Part shown: piece after piece, positions 1-64,000 of the stretch
Numbering within the stretch: position 1 is the first letter of the stretch
Layout of the letters: each line of letters starts with the position of its first letter
Assembly (NCBI GenBank): GCA_019057385.1
Contig: JAHQJS010000006.1
Span: 256,001-320,000, forward strand
Source: Candidatus Borrarchaeum weybense
GTDB taxonomy: Archaea > Asgardarchaeota > Sifarchaeia > Borrarchaeales > Borrarchaeaceae
DNA: 64,000 nt
Direction: 5' to 3'
Made by a program: the position numbers and the translations under genes
The notes under the pieces: generated by a model
Seen by the model: only the letters and a program-made list of their open reading frames with translations
What the model was told of the DNA's origin: nothing
Database searches by the model: none

Positions 1-9800: not shown

Positions 9801-10092
9801 AACCCATCCAGTTATCTTATTTCATAATTAGAGAAATCTTATCTGACTCAAAATGTGCTCAGTATATTCATAAAGGTTCCGTCTTTTCTCGCTCTTATTT
9901 TTGAGGACAGCTTGAAAAAAGATATATTAGTTAGACTTGAAAATGTCTTTGTAACATCCTTATATGGCACATCAAGGAATTTTCTTCTTGAAGTATAAAA
10001 AGTCCTCTAAGAGATAAGATCTTATGTAGTAGATTCCATAGATGTTATTGATCTTGAATAACAACTACACAGATCATATGAGAGATGCTCAA

Positions 10093-10971
10093 ATGCGTAT
10101 AGGTATTATAACAAACCTTGAAAAGAGTTTTGAAGTTCAGGAATTAGTTAATTCATTGCAGAACAGACAAATTACACCTTTGATCTTTTCGTTTGATCAA
10201 CTTGCTGCAAATATTGGCTTTGAGAGAGACACTATTCAACTGAAGGACATAAATCTCTTGGATGAATTGGATGCACTAATCGTTAGAGGACCTCCTATGG
10301 GTACGTTAGAACAAATAACTGCTAAATTGGATATTTTATACAAATTAGAAGGTCTAGGAATTACGATTATCAATTCCCCTAAAGCAATTGAAGTGTCTGG
10401 GGATAAATTTCTTTCAGGAATTCGACTTGCAGAAGTTGGTTTACCAGTACCTAAAAGTATAGTAACTGAGACTCTAGATGCCGCACTCGATGGCTTCTCA
10501 AATTTGGGGGAAGACGTAATTGTAAAACCAATTATTGGGAGTAGAGGGCGAGGAGTTGTAAGAATAACAGATCGGGAAATTGCTTGGCGTATATTTGATA
10601 CGTTAATTCGCTCTAATCAAGTCATTTTCATGCAAGAATACCTTCCTCATGGATTACAAGATATTAGAACTCTTGTTGTTGGCAATACGGTAACTGCTGC
10701 AATGTATCGGTTATCTAATAACTGGAAATCTAATATAAGTGAAGGTGCTATACCAAAACCTTGCAAGATTGATGAATCATTGGAACAACTGAGTATAGAT
10801 GCTTCTAAAACTCTTGGGTGTGAACTGGCTGGAATCGATTTAGTTGAAGTAAAAAACACAAGATATGTTATAGAGGTAAATCCAAGTCCTGGATGGAAGG
10901 GATTACAAAGCGTTACCGAACATTCGATTGCTGATGCGATCATTAACAAAATATTAACAAAGATAGCGTGA
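10093..10971 (+). CDS. RimK-family ATP-grasp alpha-L-glutamate ligase (MptN/CofF-like)
   Basis: KPIIGSRGRG, QEYLP, DIRTLVVG, WKSNISEG, EVNPSPG. Start placed at MRIGII; the ORF extends to 10042. Confidence 0.88.
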   Translation: MRIGIITNLEKSFEVQELVNSLQNRQITPLIFSFDQLAANIGFERDTIQLKDINLLDELDALIVRGPPMGTLEQITAKLDILYKLEGLGITIINSPKAIEVSGDKFLSGIRLAEVGLPVPKSIVTETLDAALDGFSNLGEDVIVKPIIGSRGRGVVRITDREIAWRIFDTLIRSNQVIFMQEYLPHGLQDIRTLVVGNTVTAAMYRLSNNWKSNISEGAIPKPCKIDESLEQLSIDASKTLGCELAGIDLVEVKNTRYVIEVNPSPGWKGLQSVTEHSIADAIINKILTKIA

Positions 10972-11101
10972 TTTAACTCAATCCTTGAAATAAATTGGGA
11001 GCAAAGGAGGAATTGGTAACATCATTTCTTGATATTGCTAGATTTTTTCCTCTTAAAATAATATGAATCTTCTAATGGTTTGTTAAAACTGATTAGAGAG
11101 T

Positions 11102-12007
11102 GTGAATTTGAAGATAGGAGTTGCAATTTCGTCATCAGGACAGACACTTCGTTGGCATGAATTGCAGTTAAAACGTGCATTGGATAAGAAAAATATCTCT
11201 ACAGTTTTCTTCCCAATAAAAGATACAATAGCAAATTATAGTAGATCCACTTTAGGTGTTCATTATAACAACTCTAATTTAATTAATGAACTAAGCGGCG
11301 TCCTAGTTAGGGGGCCAGGAATCGGCGTTTTGGAACAAATCTATTTTCGAATGAATGTGGTTAGACTCTTTGAGCACTCAGGTACTTATGTCATTAATTC
11401 GGCAAAAGCAATTGAGCAAGCAAGTGACAAATTATTTACGTCTATGGCTTTAGACGGGGCAAATATTTCAGTACCTCCAACCATGGTGGCACAGAAAATC
11501 GATGACGCAATGAATTTCTTTAAAAGCTATAAAGATATAGTAATAAAGCCGTTGTTTGGTTCAATGGGCCAGGGGATTACTCGCATAACAGATGAGGACA
11601 CAGCATATTTAATATTTGAAACTTTAGAGCAATTTGATTTGATCATTTATCTCCAGAAATTTATTCCACATGGAAATCGAGATATTAGAGCCTTGGTGAT
11701 AGGAGATCAAGTTATTGCAGCTATGTATCGAGTTGCAGAAAACAATGGTTGGAAAACGAATGTAAGTCTAGGAGCTACTCCTGAAGTGTGTGAGCTGAAT
11801 GAGAAGTTAAAAAAAATCTGCGTTAGAGCTGCTCAAATAGCAGGTTGCGAAATCGCAGGAATTGATATAATGATCCCCGAAAATGAACAGGATACTGATT
11901 ACTATCTACTTGAAGTAAATGCATGTCCTGCATGGGAAGGTCTGCAGAAAACTACAACATTAAACATAGCTGAAGTTATTGTAGATTATATAGCAACCAG
12001 AGTATAA
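11102..12007 (+). CDS. RimK-family ATP-grasp alpha-L-glutamate ligase (paralog 2)
   Basis: KPLFGSMGQG, QKFIP, DIRALVIG, WKTNVSLG, EVNACP. Confidence 0.88.
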   Translation: MNLKIGVAISSSGQTLRWHELQLKRALDKKNISTVFFPIKDTIANYSRSTLGVHYNNSNLINELSGVLVRGPGIGVLEQIYFRMNVVRLFEHSGTYVINSAKAIEQASDKLFTSMALDGANISVPPTMVAQKIDDAMNFFKSYKDIVIKPLFGSMGQGITRITDEDTAYLIFETLEQFDLIIYLQKFIPHGNRDIRALVIGDQVIAAMYRVAENNGWKTNVSLGATPEVCELNEKLKKICVRAAQIAGCEIAGIDIMIPENEQDTDYYLLEVNACPAWEGLQKTTTLNIAEVIVDYIATRV

Positions 12008-12035
12008 CGAAGAGCACATTGAAGGACAAATCTCG

Positions 12036-12671
12036 ATGAATACCACAATAGCGATTTTATCCGGAGGAAAATCTCATAGACTTAAGTCAGTTGTCCCAGA
12101 CAAAGGTTTACTATTGCTGAACAACAAACCAATGATTTTATGGGTGATAGAGGTTATTCAAGAACTCTCTAATAACATTCTAGTCATCGTAAGTTCAGAA
12201 AGTCAAAAAGAAAAATATCTTGAAGTTATAGAAAATCTTGCAGAAATGGTGATAGACAAAAGAGAGTCTATTAGGAGTTCCTTGCTGGGTGCACACGCAG
12301 CATTCATGCATGCAAGTGGGAAATACACCATTTTATTACCTAACGATACGCCTTTATTAAATCGAGATGCCTTACTCCTATTAATAGAATTATGTGAAGA
12401 CTATGATGTGGTATTACCCCGATGGCCAAACGGATTTATCGAGCCCTTACATGCCATTTACAGGACAGAAATTGCAAGAAAAAGATCAACGGAACTGATA
12501 CAGAAAAACCAATATAAACTAGATGGTCTGCTACAAAATGCAAACGTTTTGTATATCAATACTGAGATTTTCAAACAATTTGACCCTCAACTTAATATGT
12601 TTTTCAACGTAAATACCCCAGGTGATCTGAAGAAACTAAAAGGTTTAGTCAAAAAGCCTCAAAGGAGATAA
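12036..12671 (+). CDS. mobA: MobA-like nucleotidyl(guanylyl)transferase
   Basis: ILSGGKSHRL...DKGLL, EPLHAIYR, FFNVNTPGDL. Confidence 0.82.
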   Translation: MNTTIAILSGGKSHRLKSVVPDKGLLLLNNKPMILWVIEVIQELSNNILVIVSSESQKEKYLEVIENLAEMVIDKRESIRSSLLGAHAAFMHASGKYTILLPNDTPLLNRDALLLLIELCEDYDVVLPRWPNGFIEPLHAIYRTEIARKRSTELIQKNQYKLDGLLQNANVLYINTEIFKQFDPQLNMFFNVNTPGDLKKLKGLVKKPQRR

Positions 12672-12677
12672 GATGAA

Positions 12678-13445
12678 TTGGAACTCCCGAAAATTGAAAT
12701 TTTTCCAATCCCCGGTATACCTATCATACGAGAAGGGGATAATACTGGAGAAATAATATGCCAATGTATAAACAACACGCGGATTGCTTTACAAGAAGAG
12801 GATATAATAGTTATAGCCCATGCGATAGTTTCAAGAGCGGAAGGAAGATTGGTAGATTTAAGGACGGTCATACCTTCTGAGTTTGCACAAACGATTTCAG
12901 ATCAATGCGATAAAGACCCAAGACATGTAGAAGTGATTCTCAGTCAAGCAAAGTCAATCGTACGGATGAAAGATGGAATATTAATAGTTGAATCAAAAAC
13001 ACCAGCAGGATGGGTAATGGCAAACGCAGGAGTAGATCAATCTAATTCTCTTGGAGAAAACTTTGCTCTTCTTTTACCAGAGAATCCAGATCGTTCCGCA
13101 GAAACAATTAGAAAAAAAATACAAGAAGAATATGGGGTTGAAGTAGCAGTAATTATTACAGATACTTTTGGCAGAGCACTGCGTTCAGCTGCAGTTAATG
13201 TAGCTATTGGGACATCAGGGATTAAACCGATCCTAGACTTAAGAGGAGTGAAAGATCTCTTCGGCTATACATTGACTAGCACTTGCGTTGCGATCGCAGA
13301 TGAACTCGCTTCAGCTGCAGAGTTAATTAGTGGACAATCAAATGAGGGGTTTCCTGTTATTGTAATTCGTGGATACAAATATCAAAAGGGAACAGAATCC
13401 GCATTGTTGCTTGCTAGGCCAAGAGAAAACGCTCTCTTTTGGTGA
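12678..13445 (+). CDS. cofE: Coenzyme F420-0:L-glutamate ligase
   Basis: IVSRAEGR, ANAGVDQSN, LLPENPD, IITDTFGRA, ADELASAA. Confidence 0.93.
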   Translation: MELPKIEIFPIPGIPIIREGDNTGEIICQCINNTRIALQEEDIIVIAHAIVSRAEGRLVDLRTVIPSEFAQTISDQCDKDPRHVEVILSQAKSIVRMKDGILIVESKTPAGWVMANAGVDQSNSLGENFALLLPENPDRSAETIRKKIQEEYGVEVAVIITDTFGRALRSAAVNVAIGTSGIKPILDLRGVKDLFGYTLTSTCVAIADELASAAELISGQSNEGFPVIVIRGYKYQKGTESALLLARPRENALFW

Positions 13446-13515
13446 CTGCGAAATATGATAAAAAAGATTATAACTATCATCTAAAATTCAAAAATATCCG
13501 TAAAAGTTGATATAA

Positions 13516-15045
13516 ATGAAGGGTGACAACACCGAACTAAGAAAATGGCCTCCAGTTTCGGGTGATTGGGTACTAGGTAATCCAAACGCTCATATCGCTA
13601 TTATGACTTGCGGATCATATGAGTTGCCAAGTCATCTTGTAAACTCAAATAAAGATTATGTCGCAATTGCAGGTTTTTGTGAAGTTGAGAATGAGGGTAT
13701 AGCAAAAATATTACAAAATATATGCTCTAACGCATCTATTCGTGTACTAGTCGTCGCCGGCGAGAGAGTAAAAGGACATGAGCCCGGACAGAGTATTATT
13801 AGCCTCTATGAGAACGGCATTGATGATAATTTTACTATTATTGGAAGTAACGGTACCATACCCACGCTATTGCCCCGATATTTCAAAAATATAGATCCTT
13901 TCATATGGGTTTCACGCTTTCAACAGCAGATTGTGAATATTTTAGATTTGCGCAATGAAACAGATCTTAACAAAATTTCAGAAGAAATCGCTAAACTTGG
14001 AGAACAAGCATTTGAAACATTCCCCGATGAACCTCTCTTTCCTCCTGTGCAAAAGGTAAATTACGATTTTGGAACGTTGGCGAGTTCTGAATATGATATC
14101 ACTGAGATTGATGTAAAGAAAACTGAAAATATGCTTTTAGGAAATCCGCTCTTTTTTTCTAATACACAGCTACTGGTCTACGATATAGGTGGCACAAAGA
14201 TTGGAGGACAACGAGGAGAATACCCATGTGTCTTAGCTGGAACGATTTTTTATAAGGGTGATAAGACGGTGGAAAATTCCGATCGAGGATTATTTGACAA
14301 AAAACTAGCCGCTGATTACATTTATCAACAGGAACTAAAATCATTTGAATTTGAAATCCCATCAATGGTGCATGTCGTTGGTGAAACACCAATGGCTATT
14401 GAAAACTATCTATTGTTTGCTATAGAGCGTACAGACTCTCCGATTATAGTAGATTCCCCAGACGCTGCGACAAGGATTGCTGCAGTTCAGTTATCAAAAG
14501 ATATGGGGTTCGACAACCGAATAATTTACAATTCTATCTTTGTCCAAGATGAAGCGGAAATAAAGACGCTTACCGAAATTGGAGGCGTTGAATATGCAAT
14601 AATTTTACCATACGATCTCACTGTTGAAGAAAGGGTCGTAAAGACAAATGATCTCATTAATTTTGCAAAAGATGCTGTCAAGAAACCAATTTTGGATCCG
14701 GGTGTCCCTAAACTTGGTGAAGGGGGTTTTAGTGCACTCCATGCTGCATGGACCTTAAAAGATATTTACGGGTTCCCAATGGCTATTGGAATTCACAACT
14801 TACATTCAAGATTGCCAAAAAAGGAAAAAGGATTATCAGCAAAATCATTAGATTTTGGATTTAATTATGCGTTTCCATCAAATTTTGGGATAGATATTAA
14901 CATGTATGGACCGATAAAAAGGGCTGATAAAATCTTTCCAATGATTGCGGCTATTGAAACTATGATCGCTGATGAACTGATTAAAATCTACGATATATCA
15001 CCTAGACCTCCACATCCATATTATAAACTTGGTCTGGAAGGATGA
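13516..15045 (+). CDS. mtrAH: MtrA-MtrH fusion: corrinoid protein plus methyl-H4MPT methyltransferase
   Basis: N-terminus WPPVSGDW...ENEGIAKILQNICSNASIR...VKGHEPGQS is MtrA with the cobamide-ligating His. From about nt 14165, DIGGTKIGGQRGEYPCVLAGTIFY...YNSI...DPG...GIHN...YGPIK is MtrH. No TM anchor. Confidence 0.88.
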   Translation: MKGDNTELRKWPPVSGDWVLGNPNAHIAIMTCGSYELPSHLVNSNKDYVAIAGFCEVENEGIAKILQNICSNASIRVLVVAGERVKGHEPGQSIISLYENGIDDNFTIIGSNGTIPTLLPRYFKNIDPFIWVSRFQQQIVNILDLRNETDLNKISEEIAKLGEQAFETFPDEPLFPPVQKVNYDFGTLASSEYDITEIDVKKTENMLLGNPLFFSNTQLLVYDIGGTKIGGQRGEYPCVLAGTIFYKGDKTVENSDRGLFDKKLAADYIYQQELKSFEFEIPSMVHVVGETPMAIENYLLFAIERTDSPIIVDSPDAATRIAAVQLSKDMGFDNRIIYNSIFVQDEAEIKTLTEIGGVEYAIILPYDLTVEERVVKTNDLINFAKDAVKKPILDPGVPKLGEGGFSALHAAWTLKDIYGFPMAIGIHNLHSRLPKKEKGLSAKSLDFGFNYAFPSNFGIDINMYGPIKRADKIFPMIAAIETMIADELIKIYDISPRPPHPYYKLGLEG

Positions 15046-15048
15046 ATA

Positions 15049-16347
15049 GTGCTTAAATGTGCAGAAAACATTGAGGATCTCTATGGTCCGTATATCATTA
15101 GAGGAAGATCAATCGATTTAGTTTGGAGAACATATTTGTCAAAAATCATTGAACAAGGATTATCTGTAATCACAGAAGATAAACAACAGAAAACTAAGGA
15201 GACCTTATGTTGCATATCCCATTTGACTGACTGGAAAAGTGGGCGAATAGTTCCTAGAAATTATGTTGGATTATCACCAGAAATTATTAGAACACAATAC
15301 CTACCACAGTATCTAAGCGGCGAAAAGGGAGATCATACATACACCTACGGTTGGTGTGTAAGAAAAAGATTTGGATTTGACCAGACCAAACTGGCAGTCG
15401 AGCAATTAAAAACTTCAAGAACAGCATTCGCGCAACTTTGGAATCCTATAGAAGATCTAAAAAGTGCTAATCCACCTTGTGTTGACATAGCACTGTATTA
15501 CAATGATTTTTCAACAAAAATGCTCCACATGATTGCCTATATCCGTAGCAATGATATGGGACGTGCCCACTCTGATGATGTTGCAGGTCTCTACGAAACA
15601 TTTCTCCGTTATGACGGCGCCTTTAATTTATATGGAGCCCAGAAAGCTGCAGGTACATTAACAACCATTTCAGGTTCTGCTCATATATATGATACCTCAA
15701 TTCCTGAACTACAAGAAATTTTGGTTGGTTCTGTTACTTTAGCGAATGAAAATCAGCCTTTAAATACCAAAACTTTACCAGGGCCTATTTTGTTTCAATC
15801 AAGAACCTATCAAAGTTTCCTTTCAGAATTAGAAGTCAAATTCAAAAAATACTGCAGAGAAAATAATGGATCATTTGATCTCTTTTTTACTGTAAGATTT
15901 GATGATTTAGCTTCTTCTGATTTTGATTCGAGTCAAACATTAGAAAAATTAAATGACCAGATTAAAGATCCTTCGCTTGAAAGTACGATTCGAAATTATC
16001 AAGGAGTAACAGATACTGGGAATGCATCAAGTATTGATCAAATCGAGTTTATTGCAAAAAAACTTAGAAATGCACCGAGAAGTCGACGGATGGTTATTGC
16101 GCCTAATAATCCCTCCAAAAAAATCTATTCTTTGAATCCTATAATAGTTCAATTTCTTTATCGACTTGAAAAATTGTATACAATTGCATTATTCTCCAAT
16201 TACAGCCTTATAGATATTCCTAAGGCAGTAATTATGGTTAGAAATCTCCAAAATGAAGTCCTCAAAGGCACAGATATCGCTGCTGGACCTATAGTGTTTC
16301 TATTTATGCCTGGTACCCATAAAACCAAGCATTTCTCTCTTTCGTGA
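15049..16347 (+). CDS. Thymidylate-synthase-fold protein with tandem (active plus degenerate) domains
   Basis: Domain 1: YTYG...DQ, WNP..D...PPC, RSND, SAHIY. Domain 2: DQIEFIAKKL...SRR...QFLYR, without the catalytic Cys. Confidence 0.85.
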   Translation: MLKCAENIEDLYGPYIIRGRSIDLVWRTYLSKIIEQGLSVITEDKQQKTKETLCCISHLTDWKSGRIVPRNYVGLSPEIIRTQYLPQYLSGEKGDHTYTYGWCVRKRFGFDQTKLAVEQLKTSRTAFAQLWNPIEDLKSANPPCVDIALYYNDFSTKMLHMIAYIRSNDMGRAHSDDVAGLYETFLRYDGAFNLYGAQKAAGTLTTISGSAHIYDTSIPELQEILVGSVTLANENQPLNTKTLPGPILFQSRTYQSFLSELEVKFKKYCRENNGSFDLFFTVRFDDLASSDFDSSQTLEKLNDQIKDPSLESTIRNYQGVTDTGNASSIDQIEFIAKKLRNAPRSRRMVIAPNNPSKKIYSLNPIIVQFLYRLEKLYTIALFSNYSLIDIPKAVIMVRNLQNEVLKGTDIAAGPIVFLFMPGTHKTKHFSLS

Positions 16348-16397
16348 ATTATATGCATTCTGAAAAAGAATTTTTGATGAATGACATCTATTTGGTG

Positions 16398-17561
16398 TCA
16401 TCCTTTGAGAAACAAAATCTTAAGCTCATTTTCGTGGAATTTAGCCTTTTCGATCTCCTTGTCCCGAATAATTGTGGGGAGATATAAAACACGCTTGTAT
16501 TTGCCTACACGAATAACCAGTGTGTTACGATCGTGCTCGATTGATAATTCACCTTTTTCGCTGAAAGGCAGTTTTATAACCAGTTCATAGTTTCCATTGT
16601 CTTGTTGCACAAGTTGAAACGGTCTTTCTGTAGTTAGAGTTTCAGTCGGATCTTTATCATGATAGAGCGCATCTGCCACTTTTCCAAGAAGCGTGGTACC
16701 TATGATTTCTTCCTGGAACAGTGGAACTGGAAGAATTGGAAGTGGATCAAATGCTTCATCGATCTGATTCATATAATCGGCTTGCTGTTGTTTCCAGCGC
16801 ACAAAAAATGGATCACTAACCTCCTCTGGAAGTAATCTATTGACTACAACTCCGTCAACGAGAAAACCAAACAAGTTCATAAAGGTTAATGTGCGCATCG
16901 ATTCTAGTAATACCATTTTTTCTGGATTAACCACCAACTTAACCGTTGTGACCGATGGATCTACAAGCAGTTCTCGAACTTCCATTGCTTCTTCAATCAA
17001 AGAATCTGTAACTTTTTGCACATCTGCACCAGGTAATGAGACTGGTAAAAGCATCCGAAGTGGCTTTAATTCCTCAAGTATTATTTTTTCGAGCTCCACC
17101 AGATTTCGACCAAGTGAACCGATGACCTCTGGAAAACTCATTAAACGAAGTGTATGTCCTGTAGGCGCCGTATCCAATACTATAACATCGTACTCGTTTA
17201 TGTACTGACGGATAGTTAAAAGACTAAATAACTCATCCATTCCAGGAATTACTACCATCTCACTCGCTAAAGCTTGGTCAAACCCTCTCGCAGTAAATAA
17301 TTGTGTAAGATACTTGAGTACAATCTCCCATTTTTCCTCCATCAGGCGCTGGGAATCAATTTCCAGACCATATAAATTCTCGCTTATCTTTTTCGGGGAG
17401 TGACCACCTAAATTAATACCTATTGCGTCACTTAAACTATGAGCTGGATCTGTGCTGAGCATTAAAGTTTTTTTTCCATTCTCTGCACACCGTAAACCTG
17501 TAGCTGCCGACACAGTTGTCTTTCCGGTGCCACCTTTTCCTGTAAACACTAAAATTCGCAT
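16398..17561 (-). CDS. ArsA/Get3-like ATPase with C-terminal HSP20-like domain
   Basis: GKGGTGKTT, STDPAHSLSD, DTAPTGHTLR, NPEKMV; C-terminal beta-rich LVIKLPF...LVIRVGKYKR. Confidence 0.9.
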   Translation of the reverse strand: MRILVFTGKGGTGKTTVSAATGLRCAENGKKTLMLSTDPAHSLSDAIGINLGGHSPKKISENLYGLEIDSQRLMEEKWEIVLKYLTQLFTARGFDQALASEMVVIPGMDELFSLLTIRQYINEYDVIVLDTAPTGHTLRLMSFPEVIGSLGRNLVELEKIILEELKPLRMLLPVSLPGADVQKVTDSLIEEAMEVRELLVDPSVTTVKLVVNPEKMVLLESMRTLTFMNLFGFLVDGVVVNRLLPEEVSDPFFVRWKQQQADYMNQIDEAFDPLPILPVPLFQEEIIGTTLLGKVADALYHDKDPTETLTTERPFQLVQQDNGNYELVIKLPFSEKGELSIEHDRNTLVIRVGKYKRVLYLPTIIRDKEIEKAKFHENELKILFLKG

Positions 17562-17669
17562 TTAATAACTTCCTCTTTCATCGCAAGTAGTTCAACTCAA
17601 CTATCCATTGAATCATAAAAAATTACTGAAAATTGAATAAAAACGAGTCAAATTGTGACGATTAGTGTT

Positions 17670-18281
17670 TTATTCAACACTTATCTCAAAAGATTTCGAA
17701 TTGTCGCCAGAATTCTTTTTTGGGTTACTTAGAGTATTGTTGACAGCCTCTAACTCACTTTCTAGAATTTTTTTATACTGCATGAGCACCTCTACAAGCT
17801 GATCTGGCTTTACAATTTGAATTAACCATTCTCTTAATTGTTTACCTCTATCTTCCATAAGCTGTATAACATCTTTTAGTCTGTTTTCTACATATGTTTG
17901 GTAAGGGCTAAAATATTCGTCGATAAAACTAACAAATTTGCCTAGTAGGTCGATTTCTTGATCAAAACGTTCTGCAATAATCTTTAGAACACCTTTTCCC
18001 TTGTCCGTTAATTGATACATCTTTTTTGTGCCACCCTCTCCACTTTCAGTGATATTCTGAATTAACTTATCATTTTCTAATCTGGAGAGTGTAGGATATA
18101 TTGTGCCGCTTTTTGGCTCCCATGCGCCACCAAACTTCCCTTTTAGATCTTGTATAATATCTGAACCTGCCATCGGCTTTTCTTGTAGCAGCACTAATAT
18201 TAAAAATTCAACTGGGCTCACTTTTCGTTCAAGTACATTTCTGAAAAGCCCTCTACCTAATCCTCGACCAAGCCAAAACAT
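17670..18281 (-). CDS. PadR-family transcriptional regulator
   Basis: LILVLLQEKPMAG...WEPKSGTIYPTLSRLE...KKMYQLTDKG. Confidence 0.9.
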   Translation of the reverse strand: MFWLGRGLGRGLFRNVLERKVSPVEFLILVLLQEKPMAGSDIIQDLKGKFGGAWEPKSGTIYPTLSRLENDKLIQNITESGEGGTKKMYQLTDKGKGVLKIIAERFDQEIDLLGKFVSFIDEYFSPYQTYVENRLKDVIQLMEDRGKQLREWLIQIVKPDQLVEVLMQYKKILESELEAVNNTLSNPKKNSGDNSKSFEISVE

Positions 18282-19009
18282 GTTACTCTTCCTCTTTTTA
18301 ATAAATGTAGAGTTATCAAAATCAACGGGTTAAATTACCTTAAAAAGACTTTTGGTTATAAAAAATACTCTTTCAGTATTTATAAATACCATGTCGAAAA
18401 AATAAAAGAAAATCAAAAGAAAGAAAGACTTACAACATTTCCTTTGCCAGAACATGAAAAGAATCTATAAAATCAATGAAGAAAAGAATTTGAATGTTCA
18501 GGCAAATCGCACCACAGAGTATTCCTTTTTATTATTGACGCATCCTTCTATTTGTCGAAGAGTCTAATTTCGAAAAATATACGTTTTCAAAAAGAATCAA
18601 ATCCAAGTTCTGCCCCCGCCAAGATACCCGCGTTACACAGAGGGGAGGGGGAGGGAGCTCCAGAGCCTAAAAGAAAAGTAGTATTCAATTCGGCTCTGAA
18701 GCGTTATTTGTCAAATAGTCGTTATGCTTTTTAAAAATTTCGATCAATGTATATTGAGGTTTCTAGTTCAGAAAAAATTAAAGTGGATTTTGTAATATTC
18801 TGGTTAACGAATATTACTTTACGACATAAAGATAGGATTTCTTGCTTGCTTACGGGAACTGGTCACTTCTTCGTTGATCCAGCTTGATATTTCGCGGTTT
18901 CAAAATATGACAGTTGTATAAATTACAATTTGTAATCTAACAGAACAGCTAATCAAGTTTTGAATTCTTAATTCTCTTGCCCCGCTGACACGACGTATGC
19001 GACAAACGA

Positions 19010-19639
19010 TCACTTTTTATGATGTTTCCCAAAAAAATTGATAGAAATGTCTTGAATGATCTCCTGTGATTTTTGTATAGACTGAGTTGTATCAATAACT
19101 GAGTATTCTTCTTCTTTCGCCCTTTCAAGGAAATTATCACGTACTTTGCTAAGAAACTCTCTATTTTCAAATGATTCTAGTTTTTCTCTTCTATTTAGGC
19201 GCGCCATAGCATCCTTTGGACTTATATCAAGGATAAAAGTAATGTCGGGCCAAACTATGCCTTTGTTAATAGCCTTGATCCACTCTCTTGTTAATTCTTG
19301 CGCGGATTGATATGCTAATGAAGATTCAATATATCGAGTTGTAATTACGATTTGTCCTTGTTTAAGGGCGGGCTCTATAACTTCCTTCACATGTTGTATT
19401 CTATCTGCAGCAAATAATAGTGCAAACATCTCAGGCTGCTTAATTTCGAACTTGTCTTGCAATGCTTCTTTTATTAAGCGGCCAACGGCACCCTTAGTAG
19501 GTTCTCTAGTAAGAATTACACTAAATCCTTGTTCAACCAAAAACTCATATAGAAGTCTACTATGAGTAGACGTTCCAGAACCGTCGATTCCTTCAAATGC
19601 GATCAGAAAACCTCTCTGATTTGATTGTGGGTTCGTCAT
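19010..19639 (-). CDS. tmk: Thymidylate (dTMP) kinase
   Basis: IAFEGIDGSGTST, TREP, LLFAADR, RYIESSLAYQ, PDITFILD. Confidence 0.93.
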   Translation of the reverse strand: MTNPQSNQRGFLIAFEGIDGSGTSTHSRLLYEFLVEQGFSVILTREPTKGAVGRLIKEALQDKFEIKQPEMFALLFAADRIQHVKEVIEPALKQGQIVITTRYIESSLAYQSAQELTREWIKAINKGIVWPDITFILDISPKDAMARLNRREKLESFENREFLSKVRDNFLERAKEEEYSVIDTTQSIQKSQEIIQDISINFFGKHHKK

Positions 19640-19679
19640 GTGTTCACCTATAAAAGAAATTATAAGATTTCAGAGAATA

Positions 19680-19935
19680 TGGTGCTCCGGCCGGGATTTT
19701 CAGGGTAGACAGACGTCAAGTCCCATTCGAACCCGGGTTTTGGGCGTGCTGTAATCAATGATATTTGATGAATACACGGTTCCCCCGATTGATCGGTTGA
19801 TCGAATGTCCAGGGGTTTCTCCCAATTCTGCACAGAGTACAAAGAAGAGTCGAGAGCCCCAGATGCTTTCGACTTAGAATTTGTTTATTTAGAACCGTTT
19901 ATGCCTTCTAAATGGCCGGACTACACCACCGGAGC
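19680..19935 (-). tRNA. tRNA-Glu(CTC) with encoded CCA, interrupted at four sites (probably five introns)
   Basis: Removing 19868-19912, 19817-19850, 19739-19808 and 19697-19725 gives GCTCCGGTGGTGTAGTCCGGCCAAGCATCTGGGGCTCTCGACCCCTGGACCCGGGTTCGAATCCCGGCCGGAGCACCA, a typical archaeal tRNA-Glu. Each junction forms a BHB or BHB-like motif. Confidence 0.9.
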
Positions 19936-20059
19936 ATATTTTATTTATTACTCATTTCTTGCCTAAGCAGTATAGTGCTAATTTACTCTTTCAGATGCTT
20001 TAAATAACTTATGTTTCCCAGAGAGTTGAGTGATTTCTCAAATATTATGCTTCCCTAAT

Positions 20060-20356
20060 CTACAAGTAAGCTGGTAGATAAAAAAGAACAAAGCTAATGA
20101 TCATTAGGATAATAGCAAGTACTATTGCAATTATGAGGAATTTCTTATCGGATCCAAAAATTATGGGAATTGGGCCAATAAGGACTACGCCTCCTCCGCC
20201 AACTTTAGTTTTCGTTTTCTTTCGCCTTTCTTCGTCGTCTTTTTCAGGTTCTTCTCTCTTTTCCTTGATAATGTTCCAAAAAACCTCAAGAAATATGAAG
20301 ATGCTGCCGATAATGATTAAAATTATTCCAAGAGGTATTAAAAAGTTCCACTGCAT
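20060..20356 (-). CDS. DUF131/TIGR00304-like membrane protein
   Basis: GGGGVVLIGPIPIIFGSD motif; two TM helices. Confidence 0.85.
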   Translation of the reverse strand: MQWNFLIPLGIILIIIGSIFIFLEVFWNIIKEKREEPEKDDEERRKKTKTKVGGGGVVLIGPIPIIFGSDKKFLIIAIVLAIILMIISFVLFYLPAYL

Positions 20357-20387
20357 AATTTCACCAAAGTATCAAGAAATCTCAATC

Positions 20388-20687
20388 TCATAATTCGTGA
20401 TTGCCACCATGTATTATAGGCAAAATTGTTATGATATCATTATTTGAAAGTTTAGTATGTTCATCTTCAAAAAGTGAAATGTCTGCATCGTTCAGTAATA
20501 TGAATAATGAGGGGTAAAGCTCTGAAAGAGACTGATTGAACTTTTCTTTGAATTGTTGGTCAAAATCATTTGAGAGTGAATCCAAAAGATCTTGTATTGT
20601 AGAATCATCTGGCAAATTTATCTGAAATGGGTTTCCCATGATCTCTTTTAGTGAACCCATTACCCTAATCCGTACATTGATTCCCAT
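20388..20687 (-). CDS. Ubiquitin-like Urm1/SAMP (MoaD/ThiS fold) protein with a 4-aa extension after GG
   Basis: ILLNDADI...LSNNDIITILPIIHGG followed by NHEL-stop. Confidence 0.85.
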   Translation of the reverse strand: MGINVRIRVMGSLKEIMGNPFQINLPDDSTIQDLLDSLSNDFDQQFKEKFNQSLSELYPSLFILLNDADISLFEDEHTKLSNNDIITILPIIHGGNHEL

Positions 20688-20964
20688 GGTTTCTCACTCT
20701 CATTGTCTATGAATTTAGTCTTAGAATTAAAACTTTTCGTCAGAAAAGCATTCTTTTAACATTTGCATGAGAGGCTCTTCACCTTATTTTCACCTTATTC
20801 TGGTTTCAAAGACACGTTCTTTTTAAAATGTTTAAGAAAAGTAAGTATATTCTCAAAAGAACGGAATATATCCCATAATTTTTTAAAAGGAGTCCATCAA
20901 AGTATATTTCAAATTTTAATTTTGTCGAATTAAGTTATGATTTCAAACAATGTGAGGGAAAATT

Positions 20965-21189
20965 ATGGCCGCAACCGATTTACCCTTGGCTCCTTTAGAA
21001 AGGTTAGTGCGTAGAGCAAAAGCAGATAGAGTAAGCATGACTGCTGCAGAAGCTTTGCGAGACGTTTTGAATGAAATTGGTCTTGAAATCAGTTCTCGTG
21101 CTGTAGAGCTTGCAACTCATGCAGGAAGAAAGACGGTTACAGGTGAGGACATTCGATTGGCATATAATCAATGGAAGAAACGCTGGTAA
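20965..21189 (+). CDS. Archaeal histone
   Basis: LPLAPLERLVR...RVS..A...HAGRKTVTGEDIRLA histone-fold signature. Confidence 0.96.
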   Translation: MAATDLPLAPLERLVRRAKADRVSMTAAEALRDVLNEIGLEISSRAVELATHAGRKTVTGEDIRLAYNQWKKRW

Positions 21190-21400
21190 ACCTGTAGAGT
21201 TAGTATGCCCATCAGAATCTCTTATCTTTTTTTCAATGTAGTGATCAAATTATTACTCAAAGATAATTTCGAAAAAGACTGTTGCTTTTTGGCTGGAATA
21301 ATTTGGAGGGCGAAATCCCTTTATATTATACTCTATTGAAAGGAATTAAATTCAATAAATTAACTTCTTGACTAACTACTTCGAAAACAAAGTGAGTTGA

Positions 21401-23371
21401 ATGCAAGTAGACATATATCAGCCCGTTACAGTTTTTTCCCTCTTTACATTTTCCTTGCTTTTTTACGTAGTGATGATCGCTATGGGAGGACTTGTTTTAT
21501 GGTTTTTTTCTCATTTTGAAAGCCGTATTCAGCGCTTTGATCTGATTGAAAAAATGGTACTTTGTGTAGCTATAAGTTCGACGTTTATACCTCTGATGGT
21601 CTTTGTTTTAACGCCTTTCTCTGGGTTCAATTATCTCACAACAATTTGCATTATGCTTTTTATTCTCGCAATAGCAGGATTCATTGCTTTAAAAAACAAA
21701 CACAAACTGAAGGAGTATATAGTTGAACTTAGGTCAATTCCTCCAATAATCGTAATTACTCTCGCAGTTTCGTTTGGTATTCGATTGTTTCCAACTCTAG
21801 GATTATATGTTTACCCCGGCAACGATGCAAAATTTCATACGCTTTACGCCTATTTAATTATCAGAAATCGAGGATACCCAGTCACATTCGCTCCATTTTA
21901 TCCAGTGGCAGTAACTTATAATTTAGGACTACATGCAGTAGCAGTCTTCTTTTTCTACCTTTTACCTTTTCCAATTGAACAAATCCTCATGTTACTTACA
22001 AATACCTACAATTTCTTATTTCCTATTTCTATGTACTCCTTAGGAAGCAAACTTTTTGATGATAAAAGAATTGCCGCAAATATGTGTTTCTTAAGCGGTG
22101 TGGTTACTCATGTCCCCATGATTTTTTTTAATTGGGGTGGAAATAGTTACATCTTCGGATTTTTCTTGATTCCTCTGTTTATTTCGGTTGCTGTACAAAT
22201 GATAAAAGAAAATAAATTCTCTCTAGTATTATCTATACTTTTAGTAATACTTACAGTTGGTCTCATTTACGCACATTATCTGCCATTCTTTATAGCGATC
22301 TGTGGGTTGGTTTCAGTAAATTTTTCACATTTTTTTAAAAGAAATGTTAAATCATTTCTGAACGCTCTTCTTTCTGTCTTTTTTGGCTTATTGATATCAT
22401 TTCCTCGAATATTGCTAAGTATTTCTGCTACTGAGGGCAGAGAAAGTTTTTTTATTGAAACAATGATTAAATGGTGGGCAAAGACACAAATTTTTGATCT
22501 CAGGTATTTTACATCACTTTCTGGGCTTGAAAAGGTCTTTGTAAGGTTGGTTATAAAAGATTTCGGTGGGAGTATTCCGCTTATAGCATTTATAGGATTA
22601 CTCTTCTTCTTATCAAGATTCAACAGAACCAATTCAAAAAATAATTCCATAATCAGTATATTCGTATGGAGTGCCATATTATTTCTTATTACAGCAAATG
22701 GACCGATAGGTCTTTATTTCTTAGAATTTCCATACTGGTACATATTTGATCCAACGTATATCAGACCTGGTTTAACTTTGCCTCTAGTATCAATGGCTGG
22801 ATTTGGATTCACTAATCTATCAAACTGGGCTGGTTCAATTGGAGATCTTAAATATTTCAAAAAACTTACTCCAACGCAAATATTTCAAAAGGTTTTTTTT
22901 GTATTTATTTTAATTGCCGTTACTATTGAGTCCCTTTTGCTTTTTAATTACATGGTGGGGAATTACGAGGACTCAGCAGTAACAACGGCAGACTATCAAG
23001 CCTTTATATGGATTCAAAACAATACCGATGAAAACGCAACATTTTTTGTTACATCAGCAGATGCTGGAGAATGGATTGTAGCTATCGCGCATCGAAGGAC
23101 TTATTCAATGGCTAAAAGTAACGGGGACAATTTGGTTTCTGAAGAATATGTAACAAAAGTTAATCAATTGAAGCAGCGATTAAAGGAAAACCCTGAGTCT
23201 GAAGAGACATTTTCACTTCTCAAATACTTCAGTATTGATTATATCTACATCGGAAAGAAAGCAATCTATGATTTCCAGCGATTAGATCCTAATTTATTCT
23301 TAGGCAGCAGAAATTATGAGCCAGTTTATTCTGATGGAGATATTTGGATTTTTAAAATCATTTATGGGTAA
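21401..23371 (+). CDS. Multi-pass membrane protein, putative GT-C glycosyltransferase
   Basis: About 14 TM helices; GNDAKFH, YNLGLH, WGG, AFIWIQNNT...DAGEWI, IDYIYIG. Confidence 0.65.
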   Translation: MQVDIYQPVTVFSLFTFSLLFYVVMIAMGGLVLWFFSHFESRIQRFDLIEKMVLCVAISSTFIPLMVFVLTPFSGFNYLTTICIMLFILAIAGFIALKNKHKLKEYIVELRSIPPIIVITLAVSFGIRLFPTLGLYVYPGNDAKFHTLYAYLIIRNRGYPVTFAPFYPVAVTYNLGLHAVAVFFFYLLPFPIEQILMLLTNTYNFLFPISMYSLGSKLFDDKRIAANMCFLSGVVTHVPMIFFNWGGNSYIFGFFLIPLFISVAVQMIKENKFSLVLSILLVILTVGLIYAHYLPFFIAICGLVSVNFSHFFKRNVKSFLNALLSVFFGLLISFPRILLSISATEGRESFFIETMIKWWAKTQIFDLRYFTSLSGLEKVFVRLVIKDFGGSIPLIAFIGLLFFLSRFNRTNSKNNSIISIFVWSAILFLITANGPIGLYFLEFPYWYIFDPTYIRPGLTLPLVSMAGFGFTNLSNWAGSIGDLKYFKKLTPTQIFQKVFFVFILIAVTIESLLLFNYMVGNYEDSAVTTADYQAFIWIQNNTDENATFFVTSADAGEWIVAIAHRRTYSMAKSNGDNLVSEEYVTKVNQLKQRLKENPESEETFSLLKYFSIDYIYIGKKAIYDFQRLDPNLFLGSRNYEPVYSDGDIWIFKIIYG

Positions 23372-23411
23372 AACCATATGAAATATTGATTGACGAAAAT
23401 ATCTCATAATA

Positions 23412-24149
23412 ATGATTCTTATGAATAAATTACATTCTAAAGAAAAATCCAAAATAAGAGTAGAAATCTGGGATTTGATGGAAAAACGTGGAATTGCCAG
23501 GTTTCCAAGACCTGTTTTTAATAGGATCCCCAATTTTGTTGGTTCTGAGGATGCTGCACAACGTCTTGTAGAAATAAAGGAATACAAAAATGCGCAAACA
23601 ATATTTTGTAATCCTGATTCCCCTCAAAGACCTGTTAGAGAACACATCTTAAGAGATGGGAAAATTCTGATAATGGCACCACCCCGATTAAAGGAAAAAG
23701 GGTTTTTAGTTTTAAGTAAAAAGACAGTTCGCACCGACAAGATCAGAAGGGCGTCTACAATAAAGGGTGCATTTCAATTTGGGAGTATTGTAAAGCCAAA
23801 TAAAATCGAAAAAATAGATCTAAAGATAGCGGGATCTGTAGCTGTTGATATAAAAGGTGGCCGTGTCGGAAAAGGCGGTGGGTATTCAGATTTAGAGTTT
23901 GGCATTTTGACAGCATATGATTTGATTGACAAAACTACGCGGGTGTTGACTACAGTCCATGAAGTGCAACTAGTTGAAAATATACCTATGACTGAGCATG
24001 ATGTTTCACTAGACATTGTTATAACACCAAATAGCGTTATTTATACAAACACTACCTATCAGAAACCTCAAGGAATATTGTGGGAGTTACTATCAGATTT
24101 AAGAATTAGTTCAATTCCAATGTTAGAAGAATTAAAAAGTCGATTATAA
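23412..24149 (+). CDS. 5-formyltetrahydrofolate cyclo-ligase family protein (archaeal/MTHFSD type)
   Basis: FPRPVFNRIPNFVG, NPDSPQRPVR, GSVAV...GRVGKGGGYSDLE, HDVSLD. Confidence 0.9.
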   Translation: MILMNKLHSKEKSKIRVEIWDLMEKRGIARFPRPVFNRIPNFVGSEDAAQRLVEIKEYKNAQTIFCNPDSPQRPVREHILRDGKILIMAPPRLKEKGFLVLSKKTVRTDKIRRASTIKGAFQFGSIVKPNKIEKIDLKIAGSVAVDIKGGRVGKGGGYSDLEFGILTAYDLIDKTTRVLTTVHEVQLVENIPMTEHDVSLDIVITPNSVIYTNTTYQKPQGILWELLSDLRISSIPMLEELKSRL

Positions 24150-24163
24150 CTGAGGTCTTCGTC

Positions 24164-26347
24164 TTGAGTGCAAAATTAGTTCCAGAGCTTCTTAAAATAA
24201 TGAAAACCAAAAAACAAATTCGGAATATTGGAATTATTGCACATATCGATCACGGAAAAACAACACTTGCAGATTCATTTCTGGCGAATTCAGGCTTATT
24301 ATCTCCGTCAATAGTTGGCAAAGCCCGTGCGCTGGATTATCTAGATGAAGAACAATTGAGAGGAATCACGATTAAGAGTGCAACAATATCCTTACTCCAT
24401 TCTAAAGATGAAAAAGAATTTGTTATCAATTTGGTAGACACGCCGGGACATGTAGACTTTTCTGGAAAAGTGAATCGTGCTCTTAGGGCTATTGATGGAG
24501 CAATTGTGGTTGTTGATGCAGTTGAAGAGGTAATGGTACAAACAGAGACCGTGACAAGACAGGCGCTACAGGAACGTGTAAAGCCTGTTTTGTTTATCAA
24601 CAAAGTTGATCGGCTGATTAATGAAATAAAATTAACTCCCGAAGAAATACAGGAGAAATTAAAGCGTATTGTCCAAGAGTTCAACACCTTAATTGAATTA
24701 TATGCGGAAGAAGAGTACAAGGACAACTGGAAGGTAAATGTTGCTAGTGGAACAGTAGTTTTTGGCTCTGCTCTCCATCGTTGGGCTCTTTCAAGTGCTA
24801 TTACTATGAAAAAAGGAGTAAAGTTCGCTCAAATTTTAGAAGGATACAAAGAAAACAAAATAGAGGAGTTAGCTGAAACGATACCTGTTCAAGAGGCAGT
24901 CTTAGATATGGTGATTGATCATTTACCGAATCCAAAGCAAGCACAATCTTATAGAATCCCACGTATATGGCAAGGTGATTTAACTAGCAACGCAGGCATA
25001 TCAATGCTTAACTGTGATGAGAACGGACCTTTAGTGATTTGTGTTCATAAAATTATACAAGATCCTCATGCAGGAAGAATCGCTACGGGAAGAATTTTTT
25101 CCGGTACAGTTCATGTAGGCGATCGTGTACATCCAATTTTGGCAAACGAAAACAATCGAATAACACAAGTAAGTATGTTTATGGGAGCGCAAAGAAAAAT
25201 TGTAGAAGAACTAAGGGCGGGTAACATTGTTGCACTTGCAGGAGTAGGGAATGTAAGAACTGGTGAAACAATTACAAATCAAGATTATATTGATCAGATT
25301 ACACCTTTTGAAGGCATCTCTTATGTTTCTGAACCTGTTATGACCGTAGCAATAGAACCCACACTGACTAGACAACTCCCGGACTTAGCAGAGATCATTG
25401 AAAGACTGGCGATTCAGGATCCTAATTTGGTTAGTACTGTTAATCAAGAAACAGGCGAGGTGCTTCTTTCAGGGATTGGAGAACTTCACCTTGAAATTGC
25501 TGTAAAAGATATCGAAAAAGAAGGCGTTAAGGTGATTACTTCAAAACCTCTCATAGTATATCGCGAAACAATATCCCAAAGCACTCCTGTCTTAGCAAAT
25601 AGTGATGAAAATGGATTCAATAGCATTCAATTGGTCGCAGAGCCCTTAGACGAAAAAAGTATTAGTTTAATAGCAGATAAGGAGATAACAGAAAAAACAG
25701 ATCAAAGAAGAATAATTAAAACCCTTATTGAGAAAGCCAAATGGCCTAAAAATGAGGCACGCTCAATACTCTATTTGGACAATTTTGCAAACATTTTAGT
25801 TAACGAAACCTCAAGAGTTCCTTTTTTTTCGGAAGCTAAGGATATTATCATTGCAAGTTTTAAACAAGCTATGCAAGCAGGCCCCTTAGCACAAGAGCAT
25901 ATACGGGGCGTCAAAGTAACGATTAAAGAGTTAGAACTTAGTTTAACCGCTGAACATCGTAGCCCTTCAAATATTGTCCCAATGATGACATATGCAATTT
26001 TTAATGTAATTTTAAAGGGTAATCCTGTCTTATTGGAGCCGCTTTACAAAATTCAGGTAAGAATTCCATCTGAATTCATCGGAAAGGTTACAAGTGTGCT
26101 GAACAGAAGAAGAGGTAAAATATCTGATAGTTCTCAAAAGGGTCATATTGTAACAATCACTGGCACAATTCCAGTAGCAACAACATTAAACCTAACAACT
26201 GAATTACGTGCTGAAACTTCCGGATATGCGTTTTTTCAAACAGTTTTCTTGAATCAGTGGAGTCCCTTAAGCCCGAAAGTTTCACAGGAAGTTATTCACG
26301 AGATACGTTCACGTAGAGGATTACGAGGTTTGCCCAATATTGATTAA
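24164..26347 (+). CDS. Elongation factor 2 paralog (aEF-2p-like)
   Basis: AHIDHGKTT, RGITI, DTPGHVDF, NKVD and GIGELHLE are present. The diphthamide loop reads LSLTAEHRSPSN rather than LHED..HRGPAQ, and the gene is not in an S12/S7 operon. Confidence 0.88.
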   Translation: MSAKLVPELLKIMKTKKQIRNIGIIAHIDHGKTTLADSFLANSGLLSPSIVGKARALDYLDEEQLRGITIKSATISLLHSKDEKEFVINLVDTPGHVDFSGKVNRALRAIDGAIVVVDAVEEVMVQTETVTRQALQERVKPVLFINKVDRLINEIKLTPEEIQEKLKRIVQEFNTLIELYAEEEYKDNWKVNVASGTVVFGSALHRWALSSAITMKKGVKFAQILEGYKENKIEELAETIPVQEAVLDMVIDHLPNPKQAQSYRIPRIWQGDLTSNAGISMLNCDENGPLVICVHKIIQDPHAGRIATGRIFSGTVHVGDRVHPILANENNRITQVSMFMGAQRKIVEELRAGNIVALAGVGNVRTGETITNQDYIDQITPFEGISYVSEPVMTVAIEPTLTRQLPDLAEIIERLAIQDPNLVSTVNQETGEVLLSGIGELHLEIAVKDIEKEGVKVITSKPLIVYRETISQSTPVLANSDENGFNSIQLVAEPLDEKSISLIADKEITEKTDQRRIIKTLIEKAKWPKNEARSILYLDNFANILVNETSRVPFFSEAKDIIIASFKQAMQAGPLAQEHIRGVKVTIKELELSLTAEHRSPSNIVPMMTYAIFNVILKGNPVLLEPLYKIQVRIPSEFIGKVTSVLNRRRGKISDSSQKGHIVTITGTIPVATTLNLTTELRAETSGYAFFQTVFLNQWSPLSPKVSQEVIHEIRSRRGLRGLPNID

Positions 26348-26399
26348 AAACAACTATTGACTTTTGGATTGAAATAATTCCGTAGGATCTAATTTTACC

Positions 26400-28127
26400 T
26401 CATTTATGAGCGAACCACACTACCAATTCAGATCCAATTTGATCCACACGTCCAAATCCTACTCTTTCAAATTGGATGATATCGCCTATTTTAAGGGTTC
26501 TTGTAGCAGGCTCACTAAATCCATTTCTTACGGATCCGTCTGACATCAACAATCTTGTTTTCACTAAATCTCTAGAGATAGGTAGCCAATGAATTATTTT
26601 CTTTTTCTTTTTCAATACAATTTCAACTTCCCGACTGTGAAAGACTGCTTGAAGACTATCAACTTTTTCGACTACGATGTTAAATAAATCCTTTAACCTG
26701 ACTAGTTCTTGTTCAATAAATCGTTGTGCATCAGTCTTAGCAACATAAAGATTTGCTTTATTTTTCACTACAAATACTTTGAGTTCTCTGTTTCCTCTTT
26801 CTGGAAATTCGGGATGCAGAGGTATCTGAGCTATTTTAGTTAATTGAGGTACTTTTTCAATTACTAGTTCAACAGGATCTTCCACAAAGAAGTACCGATT
26901 CGCAATAGGATCAATTAATTTCCTATTGAAAGAGTCCAATGTCTCCATGCCGATACGAATGTCCGTTTTGCTCAGACCGCTTGCAATAGCTAACTCTTTA
27001 AAAGCTTCTGGCTGGAACCCTCGGCGAAGAAATGCTCGAATCGTTGGCAAACGTATGTCATCCCACCCCGAAATTTTCCCTTCTTTTAGCCACTGTCGGA
27101 TTTGCCGCTTGTGGATCTTTCCCCAAGGATCTGGCAGGTAGACCATACCGAACTGCGTTGATTCTGGTGGTGTCCAACCGAATGATGCATAGATTTCAGC
27201 TTGAATGCTCGCATTATGCTGGTGCTCTTTAGCTCTGAAAACATGGCTTATGTTGGAATAGTGATCTTCAATAGTACACGCATAATTATATAGTGGATAA
27301 ACTCTATACTTAGTGCTAGTCCGTGGGTGTGGTGTATCAATTATTCTCAGAAGGGGTGGGTCGCGCAAAACAGGATTTTTGTGATCCATAAGTGTTTTTA
27401 ATCGAACAACAGCGTCTCCCTCAGCGAAGAAGCCGTCAAGCATTTTCGTCCATCTTTCGAGATTTTCACCTCTACTCAGCGATCTATGAGGACAATTTCG
27501 CCTTTCCATTTTGTACTTTTTAAACTCCTCTTGCGTACACGTATCTACATACGCCTTTCCATCTTTAATTAAGTCTGCTGCTTTTTCGAGATAAAGATCA
27601 AAATGATCAGATTCATATACAATCTCGTCCCATTGAATTTCAACTGCTTTTAAATCCTCTAAGATCCAGTTATAGAATTTTTGATCAACACGCTTGGGGT
27701 CAGTATCTTCAAATCGCAAAACAAACTTACCATCGTACATCTTAGCATAAAGATAACTAAGTGAAAGCGCTCTTAATAGATGGCTAATATGTAATGCACC
27801 ACTTGGTGCTGGAGCAAATCGTGTAGCTATTTGCTCATATTTATCAACATTAGGTAATGGCGGAAGTTTACCTTCCTCTTTTTTTTCTTCTTTAACTTCA
27901 AGGAGTTCTGGAAAGTCTCTCTCTACTTCTCTTATTTGATCGTCTAGTGAAAGATTGTTTATATCTGTAATTACGAACATGAAGACGTCCTCGATCTCCT
28001 TATGTTCTTTTGTCAATTCTGGGTGTTCTGAGAATAGAGTTGACATCGCGGGTCTGAGTTGTGCATGTCCCTCATGTTTTATTGCATTAAGGAGAATATA
28101 TTTTCTAGCTAGTTTCTGATAGTCCAT
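26400..28127 (-). CDS. gltX: Glutamyl-tRNA synthetase (archaeal type)
   Basis: TRFAPAPSGALHISH, LRFEDTDP, GWDDIRLPTI, QFERVGF. Confidence 0.93.
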   Translation of the reverse strand: MDYQKLARKYILLNAIKHEGHAQLRPAMSTLFSEHPELTKEHKEIEDVFMFVITDINNLSLDDQIREVERDFPELLEVKEEKKEEGKLPPLPNVDKYEQIATRFAPAPSGALHISHLLRALSLSYLYAKMYDGKFVLRFEDTDPKRVDQKFYNWILEDLKAVEIQWDEIVYESDHFDLYLEKAADLIKDGKAYVDTCTQEEFKKYKMERRNCPHRSLSRGENLERWTKMLDGFFAEGDAVVRLKTLMDHKNPVLRDPPLLRIIDTPHPRTSTKYRVYPLYNYACTIEDHYSNISHVFRAKEHQHNASIQAEIYASFGWTPPESTQFGMVYLPDPWGKIHKRQIRQWLKEGKISGWDDIRLPTIRAFLRRGFQPEAFKELAIASGLSKTDIRIGMETLDSFNRKLIDPIANRYFFVEDPVELVIEKVPQLTKIAQIPLHPEFPERGNRELKVFVVKNKANLYVAKTDAQRFIEQELVRLKDLFNIVVEKVDSLQAVFHSREVEIVLKKKKKIIHWLPISRDLVKTRLLMSDGSVRNGFSEPATRTLKIGDIIQFERVGFGRVDQIGSELVVWFAHK

Positions 28128-28382
28128 TATAATTCCTTCTAAAACTTGTTTATTTTTAGCGTAGTCTAATTGCAGTTTCTTGGGTGGCTACCAGTTGACG
28201 TTTTTGTTAACAAATGTATCGTTTTGTCGACATATATTTTATAGTGGAGACTGATGAGTTGAGTTCACAGCATACTGCTAACAGCAACGCTGCCTTTTTA
28301 TAACCGCTTCCTAGAGTAAATATGCCAGTAACTGAATGGCCTCACACACCATTCCCATCATCCTAGGGGAATGTTCACAACC

Positions 28383-28732
28383 ATGACCTCTCTGACGCAA
28401 GCCTATCCACTGAAACTCCTACAGGATACCATCTTACGCCACCAACTTGACTTGTTACTTGATTTGGCTAGCGATGTGGGGCAAAAGGGGAGAAGGTCAG
28501 CGATCCAAGAGCTCGTCAAATTATAAAAAGCGGTAGGTTCTTTTACTGTGGCGCGTGTAGTTATTTGGCAGACCGCTATTATATTGCCTCTCTTAACATC
28601 TATCGTGTGTATCAAGAACTGCAGAAAAAAACCTATAGTTTAAAACACTCAAGGCCTGTTCCCTATATGGCGCCAGGTAATCCGCTCAACCGTCCTAGCG
28701 GGGACTCCACTTCATTGATCGTGGGTGGATAG
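28383..28732 (+). pseudogene. tnpB: Internally deleted tnpB remnant (N-terminal stub joined out of frame to the Zn-ribbon/RuvC-III end)
   Basis: ATG at 28383 gives MTSLTQAYPLKLL. A second frame, 28472-28732, gives RCGAKG...FYCGACSYLADRYYIASLNI...RPVPY, the TnpB C-terminal pattern with the catalytic Asp replaced by Tyr. Confidence 0.7.
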
Positions 28733-28843
28733 ACATTCTATAAGAGATGTCTATTATGAAAGGAACGGTCGGTCTTATATTCTAATGAATATAAAAGCCA
28801 ACCTTATTAATTTGTACATAATCTAAGTCGTTAACTGTTGTAT

Positions 28844-29147
28844 ATGAGCTACCTCGTGCGAAAGCATTGAGGCTTCCTGCTTCTACGACAGACTCGATCC
28901 CCTGGCGGGTTACGGAGGTCTTATCTCCACAGGCTTAACATCCCTACGCTCCGTAGGTACTACTACGATGTTAATGCAATCAGAGTATGCACCTTGTCTC
29001 AAATGTGCGTATTATCCCTCCAATTGCCTTTGATATCTTCGTAACACCACCTATATAATATTAGGGAGCCCCCTCTATAAGTGATGAAAGTGAACCCATA
29101 CTCACTATCGCAATTCATCACCACGCTGAAGCGGTGGTGCATTCTTG
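28844..29147 (-). mobile_element. Non-autonomous IS200/IS605 derivative (MITE-like) related to the tnpB element at 49869-51296
   Basis: Left end CAAGAATGCACCACCGCTTCAGCGTGGTGATGAA and right end GTAGGGATGTTAAGCCTGTGGAGA...GAAGCAGGAAGCCTCA...GAGGTAGCTCAT closely match that element. A short internal piece matches tnpB nt 50939-50982. Confidence 0.88.
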
Positions 29148-29204
29148 CTTAGCGACTCGTAAAATTCTTAGATATCTAAAGAAGTAAGAGAAACAAAAAG
29201 AGGT

Positions 29205-29852
29205 TTGAAAATGTTTTGGTATTGGGAACTTGTTATTGGTATCTTAACAATAGCCTTAATGACTTTTATAGAGATCAAGAGTCAAAAGATTGACAATGGA
29301 AAAAACATAAAGTGGATCAAAGAGCGTTTCACTTGGATCTTAACATTGTTACTATTCGGATTGGCTATTTGTTTTACTGCAACAATCCTTTTAACAGAAA
29401 CGTATGCAAACAGCGGTAAAAATGTTCCTGTCCCTGTTATTCTACAGTTGCTTCAATTTTCATCATGGGATGCTGTTCATTCATTTCTGACCGATAATTT
29501 TCTTGGCCTTTTTTGTATATTTGTAATCCCAATGTTATTTTTTAGAGAAGTTGGCTTATGGAAAAGTATACAGATTGCTCTTTTAACTACCTCAATAGCA
29601 TATTTTATACCCGTGATTACTGAACACTATTGGTTTTTTATTCATGATTTGATGGGTTTTAGAGAATTTGGGGACTTGTATGAAAATGGTGCTCCTGCTT
29701 GGTTTTCAAATCGGATAATAGCTGGAATTTCGATAATCATAGCATTTTTCATATCACGAGCTCAACTTCCCGAGCAAGAAAGGTTGTTCAATTTCCATTT
29801 TTTTAAAAGAAAATTGGACTATTTGAAGTCAGTCTACAAAAATCTAAAATAA
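29205..29852 (+). CDS. Hypothetical membrane protein
   Basis: About 5 TM helices; SD-like GAGG before the TTG start; first gene of the ABC cluster. Confidence 0.65.
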   Translation: MKMFWYWELVIGILTIALMTFIEIKSQKIDNGKNIKWIKERFTWILTLLLFGLAICFTATILLTETYANSGKNVPVPVILQLLQFSSWDAVHSFLTDNFLGLFCIFVIPMLFFREVGLWKSIQIALLTTSIAYFIPVITEHYWFFIHDLMGFREFGDLYENGAPAWFSNRIIAGISIIIAFFISRAQLPEQERLFNFHFFKRKLDYLKSVYKNLK

Positions 29853-29878
29853 CATGATTCTTCATATGCATCTAGAGA

Positions 29879-30604
29879 TTGAAAATGATAGAAACGCAGA
29901 ACCTCACTAAAAAGTTTGGAGATCAAACGGCGGTAAAGGAAATAAATTTATCCGTTCCTGAGGCATCAATTTATGGGTTCTTAGGTCAGAATGGAGCTGG
30001 CAAAACCACAACGATACGCATGCTTACAGGACTGATAAGACCCACAAGTGGTTTTGGTGCGATTTCGGGATTTGATATTGTAAAAGAATCTCTGTCAATC
30101 AGACGCATAACTGGAGTATTGCCCGAGGAGTTCAAGTTTTATCCTTCTCTTTCTGTTTTTCGGGCTCTTATGTATATAGGACGGTTGGATGGAATCAAAG
30201 AAAATTTGGAAGATAGTGTTTTGGAGGTAATAAAACTAACAGATTTATCAAAGTACAAACTCTCAAAAGTAGGTACTCTTTCAAGGGGACTAAATAGGCG
30301 ATTTGGTTTGGCACAATCCTTACTAAAAAGTCCTAAAGTCCTAATATTAGACGAGGCGACTTCAGGTCTTGACCCAATCGCCAGAAGAGAGACTCACACA
30401 TTATTAAAAACGTTAAATAAGGAAAAGGGCGTAACGGTCTTTTTTAGCACTCATATTTTGAGTGACGTTATTGAGTTGTGCGATAGATTCGGTGTATTAC
30501 GAGACGGAATTCTTGTAATAGAAGAAAACATGGATAATCTCGCAACAAAAGAAGAAACTAAACTTGAAGAAATGTTGCTAGATTATATGGGCGGATCTAG
30601 CTGA
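29879..30604 (+). CDS. ABC-2 type exporter ATP-binding subunit
   Basis: GQNGAGKTT, LSRG signature, ILDEATSGLD, STH. Confidence 0.93.
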   Translation: MKMIETQNLTKKFGDQTAVKEINLSVPEASIYGFLGQNGAGKTTTIRMLTGLIRPTSGFGAISGFDIVKESLSIRRITGVLPEEFKFYPSLSVFRALMYIGRLDGIKENLEDSVLEVIKLTDLSKYKLSKVGTLSRGLNRRFGLAQSLLKSPKVLILDEATSGLDPIARRETHTLLKTLNKEKGVTVFFSTHILSDVIELCDRFGVLRDGILVIEENMDNLATKEETKLEEMLLDYMGGSS

Positions 30605-30607
30605 ATA

Positions 30608-31351
30608 ATGCATGAATTGAAAATAAGGAGTATGAAACGCACTATGACGACATTTACAGTCATACGCACAGAATTTCAATTATACGCACAGAAAATCAGG
30701 TTTTTCCTTATTATTAGCTTCGTTGTGGCAATAACATCACTTGCTGGCATTATAGTAGAAATTGATGATCCCTTAAGACTTTTTATGCCTCAAGCCCTTG
30801 CTTATTATCTAGGTATTTTCATCGGACTGAGTGTGATTTCAGAAGATTATGAAAATAAAACATTGACGGCACTCGTTTTGAGAGCAATTCCTCGTCGCAC
30901 CATAATTATTGGAAAGTCAGTATCATTAGTTTTAATCTATACTATGATAACTATAATTTCTCTTATAGTTGCAGACATCATTTTTTTAGCTCTTAGCGGA
31001 AACCATTACAACGTAGTCCTACTTTTCAGGGCATTTGCTTCGAGTGTTCTTACTGCATTCATCATGATTTCTTTGACAGTTCTTGTTTCAAGTTATTTTC
31101 TCAAAATGGTTCCAACGGCAGTTGCATCCTTTGTGATCTTTCTCCTATTAATCTTGCTCTCTATTGGCGCCACATTTGCGCCAATTGTAGCATATTCTAG
31201 TCCCTTCTTCTATGTTACTGATTTAGGGACACCAATCCCGATGACCCCCCAAGAAATAATCATTTCAATTATTGGAGCATTGATCTATGCTGTAATCTTC
31301 TTAGGACTCGCAATACTATTTTTCGAAAAAAGAGAATTAGAAAATCTTTGA
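30608..31351 (+). CDS. ABC-2 type permease
   Basis: Six TM helices; ISEDYENKT...RRTIIIGK; C-terminal FEKREL. Confidence 0.85.
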   Translation: MHELKIRSMKRTMTTFTVIRTEFQLYAQKIRFFLIISFVVAITSLAGIIVEIDDPLRLFMPQALAYYLGIFIGLSVISEDYENKTLTALVLRAIPRRTIIIGKSVSLVLIYTMITIISLIVADIIFLALSGNHYNVVLLFRAFASSVLTAFIMISLTVLVSSYFLKMVPTAVASFVIFLLLILLSIGATFAPIVAYSSPFFYVTDLGTPIPMTPQEIIISIIGALIYAVIFLGLAILFFEKRELENL

Positions 31352-31455
31352 AATTAATCCTTTCTCCCAAAAAAAACCCTATTTTGGCTCTTCAAACAAA
31401 CTTCGGGCAATTATCTTTAAAATATCTATTTTCTTAATGTTAAGAGGCGATCTTA

Positions 31456-32703
31456 TTGTATGATGTAGCAATCATCGGTGGAGGAATCGCAGGACTCACT
31501 GCAGCAACCCTTCTAAGTAAAAAGGGCTTTAATGTAGTCGTTCTTGAAAAGAGTACTAACTTAGGTGCTCATAATAAACTTCAAATGCAAGGTTTTCCAG
31601 CATTTGAAATTCCTACCCTTCCTATTCGTGTACCTTTGAAATATAAAGTTAAGAAAGCCCTTTTATGGACTCCAAGTCAGTCCGTAATTCCTTTTCACTT
31701 CGAAAAACCAATTTTATATTTACATTATCGAGGAGCAGAGCATTCAGTTGATACATTCCTGTATAAATTAGCTCTTAAGGCAGGTGCTAGCATAATAACA
31801 GCTTCAGAGGTTCGAAAACTAGGCTTTGGCAAAACAATAAATGAAATTACGACTTCTGGTGGTGCGAAGTATAAAGCTCGTTGTATACTCGCTGCAGATG
31901 GGGCTAGTAGTCGCACAAGAAGAATACTTAGAGTCGATGTGCTTGAGCCAAAGGGGATCGGTTATGGGGCGGTGATGGAAAACATCGATATAGAGCCAAT
32001 GGAGATCCATGGAGCCTTTTCCCAGAAAATCGCTCCCATGGGTTATAGTTATATTATAGGGCATTCGGATGAAACTGCGACTGTTGCAGTTTCAGCACGT
32101 CCAAACTATTTGGAATTGAAGTTAGGAGAATATTTTAAAAGGACATTAAAGTTCTTTCGACCAATCATAAAAAACGGTAAGAAGATTAACATATTTTCTG
32201 GGATTGTAACTTGTGGTAATGGAACTCAGACTCTTGTTCACAAAAATATTTTATTTATTGGCGAGGCAGGAGGGTTTCAAGACCCTACCTTGGGTTTTGG
32301 CATGGCGCCGTCTATGAGGTCTGCTGAAATTGCTGTAAAACTTATAGCGGATGCTTTAGCTACTGCGGATGACAGAACTATATATTTAAAGAAGCTAGAA
32401 CAGTACGATAAACTTGCTAAAATGAATTTAACAAAAAAAGAAATCAAATGGAAGTGGATTATGCGAAAAGAAATACTAGAAAAGATCTCAGATTACCAAC
32501 TAGATTCGCTTTTGCAAATGCTTCATGGAAAAGATAAACTAATAGAAAAAGCATTAACTTTAGGGCTCAAACAACTTTGGCCTTTTCTAATAACTACATT
32601 TTTCCTTCGGCCTTTTCTATTTGGTCATCTTATTAAATCAATGAAATCATTAGTCCACTTTAAAAAAAACACACTCATAAACACAGAAATGACCAACTTC
32701 TAA
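31456..32703 (+). CDS. Geranylgeranyl reductase family FAD-dependent oxidoreductase
   Basis: DVAIIGGGIAG, AADGASS, APMGYSY, GEAGGFQDPTLGFG. Confidence 0.85.
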   Translation: MYDVAIIGGGIAGLTAATLLSKKGFNVVVLEKSTNLGAHNKLQMQGFPAFEIPTLPIRVPLKYKVKKALLWTPSQSVIPFHFEKPILYLHYRGAEHSVDTFLYKLALKAGASIITASEVRKLGFGKTINEITTSGGAKYKARCILAADGASSRTRRILRVDVLEPKGIGYGAVMENIDIEPMEIHGAFSQKIAPMGYSYIIGHSDETATVAVSARPNYLELKLGEYFKRTLKFFRPIIKNGKKINIFSGIVTCGNGTQTLVHKNILFIGEAGGFQDPTLGFGMAPSMRSAEIAVKLIADALATADDRTIYLKKLEQYDKLAKMNLTKKEIKWKWIMRKEILEKISDYQLDSLLQMLHGKDKLIEKALTLGLKQLWPFLITTFFLRPFLFGHLIKSMKSLVHFKKNTLINTEMTNF

Positions 32704-32734
32704 TAATTTCTAGGTTGTTTCAGCAGAATTTCTG

Positions 32735-33496
32735 TTACAGCACATTGTTTGCATCTATAATTGTTATCCAAGCATATTCTCGCAACTTTGGAGCGATTCG
32801 AAGCAAAAAATTGTCGATATCGTCCAATATCTTTTGTAACGTTTCGTATAAAGCGGGCCATCTATAATGGAAGAAATAGGAAGCGCCTGAAAATAAAGCT
32901 AATTCTCTGTGACGGACATATCTGAAACAAGAATTAAAGGCATCGAGAGTTCGTGACAAGTTTAAAGGTTTTTCTGTAGGGCTTCTATCATAAGGATCCA
33001 GAATAGTTCTATTAATATTTGCCAATGGATTTTTATCGAGAGGCTCAATGAAAATCGCTCTTCCTGATGGAACAAGGCAAGATTTAATTTTCTTAATGCT
33101 TTCTTCTAAAGAATAGGTAGTTAGATGGTGTAGTACTGAACGACAAAGCACTATATCAAATTTTCCGGGTAATTGGTCTACATCAATGTTTGCAACGAGA
33201 AAATTTGTTTTATCTGAAACCTCCATTTCTTCAGAGAGAATCTTAGCCTTTTGTATTGAAATAGGTGAAATATCGACACCCATTACCTTGTATCCCATTT
33301 TTGCAAGAAGTATGCTATCAAATCCCAAACCACATCCAATGTCTAAAAGAGTCTTTCCGGTTAGCAAAGGTTTGATATACTTCCATGTGATTTCCTTAAG
33401 TCTTTTTGAGACCCCTAGTTTAAGTTCATCTTTATTAAATCTTTCGGCCACCGAATCTTGATACGCTCTTTCAGTCTCAGCGATTTTGCTAGTCAT
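32735..33496 (-). CDS. Class I SAM-dependent methyltransferase
   Basis: LLDIGCGLG, GVDIS, FDIVLCRSVLHHL, FIEP...NP...R...SPTEKPL. Confidence 0.9.
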   Translation of the reverse strand: MTSKIAETERAYQDSVAERFNKDELKLGVSKRLKEITWKYIKPLLTGKTLLDIGCGLGFDSILLAKMGYKVMGVDISPISIQKAKILSEEMEVSDKTNFLVANIDVDQLPGKFDIVLCRSVLHHLTTYSLEESIKKIKSCLVPSGRAIFIEPLDKNPLANINRTILDPYDRSPTEKPLNLSRTLDAFNSCFRYVRHRELALFSGASYFFHYRWPALYETLQKILDDIDNFLLRIAPKLREYAWITIIDANNVL

Positions 33497-33779
33497 TTAT
33501 CTACTCACTACAATGACGCTATGAATTAGTTTTTTTAACTTATTAAGCGGATACTGATATGAGTAACTTGTTAGGCCTTAAATATATTTTAGATAACTAT
33601 AAAGTCTCTGGAAAGCTATTGAAGAAAAAACTCAACCCTAATAAGTGATTAAAAGTTAATAATAGGCACCGAAAGAATCTTAAAGGCAAGGATAGTTACA
33701 GCATAGAAGCCGTTTTAAGTGAAGTATTACAGAATTTGACTAACTATTTCATTTTATATGACAAATAACGAGGATTACT

Positions 33780-34748
33780 ATGCTTGAACTCATTCTAATC
33801 GGCGAAATCGCAGTTGCTTTCTTGCTAACTCTTATAATCACGCCTTATATAAACAAATTCTTAATTAGTAGAGGATATACCAGTAGAGACGTACATAAAA
33901 ATGAACCAACAGAGGTACCGACTTTTGGGGGGATTGCTCCAGTTATAGCAATTTTTGCAAGCCTTCTTATTCCCATTTTCTTTTTCGATCTACTAAATAT
34001 CCTCCAATTAATTGCTATTTTGTTTACAATTTCCTTGATTACGTTGATTGGCATTTTCGATGATTTAAAAACAATTCCGCAACTGCAAAAAACAATTTTT
34101 TGTGCCGCTGCAAGTATTCCGCTCTACTTTGTACTCCATGACACAAAATTAACATTACCCTTTCTAGGAACCTTGGATATAGGCTGGTTTTTCCTCATTC
34201 TTATCGCATTCACTGTAGTAGTCTCTTCTAATTTAACTAACATGCTTGCTGGATTCAATGGTCTTGAGGCTGGCCTTGGAATCATCACATCAGCAGCACT
34301 AGCCATAATTCTCACAATATCAGGACGAATATCGTTTCTAACGCTCTTGATTCCATTCACTGGTGCATTAATTGGCTTCATTTTTTATAATTGGTACCCT
34401 AGCAAGACTTTTCCTGGAGATACCCTTACATTAACGATAGGAACCGTTTTAGCGTGCGTTGCCCTTGTTTCTCAACTTACTTTCTACCTTGTTATCTTGT
34501 TTATTCCCTATATCATCGATTTTTTAATGAAAGCCACAGTCAAATTTCAAGGTCGCAAACTGTATGGCGATACAAAAATCAGAGCCGATGGAACTCTTAA
34601 ACCACCAAAATATCCTGCAGTAGCTCATGCCATCCTTAAATTCACCCCAATGACTGAAAAACAGTTAGTAAAAGCGCTCATTATAATAGAAATAGTATTT
34701 GCTCTCATTGCAATAAGTCTAGCATTACTTAGTTTTGTATTTTCTTAA
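33780..34748 (+). CDS. aglH: UDP-GlcNAc:dolichyl-phosphate GlcNAc-1-phosphate transferase (AglH/Alg7 family)
   Basis: DVHK...VPTFGG, GIFDDL, NLTNMLAGFNGLE, YNWYPSKTFPGD. Confidence 0.85.
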   Translation: MLELILIGEIAVAFLLTLIITPYINKFLISRGYTSRDVHKNEPTEVPTFGGIAPVIAIFASLLIPIFFFDLLNILQLIAILFTISLITLIGIFDDLKTIPQLQKTIFCAAASIPLYFVLHDTKLTLPFLGTLDIGWFFLILIAFTVVVSSNLTNMLAGFNGLEAGLGIITSAALAIILTISGRISFLTLLIPFTGALIGFIFYNWYPSKTFPGDTLTLTIGTVLACVALVSQLTFYLVILFIPYIIDFLMKATVKFQGRKLYGDTKIRADGTLKPPKYPAVAHAILKFTPMTEKQLVKALIIIEIVFALIAISLALLSFVFS

Positions 34749-34817
34749 ATCTAAGAAATCTCTTTTATTTATGTAATTTAAACTGATTTGAGAAATAAGT
34801 GACTCGGAGGTTACAAA

Positions 34818-35630
34818 TTGGGAGAACAAAGAAAATTATGGAAAATAGGGCAAATAGATGCTATTGGTATCCGAAGCCCTCACGAAAAAGAATTACAAGA
34901 GTTTAGCAATTCAAAATATCCTTTATTTAAAGATTTGGCAATCGATAAGATGAGGGATTTTGTAGTTAATGATATCGGAGGAAAAATGAACAACATCGGT
35001 CTCGGTGAAGATTGGACAATTACCTTTGAAATATTCCCTCAGGTAAATATCCATATTTCTTATTCTTTCTTCGGTGATGAATTTGGTGATGAGATGGAAG
35101 CAGAGTTGAAATACTACTTTTCGGGAGAGCGAGTCCATTTAATTCCTGGTGAAGACCTTGTTGCATTTGTAGATATTTTGTTGGATTTTATTGAGAGAAT
35201 GATTAAGAATGAAGAACCTTTCGACAAGAATTTTGATGTAAAATCCAAAATGATGGAAAATGTCTTAACCCAAAGAAGTGAGCCTTTCAAATTTTTGAAG
35301 GACGAAGATCAAGAAAAATTGTCTACTTTTCTGGGCGCCAAAATACAAAAAACGTCTGATAGATGGTCGATCATACGAGAAGTATTTCCGAACATATTTA
35401 CTGAAATTGTCTGGAATACTAAAGAAGGTTTAGATATTGAATTCTCTGGTGAAAATCTCGCGAAAAAGATCAGTAGCGTCCATGCTGAATTTTTAGGAAT
35501 TTTTACAATTAACCAAATATTACGTTACATTACGCTGAATAACCTGGACAAGAACTTACCAGATATATGTTACACAATGTTTTCAAGATACTTCACTAAA
35601 CAAAAAAATTGGGATCACAGGAAAAAATGA
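34818..35630 (+). CDS. Hypothetical protein with two internally repeated domains (DUF3786-like)
   Basis: Repeated WTITFEIFPQV / WSIIREVFPNI units; GDEF motif. Confidence 0.55.
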   Translation: MGEQRKLWKIGQIDAIGIRSPHEKELQEFSNSKYPLFKDLAIDKMRDFVVNDIGGKMNNIGLGEDWTITFEIFPQVNIHISYSFFGDEFGDEMEAELKYYFSGERVHLIPGEDLVAFVDILLDFIERMIKNEEPFDKNFDVKSKMMENVLTQRSEPFKFLKDEDQEKLSTFLGAKIQKTSDRWSIIREVFPNIFTEIVWNTKEGLDIEFSGENLAKKISSVHAEFLGIFTINQILRYITLNNLDKNLPDICYTMFSRYFTKQKNWDHRKK

Positions 35631-35656
35631 CTTTTCCTTCACATCTCTCGCCTCTG

Positions 35657-35689
35657 GAAGCCCCTACTCTTTAGGGTGGGGTAATTGAC
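35657..35689 (+). mobile_element. Solo IS200/IS605-type end hairpin
   Basis: GAAGCCCCTACTCTTTAGGGTGGGGTAATTGAC has the same architecture as the right ends at 47785-47816 and 51264-51296. Confidence 0.65.
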
Positions 35690-35719
35690 TCTCATTCTGT
35701 TTTCACTTCTTTGAGTAAT

Positions 35720-36475
35720 CTACAAGACTGTTTTCGTTAATATTTCACGTACAGATAGGTATGCAGGAGAATCGTTAGGAAGTTCTAAGAGGGATTTTCC
35801 GACAAGATTGTATTCTTGAACAAGTGGATCGGTAGGGATTTGTCCCACAAGATTCAAACCATTTTTTTCAGCATATTGTTGAATATACTCTAGTGCTGAC
35901 TCGGTAACTCTATTCGCTACCAGATAGACCTCCCGAAATTCTATCTTCAATTTTTGTGAGAGTTCTTTGATTCTAAGTGCTGTTTGGAGTCCCATCTTGG
36001 AAGCGTCAGTTATTACATATAAATAATCCACATCGCGATCTGTTCTTCGTGCAATATGCTCTAAACCTGCAGGCATATCCATGAGTGCATATTCATAATT
36101 TCCAACATAATTATCAAGAATACTCGTAAGTGCAGTATTGATATAACAGAAACATCCTTCTCGCTCTAATGCCCCCATAACTAACAAATCAAAAGTATCG
36201 CCTTCATACAAGACTTCAAACAGTTGCGATTCTATGTGGGACTTTTTGTTAAAGTCGGGAGGCAACTGCGACATACGGTTCATTAAATCGAAACAAACAT
36301 CGCCTACTGTTTTTTGAACTGGTGTGTCCAGCAAATCTGGTATATTTGAGTCAGGATCTGCATCAACCACTAAAATGTTTTTTTTCCCTAGTTCGAGTAA
36401 CGCTTTCAAACTCAATGCCATAAAACTCGATTTGCCTGTTCCGCCTTTGCCAGATGATCCAATAACATAATTCAT
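35720..36475 (-). CDS. cooC: CO dehydrogenase/ACS nickel-insertion ATPase CooC/AcsF
   Basis: GKGGTGKS, VDADPDSN, GCFC, DMPAGLEH. Confidence 0.9.
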   Translation of the reverse strand: MNYVIGSSGKGGTGKSSFMALSLKALLELGKKNILVVDADPDSNIPDLLDTPVQKTVGDVCFDLMNRMSQLPPDFNKKSHIESQLFEVLYEGDTFDLLVMGALEREGCFCYINTALTSILDNYVGNYEYALMDMPAGLEHIARRTDRDVDYLYVITDASKMGLQTALRIKELSQKLKIEFREVYLVANRVTESALEYIQQYAEKNGLNLVGQIPTDPLVQEYNLVGKSLLELPNDSPAYLSVREILTKTVL

Positions 36476-36726
36476 TTTAAACCACCATGGAGACTCCTAA
36501 CAAAAAGGAGTGATAGTTGACTATCATCACCTCATCTACTCACAAAATGGGAATTAACTCTTAAAATCTTATTTATCGTAACAAGAAGAAGATAACAATG
36601 AACTCAATTTCCAAGAGTTTTCATTGTTTTCTATTTGATGTATCCATTTGATTAAGAAGATTTCTGGCATGTTTTTGGGTTATGTTATAACTGTAACTTT
36701 CTTTGAAAGCGGGGATTAGTAACTAT

Positions 36727-38457
36727 TCATCTAAAAATGTCATTTAGCGTTTCCGTACGTTTCAATTTTGCGATAAAAGTAACTAGAATATAACCTATTG
36801 AACTCGTTAAAGCAATAAAAAGTGCTCTCGCAAAGATTGTGAGAAGATCTGTGTGAAAATAAATTCCCACCTCGAATATATAGAATATCCAAAAGTTAAT
36901 GAATGTATAGATCGCATTACTTGTTCTTATTCCTGATATAAGCATCCCTGAACCGAATAGGGCCGCAATGAGGACTGAAAGTAGAGTTATTGGGAGAAGT
37001 AACGATTCAAATGAGATATCAGTTCTTCCTTGGAAGATAAACATGGCTGTCATCATTCCTATAACGATAGCGGCACATAAAACACTGAAATCAACCTGTA
37101 GAGATGATATCGTCATATAGGATCTCAAATCTACACGATCAGTTCTTTTCTCATCATAACGCGCCCATTTCGTCAACTTCATCAATATTCCTTCAAATGA
37201 TTGAGTGATCTCATGTGGGAGATTCTTACGGAAGAAACGTATGGCGATAAGCCAACCAATGAAATGGAAGAAAAGTATGCTTAGCGCAAATGTGCTAAAG
37301 AAGACAAAGCCAAAGTCGTCATATAAGGAAAACCACACTCTCCACTTTACAACTCTATAGAAAAAGACTGCGCATGTATAACAATAATATAACACCATAT
37401 CACCTAATTGAGGACCCACAGGTCTACCGAGAAAATACAGAATAAGTAGAGGGATTGTCCAGACGATATATTGCTCACTCATATATCTATTTAATAGCAT
37501 GAATACAAGTAAGAAAATTGTTGATTCTTCAAGCAGACCAAACTTTATATTAATGATCTCTCTCTTTACGAAAATTAGCAAGGTAAATAGCCATCCCACT
37601 CCCTGAATTACCATTATGACAGAACGTTCTTTTATAGAAATACTTGTTCTAGAGATAAAATAAAATAGAATTCGATAAATTGACAGGCCTCTTGTGCCCC
37701 CTACGGCTAACAAGACAGAAGTATAGGCGTCAAAAGATAATATTAGGTATGGTACAGAAATAAGAATACAAAATATTGTTACTATGGCGTTATACTCTAT
37801 AATGCGTTGCCATCTTTTTTCCTTTTGTCTTATAAAATATAGGACTACTATAGGGAGAAGCACAATCGGGAATAGCTTGTACATTACACCAATACCAAGT
37901 GAGAACGCGCTGAATCTTACCCTTTCTTTGATTAGCAGATAAAGTGCTAACAACATGAACATAGTGGGAATCGAATCAAAATGTCCAAAAATGACTGTCT
38001 GAAAATAAATCCACGGATTTAACAGAAAAAGTGCACTTGTGTAATAAGCCAGACGTTCATTATGAGTGTATTCAATGATCATTTTGTAAATCAGAAAGCC
38101 TAAAATTATCTCAGAAAATACAATCGGTAATTTAAAGTAAAATATATTCTTTCCCGCAATTAAGACTACTAGTGCTTCCGTATAGTAGAATATCGGTAGA
38201 TATTTTATGTCCCCTCTTCCGTAAGGTGATTGCCCCTGCAATAATATGTCTACCGCCTGATAAACTACTTGAATATCATAAGTATGTGCAAAGAAGGATG
38301 CATAAACAAGTCGTGTAAGAAGTCCGAAAAGAAGAAGGATATATATCTTGGTTTCTCTAACCTTCTCAATACGATCTAAAAGTAGTATCCATGGGATTAG
38401 CATAAGAAGGGTGGAAAGACAAAGCGCGCTCTCTTGGAAATAAAGCAACCCTACCAT
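36727..38457 (-). CDS. GT-C polyprenol-phosphate-sugar glycosyltransferase (GT87/DUF2029-like)
   Basis: YD...GQSPY...YLP, FKLP, LLNP...GHFDSI, KLFPIVLLP, QYIVW. Confidence 0.75.
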   Translation of the reverse strand: MVGLLYFQESALCLSTLLMLIPWILLLDRIEKVRETKIYILLLFGLLTRLVYASFFAHTYDIQVVYQAVDILLQGQSPYGRGDIKYLPIFYYTEALVVLIAGKNIFYFKLPIVFSEIILGFLIYKMIIEYTHNERLAYYTSALFLLNPWIYFQTVIFGHFDSIPTMFMLLALYLLIKERVRFSAFSLGIGVMYKLFPIVLLPIVVLYFIRQKEKRWQRIIEYNAIVTIFCILISVPYLILSFDAYTSVLLAVGGTRGLSIYRILFYFISRTSISIKERSVIMVIQGVGWLFTLLIFVKREIINIKFGLLEESTIFLLVFMLLNRYMSEQYIVWTIPLLILYFLGRPVGPQLGDMVLYYCYTCAVFFYRVVKWRVWFSLYDDFGFVFFSTFALSILFFHFIGWLIAIRFFRKNLPHEITQSFEGILMKLTKWARYDEKRTDRVDLRSYMTISSLQVDFSVLCAAIVIGMMTAMFIFQGRTDISFESLLLPITLLSVLIAALFGSGMLISGIRTSNAIYTFINFWIFYIFEVGIYFHTDLLTIFARALFIALTSSIGYILVTFIAKLKRTETLNDIFR

Positions 38458-38679
38458 GTTGTACTCCCCTAATTTCGGCCGATTTCCTTATACAGCCAAA
38501 ATTTGCTATTTTTTCTAATAAAAGTTGGTGTGTTTAGTATTTTTTTATAGTATTTGCATAAAATATTAATAATCCTTTTGAATGCTAATGGTCAACAAAA
38601 TGGTAAAAAGCCGGAAGGATTCCAGTTTCTTAATATATAAAAATGCAAATTGTTCTTTTAAATAGTCGAGGAGAGAATT

Positions 38680-39105
38680 ATGTTTTCTGGGATTCAAAGT
38701 CCCTATCTAGGAATTATAATTCTAATAATCGTTTCTCTAGGAGTTACACTATTTCTAACGAAATATTCTTATTTGGATAAGCTTGCAAAAGATAAAAAGG
38801 AGAATTGGTTGCCTGTTTTATTTTTAGCATCATTCATAATCTATGGTTTATTCTTTTCATTAGTGACATTATTTCGAGCAGAACCAGAACAGATCGCAAC
38901 AATTAGTAATGATATCTTCCAAGTGAATATTGGATTTACATTAATCATCTTAGGTTGTGGCCTTGCTATATTTTTCACAACCACAGAATATCAATTTAAG
39001 CAGGACTACACTTCAAAGCTTTTGATAGGTTTATCTGGCGTTCTTGCTATTATTGGCTTCATACTTATCATTAGTACTGGATTAGTTTATCATAAACTCT
39101 TATGA
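38680..39105 (+). CDS. Hypothetical 4-TM membrane protein
   Basis: Four hydrophobic helices; GAGGAG SD upstream. Confidence 0.7.
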   Translation: MFSGIQSPYLGIIILIIVSLGVTLFLTKYSYLDKLAKDKKENWLPVLFLASFIIYGLFFSLVTLFRAEPEQIATISNDIFQVNIGFTLIILGCGLAIFFTTTEYQFKQDYTSKLLIGLSGVLAIIGFILIISTGLVYHKLL

Positions 39106-39222
39106 ACTAACTCCCACCATATCAAGGAGTCTTCTTGCGTATTAAACATAAATCTTTATTATGTGTGTATTCATTGCGAGAGACACCATAAGAGACGCAA
39201 CCGCCTTTATTGAGGTATATAT

Positions 39223-40503
39223 GTGAAAGCAGTTATTATTGCAGCTGGAAAAGGCACGCGAATGAAGCCATTTACTCTCTCCAGACCAAAACCGCTTATT
39301 CCAGTAGCTGGAAAACCGCTTATTGAGCATACTATTACATCACTTAATAATTGTGGGATAACGGAAATCATCGTTGTGATCGGATATATGAAAGCTCAGA
39401 TGCAGAATTATTTTGAAAGGATATCAACACAATTATTTCAAGGCTTGAAAATCACGCTTGTCGAACAAAATGAGCAAAAAGGCACAGCACATGCCTTAAA
39501 ATTTGTGGAAGATTTCATAGATGAAGCATTCATGTTGATAAACGGTGATATAATCACAAGTGAAAAAAATTTTGAAGATGTGCTCAAAAGATATGATCAG
39601 AAAAGTGCACCCATCTTTTCATTAACACAGGTAGCAGATCCTTCAAATTTTGGGATTGTTGATTTAGATGCAGATGATCGCATTAAGAAGATCGTAGAAA
39701 AGCCCGCTGCCGAAAATGCCCCAAGTAACCTCGCCAATGCAGGCATTTATATCCTTCCCCCTCAGATCTTTGATGCCGTTAAAGAGACCTCGGTATCTTC
39801 TCGAGACGAATATGAACTCACGGATTCGATTCAAAAGTTGATTGATAATGGGTTCTCTTTCTATGGACACACCCTATCTGAATGGTGGGTGGATTGTGGA
39901 TTACCCTGGGATCTTCTTAGAATAAATGAGCAGATATTACAAGAATCAAAATTAAGAAATGAAGGTGAAGTTGAGGAAGGAGCGCGTTTAAAAGGTCCTG
40001 TTGGTGTTGGTAAGAATTCAATAATTCGTGCAGGAGCATACATACAAGGACCTGTACTTATTGGCATGGACTCTGAGATAGGCCCTAATAATTACATCAG
40101 ACCATATACTTTTGTTGGAAACGACGTAAGAATAGGCAATGCAGTCGAAATTAAAAGCAGTATAATATTTGATCACACACGTATTGGACATCTTTCTTAT
40201 GTTGGAGATTCAATAATTGGCGAGAACTGCAATTTTGGTGCAGGAACAAAAGTAGCAAATTTAAGGCTAGATAATAAAACGATAAAAGTTACTATTAAGG
40301 GAAAACGTGTCGACAGTGGACGAAGGAAGTTAGGTATTTTCATGGGCGATAACGTAAAGACTGGAATTAATGTTAGTTTTATGCCTGGAGTGAAAATTGG
40401 CCCAAGTTCAGCGATTGGATCTGAGATAGTAGTCTCGCGAGATGTTTCTGCAAATTCCTTCCTTCAAATTCGTCAAGATTTAGAAACGGCGGAGTGGCGT
40501 TAG
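39223..40503 (+). CDS. glmU: Bifunctional sugar-1-phosphate nucleotidyltransferase/acetyltransferase (archaeal GlmU)
   Basis: AAGKGTRM...PKPL, EKP, hexapeptide repeats, HLSYVGDS, ANLRLD, GRRKLG. Confidence 0.9.
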   Translation: MKAVIIAAGKGTRMKPFTLSRPKPLIPVAGKPLIEHTITSLNNCGITEIIVVIGYMKAQMQNYFERISTQLFQGLKITLVEQNEQKGTAHALKFVEDFIDEAFMLINGDIITSEKNFEDVLKRYDQKSAPIFSLTQVADPSNFGIVDLDADDRIKKIVEKPAAENAPSNLANAGIYILPPQIFDAVKETSVSSRDEYELTDSIQKLIDNGFSFYGHTLSEWWVDCGLPWDLLRINEQILQESKLRNEGEVEEGARLKGPVGVGKNSIIRAGAYIQGPVLIGMDSEIGPNNYIRPYTFVGNDVRIGNAVEIKSSIIFDHTRIGHLSYVGDSIIGENCNFGAGTKVANLRLDNKTIKVTIKGKRVDSGRRKLGIFMGDNVKTGINVSFMPGVKIGPSSAIGSEIVVSRDVSANSFLQIRQDLETAEWR

Positions 40504-40513
40504 TATTTGAAAA

Positions 40514-41131
40514 CTAACTCCTTATTTCACTAACTTGACTTATTATTTGACAACAAAGACCACTAACAAAGCATTTTCCTTCGCAATCGATGACTTTAAC
40601 AACTCTTGGTTCAAGTAAACATTTTGATTTTGTTTCAGGGGTATAATAGGGGCAATCACCTGTATTTGAACTAAATTCTTCAAGTAAAGCAGTAATTCGG
40701 TCTTCTCTTACTCTAGGATCAAGTTTATGATGATTATCGGTTTCTGTAGCGGAAATCATGTCATTACAAAGACTTAATTGCTCTTGCGTGATTTGGAAAG
40801 ACTCATTATATTTTTTTATCAATGAAATTGCAATAGTAGGAGAAAGTACCGCATTCTGAAACGCTGAAAGACCCACATAGATCTCTACTAGCAATTCCAC
40901 AAGAGATCCTTGGAATTTTTTGTATATCTCTTCAGGAAAAGACCTCGCGTTCAAGGAATAATATTCCCAAAAGATGTCTATTAAATGGAGCAAAATATCA
41001 CAGTTTTGCATTGTTTTATTTATGTTTTTCTTATTTATGTTACTCACATTGTTGTTTAGTTCATCCATGGCGTTTCCTATAGCATTTAATCGGATTGTAA
41101 TAGCTCGAGGATCAAATTCCATCAAATTCAA
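40514..41131 (-). CDS. Hypothetical protein with helical N-terminus and Cys-rich C-terminus
   Basis: 205-aa ORF filling the space between genes; CPYY...KC...CEGKC...CC. Confidence 0.6.
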   Translation of the reverse strand: MNLMEFDPRAITIRLNAIGNAMDELNNNVSNINKKNINKTMQNCDILLHLIDIFWEYYSLNARSFPEEIYKKFQGSLVELLVEIYVGLSAFQNAVLSPTIAISLIKKYNESFQITQEQLSLCNDMISATETDNHHKLDPRVREDRITALLEEFSSNTGDCPYYTPETKSKCLLEPRVVKVIDCEGKCFVSGLCCQIISQVSEIRS

Positions 41132-41259
41132 ATCCCTCTTTTAGAATTTGATTCTTACCTTAACATGAATATTAATAGTGGTATCATTTGGACTATATTT
41201 CGGTACGATAAAATTAATCTTGAATTAAGGATAGCATGTATTGGAAGTAGGGTTTTTGA

Positions 41260-42852
41260 ATGAAAACGATGAAACTAATCAAAGAGCGCAATTTGGTTAG
41301 AAAAAATTGGCGAGAAATGGATCTTAGAGTTGCACTATGCTATCCTAATAAATATCATATAGGAATGAGTTCTTTTACGATCCATCTAATCCCACATCTT
41401 TTTAATTCCAGAAATAATGTAGTTTGTGAGCGTGTCTTTTTACCTTACACAAAAGCGCAACCAACTTCAATAGAGTCAAACCAACCTCTTAAAAATTTTG
41501 ATCTTATTGGATTTTCTGTACAGTTTGAAACTGATTACCCACATATCGTTAAAATGCTTCTTGATTCTTTCATTCCTCCCTATGCCAGAGAACGAGATGG
41601 TAAAGAATATCCTCTTGTCATTGGTGGAGGACCGTGTATTTCTGCTAATCCCGAACCTATAGCTGATTTTTTCGATTTGTTAGTGGTTGGTGATATAGAA
41701 CCAGTACTTGATAAGATCATTGACCACTGTTTGAAGTTTAAGAATCCCAGAAATCGTCTTAATGAATTATTGGATATGCCTGGCGTATATCTGCCATCGC
41801 TAAATCAGGATACTATCAAAAGTGTCTGGGTAAATGAAATGGACAATATCTTACATCCTTTGCAGCAAATTGTCCCATTGGTTGAGCGTAAAGATAAGGT
41901 CTCTCTGGCATTTGGAAAAACGTTTCTCATGGAAATATCAAGAGGATGTAGCCATGGTTGTCGTTTTTGCCTAATTGGATACACAAACAGACCTTATAGA
42001 GAGAGATCTCTTTCTGTTTTAGAGAAAATAGTTGATAAAGGGATCGAGTTAACTGGCGTTAAGAAAATATCACTGATTGGTGCTGCGATATCTGATTATA
42101 AAAGACTTGAAGATCTTTGCTGGTATATAGTTAACTCTGGTTTAAACTTATCTCTTTCATCTTTACGAGCTGATCGTGTTACTCCATCGCTTATTGAGGC
42201 AATTGCTTCCAGTGGACAACAATCAATTGCCCTTGCTCCTGAAACAGGCACTAATAAACTTAGATATTGTACAAAAAAGCAGATGACAAATGATGATATC
42301 GCTAGGGCTGCGGAAATTGCAGCTGAATATGGAATTCATCATCTGAAACTCTACTATTTAATAGGTTTGCCAAACGAGGAAGAATCTGATTTGAAAGGAA
42401 TAATTGAACAAGCAAAAGAAATCTCACAATTTAAATTTAAAAGAGGTATATCCTTAAGCATAAACCCGTTTGTTCCTAAGGCACATACACCTTTTCAATG
42501 GGATCCACAACCTCCACTTGAAATTCTTAGAGAAAAAAAACGGTTTCTTGAATCTGCTTTACGAAAATTTGCTCCAAAGATTGCTTTAAAATTTCTCGAC
42601 TTTAGATGGGGTAAAATACAAGCCCTTCTTTCGCGCGGAGATCGACACTTGAGTGAAGTAATAAAAACTGTAGCAGAGCGCCATATTACACTTGGTAGTT
42701 GGAGGAAGGCCTTATCTGAAGCAAATATCAAATTAGAAGAGTATTTAAATCGTTTTTCTTTATATGATGAGATGCCTTGGGATCATATTCTGCTTAATTT
42801 TCGAAGAGCCTCATTAATTAAAGAACGAATGCTTGTGGTAAAAGGAAAATAA
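41260..42852 (+). CDS. Radical SAM protein with B12-binding-like N-terminal domain
   Basis: EISRGCSHGCRFC, YPNKYHIGMS, GGPCISANPEP, SLRAD, APETG, PFVPKAHTPFQW. Confidence 0.88.
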   Translation: MKTMKLIKERNLVRKNWREMDLRVALCYPNKYHIGMSSFTIHLIPHLFNSRNNVVCERVFLPYTKAQPTSIESNQPLKNFDLIGFSVQFETDYPHIVKMLLDSFIPPYARERDGKEYPLVIGGGPCISANPEPIADFFDLLVVGDIEPVLDKIIDHCLKFKNPRNRLNELLDMPGVYLPSLNQDTIKSVWVNEMDNILHPLQQIVPLVERKDKVSLAFGKTFLMEISRGCSHGCRFCLIGYTNRPYRERSLSVLEKIVDKGIELTGVKKISLIGAAISDYKRLEDLCWYIVNSGLNLSLSSLRADRVTPSLIEAIASSGQQSIALAPETGTNKLRYCTKKQMTNDDIARAAEIAAEYGIHHLKLYYLIGLPNEEESDLKGIIEQAKEISQFKFKRGISLSINPFVPKAHTPFQWDPQPPLEILREKKRFLESALRKFAPKIALKFLDFRWGKIQALLSRGDRHLSEVIKTVAERHITLGSWRKALSEANIKLEEYLNRFSLYDEMPWDHILLNFRRASLIKERMLVVKGK

Positions 42853-42982
42853 CTATCCACAATTTATGGATAGTAAGCACAATTTATGGATAATATGCAA
42901 TCTCACTTGAGATAGTGAAGTATATATAGGGATATTACCATATGAACTGTTCTGACAACAATCAAATGCTTGTGGGATTCCT

Positions 42983-43327
42983 GTGGAATACAAAGAGGTC
43001 AAAAAGAAATATCCATCTATTTATCAGGAACTTCAATTAGAAACTTCAAAAGTGCGCATAAGTAGTTATCGTTCTGATACAAATACTGGAGAGGCTGCAG
43101 TTGTATCAGGACATAATCTTACAGGATATATGCCCGATGTCATTGATTATCTGAGACGTTGTGACAATGAAGCGCAGGCAAAAGAAATAATTGAATTTTT
43201 GAAAGAAAAGGGTGAACTTTCTTCTGAGTATGCAGATCGTCTCATGGCTCAACTTTTAGAGCATGGTGTGCGCAGTTTCGGATCCAAAAAGCCACCTGGT
43301 TGGTATGAGCAGCTGAAAAGTCAGTAA
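42983..43327 (+). CDS. DUF2095 family protein
   Basis: GYMPDVIDYLRRC...GE...GVRSFGSKKPPGWY. Confidence 0.8.
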   Translation: MEYKEVKKKYPSIYQELQLETSKVRISSYRSDTNTGEAAVVSGHNLTGYMPDVIDYLRRCDNEAQAKEIIEFLKEKGELSSEYADRLMAQLLEHGVRSFGSKKPPGWYEQLKSQ

Positions 43328-43356
43328 ATGTTTGAATCAAACTTGCAAATATATAT

Positions 43357-43986
43357 TTATGCTGCTGCTTCAGATACAGGCTCAGGCTCAACTTCGGGAA
43401 TCACATCAGGTACCCGTGTCACTTTTGATTTCATGATTTCACATTTTCTCAAAGCCGTTACTTTCTTCGCTGCATTATAGATCTCGCTGCCAACCTTTCC
43501 CAAAACAACTTGCTGTACAAATTGTTGAAATGTAAGTTCTTCTGCCTTCTTTTGGATAATATCTTCCATGATTTTCCGAATTATGTGTTGTTGTGTTGTC
43601 TTAGCACGTGATAGAGTAAGAACGATTGCTGTGAGCCTTAAAGTATAGCCGTCTTTCGTCGTCACATTAAAAATACCATCAATTCTGGAACTACCTCTTC
43701 TGATGAGGGAACGTAGATAATCTCGTGTGAAAACATGACCCTGATACTCTGTATAAGCAATTTTGTTTTTCACTTCATTAATTTGAAAAAGCAACTTCAC
43801 ATGAATTTGATTAAAATCATTAGTAATGTCGTACAATGTGGTTTCGATCCTTCTACCCACAATTTTTTCTGGATCAACCGCAACAGTCTCACCTATGTCT
43901 AGGTTGCCAAAATAACTTGGTGTTTGAATCTTATACCACTCTTTACTCTTCCATTTGTCTACAGTCCGTCTCCTTCTTTTAGACAA
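43357..43986 (-). CDS. rps3ae: 30S ribosomal protein S3Ae
   Basis: DKWKSKEWY, DYLRSLIRRGSSRID, CEIMKSKV. Confidence 0.96.
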   Translation of the reverse strand: MSKRRRRTVDKWKSKEWYKIQTPSYFGNLDIGETVAVDPEKIVGRRIETTLYDITNDFNQIHVKLLFQINEVKNKIAYTEYQGHVFTRDYLRSLIRRGSSRIDGIFNVTTKDGYTLRLTAIVLTLSRAKTTQQHIIRKIMEDIIQKKAEELTFQQFVQQVVLGKVGSEIYNAAKKVTALRKCEIMKSKVTRVPDVIPEVEPEPVSEAAA

Positions 43987-44209
43987 TTTCTATCCTCCAT
44001 AAACATTTCATAAGACTATTAGCGTCTCTTGAATTAACGAAATAATGATCAATTAATTTCGTGAATGATCTGGATAATGTGAATATCGAATGAAAAAACA
44101 ATTTAAAAGTTTTGTTTAGCTGCAGCTACACAAAAAAGTCAGATTGTTCTTTGACAAGATTTTTGATAACTTAGATTGTCGCTTTTATGATCAAAAAAAA
44201 TAGGCGTAT

Positions 44210-44560
44210 TTATCTTCCTGGTGCCAGGAAGAATGCCATTACAAGCCTTTCTTTGCCAGTGTTCTTGATGTAATGCTTTATCCCTTTAGGTATCCACAAT
44301 GCGTCTCCAGGACTAATTTGTGTCTCTTTTTCGTCTTCTCCATACCAGACCGTCCCTGTGCCACTTACACAGTAATAGACTTCTGCTTGAGGGGGATCGT
44401 CATGGGCATGGGGATCTAATCCTTCGCCTGGTTCAAAGTCCCCCATTACAAACATGGCTTCTTTACTTCCTATAGTGTCCTTAGTGAAGAATATTCTAAT
44501 GGATCCTCCCAAGATCTTTTTTACTTCGGTCTCATGGAAATTCATCTTTTTAACTGACAT
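44210..44560 (-). CDS. Cupin domain protein
   Basis: PHAH...EVYYCVSGTG...GDALWIPKGIKH. Confidence 0.9.
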   Translation of the reverse strand: MSVKKMNFHETEVKKILGGSIRIFFTKDTIGSKEAMFVMGDFEPGEGLDPHAHDDPPQAEVYYCVSGTGTVWYGEDEKETQISPGDALWIPKGIKHYIKNTGKERLVMAFFLAPGR

Positions 44561-44643
44561 TTTAAATCACCATTCTTTCTTTTTTAAGATCACAATATAA
44601 AATCATTAGGTTTTAAGTATAAATCATGGTGCTAGTTTGTTAT

Positions 44644-44931
44644 CTATTCTGACGGACGCCTTCCTTTGTTGTCGATTTCCTCTTTCTCGCGTATATGAAT
44701 TAGCAGTGTATCAAGAGTTTTAAGAAAAAGTTTAACTGACTCTGTTGCTTCGACATTTATCTTTAAGAAGTCATCATCGTTTTGTTCAAAATTAATATTC
44801 AATGTTGGATGATCTTCCATCCCTTTTTCCTTTAAGTATAGAAAAATATCTTTCACAAAACGAGGAGATGGGTACTTAATCTTTAATTTTGCCTTAGTTT
44901 GTTTAATCAACTTATCCGTCGTCTTGGACAT
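44644..44931 (-). CDS. pcc1: Probable KEOPS subunit Pcc1
   Basis: Small alpha/beta protein overlapping the DHH gene, at the usual rps15-DHH-pcc1-rps3ae position; sequence similarity is weak. Confidence 0.55.
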   Translation of the reverse strand: MSKTTDKLIKQTKAKLKIKYPSPRFVKDIFLYLKEKGMEDHPTLNINFEQNDDDFLKINVEATESVKLFLKTLDTLLIHIREKEEIDNKGRRPSE

Positions 44932-46393
44932 TTTTAACAGACTCTGATTTTGCAAATTGTTTGTCTATATTTTTGCGTACTAATTTTATGTACTCTTGCT
45001 CTTTTTCCAAAGGTACTCTTGCGCCTGCAGCTATATCATGCCCACCTGCTTCCACACCTTCTATGCCTTGTGCAGCGTCACTAAGTGCTTTTCCGATGCT
45101 TATGCCTTTACTTACTAATTTCTCAGTTGAGCGACCTGAAACTTTAATAAAGCCTTCACCTTCCTGAAGTGCTATTCCAAGGACGATCTTTTCAGAAGAG
45201 AGCATGTTACTGCTTCTAGCAAGTCCAACAACTGTTCCAATTATTCGATCATCCACAAGTCTTTTTCCATCGAAAATCTGTACATTTTCAAAATCTACTA
45301 TTCTCTCGATATTATCACTTATGAGTGAAATGTGGTCAGAAAGTCGAGTTCGATATTTTGAGAGTACGTCCTCTGCATCTTTATAGGCTCTTTTACGGTC
45401 TCCCATACATAGCGCAACGCCCACACCTGCTGAACCCATTCGACCACATGCATTTAGGCAAGAGGCGAATTCTCGTGCGTCTCTTAAAATTCCGCCCTCT
45501 TTTTCTTTAACTAGTGTATACACATTCCCAACAATACTCTGCGCTTCATCTGATGAAACGCCATGCTGTAGACTTCTTGTGATGAGAGCGCTAACTAACT
45601 TTGTTCGTTCCTCAGTAGTCAAATCAGCAATTGATCTCCATTCATCTCCCTTTTTTAGTGGAATTTGAAGTTCTACCAATAACTTAAAGCACGCATCACG
45701 GTTTCCAGTAATACTTGGAATAAACGGGTCAGTGGTGTATTCTAAAGCGGTATGAACGGGTCGTGTCATTCTACCAAATAGCCTAAGATCTTTCTTAACC
45801 TCAAGGACTTGTGCATTTACTGCGTCGTCAACAATATTTTTATTTAATCCAATAAATGATCCTTGCTCACCTTTATCTTGCCGATCTCCGATAGAGCCAA
45901 CAACAGCTAAAGCGGATAGATCCTTATTTTCTTCATGTATAGCCCTGGCTACAAAATAACTCACACCAGCGCCACTTACATCGTATGATCCATTGATTTC
46001 AAAAAGATGCGGGTTGAGTTGAAAAACTCCGTCTTCAGCACCAATTGGAGGGTGATGGTCCAGTATAACAACTTTGGTTTTTTTCGTATCAAGGTATTTT
46101 CTCACGATATCTAATTGACCAGATCCTAAATCAGTAAAAATGAAAAGATTAACATTTTCTTTCCCTTTAGAGAGTGTAGCCATAATGTCTTCTTCAAGTT
46201 GTCGAATAATTGAAACCTGAAAACTTGCTCCAGCACGATATAAAGTAGTTGCGATTATCCCTGCTGCAGTAATCCCATCTGTATCTAAATGAGAAACGAT
46301 TTTGGTCTGTCCGTTGTTATTTTTTATTGCATCTTTAATTACGTCTGCAATATCTTCTGCTTTTTTCAAAAAATCGTCATATTTCTTTTCCAT
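44912..46393 (-). CDS. RecJ/Cdc45-like DHH phosphoesterase (GAN/HAN-type)
   Basis: SHLDTDG, FTDLGSG, LDHH, LNACGR, GGHDIAAG. True start at 46393 after a GGTGGAGG SD; the ORF-track extension runs into the IS. Confidence 0.9.
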   Translation of the reverse strand: MEKKYDDFLKKAEDIADVIKDAIKNNNGQTKIVSHLDTDGITAAGIIATTLYRAGASFQVSIIRQLEEDIMATLSKGKENVNLFIFTDLGSGQLDIVRKYLDTKKTKVVILDHHPPIGAEDGVFQLNPHLFEINGSYDVSGAGVSYFVARAIHEENKDLSALAVVGSIGDRQDKGEQGSFIGLNKNIVDDAVNAQVLEVKKDLRLFGRMTRPVHTALEYTTDPFIPSITGNRDACFKLLVELQIPLKKGDEWRSIADLTTEERTKLVSALITRSLQHGVSSDEAQSIVGNVYTLVKEKEGGILRDAREFASCLNACGRMGSAGVGVALCMGDRKRAYKDAEDVLSKYRTRLSDHISLISDNIERIVDFENVQIFDGKRLVDDRIIGTVVGLARSSNMLSSEKIVLGIALQEGEGFIKVSGRSTEKLVSKGISIGKALSDAAQGIEGVEAGGHDIAAGARVPLEKEQEYIKLVRKNIDKQFAKSESVKNVQDDG

Positions 46394-46445
46394 AGCCTCC
46401 ACCATCGCCGTAATAAACGTGTGGAGATAGTTTATACTGTCTCCG

Positions 46446-47816
46446 CAAGAAGACCCCCCAACTTGTTGGGGGGATGAATTGTATTTTTTTACTGGTTTCA
46501 CTTTCAGGGTTGTGTCCCCCTGTTTAAATAGCTGTTTGCGGATACTGACTATTGTTAGTGATATGGCGCTCAAGGCAACCGAGGATGAGTTGTGATGAAA
46601 CGCACGTACCAATTTCGCCTGTATCCCACCGCACCGCAGGCAACTATTCTCACCCAATGGCTTACTACTTGCCGCCTGTTGTATAATAACTCTCTTGCCG
46701 AGCGAAAAAATGCCTGGGAAACTCAGAAGCAATCAGTTACCTATGACGAGCAAGCCAACCACTTGAAAGGCGCTAAAAAGACCAACCCGTTTTTGAAAGC
46801 GGTTCACTCGCAGGTACTACAAGACGTGCTGAGACGGCTGGATAAGACCTTTAAGAACTTTTTTCGGCGCGTTAACAAGGGCGAAAAAGCCGGATACCCG
46901 CGCTTTAAGGGGCAATACCGCTATGATTCCTTCACCTACCCGCAAAGTGGGTTCGCCCTCGAAAAGAAGAAACTTCGGCTCTCGAAAATCGGGGCTATTA
47001 CCATCAAACTCCACCGTCCTATCCCGCCTGAAGGCGAGGTCAAGACCTACACCATTAAACGAGATGTCGACCACTGGTATGCCTGTTTTTCAGTCGAACT
47101 GCCTGATCCCACCCCTTACACTCAACAAATAGCCATACAGAAGGCGATAGGGGTAGATGTCGGGCTGACGAGTTTACTGACGTTAAATAACGGAGAAACA
47201 ATAGGCAACCCCCGTTGGTTGAGACATTCGGAGAAGCAATTAGCCAAAGAGCAGCGAAGAAAAGACAGGAAAGTTAAGGGCTCACGTAACCGTCACAAAC
47301 AGAACAGGAAGGTGGCACGGCTACACAGGAAGATACGCAATCAGCGGAAGGACTTTCATCACAAGCTCAGCCGGAAACTGGTCGGGAGTTATGACCTGGT
47401 GGTGTATGAGCTGCTTACCATTACCAACATGGTGAAGAACCACCGTCTCGCCAAGTCGATCAGTGACGCCGGCTGGGGGCAACTCATGCGTTTTACCGAG
47501 TACAAAGCGGAGGAAGCTGGTACGCTGGTAGAGTATGTGAGTGCCTACAATACCACACAACTGTGTAGCCGGTGCGGAAAGTTGGTGCCGAAAACCCTGG
47601 CAACCCGAATCCACCGCTGCCCGTACTGTGGGCTGGTGTTAGCGAGAGATCATAATTCTGCAATCACTGTTTTACAGCGATCCACTCACTATGTAAAAGC
47701 ACGCTCATCATCATTATCGTCATCAGGGCAGGAACTGCCCGTTGAGCCTGGTTGACATGTCCCGCTGGGGAATGGATGACCCAGGAAGCCACCCTACTTG
47801 CAGGGTGGTAGTTCAC
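46446..47816 (+). mobile_element. IS1341-type (tnpB-only) IS200/IS605 element 1
   Basis: Left hairpin CCCCCCAAC-TT-GTTGGGGGG (46454-46473); right end GAAGCCACCCT...AGGGTGGTAGTTCAC; GC content higher than host; no tnpA. Confidence 0.88.
46595..47755 (+). CDS. tnpB: TnpB RNA-guided endonuclease
   Basis: TYQFRLYPT, GYPRFK, RuvC residues GVDVG / VYE / RDHNSA, zinc ribbon CSRCG...CPYCG. Confidence 0.95.
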   Translation: MKRTYQFRLYPTAPQATILTQWLTTCRLLYNNSLAERKNAWETQKQSVTYDEQANHLKGAKKTNPFLKAVHSQVLQDVLRRLDKTFKNFFRRVNKGEKAGYPRFKGQYRYDSFTYPQSGFALEKKKLRLSKIGAITIKLHRPIPPEGEVKTYTIKRDVDHWYACFSVELPDPTPYTQQIAIQKAIGVDVGLTSLLTLNNGETIGNPRWLRHSEKQLAKEQRRKDRKVKGSRNRHKQNRKVARLHRKIRNQRKDFHHKLSRKLVGSYDLVVYELLTITNMVKNHRLAKSISDAGWGQLMRFTEYKAEEAGTLVEYVSAYNTTQLCSRCGKLVPKTLATRIHRCPYCGLVLARDHNSAITVLQRSTHYVKARSSSLSSSGQELPVEPG

Positions 47817-47972
47817 CTACACAAATATTTTAATAGACCACGATTCACATTTCAATGCCTATATTAAATTGACTAATATTCATTGAAAAACAAGTTTGTT
47901 AGCTGTGCAATATAACTTTTTATGTTTTGAGTTAAAAAAAGCATCGTAAATAAAGAATTAACAACTTTTTTG

Positions 47973-48428
47973 TTATCTAATTAATTGTGCTACCTTTTTC
48001 GGATCGTATTTCCACTTTGGATCAATTTTCTTCGTTTTGCGGTAATATTTCGAGAGCCTATGGATTTTTGCTTCTGTCAGCTGCAACCCTCTTTTTGAGT
48101 GTAGATCCTTTGGATTAGCTTCCATATGATTGCGGAGATTCCAAGCCTTCCTGATGAGATTTAATATGTCTTCTGGAAGTACTGAGACTAAATCATGCTC
48201 TACTAAATGCTGAGATACGCTTTTTCCTGTATGAAGTTTCACAGATGGAATACCATATTGATCCCTAAGTATTGTTCCGATCATTGCCTGCGACTCGCCC
48301 GCCTTAGCAAGCTTGACAATTATATCATCAACCTCTTCTGGCGAATATTCTACCCATACAGGCGATTTTGTGCGTGGGGGACGCTTACTTGCACTTTTAC
48401 CCCGTGCTCTACTGTGCATTCTAGCCAT
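47973..48428 (-). CDS. rps15: 30S ribosomal protein S15 (uS15/S13e)
   Basis: [17 protein letters not shown]...LRDQYGIP...DLHSKRGL...KYY. Confidence 0.96.
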
Positions 48429-48771
48429 TTTAGTTTCCTCCAAGAATGTTCCTCTGAATTTCTACATTTTTGTCAGTTGTGTGGAATTCTTGGTTTGTAG
48501 ATTAAGGTTTTTTAAATCTAAATGTTTTAAAAAGGTTACCAAAAAAACACAATTGAGTTTTAAATTTTTGCTGATTATAGCGGGAGACTGAAAGTTAGCT
48601 TGTATCACTTTCTTAAAACTCGAAGTTGAGGTTTTTAACTTAATCTTTAAGAATATTTGCAGTAAGCTCGTTAGATGGTTTAATTAGTTTCAATACCTTT
48701 ATTTTTTTCAGATGTTGTTTAAGGATTTGGAGATAATATAATGGTGAAAACCAATTTGGAGAGTCCCCATC

Positions 48772-49449
48772 ATGATCCTTATGAGTAGCACAATTAGTGA
48801 GTTTGTGAAAAAATTAGGTGCTGACTTAGTTGGCATAGCACATGTTAAAGAAATAAAGGATGAAAGGATAAAAGCAGAAATTAAAAGCGTATTTGATGAT
48901 GCAAGAACTCTAATTTTAATTGGGAGACGTTTAGAACATCTAATGATTGACAAAAAAGGGGAAGAAAGCGCAAATTACCAGATTACAATAAGCAAGACTT
49001 TAAAGTTGATTACACAAAAACTTGTTGGATTCATTTTCAGAAGCGGTTTTAACTCTAAACTATTATTGGATCCTGAAAAAATGAGTGATGATCAACGAAT
49101 CAATATCAAGAAACTTGCAGAATCTGCTGGATTAGGGCAAATTGGCTTTAACAACTTGCTTTTGACACCAGAGTTCGGGGCGCGTGTATTAATTGCTGCA
49201 TTAGTAACTGACGCCCTTTTAGAACCTAGCAAAAGGATAGAATCACCAATCTGTTTGGAATTGAAAGGAATTTCCTGTAAAAAATGCGCAGATGCGTGTC
49301 CGCAACTTGCAATAAGCTTTACAGGGCGATTTTATGAGTCCAAGTGTCTAAAACAGCTCAGTAAAGACATTGAGTTATATCAATCTTATTACTGCACTCT
49401 GTGTATTACATCGTGTCCTGTAGGACATCCTGATTCTTCAGAGCAATAA
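48772..49449 (+). CDS. QueG/reductive-dehalogenase-like 4Fe-4S protein
   Basis: GADLVGIA, AGLGQIGFNNLLLTPEFG, CKKCADACP, CTLCITSCP. Confidence 0.8.
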   Translation: MILMSSTISEFVKKLGADLVGIAHVKEIKDERIKAEIKSVFDDARTLILIGRRLEHLMIDKKGEESANYQITISKTLKLITQKLVGFIFRSGFNSKLLLDPEKMSDDQRINIKKLAESAGLGQIGFNNLLLTPEFGARVLIAALVTDALLEPSKRIESPICLELKGISCKKCADACPQLAISFTGRFYESKCLKQLSKDIELYQSYYCTLCITSCPVGHPDSSEQ

Positions 49450-49464
49450 ACGACTCAATGAAGT

Positions 49465-49647
49465 TTACTTTTCATTTAGAATGTTTAAAATACTAATAAT
49501 ATCTTTTTGTGCCCTTTTTAGTAACTTTATTGCCTTCTTTTTTTCTTTTTCGTCTAACGAATGAAATGGGGCAGTTTTTCGCCATAGTTCACGCAAGTCT
49601 GTTAATGCATAAAGAGCGTCAAAAGTAAGAGAAACCCGTTCACTCAT
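49465..49647 (-). CDS. Small hypothetical protein
   Basis: 60-aa ORF with GGTGA SD, downstream of tRNA-Cys. Confidence 0.55.
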   Translation of the reverse strand: MSERVSLTFDALYALTDLRELWRKTAPFHSLDEKEKKKAIKLLKRAQKDIISILNILNEK

Positions 49648-49681
49648 TTTGTTCACCTACAAATAGTTAGGAATAAATTGA

Positions 49682-49772
49682 AGCCGGGGGGAGGAATTGA
49701 ACCTCCGTAAAGCGGATCTGCAGTCCACCGCCTCTAAGAGGGAGATATTTCCAGCCTCTAGGCTACCCCGGC
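49682..49772 (-). tRNA. tRNA-Cys(GCA) with a 19-nt D-loop intron
   Basis: GCCGGGG acceptor stem, GTGGA-CTGCAGA-TCCGC anticodon arm, U73 discriminator. Intron 49735-49753 forms a strict BHB (AGAG/CTCT helix, GCT and TAG bulges). Confidence 0.93.
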
Positions 49773-49868
49773 ATATCATTCAATTTAATATGTATACGTT
49801 TCTGGCCACCTCGATCAGATGCGTCTCGCCTAATAGAAGACTAATTTAAAAACATTACTGATAATAAG

Positions 49869-51296
49869 CCAGAAAGCACCACAGCTTCAGCGTGGTGATG
49901 AATGGCGCGAGGTTTATATAGTTTATTAGCAATAGACTATAGGAGCAACAGGACGCCGCACGACGTTCGCACTAGGGAGTTCACACCGTGTCAAAGGTTA
50001 TTACAGCAGTGCCGACCGCACCATCAAAGAACCAGACCATCAAAGCTACCTTGAAAGCCACTAAGGCACGCCGCACACAGCAACGCTGCCGGGTGTTTGA
50101 GCTGAAACTTGACCGCTCCCACCTTAACCAGCACACACATGCACAGTTGCAGCGCTTGTTTCTGGAAGCCAAATGGCTGTATAACCATATTCTCTCCCAG
50201 CCGAATGTGTGTGACATGGATTATAAACTCGCTGAAGTGCCGGTCAAAGTCAAAGATCGCTTTGAACTCCGGGAACTACGTCACTTATCCTCACACATGA
50301 AGCAGAGTTTGATTAGGCGAACCATCGATAACATCAAAGGGCTGGCACACTTAAAAGCGAAGGGGCATGCAATCGGCAGACTCAACTACAAGAGTGAAGT
50401 GAAGTCCATCCCTTTGAAACAATACGGCAATACCTACAAAATCCTGAATGACAAATGCATCAAGATCCAGGGCATCGCACAACACTTACGGGTCAATGGC
50501 TTGGCGCAAATTCCTGCTGACAGCGAGCTGGCTAATGCCACCTTGATCCAGCGCCATGGCGACTACTTCGTGGCAATCACTACTTACCAGGCGCGGAAAC
50601 ACACCCCGCCCCCGTCAAAAACGGTGGGCATCGATTTCGGCATCAAAACCCAATTAACGCTGTCAGACGGCATTGCCATCCAGTATGCCATCCCCATTAG
50701 CACCAAGTTGCGAAAATTACACCAGCAATTAAGTCGCTGTCAATATCGCAGCAAAAACTGGTATAAAGCCCTGCACAAATTGGAAAAAGCCTATGTGAAG
50801 GTTACCAATATCAAGAAGGACGTCAGAAACAAATTGGTCCATTATCTCCACACCAGGTATGGTGTGGTCTGTTACCAAGATGAGCATGTCAAGGCCTGGC
50901 AACGCCTCTGGGGCAGGAAGATCCTATCAACGGGTATCGGAGGGATCATACGCACACTTGAGGAAAAGGTGCATACTCCGATCCAAGTCGATAGATGGTT
51001 TCCTTCCACCAAGACCTGTTCTCGCTGCGGGAATATCCGGGACATCGAGTTAGATGAACGTTTATATGTCTGCCCCGTCTGCGGATTGGTAATGGACAGA
51101 GATCATAATTCAAGTGTTAACATCGAGAACGAAGGGTTAACACAGCTGCTACCTACGGGACGTAGGGATGTTAAGCCTGTGGAGACTGAATCCTCTACTG
51201 TGACATCGCTGGAATACCTCAATGGTATTCCCTATGTGACAGCAAGTTCGGTCAGCGAAGCAGGAAGCCTCACTGCTTCAGCGTGAGGTAGTTCAC
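49869..51296 (+). mobile_element. IS1341-type (tnpB-only) IS200/IS605 element 2
   Basis: Left hairpin CACCAC...GTGGTG; right end GAAGCCTCAC...GTGAGGTAGTTCAC; elevated GC; no tnpA. Confidence 0.88.
49988..51286 (+). CDS. tnpB: TnpB-family protein with atypical RuvC-II (YQDE)
   Basis: GIDFGIK, YQDE, FPSTKTCSRCG...CPVCG, DRDHNSSVNI; the 3' end overlaps the right-end RNA. Confidence 0.92.
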   Translation: MSKVITAVPTAPSKNQTIKATLKATKARRTQQRCRVFELKLDRSHLNQHTHAQLQRLFLEAKWLYNHILSQPNVCDMDYKLAEVPVKVKDRFELRELRHLSSHMKQSLIRRTIDNIKGLAHLKAKGHAIGRLNYKSEVKSIPLKQYGNTYKILNDKCIKIQGIAQHLRVNGLAQIPADSELANATLIQRHGDYFVAITTYQARKHTPPPSKTVGIDFGIKTQLTLSDGIAIQYAIPISTKLRKLHQQLSRCQYRSKNWYKALHKLEKAYVKVTNIKKDVRNKLVHYLHTRYGVVCYQDEHVKAWQRLWGRKILSTGIGGIIRTLEEKVHTPIQVDRWFPSTKTCSRCGNIRDIELDERLYVCPVCGLVMDRDHNSSVNIENEGLTQLLPTGRRDVKPVETESSTVTSLEYLNGIPYVTASSVSEAGSLTASA

Positions 51297-51389
51297 TGAA
51301 GTTCTGAAGAATTGAATACAGAGTAATACATTTAAAATGAGTTGACTTTAAACCTACCATACTAGTTACAATATGTTTGAGTGATCAGA

Positions 51390-51572
51390 ATGGTCAGATT
51401 ACGTGAATGCAGTTTTTGCGCAATTAAAATTGAACCTGGTACAGGGATGTTATACGTTAAAACAGATGGATCTACAAGATGGTACTGCTCTAGTAAATGT
51501 AAAAAATCAGATTCGATGAAACGCAATCCACGCAAACTAAAATGGACAAATCGATATGAATCTAAGCGTTAA
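51390..51572 (+). CDS. rpl24e: 50S ribosomal protein L24e
   Basis: CSFC...IEPGTG...CSSKC...RNPRKLKWT. Confidence 0.96.
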   Translation: MVRLRECSFCAIKIEPGTGMLYVKTDGSTRWYCSSKCKKSDSMKRNPRKLKWTNRYESKR

Positions 51573-51623
51573 TATCCTGTATCTTATTTTTAATAACCAA
51601 ATAACAAAACTTAAGCATTAGAT

Positions 51624-52082
51624 TCATTCGTATAACCACTTTTCGTCTGAACGTGGATATTTACATACCTCTTCTTCGGTAAAATATACTGCCATTTCCA
51701 TTTTTGCATTTTCTACAGAATCTGCGGCGTGGATGACATTTCGTTCAAGAGTCATCCCAAAATCACCTCTAATGGTACCCGGACTTGCTTCTAGAGAATT
51801 TGTTTTTCCTATAATTGTCCTTACTGCTTGAACTGCGCTTTTTCCTTCTACAATCATTGGAAGAGATGGTCCTGATGTAATATATTCTATTAATGGTTCG
51901 AAAAATGCCTTTCCTTTATGAACGGCATATTGTTTCTCTGCTAATTCTCTTGAAACTTGTAATAACTTCAATGCAGTTATTCTCAGCCCTTTTTTCTCAA
52001 TTCTTGAGATTATTTCTCCAATTAACCCTCTTGCTATGGCATCAGGCTTTAGCATCACAAAAGTTCTCTCAAATTCACTCAT
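51624..52082 (-). CDS. ndk: Nucleoside diphosphate kinase
   Basis: ERTFVMLKPD, PGTIRGDF, NVIHAADS. Confidence 0.97.
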   Translation of the reverse strand: MSEFERTFVMLKPDAIARGLIGEIISRIEKKGLRITALKLLQVSRELAEKQYAVHKGKAFFEPLIEYITSGPSLPMIVEGKSAVQAVRTIIGKTNSLEASPGTIRGDFGMTLERNVIHAADSVENAKMEMAVYFTEEEVCKYPRSDEKWLYE

Positions 52083-52234
52083 ACTTTTGCCTCCTATGCC
52101 TATACCTTAAAACTTGAAAATTCACCTACTTTCAGTTTTTAAAATGGTTTTAAATGAAAGAACATTAACCTCTCCATATTTTGTGCTCTAGCAAATTTTA
52201 ATTTGTTATAATGGAGAGATCTTACGGTATTTTT

Positions 52235-52615
52235 TTAGAATTCTATTATTTGCATATCTTCCTTCTCAGGTTTTCCAGTGACTTTGAGGTTTATCTGAAC
52301 TATCTCATCTGAAATCATATTTCCTCTTACTGTTCGTCTCTTTCTCTGACCAGGTCTTTTTGGATGAAAACCAGGTGCTGATGACATCAAGATTCTTTTC
52401 CTGATAGCTCCATGAACATCAGGTTTCATGGGGAAACCATCTTTGTCACTTCCACCAGTTAACACGAATTTGTATCCCGGAAAGCCAATTGTTGTACCTT
52501 CAATTTCTTCTGAAATCTTAATTCCCAATAATCTGCCAATTTTATCACCTTCGATACCAATCTGTCGTGTTTTACCAGTTTCTGGATCAGATATAACAGC
52601 TTTATATTCAACCAC
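52235..52615 (-). CDS. rps6e: 30S ribosomal protein S6e
   Basis: ISDPETGK, TGGSDKDGFPM, GQRKRRTVRG; GTG start after a GGAGG SD. Confidence 0.95.
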   Translation of the reverse strand: MVEYKAVISDPETGKTRQIGIEGDKIGRLLGIKISEEIEGTTIGFPGYKFVLTGGSDKDGFPMKPDVHGAIRKRILMSSAPGFHPKRPGQRKRRTVRGNMISDEIVQINLKVTGKPEKEDMQIIEF

Positions 52616-52728
52616 TTTTCTTGTCCTCCGAAATGTTCTGATTATCATCAAGTTTTGAAATCGTGAATGATTAAAGAACATGAATTCATTTTCTGTTTAT
52701 AAATTCTGCGCTTTGACCAAATGGAAAA

Positions 52729-54528
52729 TTAAAATCCCCACAATGGTTTTGTTTTCCGTTTTATTTCACGAAGTTCGTCTAAAATTTCTTTTTGAGAGTC
52801 TGGCAATTCATCCTTGAACTTGGTTCGCAGCGTATTAAACATCGTCTCAGACATGTCAACTATCAGTACATCATTTTCGTTAAAGGTCCTTCCAACTGTA
52901 CATCCCTTGATCGATATAGCGACCTCTTCCCCTTTTGTAGCCTTAGGAACATTCTCACCTCGATCTTGTATTCCAACTATTTCGCCGACTTTACGTCCAT
53001 CGGATGCACGAATTAATAGATATTTTTGACAGATTTGTCCTCCTAATACTTCAACACCAACGACCGCTGGCTTGTTAATTCGAAAAACAAAACCTGGCAT
53101 AACTTTTATTTTACCTGGCCTAATTATTGCCTTTTCGCGTTCTTCACGTAATTGCTTTTCCTTATCTAGTTTCCAATCATCGAAATCTTCAACGAGTCTA
53201 TAAATGATATTGTTTAGCATTATAGGTATACCAAGACGATCTGCTTCTTCTTGCGCGTCTGGACGCACACCAACATTAAAGCCTAAAATTACTCCGTTCA
53301 GGGGATCTTGTTCGAGAGAAACACCTGCATCAACAACATCACGTTTGCTAACGTCTCCAACATTCGCAGTTCTTATGGGGATCTTATTTTCTTTTAAAAG
53401 TCTAAGAATAGCCTCTAAAGAACCTAATGCATCTGCTTTCAGGATTATTCCAGAAATATCTGTAGATATAATTATTTCGCTGATCTCTTTCTTTATCTCC
53501 GCAATAAGGGAGTTTAAATGTTCTTCGTCAGTGAACACTGAAACCGATGCACCAGCAACAGCATTATCGAGATTTGGCGCGCCTATTTTTATACCAGCCG
53601 CTGCTTTTATTTCATCTACTGAATTAAACTTTTCTCTTGGATCACGGATTTCATCCAAAGGTTTTGGAGAAAGCAATGCGCGAACTTTTGTTATAATCGG
53701 TTCACCATTCTTATCATAGGTGATAATACTGTCTCCCTTCTTAATTCGTCCCTCATAGATAATTGTGTCAATAGTTATTCCTAGACCTGGTTCTTCTTTA
53801 ACTTCCAGAATTGAGCCGATTGCTGGTCCCTTTGAAACATGTAGTTTTTCTTGCAGATATTGCTGTGCCAAACCAGTTAGAATCATTAAAAGATCTGCTA
53901 TTCCTTCTCCAGTTTTAGCAGAAGTTGGGATTATAGCCACATTTTTTGTAAAGTCCTTTATTCTATCGTATCTTTCGGCTTGGAATTTTTCCTTTGAGAG
54001 TTCGCCCATTATTTCATATATGCGCTCATTAAGGTCAGTTTGAATAAATTCATTTTGTTTGTTGAAAGATGCTAGAAAAGTAGAGTTCTCGTTGGGTTTC
54101 CATCCTCCTAGACGATCAATTTTATTTGCAGCGATCAAAAAAGGAACTTTTCGAGCACGTAAAAGATTTAAACTCTCCCATGATTGAGGCATAAAGCCAT
54201 CCATTACGTCTATTACAAGAATAGCAATATCAGCTACACTCGCTCCACGAGCCCGCAGGTTGATGAACGATTCGTGCCCTGGTGTATCGATTATTAGAAG
54301 ACCTGGTAAAGTGAATTTTATCTTGAGAGTATCAAGCAATTTCCCAGTAACTTCTTTAATTGTCTCCATAGGAAAAAAACTTGCACCAATGTGCTGTGTA
54401 ATGCCTCCTGCTTCTCTTTTCTGCACTGCAGTACCACGGATTCTGTCTAGCAGTGAGGTCTTGCCGTGATCAATATGTCCCATGATAGTACAAATTGGAG
54501 CGCGTAAATCGTCCTCTTTTTCACTCAT
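52729..54528 (-). CDS. infB: Translation initiation factor aIF5B (IF-2)
   Basis: LRAPICTIMGHIDHGKTS, EAGGITQHIGA, DTPGHE, NKID, KADALGSLEA. Confidence 0.96.
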   Translation of the reverse strand: MSEKEDDLRAPICTIMGHIDHGKTSLLDRIRGTAVQKREAGGITQHIGASFFPMETIKEVTGKLLDTLKIKFTLPGLLIIDTPGHESFINLRARGASVADIAILVIDVMDGFMPQSWESLNLLRARKVPFLIAANKIDRLGGWKPNENSTFLASFNKQNEFIQTDLNERIYEIMGELSKEKFQAERYDRIKDFTKNVAIIPTSAKTGEGIADLLMILTGLAQQYLQEKLHVSKGPAIGSILEVKEEPGLGITIDTIIYEGRIKKGDSIITYDKNGEPIITKVRALLSPKPLDEIRDPREKFNSVDEIKAAAGIKIGAPNLDNAVAGASVSVFTDEEHLNSLIAEIKKEISEIIISTDISGIILKADALGSLEAILRLLKENKIPIRTANVGDVSKRDVVDAGVSLEQDPLNGVILGFNVGVRPDAQEEADRLGIPIMLNNIIYRLVEDFDDWKLDKEKQLREEREKAIIRPGKIKVMPGFVFRINKPAVVGVEVLGGQICQKYLLIRASDGRKVGEIVGIQDRGENVPKATKGEEVAISIKGCTVGRTFNENDVLIVDMSETMFNTLRTKFKDELPDSQKEILDELREIKRKTKPLWGF

Positions 54529-54749
54529 TTGCTTTAACCTCCACTTTGAAGGTTTGATTATGAAGTTCTTAGACAATTTCTGTCCTTATTTTGAAGGATC
54601 ATTCATTCAATTCCTTAAATAACTTTGTAAAGTTTTTGATTTAGCATTTAATGTGTTTTTTGATTGTGCCATCCATTTTTCCTATGGCAAGTATTCGCCA
54701 ATAACTTTAAAAGTATCCTCCTGTTTCATTTGAAAAAAGGTGAGAAAAG

Positions 54750-57023
54750 ATGGGTATAGAACTAACTACATTAGACTTGAATTTTACCTGGATGATTGTT
54801 GTTATATCTATAGCTGGATTAATTTATGCGGTATTGCTTGCACGTCAAACTATGAAACACCCCACCACTGGGGGCGATGCAGACAGAATTTCTAACGCCA
54901 TAAGAGCAGGGGCAAATTCATATCTAAGAAAGCAACTTATTTCGATCGGAGTGATGGTTGCAATATTAGCTGCCATTCTTATAATGTTACCTGCGCATCA
55001 ACCAGAGGGTTTCCCATCAATTAGGTTTGGAAGGATGTTAGCATTCCTGATGGGTGCTAGTTTCTCAGCATCTGTAGGATACGCGGGTATGAATATTGCC
55101 ACCCGCGCAAATGTCAGAGTAGCTGCTGCAGCGAATAAAAGTTTCGGACAAGCGCTTAAAATAGCATACAGAGGTGGAACAGTAGCTGGTATGCTAACCG
55201 ATGGGCTTGGCCTGCTAGGAGGTATAATTGCATTTATAATCTTCCGTGAATGGGCGTTCGAAGTCTTATTAGGCTTTGGATTTGGCGGAACACTTATAGC
55301 ATTGTTCTATCGAGTTGGTGGTGGAATTTATACGAAGGCTGCAGATGTTGGAGCCGATCTTGTAGGCAAAATTGAGAAAGGTATCCCTGAAGATGATCCA
55401 AGGAATGCTGCTGTGGTAGCTGACTTGGTAGGTGATAATGTTGGTGACTGTGCAGGTATGGCTGCAGATATATTCGAGTCATACGAAGTAACAGAAGTTT
55501 CAGCTATGATATTAGGTCTAGCTGCGTTCCCACCAGCGATTTACGGTTTTAAAGGCGTATTATTCCCACTGATGGTCAGGGCCATCGGAGTGTTAAGTTC
55601 AATAATCGGTACGTACGCCGTGAGACTTCGTGGTGAAAAAGAAGGTGCAATGAAAGCGATAAACCGCGGTTACACCACTTCAGCTACGGCTTCGATAATT
55701 GGATTTTTCGTTCTCAGCTTTTTCTATATGCAAGGCTTAGCTGATATAAACACGGGCTTAGCTGTGGTTTGGTGGAAATTCCCAATTGCAATAATGGCAG
55801 GAATCGGGCTTGCAGTATCAACTAACTTCTTAACAGAGCATTTCACCTCAGTAGAGGCGGGACCTGTTAAAGGTATGTCAAAGGCATGTCAAACTGGTGC
55901 AGCAACCAACCTCCTCGAAGGTATTGCCGTAGGATATGAATCAAGTGTCTGGGCGATAATAAGTATAGCAGTATCAATTTTTGTTTCAGTAATAATCTTT
56001 GGTTCGCTTGGCGTAACAGCTTTCTATGGTGTTGCGCTTTGCGGTATCGGACAACTTACCTTGACTGGAAATAATGTAGCTATGGATACGTTTGGTCCAA
56101 TTGCAGATAATGCACAAGGTCTGGCTGAAATGAGCAAAGATGACTACTTCACTCCTCAAGCACAAAGCGTCTTAGCAGATATGGATTCAGTTGGTAATAC
56201 AACTAAAGCAGTTACAAAAGGAATAGCAATAGCATCAGCAGTAATAGCAGCAGTGTCTCTCTTTAGGTCATATATTGAACTTCCTTTGCTTCTAGGTGGT
56301 GAATTACTAATCTTAGATTTGTCAGTTCCGTTAATCTTTATTGGATTACTTATTGGCGGAGCGGTACCCTTGTTGTTCAGTGCAATTTGCATTAAAGCCG
56401 TAGGCAAAGCCGCAGCGAAGATGATTAGAGAAGTGCGACGGCAATTTGCAGAGATTCCCGGGCTATGGGAGGGGACAGCAGACCCCGACTATGAACGGTG
56501 TGTAGCTATCTCTACCCGCGCCGCGCAAAAAGAACTCCTTCCTCTTGGAATACTCGCAATAGCCACGCCGTTGCTTGTAGGATTCTTACTCAGTGGTGCA
56601 GCACTAGGAGGCTTTCTAGGAGGTGCAATAATAGCTAGTCAATTGTTGGCAGTGTTCATGGCAAATGCTGGAGGTGCTTTCGATAATGCTAAGAAGAGCA
56701 TTGAGGATGGACTCTTTGGAGGAAAAGGATCCGATGCCCATAAGGCAGCCGTTATCGGTGATACTGTAGGAGATCCCTTGAAGGATACCGCGGGACCTGC
56801 ATTGAACCCAATGATGAAAGTAATAAATCTCATCGCACTGCTAGTAGGTCCACTTGTATTACAGGTCTCTCTTATTGGCTATGTAGCAGCAGATCCAGTC
56901 GCTATATTTGTATTCAATCCAACAGCATTAGGAATAGCTATAGTGCTTGCTCTAACTATAGTAATTGCTTTCGCTATGTGGTATAGCAAGAGAGAAACAG
57001 AAGATATAGCTGACCTTGGTTAA
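54750..57023 (+). CDS. hppA: Membrane-bound pyrophosphatase, predicted K+-independent H+-PPase
   Basis: GGGIYTKAADVGADLVGK, EDDPRN, GDNVGD, GNTTKA (Lys determinant), GDTVGDPLKD. Confidence 0.95.
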   Translation: MGIELTTLDLNFTWMIVVISIAGLIYAVLLARQTMKHPTTGGDADRISNAIRAGANSYLRKQLISIGVMVAILAAILIMLPAHQPEGFPSIRFGRMLAFLMGASFSASVGYAGMNIATRANVRVAAAANKSFGQALKIAYRGGTVAGMLTDGLGLLGGIIAFIIFREWAFEVLLGFGFGGTLIALFYRVGGGIYTKAADVGADLVGKIEKGIPEDDPRNAAVVADLVGDNVGDCAGMAADIFESYEVTEVSAMILGLAAFPPAIYGFKGVLFPLMVRAIGVLSSIIGTYAVRLRGEKEGAMKAINRGYTTSATASIIGFFVLSFFYMQGLADINTGLAVVWWKFPIAIMAGIGLAVSTNFLTEHFTSVEAGPVKGMSKACQTGAATNLLEGIAVGYESSVWAIISIAVSIFVSVIIFGSLGVTAFYGVALCGIGQLTLTGNNVAMDTFGPIADNAQGLAEMSKDDYFTPQAQSVLADMDSVGNTTKAVTKGIAIASAVIAAVSLFRSYIELPLLLGGELLILDLSVPLIFIGLLIGGAVPLLFSAICIKAVGKAAAKMIREVRRQFAEIPGLWEGTADPDYERCVAISTRAAQKELLPLGILAIATPLLVGFLLSGAALGGFLGGAIIASQLLAVFMANAGGAFDNAKKSIEDGLFGGKGSDAHKAAVIGDTVGDPLKDTAGPALNPMMKVINLIALLVGPLVLQVSLIGYVAADPVAIFVFNPTALGIAIVLALTIVIAFAMWYSKRETEDIADLG

Positions 57024-57047
57024 AACAAAACTGAAACACATTCTCTT

Positions 57048-57098
57048 AGAAAAGGGAAAATGAAGGAAAAATAGAAATTTTCTTTCCTTCCCTCTCTA
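57048..57098. terminator. Inverted repeat between convergent genes; likely terminator
   Basis: GAAGGAAA...TTTCCTTC stem followed by T-rich tracts. Confidence 0.45.
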
Positions 57099-57173
57099 CA
57101 TTTTTCTACAATTTTTATTTTTTTGAAAGACTACAAGTATTTCTTCTAAACCTATATCACAATTAATCTTCCT

Positions 57174-57608
57174 TCAACCAATGAAACCATCTTCTGCTAG
57201 GTATGATTTTTGCCTCAAGTAGATAACTGAACTATTGGCGTCCTTAAGTTTCTTTTTTAATTTCGCATCATTCGTAGCAACGACGAATTTAGTTTTCTTG
57301 GCGATTCTAAGAATATATTCGTCTGCAGTTTCATTAGGAAGGAACTGTTCATCTAAAACTTTGATATTTTGTTCTTTGAGAAATCGTAAAGCAAACTCGA
57401 CCTTCTTTCTTTTCTTAGGTTTCGATTTGCTTAATAATTCTTTTAGTTCAGTTATAACTCCGCTTAGAGCAACTAACTCATATTCTCTTTTCACAAGGCG
57501 ATCTAGCTCTGATATTATATTGATTTGAATTTCTGAGAGCATTATAAGAAAATTTGAATCAATAATAATACTTACGATTGCACAATCCCCCAACCAATCA
57601 ACCGCCAT
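57174..57608 (-). CDS. PIN domain protein (Fcf1/Utp24-like)
   Basis: IIDSNFL, EL, ADEYI, VATNDAKLK, IYLRQ; follows eif2g as in the conserved archaeal cluster. Confidence 0.88.
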   Translation of the reverse strand: MAVDWLGDCAIVSIIIDSNFLIMLSEIQINIISELDRLVKREYELVALSGVITELKELLSKSKPKKRKKVEFALRFLKEQNIKVLDEQFLPNETADEYILRIAKKTKFVVATNDAKLKKKLKDANSSVIYLRQKSYLAEDGFIG

Positions 57609-58804
57609 CTTCCACTTATTCTTCGGCTGATTGCGATCCTACTTCCTTCCTCGATGCATACTGGTCTTTGAAGTTCTAATTCAGCGTTCTTACCGGCTTC
57701 TTTAACTCTACCGATAGTAGCAGAGGCGCCAACTGTTAACATTAGAGGTTCATTTTGCTTAATAGGCATTACTTTTTTTTCTTCAGCAAGCCCTACTACG
57801 TGTTCGAGGAGCGAAGCTTGAACTTGTAGTGTTTTATCCCATACTGGTGGAAGATTGTCAGGTTTCCCTACAACATTTCCCACCAAACCGTCTCCCTTTG
57901 TAATAGATGAATCTAATTTGGTTCCTAAAGCAATAAGTCCTCCAGGCTTTGCTTCTTCTAGTTTAATGTTACCGCCTGCTTGTATTGTGGTAACAACCGA
58001 GTATAATCGTTCAAACGGACCGTCTTCCTTTTGCTGAATGCCAGGAGCTATCTCGATTTCATCTTCGGTCTTGAAAGTACCTGCGAGAATCGTGCCCCCA
58101 ATAACTCCTCCAACTAATTCTTTTACTGTGGCACCTGGCTTATTAATATCAAAAGATCGTGCAACATAAAGTTTAGCTGGTTTATCAAGATCTCGTTTTG
58201 GAGTTGGAATAAACTCCTCTAGTGCTGAAGTCACAACGTCAATGTTGGCTTTATGAAGTGCAGAAATAGGAATTATAGGTACATCAATATCAAGTGTTTG
58301 CTTAACAAAGTCTCTGATTTGCTCATAATTAGTCTTTGCATCTTCATCAGAGACTAATTCAACTTTGTTTTGTGCGATGATAATGTGCTTGATGCCTGTT
58401 ATTTGTAACGCTGCAAGGTGTTCTCTTGTTTGTGGTTGGGGGCACTCTTCATTTGCAGCAATGACGAGTACTGCACCGTCCATAATCGCTGCACCTGATA
58501 GCATTCTTGCCATCAGTATCTCGTGTCCTGGTGCGTCAACAAAACTAATTTTCCTAACAAACTCAGTTTTCGAACCACAAGCAGGACATTTTTTTTCTGT
58601 GGTATAATAAGGAGGTTCACAACCTGTACATTTGTAGATTAAACAATCAGCGTAACCTAATTTGATTGAGATTCCACGCCTTAGTTCTTCTGAATGCGTG
58701 TCTGTCCAGATTCCACTCAGAGCTTGGACTAAACTAGTCTTACCATGATCGACATGACCTACCATTCCGATATTAATCTCACTCTGTACCTTCTTTATAG
58801 CCAC
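57572..58804 (-). CDS. eif2g: Translation initiation factor 2 gamma subunit
   Basis: GHVDHGKT, HSEELRRGISIKLGYAD, DAPGHE, PQPQTREH, RWRLIGWG. Confidence 0.97.
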   Translation of the reverse strand: MAIKKVQSEINIGMVGHVDHGKTSLVQALSGIWTDTHSEELRRGISIKLGYADCLIYKCTGCEPPYYTTEKKCPACGSKTEFVRKISFVDAPGHEILMARMLSGAAIMDGAVLVIAANEECPQPQTREHLAALQITGIKHIIIAQNKVELVSDEDAKTNYEQIRDFVKQTLDIDVPIIPISALHKANIDVVTSALEEFIPTPKRDLDKPAKLYVARSFDINKPGATVKELVGGVIGGTILAGTFKTEDEIEIAPGIQQKEDGPFERLYSVVTTIQAGGNIKLEEAKPGGLIALGTKLDSSITKGDGLVGNVVGKPDNLPPVWDKTLQVQASLLEHVVGLAEEKKVMPIKQNEPLMLTVGASATIGRVKEAGKNAELELQRPVCIEEGSRIAISRRISGRWRLIGWGIVQS

Positions 58805-59140
58805 ATTGAAACCTCCAACTTCAAATAAGAGACATTGAATCTACTAAAAGTAAGGTGCACTACTTTTTAGTTTTTCTCATTATGATTGCATGCGCGTGGT
58901 TTATTTTTCAATAGTAATGGACATGTATCTTTCAAAGTGAATAAGTAGAACTACACTAACTGGAGTCTTTGAGAGTATTGATATGGGCAAACAACTCTGT
59001 TTGGTTCGATTTTAGTTAAAGAACAATTCGTCTGGGATAATAAGACTTTTAAATATAGCTTATAGAATTGAAGTGTCTTGCTTTTCCTAACTTTTCCTCT
59101 AATCTTTTTATTCTTAGAGCATTTAAGGGGATAAAATATA

Positions 59141-59761
59141 TTGTATAAAAATATCAAAATTCAGGACACGGTGAGAGTCGATCCAAGTCGATTTGGAGAA
59201 TCTTTAGAAGAAGTGGTCCTTGAAATTTGTCGCGAAAATTATGAAGGAATTATCAATTCAGATTTAGGATTAATTATTGCAGTTACTGCTATCGAAGATA
59301 TAGGTGTTGGAAAACTAATCCCTGGTGATGGAGCCGCTTATCATGATGTAACTTTCAATATTTTATCTTACAAACCAGAAGATCACGAAATAGTTGAGGG
59401 CGAAGTGGTTGAAGCCACAGATTTTGGTTTATTTGTTAGATTAGGTTGTATAGATGCACTAATTCATGTTTCACAAGTTTATGATGATTTTTTTTCATAC
59501 GATGGAAAGCACGCGCTACAAGGACGAGAAAGCAATAGGATAATTCGCGTTGGTGACAAAATTAGGGCAAGAGTAATAGCCATCTCATTAACTAAAAACG
59601 CAATTCGAATGGGACTCTCCATGAGGCAACAAGGACTTGGTGCAAAGACATGGATTGAAGAATGGGTTCAAGAGTCTGAAGGAGAGAATGGAGAAGAAAC
59701 TGAAAAAGAAGAAAAACCCAAACCCAAACCAAAGAAAAGAAGGAAAAAGCGTCGCAGCTGA
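59141..59761 (+). CDS. rpoE1: RNA polymerase subunit Rpo7 (E')
   Basis: DTVRVDP, PGDGAAYH, S1 domain DALIHVSQ, MRQQGLG. Confidence 0.95.
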   Translation: MYKNIKIQDTVRVDPSRFGESLEEVVLEICRENYEGIINSDLGLIIAVTAIEDIGVGKLIPGDGAAYHDVTFNILSYKPEDHEIVEGEVVEATDFGLFVRLGCIDALIHVSQVYDDFFSYDGKHALQGRESNRIIRVGDKIRARVIAISLTKNAIRMGLSMRQQGLGAKTWIEEWVQESEGENGEETEKEEKPKPKPKKRRKKRRS

Positions 59762-59774
59762 TCTTAATTAATTA

Positions 59775-59975
59775 ATGGTGATAAGTATGAAGGAAAAAGC
59801 GTGTCGAGTGTGTCATAGAATCTTCTCTGAAAAACAACAATGTCCTGACTGTAAAACGTACACTTTAAGTGAAGACTTTACAGGCATCGTGTGGATTTTC
59901 TCGTTGGAAGATAATCAAATAGCTAAACAGTTGAATGTTACTAAACCCGGCAAATATGCTCTTAAGGTTAGATGA
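59775..59975 (+). CDS. spt4: Transcription elongation factor Spt4 (RpoE2)
   Basis: ACRVC...CPDC...PGKYALKVR. Confidence 0.93.
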   Translation: MVISMKEKACRVCHRIFSEKQQCPDCKTYTLSEDFTGIVWIFSLEDNQIAKQLNVTKPGKYALKVR

Positions 59976-60048
59976 GATCTTTGTCAAATCGAAAAATTTA
60001 AAGATACACTTGAATTTACGTAAAAACTCTCAATGGAGGAACTTGAAC

Positions 60049-60348
60049 TTGAGTTTGCAGATTGAAATTCTAAAGGAATTCGAAAACCCATTGTTAAAAA
60101 GAAAAGAACTTGAATGTATTGTTAGACATCCCAGAACTGCTACTCCGACGCGCGCAGAAATTAGAGACAAACTTTCTGCTCTTTTAAATTGTGATAAAGA
60201 AGCGCTTTTTGTTGAAAAAATTCTCTCAGAATTTGGAGTTTCAGTAACTAAGATCTATGCGAGAGTATATTCTACACCCTCTGAAGGTGAAAAGATAGAA
60301 CCATCGCACATAATTTTAAGAAACAGAGGAAAAACTGCTGAAGAATAG
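60049..60348 (+). CDS. rps24e: 30S ribosomal protein S24e
   Basis: ENPLLKRKE...TPTR...FG...ARVY...IEPSHI; TTG start after a GGAGG SD. Confidence 0.93.
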   Translation: MSLQIEILKEFENPLLKRKELECIVRHPRTATPTRAEIRDKLSALLNCDKEALFVEKILSEFGVSVTKIYARVYSTPSEGEKIEPSHIILRNRGKTAEE

Positions 60349-60442
60349 AGTATTATATAATCATCAGGATTTCGGTATTATATTTCATCAAAAAGTACAT
60401 TAATTAAAGTAAAGCAAAGTAAATTAATGATGAGGTCTTAAA

Positions 60443-60643
60443 ATGGCGTATGAATATTATAACGTTGATAAAGATTACAAAAAAATCACTTTATTAAAGC
60501 GCAAATGTCCTCGCTGCAATTCATTTATGGCGGATCATTATGATCGTTATGCATGTGGGAAATGCGGTTATACAGCGTTTAAAACTCAAGAAGAGAAGAC
60601 TAAAGGTAAAAGTAAAACAAAGAAGGCGGCTAAAAAGAAATAA
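60443..60643 (+). CDS. rps27ae: 30S ribosomal protein S27Ae (no ubiquitin fusion)
   Basis: CPRC...[17 protein letters not shown]. Confidence 0.95.
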
Positions 60644-60707
60644 ATGCTCATTTTCTAGGTATTGTTCATTTAATATTATCTCTTTTTGAAAAGAAGCGTG
60701 ACAGTAT

Positions 60708-61691
60708 ATGCTTTGCATAGGGCTTGAGGGAACTGCCCATACTCTTGGAATCGGAGTAATTGATTCTAATGGAAAGATATATGCTAATGTTCGTAGTGAA
60801 TATGTTCCCAAGAGTGGAGGAATTCATCCAAGAGAAGCGGCACAGCATCATACGAATGTTTTTGCTGCAACACTCCAAGAAACATTAGAACACAGCAATT
60901 TAAATAAAAGGGACATCGGATTAATCGCGTTCTCAAGAGGTCCTGGTTTAGGACCTTGCCTACGTGTTACTGCAACAGCAGCACGAACAATTGCACTTTT
61001 ATTAGATATCCCTTTAGTTGGCGTAAATCATTGCATAGCACATATTGAGCTTGGAAGGCAATTATCAGGTTTTAAAGATCCCCTTGTAGTATATGTTTCA
61101 GGAGGCAACACAATTGTATCTGCCTATGAAGCAAATAAGTATAGGATATTTGGTGAGACTTTAGATATTGCTTTAGGAAACATGCTTGATACTTTTGCAC
61201 GTGAAGCAAATCTTTCTCATCCAGGTGGACCAAAGATAGAGAAAATTGCTAAAAAAAGTTCTAGAAGATTCATTTCGCTACCTTATAGTGTGAAAGGGAT
61301 GGATCTCTCTTTTTCAGGGTTATTAACAGCCGCAGTGAACAAACTAAAAGAAAATGAACCACTTGAAGATCTTTGCTTTAGTTTGCAAGAAGTTTCTTTT
61401 GCGATGCTTACTGAAGTTACTGAAAGAGCTCTCGCGCATACTGAGAGATCAGAAGTATTATTAACAGGAGGGGTTGCTGCAAACAAAAGACTTCAGAATA
61501 TGATTCAAATAATTTCTCAAGAACACAATACTAGTTTTTTTGCTGTATCACCGGATCTTGCAGGAGATAACGGCGTTATGATAGCTTGGACAGGATTAAT
61601 TCAATTTTTGCAAGGTGATATTTTAAATATCAAGAACAGCCAAATTCTCCCTAAATGGAGTTTAGGTGCTGTTGAATTTACGAGAACATAG
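60708..61691 (+). CDS. kae1: KEOPS t6A synthase Kae1
   Basis: GLEGTAHT, GGIHPREAA, VNHCIAHIE, VSGGNT, DNGVMIA. Confidence 0.96.
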   Translation: MLCIGLEGTAHTLGIGVIDSNGKIYANVRSEYVPKSGGIHPREAAQHHTNVFAATLQETLEHSNLNKRDIGLIAFSRGPGLGPCLRVTATAARTIALLLDIPLVGVNHCIAHIELGRQLSGFKDPLVVYVSGGNTIVSAYEANKYRIFGETLDIALGNMLDTFAREANLSHPGGPKIEKIAKKSSRRFISLPYSVKGMDLSFSGLLTAAVNKLKENEPLEDLCFSLQEVSFAMLTEVTERALAHTERSEVLLTGGVAANKRLQNMIQIISQEHNTSFFAVSPDLAGDNGVMIAWTGLIQFLQGDILNIKNSQILPKWSLGAVEFTRT

Positions 61692-61695
61692 GTGG

Positions 61696-62337
61696 ATGTG
61701 TTTATTGCTTTTTAAAAAAGGTGCAGAAGCATATCTTTACAAAGAAACATGGTATTTAAAACATATTATTCGAAAACAACGAATAAAAAAAGATTACAGA
61801 GTTTCTGAACTTGATTGGACCTTGCGAGTCGCTAGAACTGTTCGTGAGGCAAATCTATTACGAAATGCTAAAATAGCCGGAGTGCCAACACCCACAGTTT
61901 ACGAAATAGACAAACGTGAGACAACTCTTATAATGGAATTCATTGAGGGGCAAAGAATTAAAGAAATTCTGGATGAACTCAACGCTGAAGCCCGAGAAAC
62001 TCTCTCAAGACAAATAGGAATTCTTATAGGTAGACTGCATCAAAATAATATGATACACGGAGACCTTACCACTTCTAACATGATTCTAACAGAAACGGGT
62101 AAAATTTACCTTATTGACTTCGGGTTGGGCTATAACTCGACTTCTATCGAAGATAAGGCAGTCGATCTGCATCTAATGAAAAGGGCACTTGAGAGTACCC
62201 ATTATAGAGTTTCAGAACAAGTATTTAGTAAGATTTTAGAAGGATATTCATCCATCACCGGTCCAGCACCTATGAAAGAAATATATGATCGAATGGAATC
62301 AATTCGGAAAAGAGGCAGATATCTACGAGTTTCATAA
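61696..62337 (+). CDS. bud32: KEOPS kinase/ATPase Bud32
   Basis: KGAEA, HGDLTTSN, IDFGL, EDKAVDL, RGRY. Confidence 0.95.
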   Translation: MCLLLFKKGAEAYLYKETWYLKHIIRKQRIKKDYRVSELDWTLRVARTVREANLLRNAKIAGVPTPTVYEIDKRETTLIMEFIEGQRIKEILDELNAEARETLSRQIGILIGRLHQNNMIHGDLTTSNMILTETGKIYLIDFGLGYNSTSIEDKAVDLHLMKRALESTHYRVSEQVFSKILEGYSSITGPAPMKEIYDRMESIRKRGRYLRVS

Positions 62338-62353
62338 AAGGGCGAGTTAATAC

Positions 62354-62911
62354 ATGTTATTTCTAGTAACCAGCAATATCGGTAAATTTAAAGAAGCAAG
62401 ACTTGTGATGGAAAGATACGGGATTGTAATTCAACATTTAGCAATTGAAAAACCTGAAATCCAGGCAGATAATATTAGGGAAATTTCAGAAAATGCAGCA
62501 AAAGAAATTTTAAAGCAACATAATAAAGAAATACTTGTTGAAGACGCTGGACTTTTTATTGAGGCGCTAAACGGTTTCCCTGGTCCCTATTCTTCTTATG
62601 TAATGCGAACTATAGGTTGTCAAGGAATTCTAAAATTGTTAAAAAATGAAACAAAAAGAAACGCTAAATTTAAGGCTGTTTTAAGCTACGGGACACCTGA
62701 AGAAAGTGTTATATCTTTTAAGGGAGAAATAAAAGGGATTATTGCGCATTCAAGTCGTGGAAACAGCGGTTTTGGCTTCGATCCTATCTTTATACCAGAA
62801 GGAAGCAATAACACATTTGCGGAAATGAGTATCTCAAAGAAAAATGAATTCTCGCATAGAATGCGTGCTTTAAAACAATTTACAGAATGGTATGTCAAAA
62901 AAATGCATTAA
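62354..62911 (+). CDS. rdgB: XTP/dITP diphosphatase (Ham1/RdgB)
   Basis: TSNIGK, EDAGL...GFPGPYS, GFGFDPIF, KNEFSHR. Confidence 0.95.
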   Translation: MLFLVTSNIGKFKEARLVMERYGIVIQHLAIEKPEIQADNIREISENAAKEILKQHNKEILVEDAGLFIEALNGFPGPYSSYVMRTIGCQGILKLLKNETKRNAKFKAVLSYGTPEESVISFKGEIKGIIAHSSRGNSGFGFDPIFIPEGSNNTFAEMSISKKNEFSHRMRALKQFTEWYVKKMH

Positions 62912-62976
62912 ACCTGTAAAAATAAGAGTATTGATAATTGATCCCGCTGGATTTTTCTCAAGTTGAAATAGTCTTG

Positions 62977-63189
62977 TTATGGTGTCTTTAGTTTTCTAGC
63001 TTCTCGTTCCACTTCTCTTAGCATTAAGATGTCTCCCATGCGTACTGGTCCTTTGACATTTCTAGTAAGAATTCGTCCTTGATCGCGTCCTTCTAGTATT
63101 CTGATTTTCACTTGTAGGATTTCTCCTGTAACACCTGTTCGGCCAATCACTTGAATTACTTCAGCTGGATAACCCATCTCTTCGCTCAT
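62977..63189 (-). CDS. rps28e: 30S ribosomal protein S28e
   Basis: IGRTGVTGE...[13 protein letters not shown]...EREAR. Confidence 0.97.
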
Positions 63190-63220
63190 GTGCGTTCCTC
63201 CGTTTTCATGTGTTTTTGCC

Positions 63221-63586
63221 TTACAATGCTTTTATTTTTCCGATAATATTTTTAAGTAGTTTATCAGCATCTCCAGCATCAGTAATGGCAGCTGCAGCAG
63301 AAGGTACTTCTATTCCTGATGCCGTTCCAATCCCCATTTTAGTCGGAACATAGATATATGAGACATTCTTTTCTTCACATAGAAGTGGTAAGTGAGCTAC
63401 TATCTCAGGAGGATCTACATTCTCTGCAATAAGAACGAGTTTCGCTGTTCCACGTTCCACAACTTTGGTTGTCTCATTAGTTCCTTTAGAAATCTTTCCG
63501 GTGTCTCTTGCTGCCGCCAAAACTTCAAGGGCAGAATCTGCTAAATCTTTTGGTACGTCAAACTTTACATAAAATGGCTTAGACAT
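63221..63586 (-). CDS. rpl7ae: 50S ribosomal protein L7Ae
   Basis: [23 protein letters not shown]; start MSKPFY after a GAGGTG SD. Confidence 0.96.
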
Positions 63587-63591
63587 TTTTT

Positions 63592-63654
63592 CACACCTCG
63601 CTTCATGCATTGCATTACAAGAGGAAATGCAATGCTTTCATCCTTCATAAGTGA
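63592..63654 (-). promoter_or_regulatory. Putative kink-turn autoregulatory element in the rpl7ae 5' UTR
   Basis: 10-bp stem GCATTGCATT/AATGCAATGC flanked by GATGA and ATGA (tandem G.A potential); upstream CACTT can pair with the SD AGGTG. Confidence 0.6.
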
Positions 63655-63885
63655 TCATTTTTGTTTAACTTTACCTGTGATCATAGTTATTGTACTTTTT
63701 AAAAGCTTTTGTTCTAGTGACATAGTCTTCTTGATTAATTGATCTTTTTCAACAGCTGTAGGACTACCTGAACTACTCTACCTTTTTGGAAAGGGCATCT
63801 TTGCTGATTTCTAATAATTATTTTTTGAAATAAAAATTTAAAACTTAAAGAAAACCGAAATAGATTTTAAGAATAATTAAAAAAA

Positions 63886-63999
63886 CTATTTCTTAAATAA
63901 GCGTTTAGCAAACATGGAAATGTCAATTCCTCTTAATGTCAACCAGTTTGCACTGTTACCAGAAATGATAATGGGCACTTTTTTAAGATCTTCAATAGC
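63886..63999 (-). CDS. fni: C-terminus of probable type 2 isopentenyl-diphosphate isomerase (partial)
   Basis: AIEDLKKVPIIISGNSANWLTLRGIDISMFAKR resembles the archaeal IDI-2 C-terminus; only 37 aa are visible. Confidence 0.6.
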   Translation of the reverse strand, partial: AIEDLKKVPIIISGNSANWLTLRGIDISMFAKRLFKK

Positions 64000-64000
64000 A

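What the first reader, a model, noticed from the sequence alone, without database searches (positions are those of the whole stretch)
13516..16347. MtrA-MtrH fusion coupled to a cytosine-type thymidylate-synthase-fold enzyme: candidate cobamide-linked pyrimidine methylation system
Seen: a soluble MtrA-MtrH fusion with the cobamide-ligating His (GHEPGQ, 13777) and no membrane anchor. No other mtr genes are in the window. Its stop is 3 nt from the start of a TS-fold gene, and a TATA-like element lies upstream (~13468). Known: MtrH moves methyl from methyl-H4MPT to the MtrA corrinoid. TS-fold enzymes activate pyrimidine C5 through a Cys adduct and normally use methylene-pterin. Inference: the pair could channel a methyl group from methyl-H4MPT via cobamide to a TS-activated pyrimidine, a chemistry distinct from ThyA and ThyX. 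It would repurpose methanogenesis parts for nucleotide modification instead of Na+ pumping.
Basis: partly seen in the sequence, partly recalled or inferred. Interest (0 to 1): 0.88.

Follow-up and report, generated by a model that had tools for sequence, protein, structure and literature searches.

The report
B12 methyl-carrier paired with thymidylate synthase
In this Asgard archaeon and its relatives, the only recognisable thymine-making enzyme is an unusual single-chain thymidylate synthase that always follows, and is predicted to bind, a vitamin-B12-type methyl-carrier protein, which points to an untested third way of making thymidylate.

Summary
Window 13516-15045 encodes a soluble MtrA-MtrH fusion that keeps the cobamide ligand His88 and its partner Glu58. 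Three bases later, 15049-16347 encodes a 432-aa thymidylate-synthase (TS) fold protein.

What I added:
- The TS is a tandem pseudo-dimer. The N-half has Cys144, R166 and H212/Y214 but no Arg-Arg pair. The C-half keeps only R346-R347.
- Asp replaces the uracil-selecting Asn177 in 21 of 21 family members, against Asn in 155 of 161 nearest relatives.
- It is the genome's only ThyA homologue. I found no ThyX, thymidine kinase, dNK or FolA (assembly scored 100% complete).
- The pair is adjacent in 18 of 18 sampled Asgard genomes that carry it and in 16 of 16 loci from species-representative genomes. Flanking genes differ. Those families have no ThyX (0 of 19).
- Co-folding supports a complex (ipSAE 0.87, best control 0.01). 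The TS docks on the MtrH domain.
- Other archaea fuse a His-bearing MtrA directly to TS.

Best reading (about 0.5): a cobamide relay passes methyl from methyl-H4MPT to a TS-activated pyrimidine. The chemistry is untested, and dUMP versus dCMP is unresolved.

The papers I could search describe the fusion and Asgard thyA separately, never together. This scan had already flagged the same pair in at least 9 other genomes.

The parts
13516..15045 (+). Gene for the soluble MtrA-MtrH fusion (509 aa, P0001)
   Evidence: 36 homologous clusters at 46-89% identity, all with MtrA plus MtrH.
13540..14040 (+). MtrA corrinoid-binding domain (residues 9-175). Glu58 codon 13687-13689, His88 codon 13777-13779, GTIP meander at residues 113-116.
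   Evidence: Pfam E 1e-33. Alignment to PDB 5L8X/5LAA. Residue roles from Wagner 2016, PMC4915002. Invariant in alignment A2.
14041..14172 (+). Hydrophilic linker of about 44 residues (176-219) between the MtrA and MtrH domains. It replaces the membrane anchor of canonical MtrA. A tether role is inferred.
   Evidence: Sequence. Poorly conserved in A2.
14173..15042 (+). MtrH-type pterin-binding methyltransferase domain (residues 220-509). It carries the predicted docking surface for the TS (residues 223-239, 270-283, 303-309, 328-335, 355-356, 497-499).
   Evidence: Pfam E 5.5e-55. PDB MtrH/MtgA hits, E 6e-36. Interface.
15036..15048 (+). Gene junction: GGAAGGA (Shine-Dalgarno-like), stop TGA at 15043-15045, 3-nt spacer before the GTG start at 15049
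   Evidence: In 16 related loci the MtrAH match ends 6-85 nt before the TS match.
15049..16347 (+). Gene for the tandem (pseudo-dimeric) thymidylate-synthase-fold protein (432 aa, P0002)
   Evidence: AF2 model pLDDT 88, pTM 0.91. Foldseek and VIA hits to TS-fold enzymes.
15082..15744 (+). Catalytic N-half (residues 12-232). Cys144 codon 15478-15480; R166/S167/D169; Asp177 codon 15577-15579; H212/Y214; Y100; E51. No Arg-Arg pair.
   Evidence: Alignment A1 invariants. HMMER alignments to solved TS. VIA Z 22.0 to dCMP hydroxylase 9iqu, 20.2 to MilA, about 19.4 to ThyA.
15721..15798 (+). Conserved inter-half linker (residues 225-250; S228, N233, N239, G245, P246). Predicted to lie on the MtrH domain.
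15781..16344 (+). Degenerate C-half (residues 245-432). It keeps S345-R346-R347 (codons 16081-16089) but lacks the Cys, the RSxD motif and the HxY motif. Supplying the phosphate-binding Arg pair to the N-half site is inferred.
   Evidence: NCBIfam TS hits at 323-365. Profile A3 hits TS chains almost exclusively, best E 5.7e-4. Invariants.
19010..19639 (-). Thymidylate kinase gene, 2.7 kb downstream. Context only, not part of the pair.
   Evidence: Pfam PF02223, E 1.3e-51.

Best explanation
The two genes encode one two-protein enzyme, which is this lineage's only route to thymidylate.

Shown or strongly supported:
- MtrAH keeps the cobamide ligand residues of MtrA and an intact MtrH barrel.
- The TS-fold protein is a single-chain pseudo-dimer with one composite active site: Cys144, R166, D169, H212 and Y214 from the N-half, and R346/R347 from the C-half.
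- The two genes are always adjacent.
- The two proteins are predicted to form a complex through the MtrH domain.
- No other thymidylate synthase or thymidine kinase is found.

Inferred mechanism:
1. MtrH moves the methyl group of methyl-H4MPT onto the Co(I) cobamide held by the MtrA domain.
2. The MtrA domain swings on its 44-residue linker to the TS active site.
3. Cys144 adds to C6 of the pyrimidine nucleotide.
4. The resulting C5 enolate or enamine takes the methyl group from methyl-Co(III) by an SN2 displacement.
5. Beta-elimination releases the 5-methyl product and Co(I).

The pterin is never oxidised, so no dihydropterin reductase is needed. The substrate is either dUMP, giving dTMP directly, or dCMP (favoured by Asp177), giving 5-methyl-dCMP that is then deaminated.
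For: - Only one PF00303 hit in a genome scored 100% complete. No ThyX, TK, dNK or FolA.
- Among 151 Asgard genomes, 18 have the tandem TS. All 18 have an MtrA hit in a 505-586-aa frame directly upstream on the same strand. ThyX is 0 of 19 in those five families.
- 16 of 16 tandem-TS loci in species-representative genomes have MtrAH ending 6-85 nt upstream. Flanks differ between lineages.
- Co-folding: ipSAE 0.87 (runs 0.89, 0.87, 0.87) against a best control of 0.01. That mark was reached by 58 of 80 solved complexes and 2 of 110 mismatched pairs. The runs share at least 93% of contacts and the partner pLDDT is at least 86. The counts hold only roughly because my own alignments were used. I know of no solved TS-MtrH complex.
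- His88 and Glu58 are invariant in 22 fusions.
- His-bearing MtrA::TS single-chain fusions exist: P0069, P0105, P0188. One sits beside RACo, CdhD and CofE.
- The genome has CobS and two RACo-type corrinoid activators.
- The literature leaves the methyl acceptor of the Asgard MtrAH fusion open (PMC11291895).
- The TS superfamily has already switched cofactor once, from folate to flavin (PMC13326640).
- From my own knowledge: polar methyl transfer from methylcobalamin to a carbon nucleophile has a precedent in TsrM.
Against: - No biochemical data exist.
- Asp169, which binds the pterin in classical ThyA, along with E51 (~Glu58) and Y100 (~Tyr94), is invariant. That fits retained methylene-pterin chemistry equally well.
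- In the predicted complex the TS touches only the MtrH domain, at loops I read as the N-terminal face of the barrel. The MtrA domain makes no confident contact with the TS, so the delivery step is not modelled.
- Most MtrA-like domains fused to TS in other lineages lack the His ligand: only 4 of 75 keep it. The MtrA-TS association therefore does not always imply His-on cobamide.
- Short Asn177 archaeal TS, as in Asgard family f7, has no adjacent MtrA.
Confidence: 0.5

Rival explanations
1. Classical ThyA chemistry. The tandem TS binds methylene-H4MPT itself and makes dTMP plus dihydromethanopterin. MtrAH is a bound accessory, for example feeding or buffering the C1 pool or regulating the enzyme, and passes no methyl group to the nucleotide.
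For: Residues used in methylene-pterin chemistry are invariant: D169, E51, Y100, H212, Y214. Relatives with Asn177 exist without any adjacent MtrA. The predicted interface involves MtrH, not the corrinoid domain.
Against: This gives no role to an invariant, apparently cobamide-competent MtrA domain. It also does not explain strict adjacency in 34 of 34 loci. No FolA was found; other dihydropterin reductases were not searched. The archaeal TS core lacks the C-terminal segment that closes over folate, since the Pfam match stops near position 228 of 266.
Confidence: 0.25
2. Cobamide acts as the reductant rather than the methyl carrier. The methylene group comes from a pterin, and cob(I)amide reduces the exocyclic-methylene intermediate. 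This is the ThyX logic with B12 in place of flavin, and it leaves the pterin in the tetrahydro state.
For: It explains a need for a corrinoid domain and the absence of FolA. RACo-type reductive activators are present.
Against: It gives no role to an intact MtrH methyltransferase domain fused to MtrA. I know of no precedent.
Confidence: 0.08
3. A cytosine-specific modification enzyme. The pair makes 5-methyl- or 5-hydroxymethyl-(d)CMP for DNA or metabolite modification, and thymidylate is obtained in some other way.
For: Asp177 is invariant (21 of 21), against Asn in 155 of 161 relatives. Asp at this position confers dCMP preference (PMC13326640). The closest structures are the dCMP hydroxylase AfhB (Z 22.0) and the CMP hydroxymethylase MilA (Z 20.2).
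Against: No other source of dTMP was found: no ThyX, second ThyA, TK or dNK. This holds across five families, including single-contig genomes. Thymidylate kinase is present, 2.7 kb away.
Confidence: 0.1
4. Reverse, catabolic direction. The TS-fold protein removes the methyl group from thymine or 5-methylcytosine nucleotides onto the cobamide, and MtrH passes it to H4MPT for the Wood-Ljungdahl pathway.
For: MtrH homologues such as MtgA work in the corrinoid-to-pterin direction in methylotrophic systems (PDB 6SJ8 titles). The genome has four further MtrH paralogues with activators.
Against: It would leave the cell with no thymidylate synthase. From general chemistry, breaking a C-CH3 bond with Co(I) is unfavourable.
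Confidence: 0.03

Closest known systems
MtrA and MtrH of the methanogen N5-methyl-H4MPT:coenzyme M methyltransferase (Mtr complex; PDB 5L8X, 5LAA, 8Q3V, 9QTP), and the cytoplasmic MtrA homologues
   Same: The MtrA Rossmann-type corrinoid domain has His84/Glu54 equivalents and the GxIP meander. The MtrH pterin-binding barrel is present. The presumed first half-reaction is the same: methyl-H4MPT to Co(I).
   Different: The two domains are fused into one soluble chain with no membrane helix. MtrD and MtrE are not found in the genome. The partner is a TS-fold protein instead of the MtrE/coenzyme M site, so no Na+ pumping is expected.
Short archaeal/methanogen-type thymidylate synthase (NCBIfam TIGR03283; ThyA superfamily PF00303)
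   Same: Same fold and core motifs: PPC, RSxD, SAHxY, Tyr94 equivalent. Like them, it lacks the C-terminal 40 or so residues of bacterial ThyA.
   Different: A tandem duplication gives complementary loss: Cys and the rest in the N-half, the Arg-Arg pair only in the C-half. It is therefore a single-chain pseudo-heterodimer with one site. Asp replaces Asn177. It has an obligate MtrAH neighbour. Its score of 113.8 bits is below the equivalog cut-off of 174.55.
Cytosine-specific TS-fold enzymes: T4 dCMP hydroxymethylase, MilA (CMP hydroxymethylase), phage 5-hydroxy-dCMP synthase AfhB / RB69 gp48
   Same: Asp at the Asn177 position. These are the closest solved structures to the N-half (Z 22.0 and 20.2). 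AfhB-type enzymes show that the fold can work with a non-folate cofactor (flavin).
   Different: Those enzymes are homodimers of viral or secondary-metabolism origin. The hydroxylases carry D169N, whereas this family keeps Asp169. None has a corrinoid partner.
Modular corrinoid methyltransferase systems (MetH; MtaABC; MtgAB; CFeSP/MeTr)
   Same: The proposed logic is the same: a pterin-side methyltransferase, a mobile corrinoid domain, and an acceptor-side module, with a RACo/RamA-type activator encoded elsewhere in the genome.
   Different: The acceptor module would be a TS fold that activates a carbon nucleophile, instead of a zinc-thiolate or nickel site. No such acceptor is described in the papers I could search.
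MtrA-like::TS::PterinBD-DUF4346 fusion proteins of small-genome bacteria and archaea (P0045-P0056 and about 100 clusters)
   Same: They are the nearest sequence relatives of the N-half. An MtrA-fold domain is joined to an archaeal-type TS, and neighbours include thymidylate kinase, dCMP deaminase and dCTP deaminase.
   Different: They have a single TS domain with its own Arg-Arg pair and Asn177. Most lack the His ligand (71 of 75). No MtrH is seen nearby. They carry an extra DUF4346 domain.

Membership tests
ThyA thymidylate synthase (EC 2.1.1.45, PF00303) | TS alpha/beta fold | tested here: met
   AF2 model pLDDT 88. Foldseek E 6e-12 and VIA Z about 19 (rmsd 2.5, about 200 residues aligned) to many ThyA chains. 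Pfam E 3.4e-13.
ThyA thymidylate synthase (EC 2.1.1.45, PF00303) | Catalytic Cys (E. coli C146) in a PC motif | tested here: met
   Cys144 in NPPC, invariant in 21 sequences. The C-half has Ile, Leu or Val at this position.
ThyA thymidylate synthase (EC 2.1.1.45, PF00303) | Asn177, which selects uracil | tested here: not met
   Asp177 is invariant. Relatives have Asn in 155 of 161.
ThyA thymidylate synthase (EC 2.1.1.45, PF00303) | Obligate homodimer in which each subunit gives Arg126'/Arg127' to the other site | tested here: not met
   The N-half lacks the Arg pair and the C-half keeps only R346/R347. The result is a single-chain pseudo-dimer with one site. Oligomeric state was not measured.
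ThyA thymidylate synthase (EC 2.1.1.45, PF00303) | Uses 5,10-methylene-tetrahydropterin as both carbon and hydride donor | not testable with these tools
   Asp169 and the Glu58 and Tyr94 equivalents are kept. The C-terminal folate-closing segment is absent. An assay is needed.
Methanogen-type ThyA equivalog (TIGR03283) | Score above the curated equivalog cut-off | tested here: not met
   113.8 bits against a cut-off of 174.55.
MtrA (PF04208), corrinoid subunit of Mtr | Cobalt-ligating His84 with its Glu54 hydrogen-bond partner | tested here: met
   His88 and Glu58 align to them and are invariant.
MtrA (PF04208), corrinoid subunit of Mtr | C-terminal transmembrane anchor, and membership of the MtrA-H membrane complex | tested here: not met
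   A linker and an MtrH domain follow residue 175. No MtrD or MtrE in the genome.
MtrA (PF04208), corrinoid subunit of Mtr | Actually binds a cobamide | not testable with these tools
   Inferred from conserved ligand residues only.
MtrH (PF02007), methyl-H4MPT:corrinoid methyltransferase | Full-length pterin-binding barrel homologous to MtrH/MtgA | tested here: met
   Pfam E 5.5e-55 over model positions 4-289 of 299. PDB 8z9u E 6e-36. The score is below the TIGR01114 equivalog cut-off (179 against 271), so this is a divergent subfamily.
Cytosine-specific TS-fold enzymes (dCMP/CMP hydroxymethylases and hydroxylases) | Asp at the Asn177 position | tested here: met
   Asp177. The rule is cited from PMC13326640.
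Flavin-dependent 5-hydroxy-dCMP synthases | D169N signature | tested here: not met
   Asp169 is invariant. The signature is from PMC13326640.

The most novel reading that the evidence does not exclude
A third mechanistic class of thymidylate synthase. It is a cobamide-dependent two-protein enzyme. MtrH loads methyl from methyl-H4MPT onto the MtrA-bound corrinoid, and a single-site pseudo-dimeric TS-fold subunit transfers that intact methyl group to C5 of dUMP or dCMP. It would serve as the sole dTMP source in Borr-, Sif-, Jord-, Frey-, Atabey- and Njord-type Asgard archaea. That would make DNA synthesis B12-dependent in close relatives of the eukaryotic ancestor.
Probability: 0.45. Interest if true: 0.92.

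Novelty: new variant of a known kind. Interest (0 to 1): 0.8.

Why it matters
Only two ways of making thymidylate de novo are known: ThyA and the flavin enzyme ThyX. If this pair works as proposed, it is a third. The methyl group would arrive ready-made through vitamin B12, the pterin would never be oxidised, and no dihydrofolate-type reductase would be needed.

It would also:
- answer an open question in the Asgard literature, namely what accepts the methyl group of the "non-methanogenic" MtrAH fusion (PMC11291895);
- revise the picture of Asgard thyA as an ordinary folate enzyme (PMC9931769);
- make DNA replication in several Asgard lineages depend on cobamide and on the Wood-Ljungdahl methyl branch;
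- add a carbon-nucleophile acceptor to the range of corrinoid methyltransferases.

The single-chain TS with one composite site is in addition a natural example of a homodimer fixed as an asymmetric pseudo-dimer.

Tried and rejected
- **Literature.** Searches for "thymidylate synthase + MtrA + corrinoid", "DUF4346" and "thymidylate synthase + MtrA + archaea" found nothing relevant. Many subscription-journal papers are not in the library, so prior description cannot be excluded.
- **Expression.** No RNA holder is listed for 13400-16400, so I have no evidence on expression or co-transcription.
- **dCMP route through a ComEB-type deaminase.** The deaminase is present in this genus (L022; 3 of 4 genomes). 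It was not found with this query in 0 of 15 genomes of the other four tandem-TS families. It therefore cannot be a general second step. Those families have two or three DCD-family genes instead. This does not settle the substrate.
- **Possible exception.** G025 has an MtrA hit in a 542-aa frame without a TS. It turned out to be a TusA+MtrA protein with no MtrH domain, not the fusion.
- **Half-to-half similarity.** BLASTP of the N-half against the C-half is not significant (E 0.28). Homology of the C-half rests on profile hits to TS and on the model.
- **A mapping I withdrew.** I first equated TS Arg18 with E. coli Arg21. VIA alignments start at about model residue 19-23 against ThyA residue 1, so Arg18 lies in an N-terminal extension. 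Lys45 is the likelier counterpart (inference).
- **The Leu143 rule for methyl versus hydroxymethyl products.** The equivalent residue is Asn or Asp here, but Asn177-type archaeal relatives also have Asp or Ser there. The rule does not discriminate in this clade.
- **Corrinoid delivery in the model.** I could not measure whether the linker can reach the TS site.
- **Promoter scan.** Not run, because the tool models sigma-70 promoters, not archaeal ones.
Full report
**1. What is there**

On the + strand, six genes run from 10042 to 16347. They are two MptN-like glutamate ligases, a MobA-like nucleotidyltransferase, CofE, and then the two genes of the finding.

ORF 13516-15045 (P0001, 509 aa) has an MtrA domain at residues 9-175 and an MtrH domain at residues 220-486. 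A hydrophilic linker of about 44 residues joins them, in the place where canonical MtrA has its membrane helix.

I aligned the MtrA domain to the solved M. jannaschii MtrA. CEVENEG matches CHTENLG, and GERVKGHEPGQ matches GSEVQGHITGQ. So Glu58 and His88 correspond to Glu54 and His84. Wagner et al. identify those two residues as the hydrogen-bond partner and the cobalt ligand (PMC4915002). Both are invariant in 22 fusion homologues, as is a GTIP version of the "meander" motif.

The gene ends with TGA at 15043-15045. The next ORF starts with GTG at 15049, behind a GGAAGGA stretch.

**2. The TS-fold protein**

P0002 (432 aa) hits PF00303 and, more strongly, the methanogen-type ThyA model over residues 15-219. 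A second weak TS match falls at residues 323-365.

An alignment of 21 homologues (A1) and HMMER alignments to solved TS give the anatomy.

- The N-half has Cys144 (E. coli C146), R166/S167/D169, H212/Y214 (H207/Y209), Y100 (Y94) and E51 (~E58). It has no Arg-Arg pair.
- The C-half keeps an invariant S345-R346-R347 in a DQI...SRR...NP...P-x-x-QF context. It has lost the Cys and both the RSxD and HxY motifs.
- A profile of the C-halves hits TS chains almost exclusively, with a best E of 5.7e-4.

The AF2 model is confident as a whole (pLDDT 88, pTM 0.91). By Foldseek and VIA it is a TS fold. The protein is therefore a single-chain pseudo-dimer with one composite site. Other first-stage notes on this stretch saw the same thing.

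Position 177 is Asp in all 21 sequences. Among 161 nearest relatives from an exhaustive HMMER search it is Asn in 155. Asp here is the established determinant of dCMP preference (PMC13326640). In line with that, the closest solved structures to the N-half are the phage dCMP hydroxylase AfhB (Z 22.0, rmsd 2.3, 199 residues aligned) and the CMP hydroxymethylase MilA (Z 20.2). ThyA chains score about 19.4.

**3. It is the only thymidylate synthase**

The window's genome is 4.18 Mb in 8 contigs, scored 100% complete with 7% contamination. It is about 94% identical at this locus to Ca. Borrarchaeum yapensis.

It has one PF00303 hit, which is this gene. I found no ThyX, thymidine kinase, dNK or FolA. 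Thymidylate kinase is present, 2.7 kb downstream of the TS at 19010-19639.

I also sampled 151 Asgard genomes. The tandem TS occurs in 18 of them, in five families, and ThyX is found in 0 of 19 genomes of those families. Most families without any ThyA hit do have ThyX. Several of the tandem-TS genomes are single contigs.

**4. The pairing is conserved**

- In all 18 sampled genomes, an MtrA hit in a 505-586-aa frame lies directly upstream on the same strand.
- In a pattern scan of species-representative genomes, 16 of 16 tandem-TS loci have an MtrAH match ending 6-85 nt before the TS. The lineages are Borr-, Sif-, Jord-, Frey- and Atabeyarchaeia and unnamed relatives.
- Flanking genes are unrelated between lineages: proteasome and exosome genes in Freyarchaeia, ribosomal genes in Atabeyarchaeia, cofactor genes here.
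- The one apparent exception, G025, is a TusA-MtrA protein without an MtrH domain.

**5. Predicted physical complex**

I co-folded the two full-length proteins with their alignments. The ipSAE was 0.87 (runs 0.89, 0.87, 0.87) against a best control of 0.01.

In the tool's calibration, 58 of 80 solved complexes and 2 of 110 mismatched pairs reached that mark. The runs share at least 93% of contacts and the partner pLDDT is at least 86. The counts hold only roughly, because my own alignments were used.

The model supports binding but does not show it. I know of no solved TS-MtrH complex it could be recalling.

The interface has two sides.

- On the TS: the N-terminal strand and helix A (residues 15-32), residues 58-61, the conserved inter-half linker (225-250), and residues 264-268.
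- On MtrAH: loops of the MtrH domain (223-239, 270-283, 303-309, 328-335).

From the strand pattern, I read those MtrH loops as the N-terminal face of the barrel. That would leave the pterin and corrinoid face free.

The conserved residues in the TS linker (S228, N233, N239, G245, P246) are explained by this contact. The MtrA domain makes no confident contact with the TS, so the proposed delivery step is not modelled.

**6. Fusions elsewhere**

Most of the nearest relatives of the N-half are proteins of 400-560 aa. They carry an N-terminal MtrA-like domain, one Asn177 TS domain with its own Arg pair, and a C-terminal PterinBD-DUF4346 domain. One also has a dCMP deaminase domain.

They sit beside thymidylate kinase, dCTP deaminase and even ThyX, in bacteria-like and small-archaeon-like contexts. 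No MtrH is nearby.

Their MtrA-like domain usually lacks the His. Of 75 that match my MtrA profile, only 4 keep it. Two Asgard fusions, L018 and L019, have Phe or Tyr at that position.

Three proteins (P0069, P0105, P0188) are His-bearing MtrA::TS fusions. One lies between CdhD, a RACo corrinoid activator and a CooC-like ATPase on one side, and CofE, CitG and a luciferase-family gene on the other.

The association of the MtrA fold with this TS clade is therefore old and widespread. A cobamide role is clear only where the His is kept.

**7. Mechanism**

The simplest reading follows the logic of modular corrinoid methyltransferases. MtrH methylates the MtrA-bound Co(I) from methyl-H4MPT. The tethered MtrA domain then delivers methyl-Co(III) to the TS site. 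There the Cys144 adduct of the pyrimidine attacks the methyl group with C5. Elimination follows.

Cobamide assembly (CobS) and two RACo-type activators are encoded elsewhere in the genome. The overall redox cost equals that of ThyA plus a reductase, because Mer would make the methyl-H4MPT. No dihydropterin is formed. This is inference.

The main rival is ordinary methylene-pterin chemistry with MtrAH as an accessory. It is favoured by the invariant Asp169 and the Glu58 and Tyr94 equivalents. It is disfavoured because it gives the invariant corrinoid domain no role.

**8. Substrate**

Asp177 and the structural neighbours point to dCMP. However, every tandem-TS lineage keeps a dC-to-dU deaminase.

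- This genus has a ComEB-type dCMP deaminase (HAEQN...PCxxCAK) in 3 of 4 genomes. I found it in none of the 15 genomes of the other four families.
- Those four families instead have two or three DCD-family genes.

This pattern fits dUMP as the substrate. It also fits deamination after methylation. I leave the question open, at roughly even odds.

**9. Prior knowledge**

Valentin-Alvarado et al. (PMC11291895) describe the Asgard MtrAH fusion as phylogenetically distinct and say the fate of the methyl group is uncertain. The word "thymidylate" does not occur in that paper.

Filee et al. (PMC9931769) survey Asgard thyA and thyX as ordinary folate enzymes, and "Mtr" does not occur in the paper.

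This scan had already flagged and followed up the same pair in at least 9 other genomes, with the same conclusions. Those are AI notes, not independent evidence. Everything cited above I tested on this genome.

**10. Verdict**

The functional partnership is strongly supported. The cobamide methyl-relay chemistry is plausible but untested (about 0.5). The parts belong to known families, but the combination, and the reaction if real, are not described in the papers I could search.

Noticed in passing
window 19010-19639 (-): Thymidylate kinase (PF02223, E 1.3e-51) lies 2.7 kb downstream of the TS gene. An ArsA/Get3-like ATPase (16398-17561) and a PadR regulator (17670-18281) lie in between. In same-genus genome G050, a Tmk also lies about 6 kb from the pair.
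   Followed up: partly
window 10042-13445 (+): A cofactor cluster sits directly upstream of mtrAH. It holds two paralogous MptN-like (H4MPT:alpha-L-glutamate ligase-like) RimK-family genes, a MobA/CofC-like nucleotidyltransferase and CofE (F420 glutamyl ligase). CofE also sits next to the His-bearing MtrA::TS fusion in L042. The other Asgard lineages do not share this flank.
   Followed up: partly
P0069, P0105, P0188; loci L040-L046: These are single-chain fusions of a His-bearing MtrA domain to an Asn177 TS domain (419-491 aa) in non-Asgard archaea. P0105 is flanked by CdhD, a RACo corrinoid activator, a CooC-like ATPase, CofE, CitG and a luciferase-family gene. I did not check whether those genomes have MtrH.
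   Followed up: partly
P0082, P0158, P0200: Three short (231-263 aa) TS-fold proteins outside the tandem family also carry Asp at the Asn177 position. Their origin and gene context were not examined.
   Followed up: no
L020:1648-2679 (-) (G070, Asgard family f10): Family f10 Asgard genomes carry a TS of about 340 aa with Asn177 and a long N-terminal extension of about 200 residues. It matches no MtrA model, and these genomes have no MtrA. About a quarter of them (7 of 25) also have ThyX.
   Followed up: no
L047:1570-3123 (-) (G025): A 517-aa protein combines a TusA-like domain with an MtrA domain and an unassigned C-terminal half, in a genome that has ThyX and no ThyA.
   Followed up: no
G000 contig C7, about 847-877 kb (outside the window): Three stand-alone MtrH paralogues (859.5-863.6 kb) are flanked by two RACo/RamA-type corrinoid activators (857.6 and 876.9 kb) and CobS (847.5 kb). 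This is probably a methylotrophic corrinoid methyltransferase island.
   Followed up: no
L015:8214-9836 (+): In one small-archaeon-like contig, an MtrA-like::TS::DUF4346 fusion, a 540-aa ThyX-domain protein, thymidylate kinase and glutaredoxin are encoded in a row. Both TS types therefore coexist there.
   Followed up: no

Follow-up and report, generated by a model that had tools for sequence, protein, structure and literature searches.

The 70-nt insert in the variable loop of a tRNA-Glu(CUC) gene of this Borrarchaeum genome probably consists of two stacked BHB introns, an outer one (intron a) and an inner one (intron b), of which b would be removed before a by the splicing endonuclease EndA and an RNA ligase. 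The two introns share a 4-nt strand, GGGG, that can pair with only one of its two partners at a time. The anatomy of the insert, the resemblance of both introns to the ordinary variable-loop introns of the genome, the variation seen among relatives, the computed folding energies and the presence of two EndA-family genes all bear on this reading.

Layout of the gene

The gene lies on the minus strand at 19935-19680 of the window (the whole 64,000-nt stretch of DNA that was analysed, C6:256001-320000 of the assembly) and was missed by both ARAGORN and Rfam. On that strand it begins with 5' GCUCCGG-UG-GUGU-AGUCCGGCCA and ends with 3' UCCCGG-CCGGAGC-A-CCA. A BHB scan covering the whole gene (~255 nt) gave four insertions. 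The geometry used was, from 5' to 3', outer helix (h), 4-nt central strand (of the central helix, H), 3-nt bulge and inner helix (h'), then inner helix, 4-nt central strand, 3-nt bulge and outer helix; cuts were placed after the second bulge base, with the gene's own perfect T-loop intron as the template. The features are as follows.

19680..19935, minus strand: tRNA-Glu(CUC) gene of 256 nt that encodes its CCA and contains 178 nt of introns; from the sequence and the spliced cloverleaf
19935-19913, 19867-19851, 19816-19809, 19738-19726 and 19696-19680, minus strand: exons
19868..19912, minus strand: D-loop intron of HBh' type, 45 nt; H CGGC/GUCG 4/4, h 1, h' 6 (BHB scan)
19817..19850, minus strand: canonical anticodon-loop 37/38 intron, 34 nt; H CUCU/GGAG 4/4, h 4 (the anticodon stem), h' 1
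19739..19808, minus strand: variable-loop insert, 70 nt; no central helix for the insert as a whole
19697..19725, minus strand: strict hBHBh' T-loop 59/60 intron, 29 nt; H UUCG/UGAA 4/4, h 5, h' 3

Removal of the inserts restores a canonical cloverleaf of 77 nt, whose anticodon stem is GGGG/CCCC, whose V loop is GGAC and whose T stem is CCGGG; the junction reads ...CCCCU-GGAC-CCGGG.... An intron-free paralogue in this genome, tRNA-Glu(UUC), shares the body and has UGAC as its V loop, and in nine intron-free Asgard tRNA-Glu(CUC) genes the V loop is NGAC, with CCGGG or GCGGG after it. Because the spliced product matches both this paralogue and the Asgard tRNA-Glu(CUC) genes, the exon junction between GG and AC is secure; owing to the repeated A and C, three registers describe it equally well.

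The variable-loop insert

The original prediction had described the 70 nt as lacking a good single BHB, and this was borne out: in none of the three registers that give the product does a single BHB span the insert (0-2 of 4 central pairs). Two-step paths were enumerated strictly, by removing any inner intron and then the remainder, with 3-nt bulges and at least three central pairs at each step. The split in which b is followed by a ranks first among all strict two-step paths and has these elements.

19780..19808, minus strand: proposed intron a, outer, variable loop 45/46, 29 nt; H CCCU (19814-19811)/GGGG (19785-19782) 4/4, bulges GGA and AA+A, h 0, h' 1
19739..19779, minus strand: proposed intron b, inner, at or just inside the 3' junction of a, 41 nt; H GGG (19784-19782)/CCC (19744-19742) plus G.A
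19782..19785, minus strand: shared GGGG, 3' strand of the central helix of a and 5' strand of that of b, the two pairings being mutually exclusive

Intron b has bulges AAC and AAA, an outer helix of 1 bp and an inner helix CGUGU (19778-19774)/GCACG (19749-19745) of 5 bp. Its central helix has 3/4 pairs, as in the relaxed BHB class, and that of a has 4/4. A flanking helix of at least 2 bp is present in b; in this genome intron a offers 1 bp inside and none outside, its inner helix being an imperfect hairpin with a single closing C-G pair. Judged by the strict criterion of the 2026 Asgard census discussed below, intron a would be 'not BHB-like'. When b is removed first, the motif of a is intact. 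When a is removed first, CCCU faces CCCA and b is left without any motif of at least three central pairs.

Most of what had been predicted for the two introns was thus recovered: the coordinates of b, its GGG/CCC helix and its bulges, now with the G.A mismatch and a longer inner stem than the CGTG/CACG first described; the coordinates of a, its CCCT/GGGG helix, its GGA/AAA bulges and the product CCCCTGG joined to ACCCGGG, now with the qualification that its inner helix is 1 bp; and the loss of b's motif, CCCT lying opposite CCCA, if a goes first. The count of five introns in the gene is the best in silico reading, given the top-ranked a/b split and the three other introns. Two claims held in part. 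Intron b was said to have been inserted at the 3' junction of a: the boundary coincides with that junction to within 2 nt, but its exact point is ambiguous, because the junction sits within a run of A, and b may lie just inside a. The splicing order was said to be obligatory: in silico, b does need the GGGG of a still attached, but the idea itself is not new.

Shuffled inserts gave an equal or better two-step split in 173/3000 cases (5.8%) with a capped score. With an uncapped score, 46/3000 mononucleotide shuffles (1.5%) and 112/3000 dinucleotide shuffles (3.7%) matched or beat the a/b split, which is therefore above chance, though only moderately. A relaxed BHB solver, run automatically over the genome, was too permissive: it returned spurious intron sets for many genes and a false anticodon for tRNA-Glu(CUC), and its output was used only for variable-loop cases checked by hand. 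A three-level search on another long insert gave thousands of paths. Relaxed motifs are cheap, and the case for a and b must therefore rest on further evidence too.

Proposed order of splicing and the enzymes

In the pathway that we favour, intron a would be an ordinary V-loop 45/46 intron, its near-3'-terminal GGGG pairing with CCCU at positions 40-43, the 3' strand of the anticodon stem. Intron b, lodged at the 3' junction of a or 1-2 nt inside it, would use this GGGG as its 'exon-side' strand, the GGG of a pairing with the CCC of b and adjoining the 5-bp hairpin stem of b. In the primary transcript the tRNA body could fold natively while GGGG is paired with b, so that b would be cut first. 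Ligation after its removal would bring AA beside the 3' exon, GGGG would switch to CCCU, and a would then be cut to give ...CCCCUGG joined to ACCCGGG.... Were a released first, b would no longer be removable. The predicted cut sites lie between 19809 and 19808, between 19780 and 19779 and between 19739 and 19738.

Folding energies were computed with ViennaRNA at 37 C for tRNA-Glu(CUC) molecules from which the other three introns had been removed. The minimum free energy (MFE) of the precursor is -52.4 kcal/mol; a fold with the BHB of b and a native anticodon stem reaches -52.3 kcal/mol and one with the BHB of a -47.3 kcal/mol, the b-cleavable fold being about 5 kcal/mol the more stable. In this model, the precursor is biased to the b-first path. 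The intermediate lacking b has an MFE of -42.4 kcal/mol and forms the BHB of a at -37.6 kcal/mol, that is, 4.8 kcal/mol above its MFE. When the BHB is forced on the genome's six clearly defined V-loop introns, it lies 2.0-5.7 kcal/mol above their own MFE; as 4.8 falls within this range, intron a is no worse than its class.

The genome encodes two PF01974/PF02778 proteins, of 208 aa and 223 aa; their genes lie at C4:663,4xx-664,0xx and C5:195,8xx-196,5xx. In the 208-aa EndA, Tyr, His and Lys stand at the expected catalytic places, as judged by eye from the unaligned translation, and the best structure matches are endonuclease chains of Aeropyrum pernix, Sulfolobus tokodaii and Pyrobaculum aerophilum, which we take to be the catalytic subunits of (alpha-beta)2 heterotetramers. 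The 223-aa protein seems, again by eye, to be without the catalytic His and looks like a structural subunit. The two genes fit an (alpha-beta)2 EndA, putatively of the broad-specificity, crenarchaeal-like type. According to the accounts in PMC5829648 and PMC4033280, this type, like epsilon2, cuts non-canonical introns.

The same three cuts might be made with no obligatory ligated intermediate, EndA cutting both sites of b and the 5' site of a on one precursor and the ligase joining the exons directly. Order would then matter only so far as the 3' cut of b has to come before GGGG is lost. Such a route gains from the established knowledge that EndA uses a separate active site for each BHB bulge, and from the middle cut, between 19780 and 19779, which the motifs of a and b have in common. 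We nevertheless consider it unlikely: the central helices of a and b are mutually exclusive, so that at least one refolding step is needed. In silico the two routes look alike.

Introns in other tRNA genes

The case for a and b as two introns also draws on the other tRNA genes of the genome. In the 4.18-Mb assembly, ARAGORN and Rfam find only about 20 archaeal-looking tRNAs, which indicates that most tRNA genes are hidden from standard tools by introns. Anchoring on the acceptor and T arms gave about 40 archaeal tRNA genes, of which roughly half are interrupted at T-loop 59/60 by an intron of 28-31 nt. In at least six class-I tRNAs (Ala-GGC, Thr-UGU, Ile-UAU, Gln-UUG, Arg-CCU and Arg-GCG), the second V-loop base is followed by an intron of 28-35 nt. 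Val-GAC has a comparable 28-nt intron one base further on, and the V-loop introns of Arg-UCG and Ile-GAU are less clear-cut. Example loci from this survey of V-loop and T-loop introns are:

Contig C4, 332411-332544
Contig C5, 248578-248680
Contig C5, 262327-262464

The V-loop introns are laid out as 1 nt, a stem-loop, 4 nt that pair with positions 40-43, and 2 nt, with an outer helix of 0-1 bp and an inner helix of 2-10 bp. Intron a (29 nt, with GGGG-AA before AC) shares its position, length and 3' end with this class; only the inner stem is poor. The layout of intron b is the same (C, CGUGU...GCACG, CCCA, AA), with the GGGG of a, not an exon, as the partner strand. This match is the strongest argument for our reading, in which a and b would both be ordinary units, b having lodged at the end of a. 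A search of the rest of the genome for paralogous copies of intron a or b found none.

Two further genes came into question as stacked cases. The apparent tandem V-loop introns of tRNA-Ile(UAU) have a single-intron solution, and the 63-65-nt variable-region insert of tRNA-Pro(UGG) (C5:184757-184953) fits a single relaxed BHB (3/3/2), so that stacking is unneeded. Since each can be solved with one intron, neither provides a second secure stacked case.

Several other loci were noted alongside. At 49682-49772 of the window (minus strand), ARAGORN calls a tRNA-Leu(UAG) whose 19-nt D-loop insert has a strict hBHBh' motif (H 4/4, h 4, h' 3); without this insert the sequence becomes a 72-nt tRNA-Cys(GCA) with discriminator U73, and the Leu call is probably wrong. 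By hand parsing, C5:182207-182460 (minus strand) is probably a 254-nt tRNA-Trp(CCA) gene, with an anticodon-loop intron of about 65 nt that pairs with the anticodon loop, and with about 80 nt between the anticodon stem and the T stem that could be a compound insert. A 466-nt candidate tRNA gene at C6:872128-872593 has good acceptor and T arms around some 390 nt of unparsed interior. On contig C1 (179 kb), whose GC content is slightly higher, intron-free tRNA genes of bacterial appearance are packed closely together (C1:19435-19896 and others); the contig may be foreign, the assembly being rated 7% contaminated.

Other ways of splitting the insert

A different decomposition of the 70 nt is conceivable, and we hold it to be quite improbable. 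It comes in two forms: a 23-nt intron (19770-19748) nested within b as a third level, or a 26-nt outer register (19807-19782) that leaves a 7-nt V loop. Of the local BHBs, the 23-nt element scores best (H UGUA/UACA 4/4, h 2, h' 5), and three-step paths that end with a do exist. Its removal, however, is not needed for the tRNA product, and in B. yapensis the motif has lost one H pair and one h' pair, both uncompensated. The 26-nt register, with an h' of 3 bp and a GAUC/GAUC hairpin, is better stacked than the 29-nt intron a, but a 7-nt V loop was found in no Asgard tRNA-Glu examined, and the GG of its 3' 'bulge' can pair with the CC of the anticodon stem to form a continuous 7-bp helix, which leaves no bulge. 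Among the alternatives under ALTERNATIVES, the 26-nt register was therefore rejected for its wrong product and its 3' bulge absorbed into a helix, and the 23-nt third-level intron for not being conserved.

Sequence comparison among relatives

The split into a and b was compared across seven sequences: the present genome, the same-genus Candidatus Borrarchaeum yapensis (found twice) and four JGI contigs. B. yapensis has a copy of the whole gene (~255 nt) that is 96% identical. The seven sequences differ at 12 sites, all intronic: five in intron b, every one of them in its loop or a bulge, three in the D-loop intron, two in the anticodon-loop intron and two in the T-loop intron, with none in intron a or the exons.

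Four metagenome runs were examined, three of which cover the gene. Metagenome contigs from three further studies retain the full 70 nt, one of them at only about 85% identity. Their changes within the insert fall in the loop of b, at its first (bulge) base and at C19787; the change C19787 to U, found in two metagenome variants, gives the inner stem of a one more pair, A-U, and so a length of 2 bp. In one low-depth contig, a 1-nt deletion removes the terminal G-U pair of the stem of b. No substitution falls within H or h' of either intron: CCC, CGUG/CACG and the A run are untouched, and GGGG (19785-19782) is unchanged in all variants compared. The relatives found are all close (85-99% identical), and for that reason show no covariation. 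Counted over all variants, 1/20 bases of the interior of intron a and 8/24 of the loop of intron b vary.

Across B. yapensis, the four JGI contigs and the three metagenome runs, the exons are invariant while the introns vary by about 5-10%; in the X6 variant the figures are 0/77 changes in the exons and 16/178 (~9%) in the introns. Because the exons are invariant while the introns vary, selection must act on the gene, and there must be a way of removing the insert. It is thus highly improbable that the insert is not spliced by EndA, with the gene dead or the insert otherwise removed or tolerated: the motifs of a and b are both weak by strict criteria, but the conservation of the exons makes a pseudogene unlikely, the D-loop, anticodon and T-loop introns have good motifs, and a tRNA census of the genome, itself incomplete, showed no other tRNA-Glu(CUC) gene.

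The original prediction had proposed a search of orthologous loci for versions with intron a alone. There are none in B. yapensis, the four JGI contigs or the three metagenome runs covering the gene, and the same sequences contain no allele without a or without b. A 214-nt 'joint' in the metagenome data is only the intron-free UUC paralogue. In three same-genus genomes (69-77% complete) the gene is absent from the assemblies, and a same-class genome (80% complete) has only tRNA-Glu(UUC), with D-arm and T-arm introns.

Discussion

Single-unit scoring of inserts, as practised in censuses, will misclassify stacked introns as motif-less. Alone, the tRNA-Glu(CUC) case leaves the knowledge of archaeal tRNA splicing unchanged; it offers a clean, conserved Asgard example and a simple substrate on which to study how a two-subunit EndA cleaves in order and how the RNA refolds.

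The position of intron b invites a scenario for its origin, which we regard as very unlikely. Intron b would have entered at precisely the phosphodiester where EndA cuts the 3' end of a, an excised linear intron having been mis-ligated into the cleaved splice site and then copied into DNA. If this were true, b would be a fossil of the arrival of an intron at the RNA level, with a bearing on how Asgard tRNA introns arrive, and some long inserts counted as 'non-canonical' in Asgard censuses would be predicted to be stacks of ordinary introns. That the boundary of b lies within 2 nt of the cut site of a is possibly informative; a single case cannot carry the argument. Should the coincidence recur elsewhere, it would suggest that new introns enter at splice sites.

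Archaeal tRNA introns so nested that the last BHB forms only after the others have been processed are described in PMC3978253 and PMC3728597, which cite Sugahara 2007 and Tocchini-Valentini 2009; to cope with them, tRNAscan-SE 2.0 removes introns in repeated rounds (PMC8450103). As in the nested pre-tRNA introns of Thermoproteales, as far as those accounts describe them, the proposed BHB introns of Borrarchaeum lie so close together that one would have to go first. A broad-specificity (alpha-beta)2 EndA, putative in Borrarchaeum, would be common to both. The host, in contrast, is an Asgard archaeon, and the gene would carry five introns, against a maximum of three per tRNA gene in Thermoproteales (PMC4033280). 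The dependence also takes another form than in the Thermoproteales cases as the citing papers present them: it would run through a shared 4-nt strand, the inner intron needing the GGGG of the outer one, whose own helix can form at any time.

Heavily interrupted tRNA genes are known from other Asgard archaea, with genomes in which 92-95% of the tRNA genes bear introns (Valentin-Alvarado 2024, PMC11291895). A 2026 Asgard census (10.64898/2026.10.13.758758) gives up to five intervening sequences per gene and 2.12 per gene for Borrarchaeaceae, and finds variable-region inserts often to be without a canonical motif (21% canonical). By word searches of its text, it treats every insert as a single unit, scored in the fully spliced context, and makes no mention of compound or nested inserts. 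The present gene resembles those described there in its many non-canonical introns, up to five per gene, and its stacked a/b pair would count as one non-canonical insert under that scoring.

A variable-loop tRNA intron of Thermofilum pendens is cited in PMC3978253 from Kjems et al. 1989. By that citation it is likewise an EndA-type V-loop intron, but a single one. Outside Archaea, the twintrons of Euglena plastids are introns within introns of the self-splicing group II/III kind, of which the inner is excised first. The inner-first order is what they would have in common with Borrarchaeum; chemistry and recognition are unrelated. Nested, ordered archaeal tRNA introns are already known, and the Borrarchaeum case is a further example of them in a new lineage.
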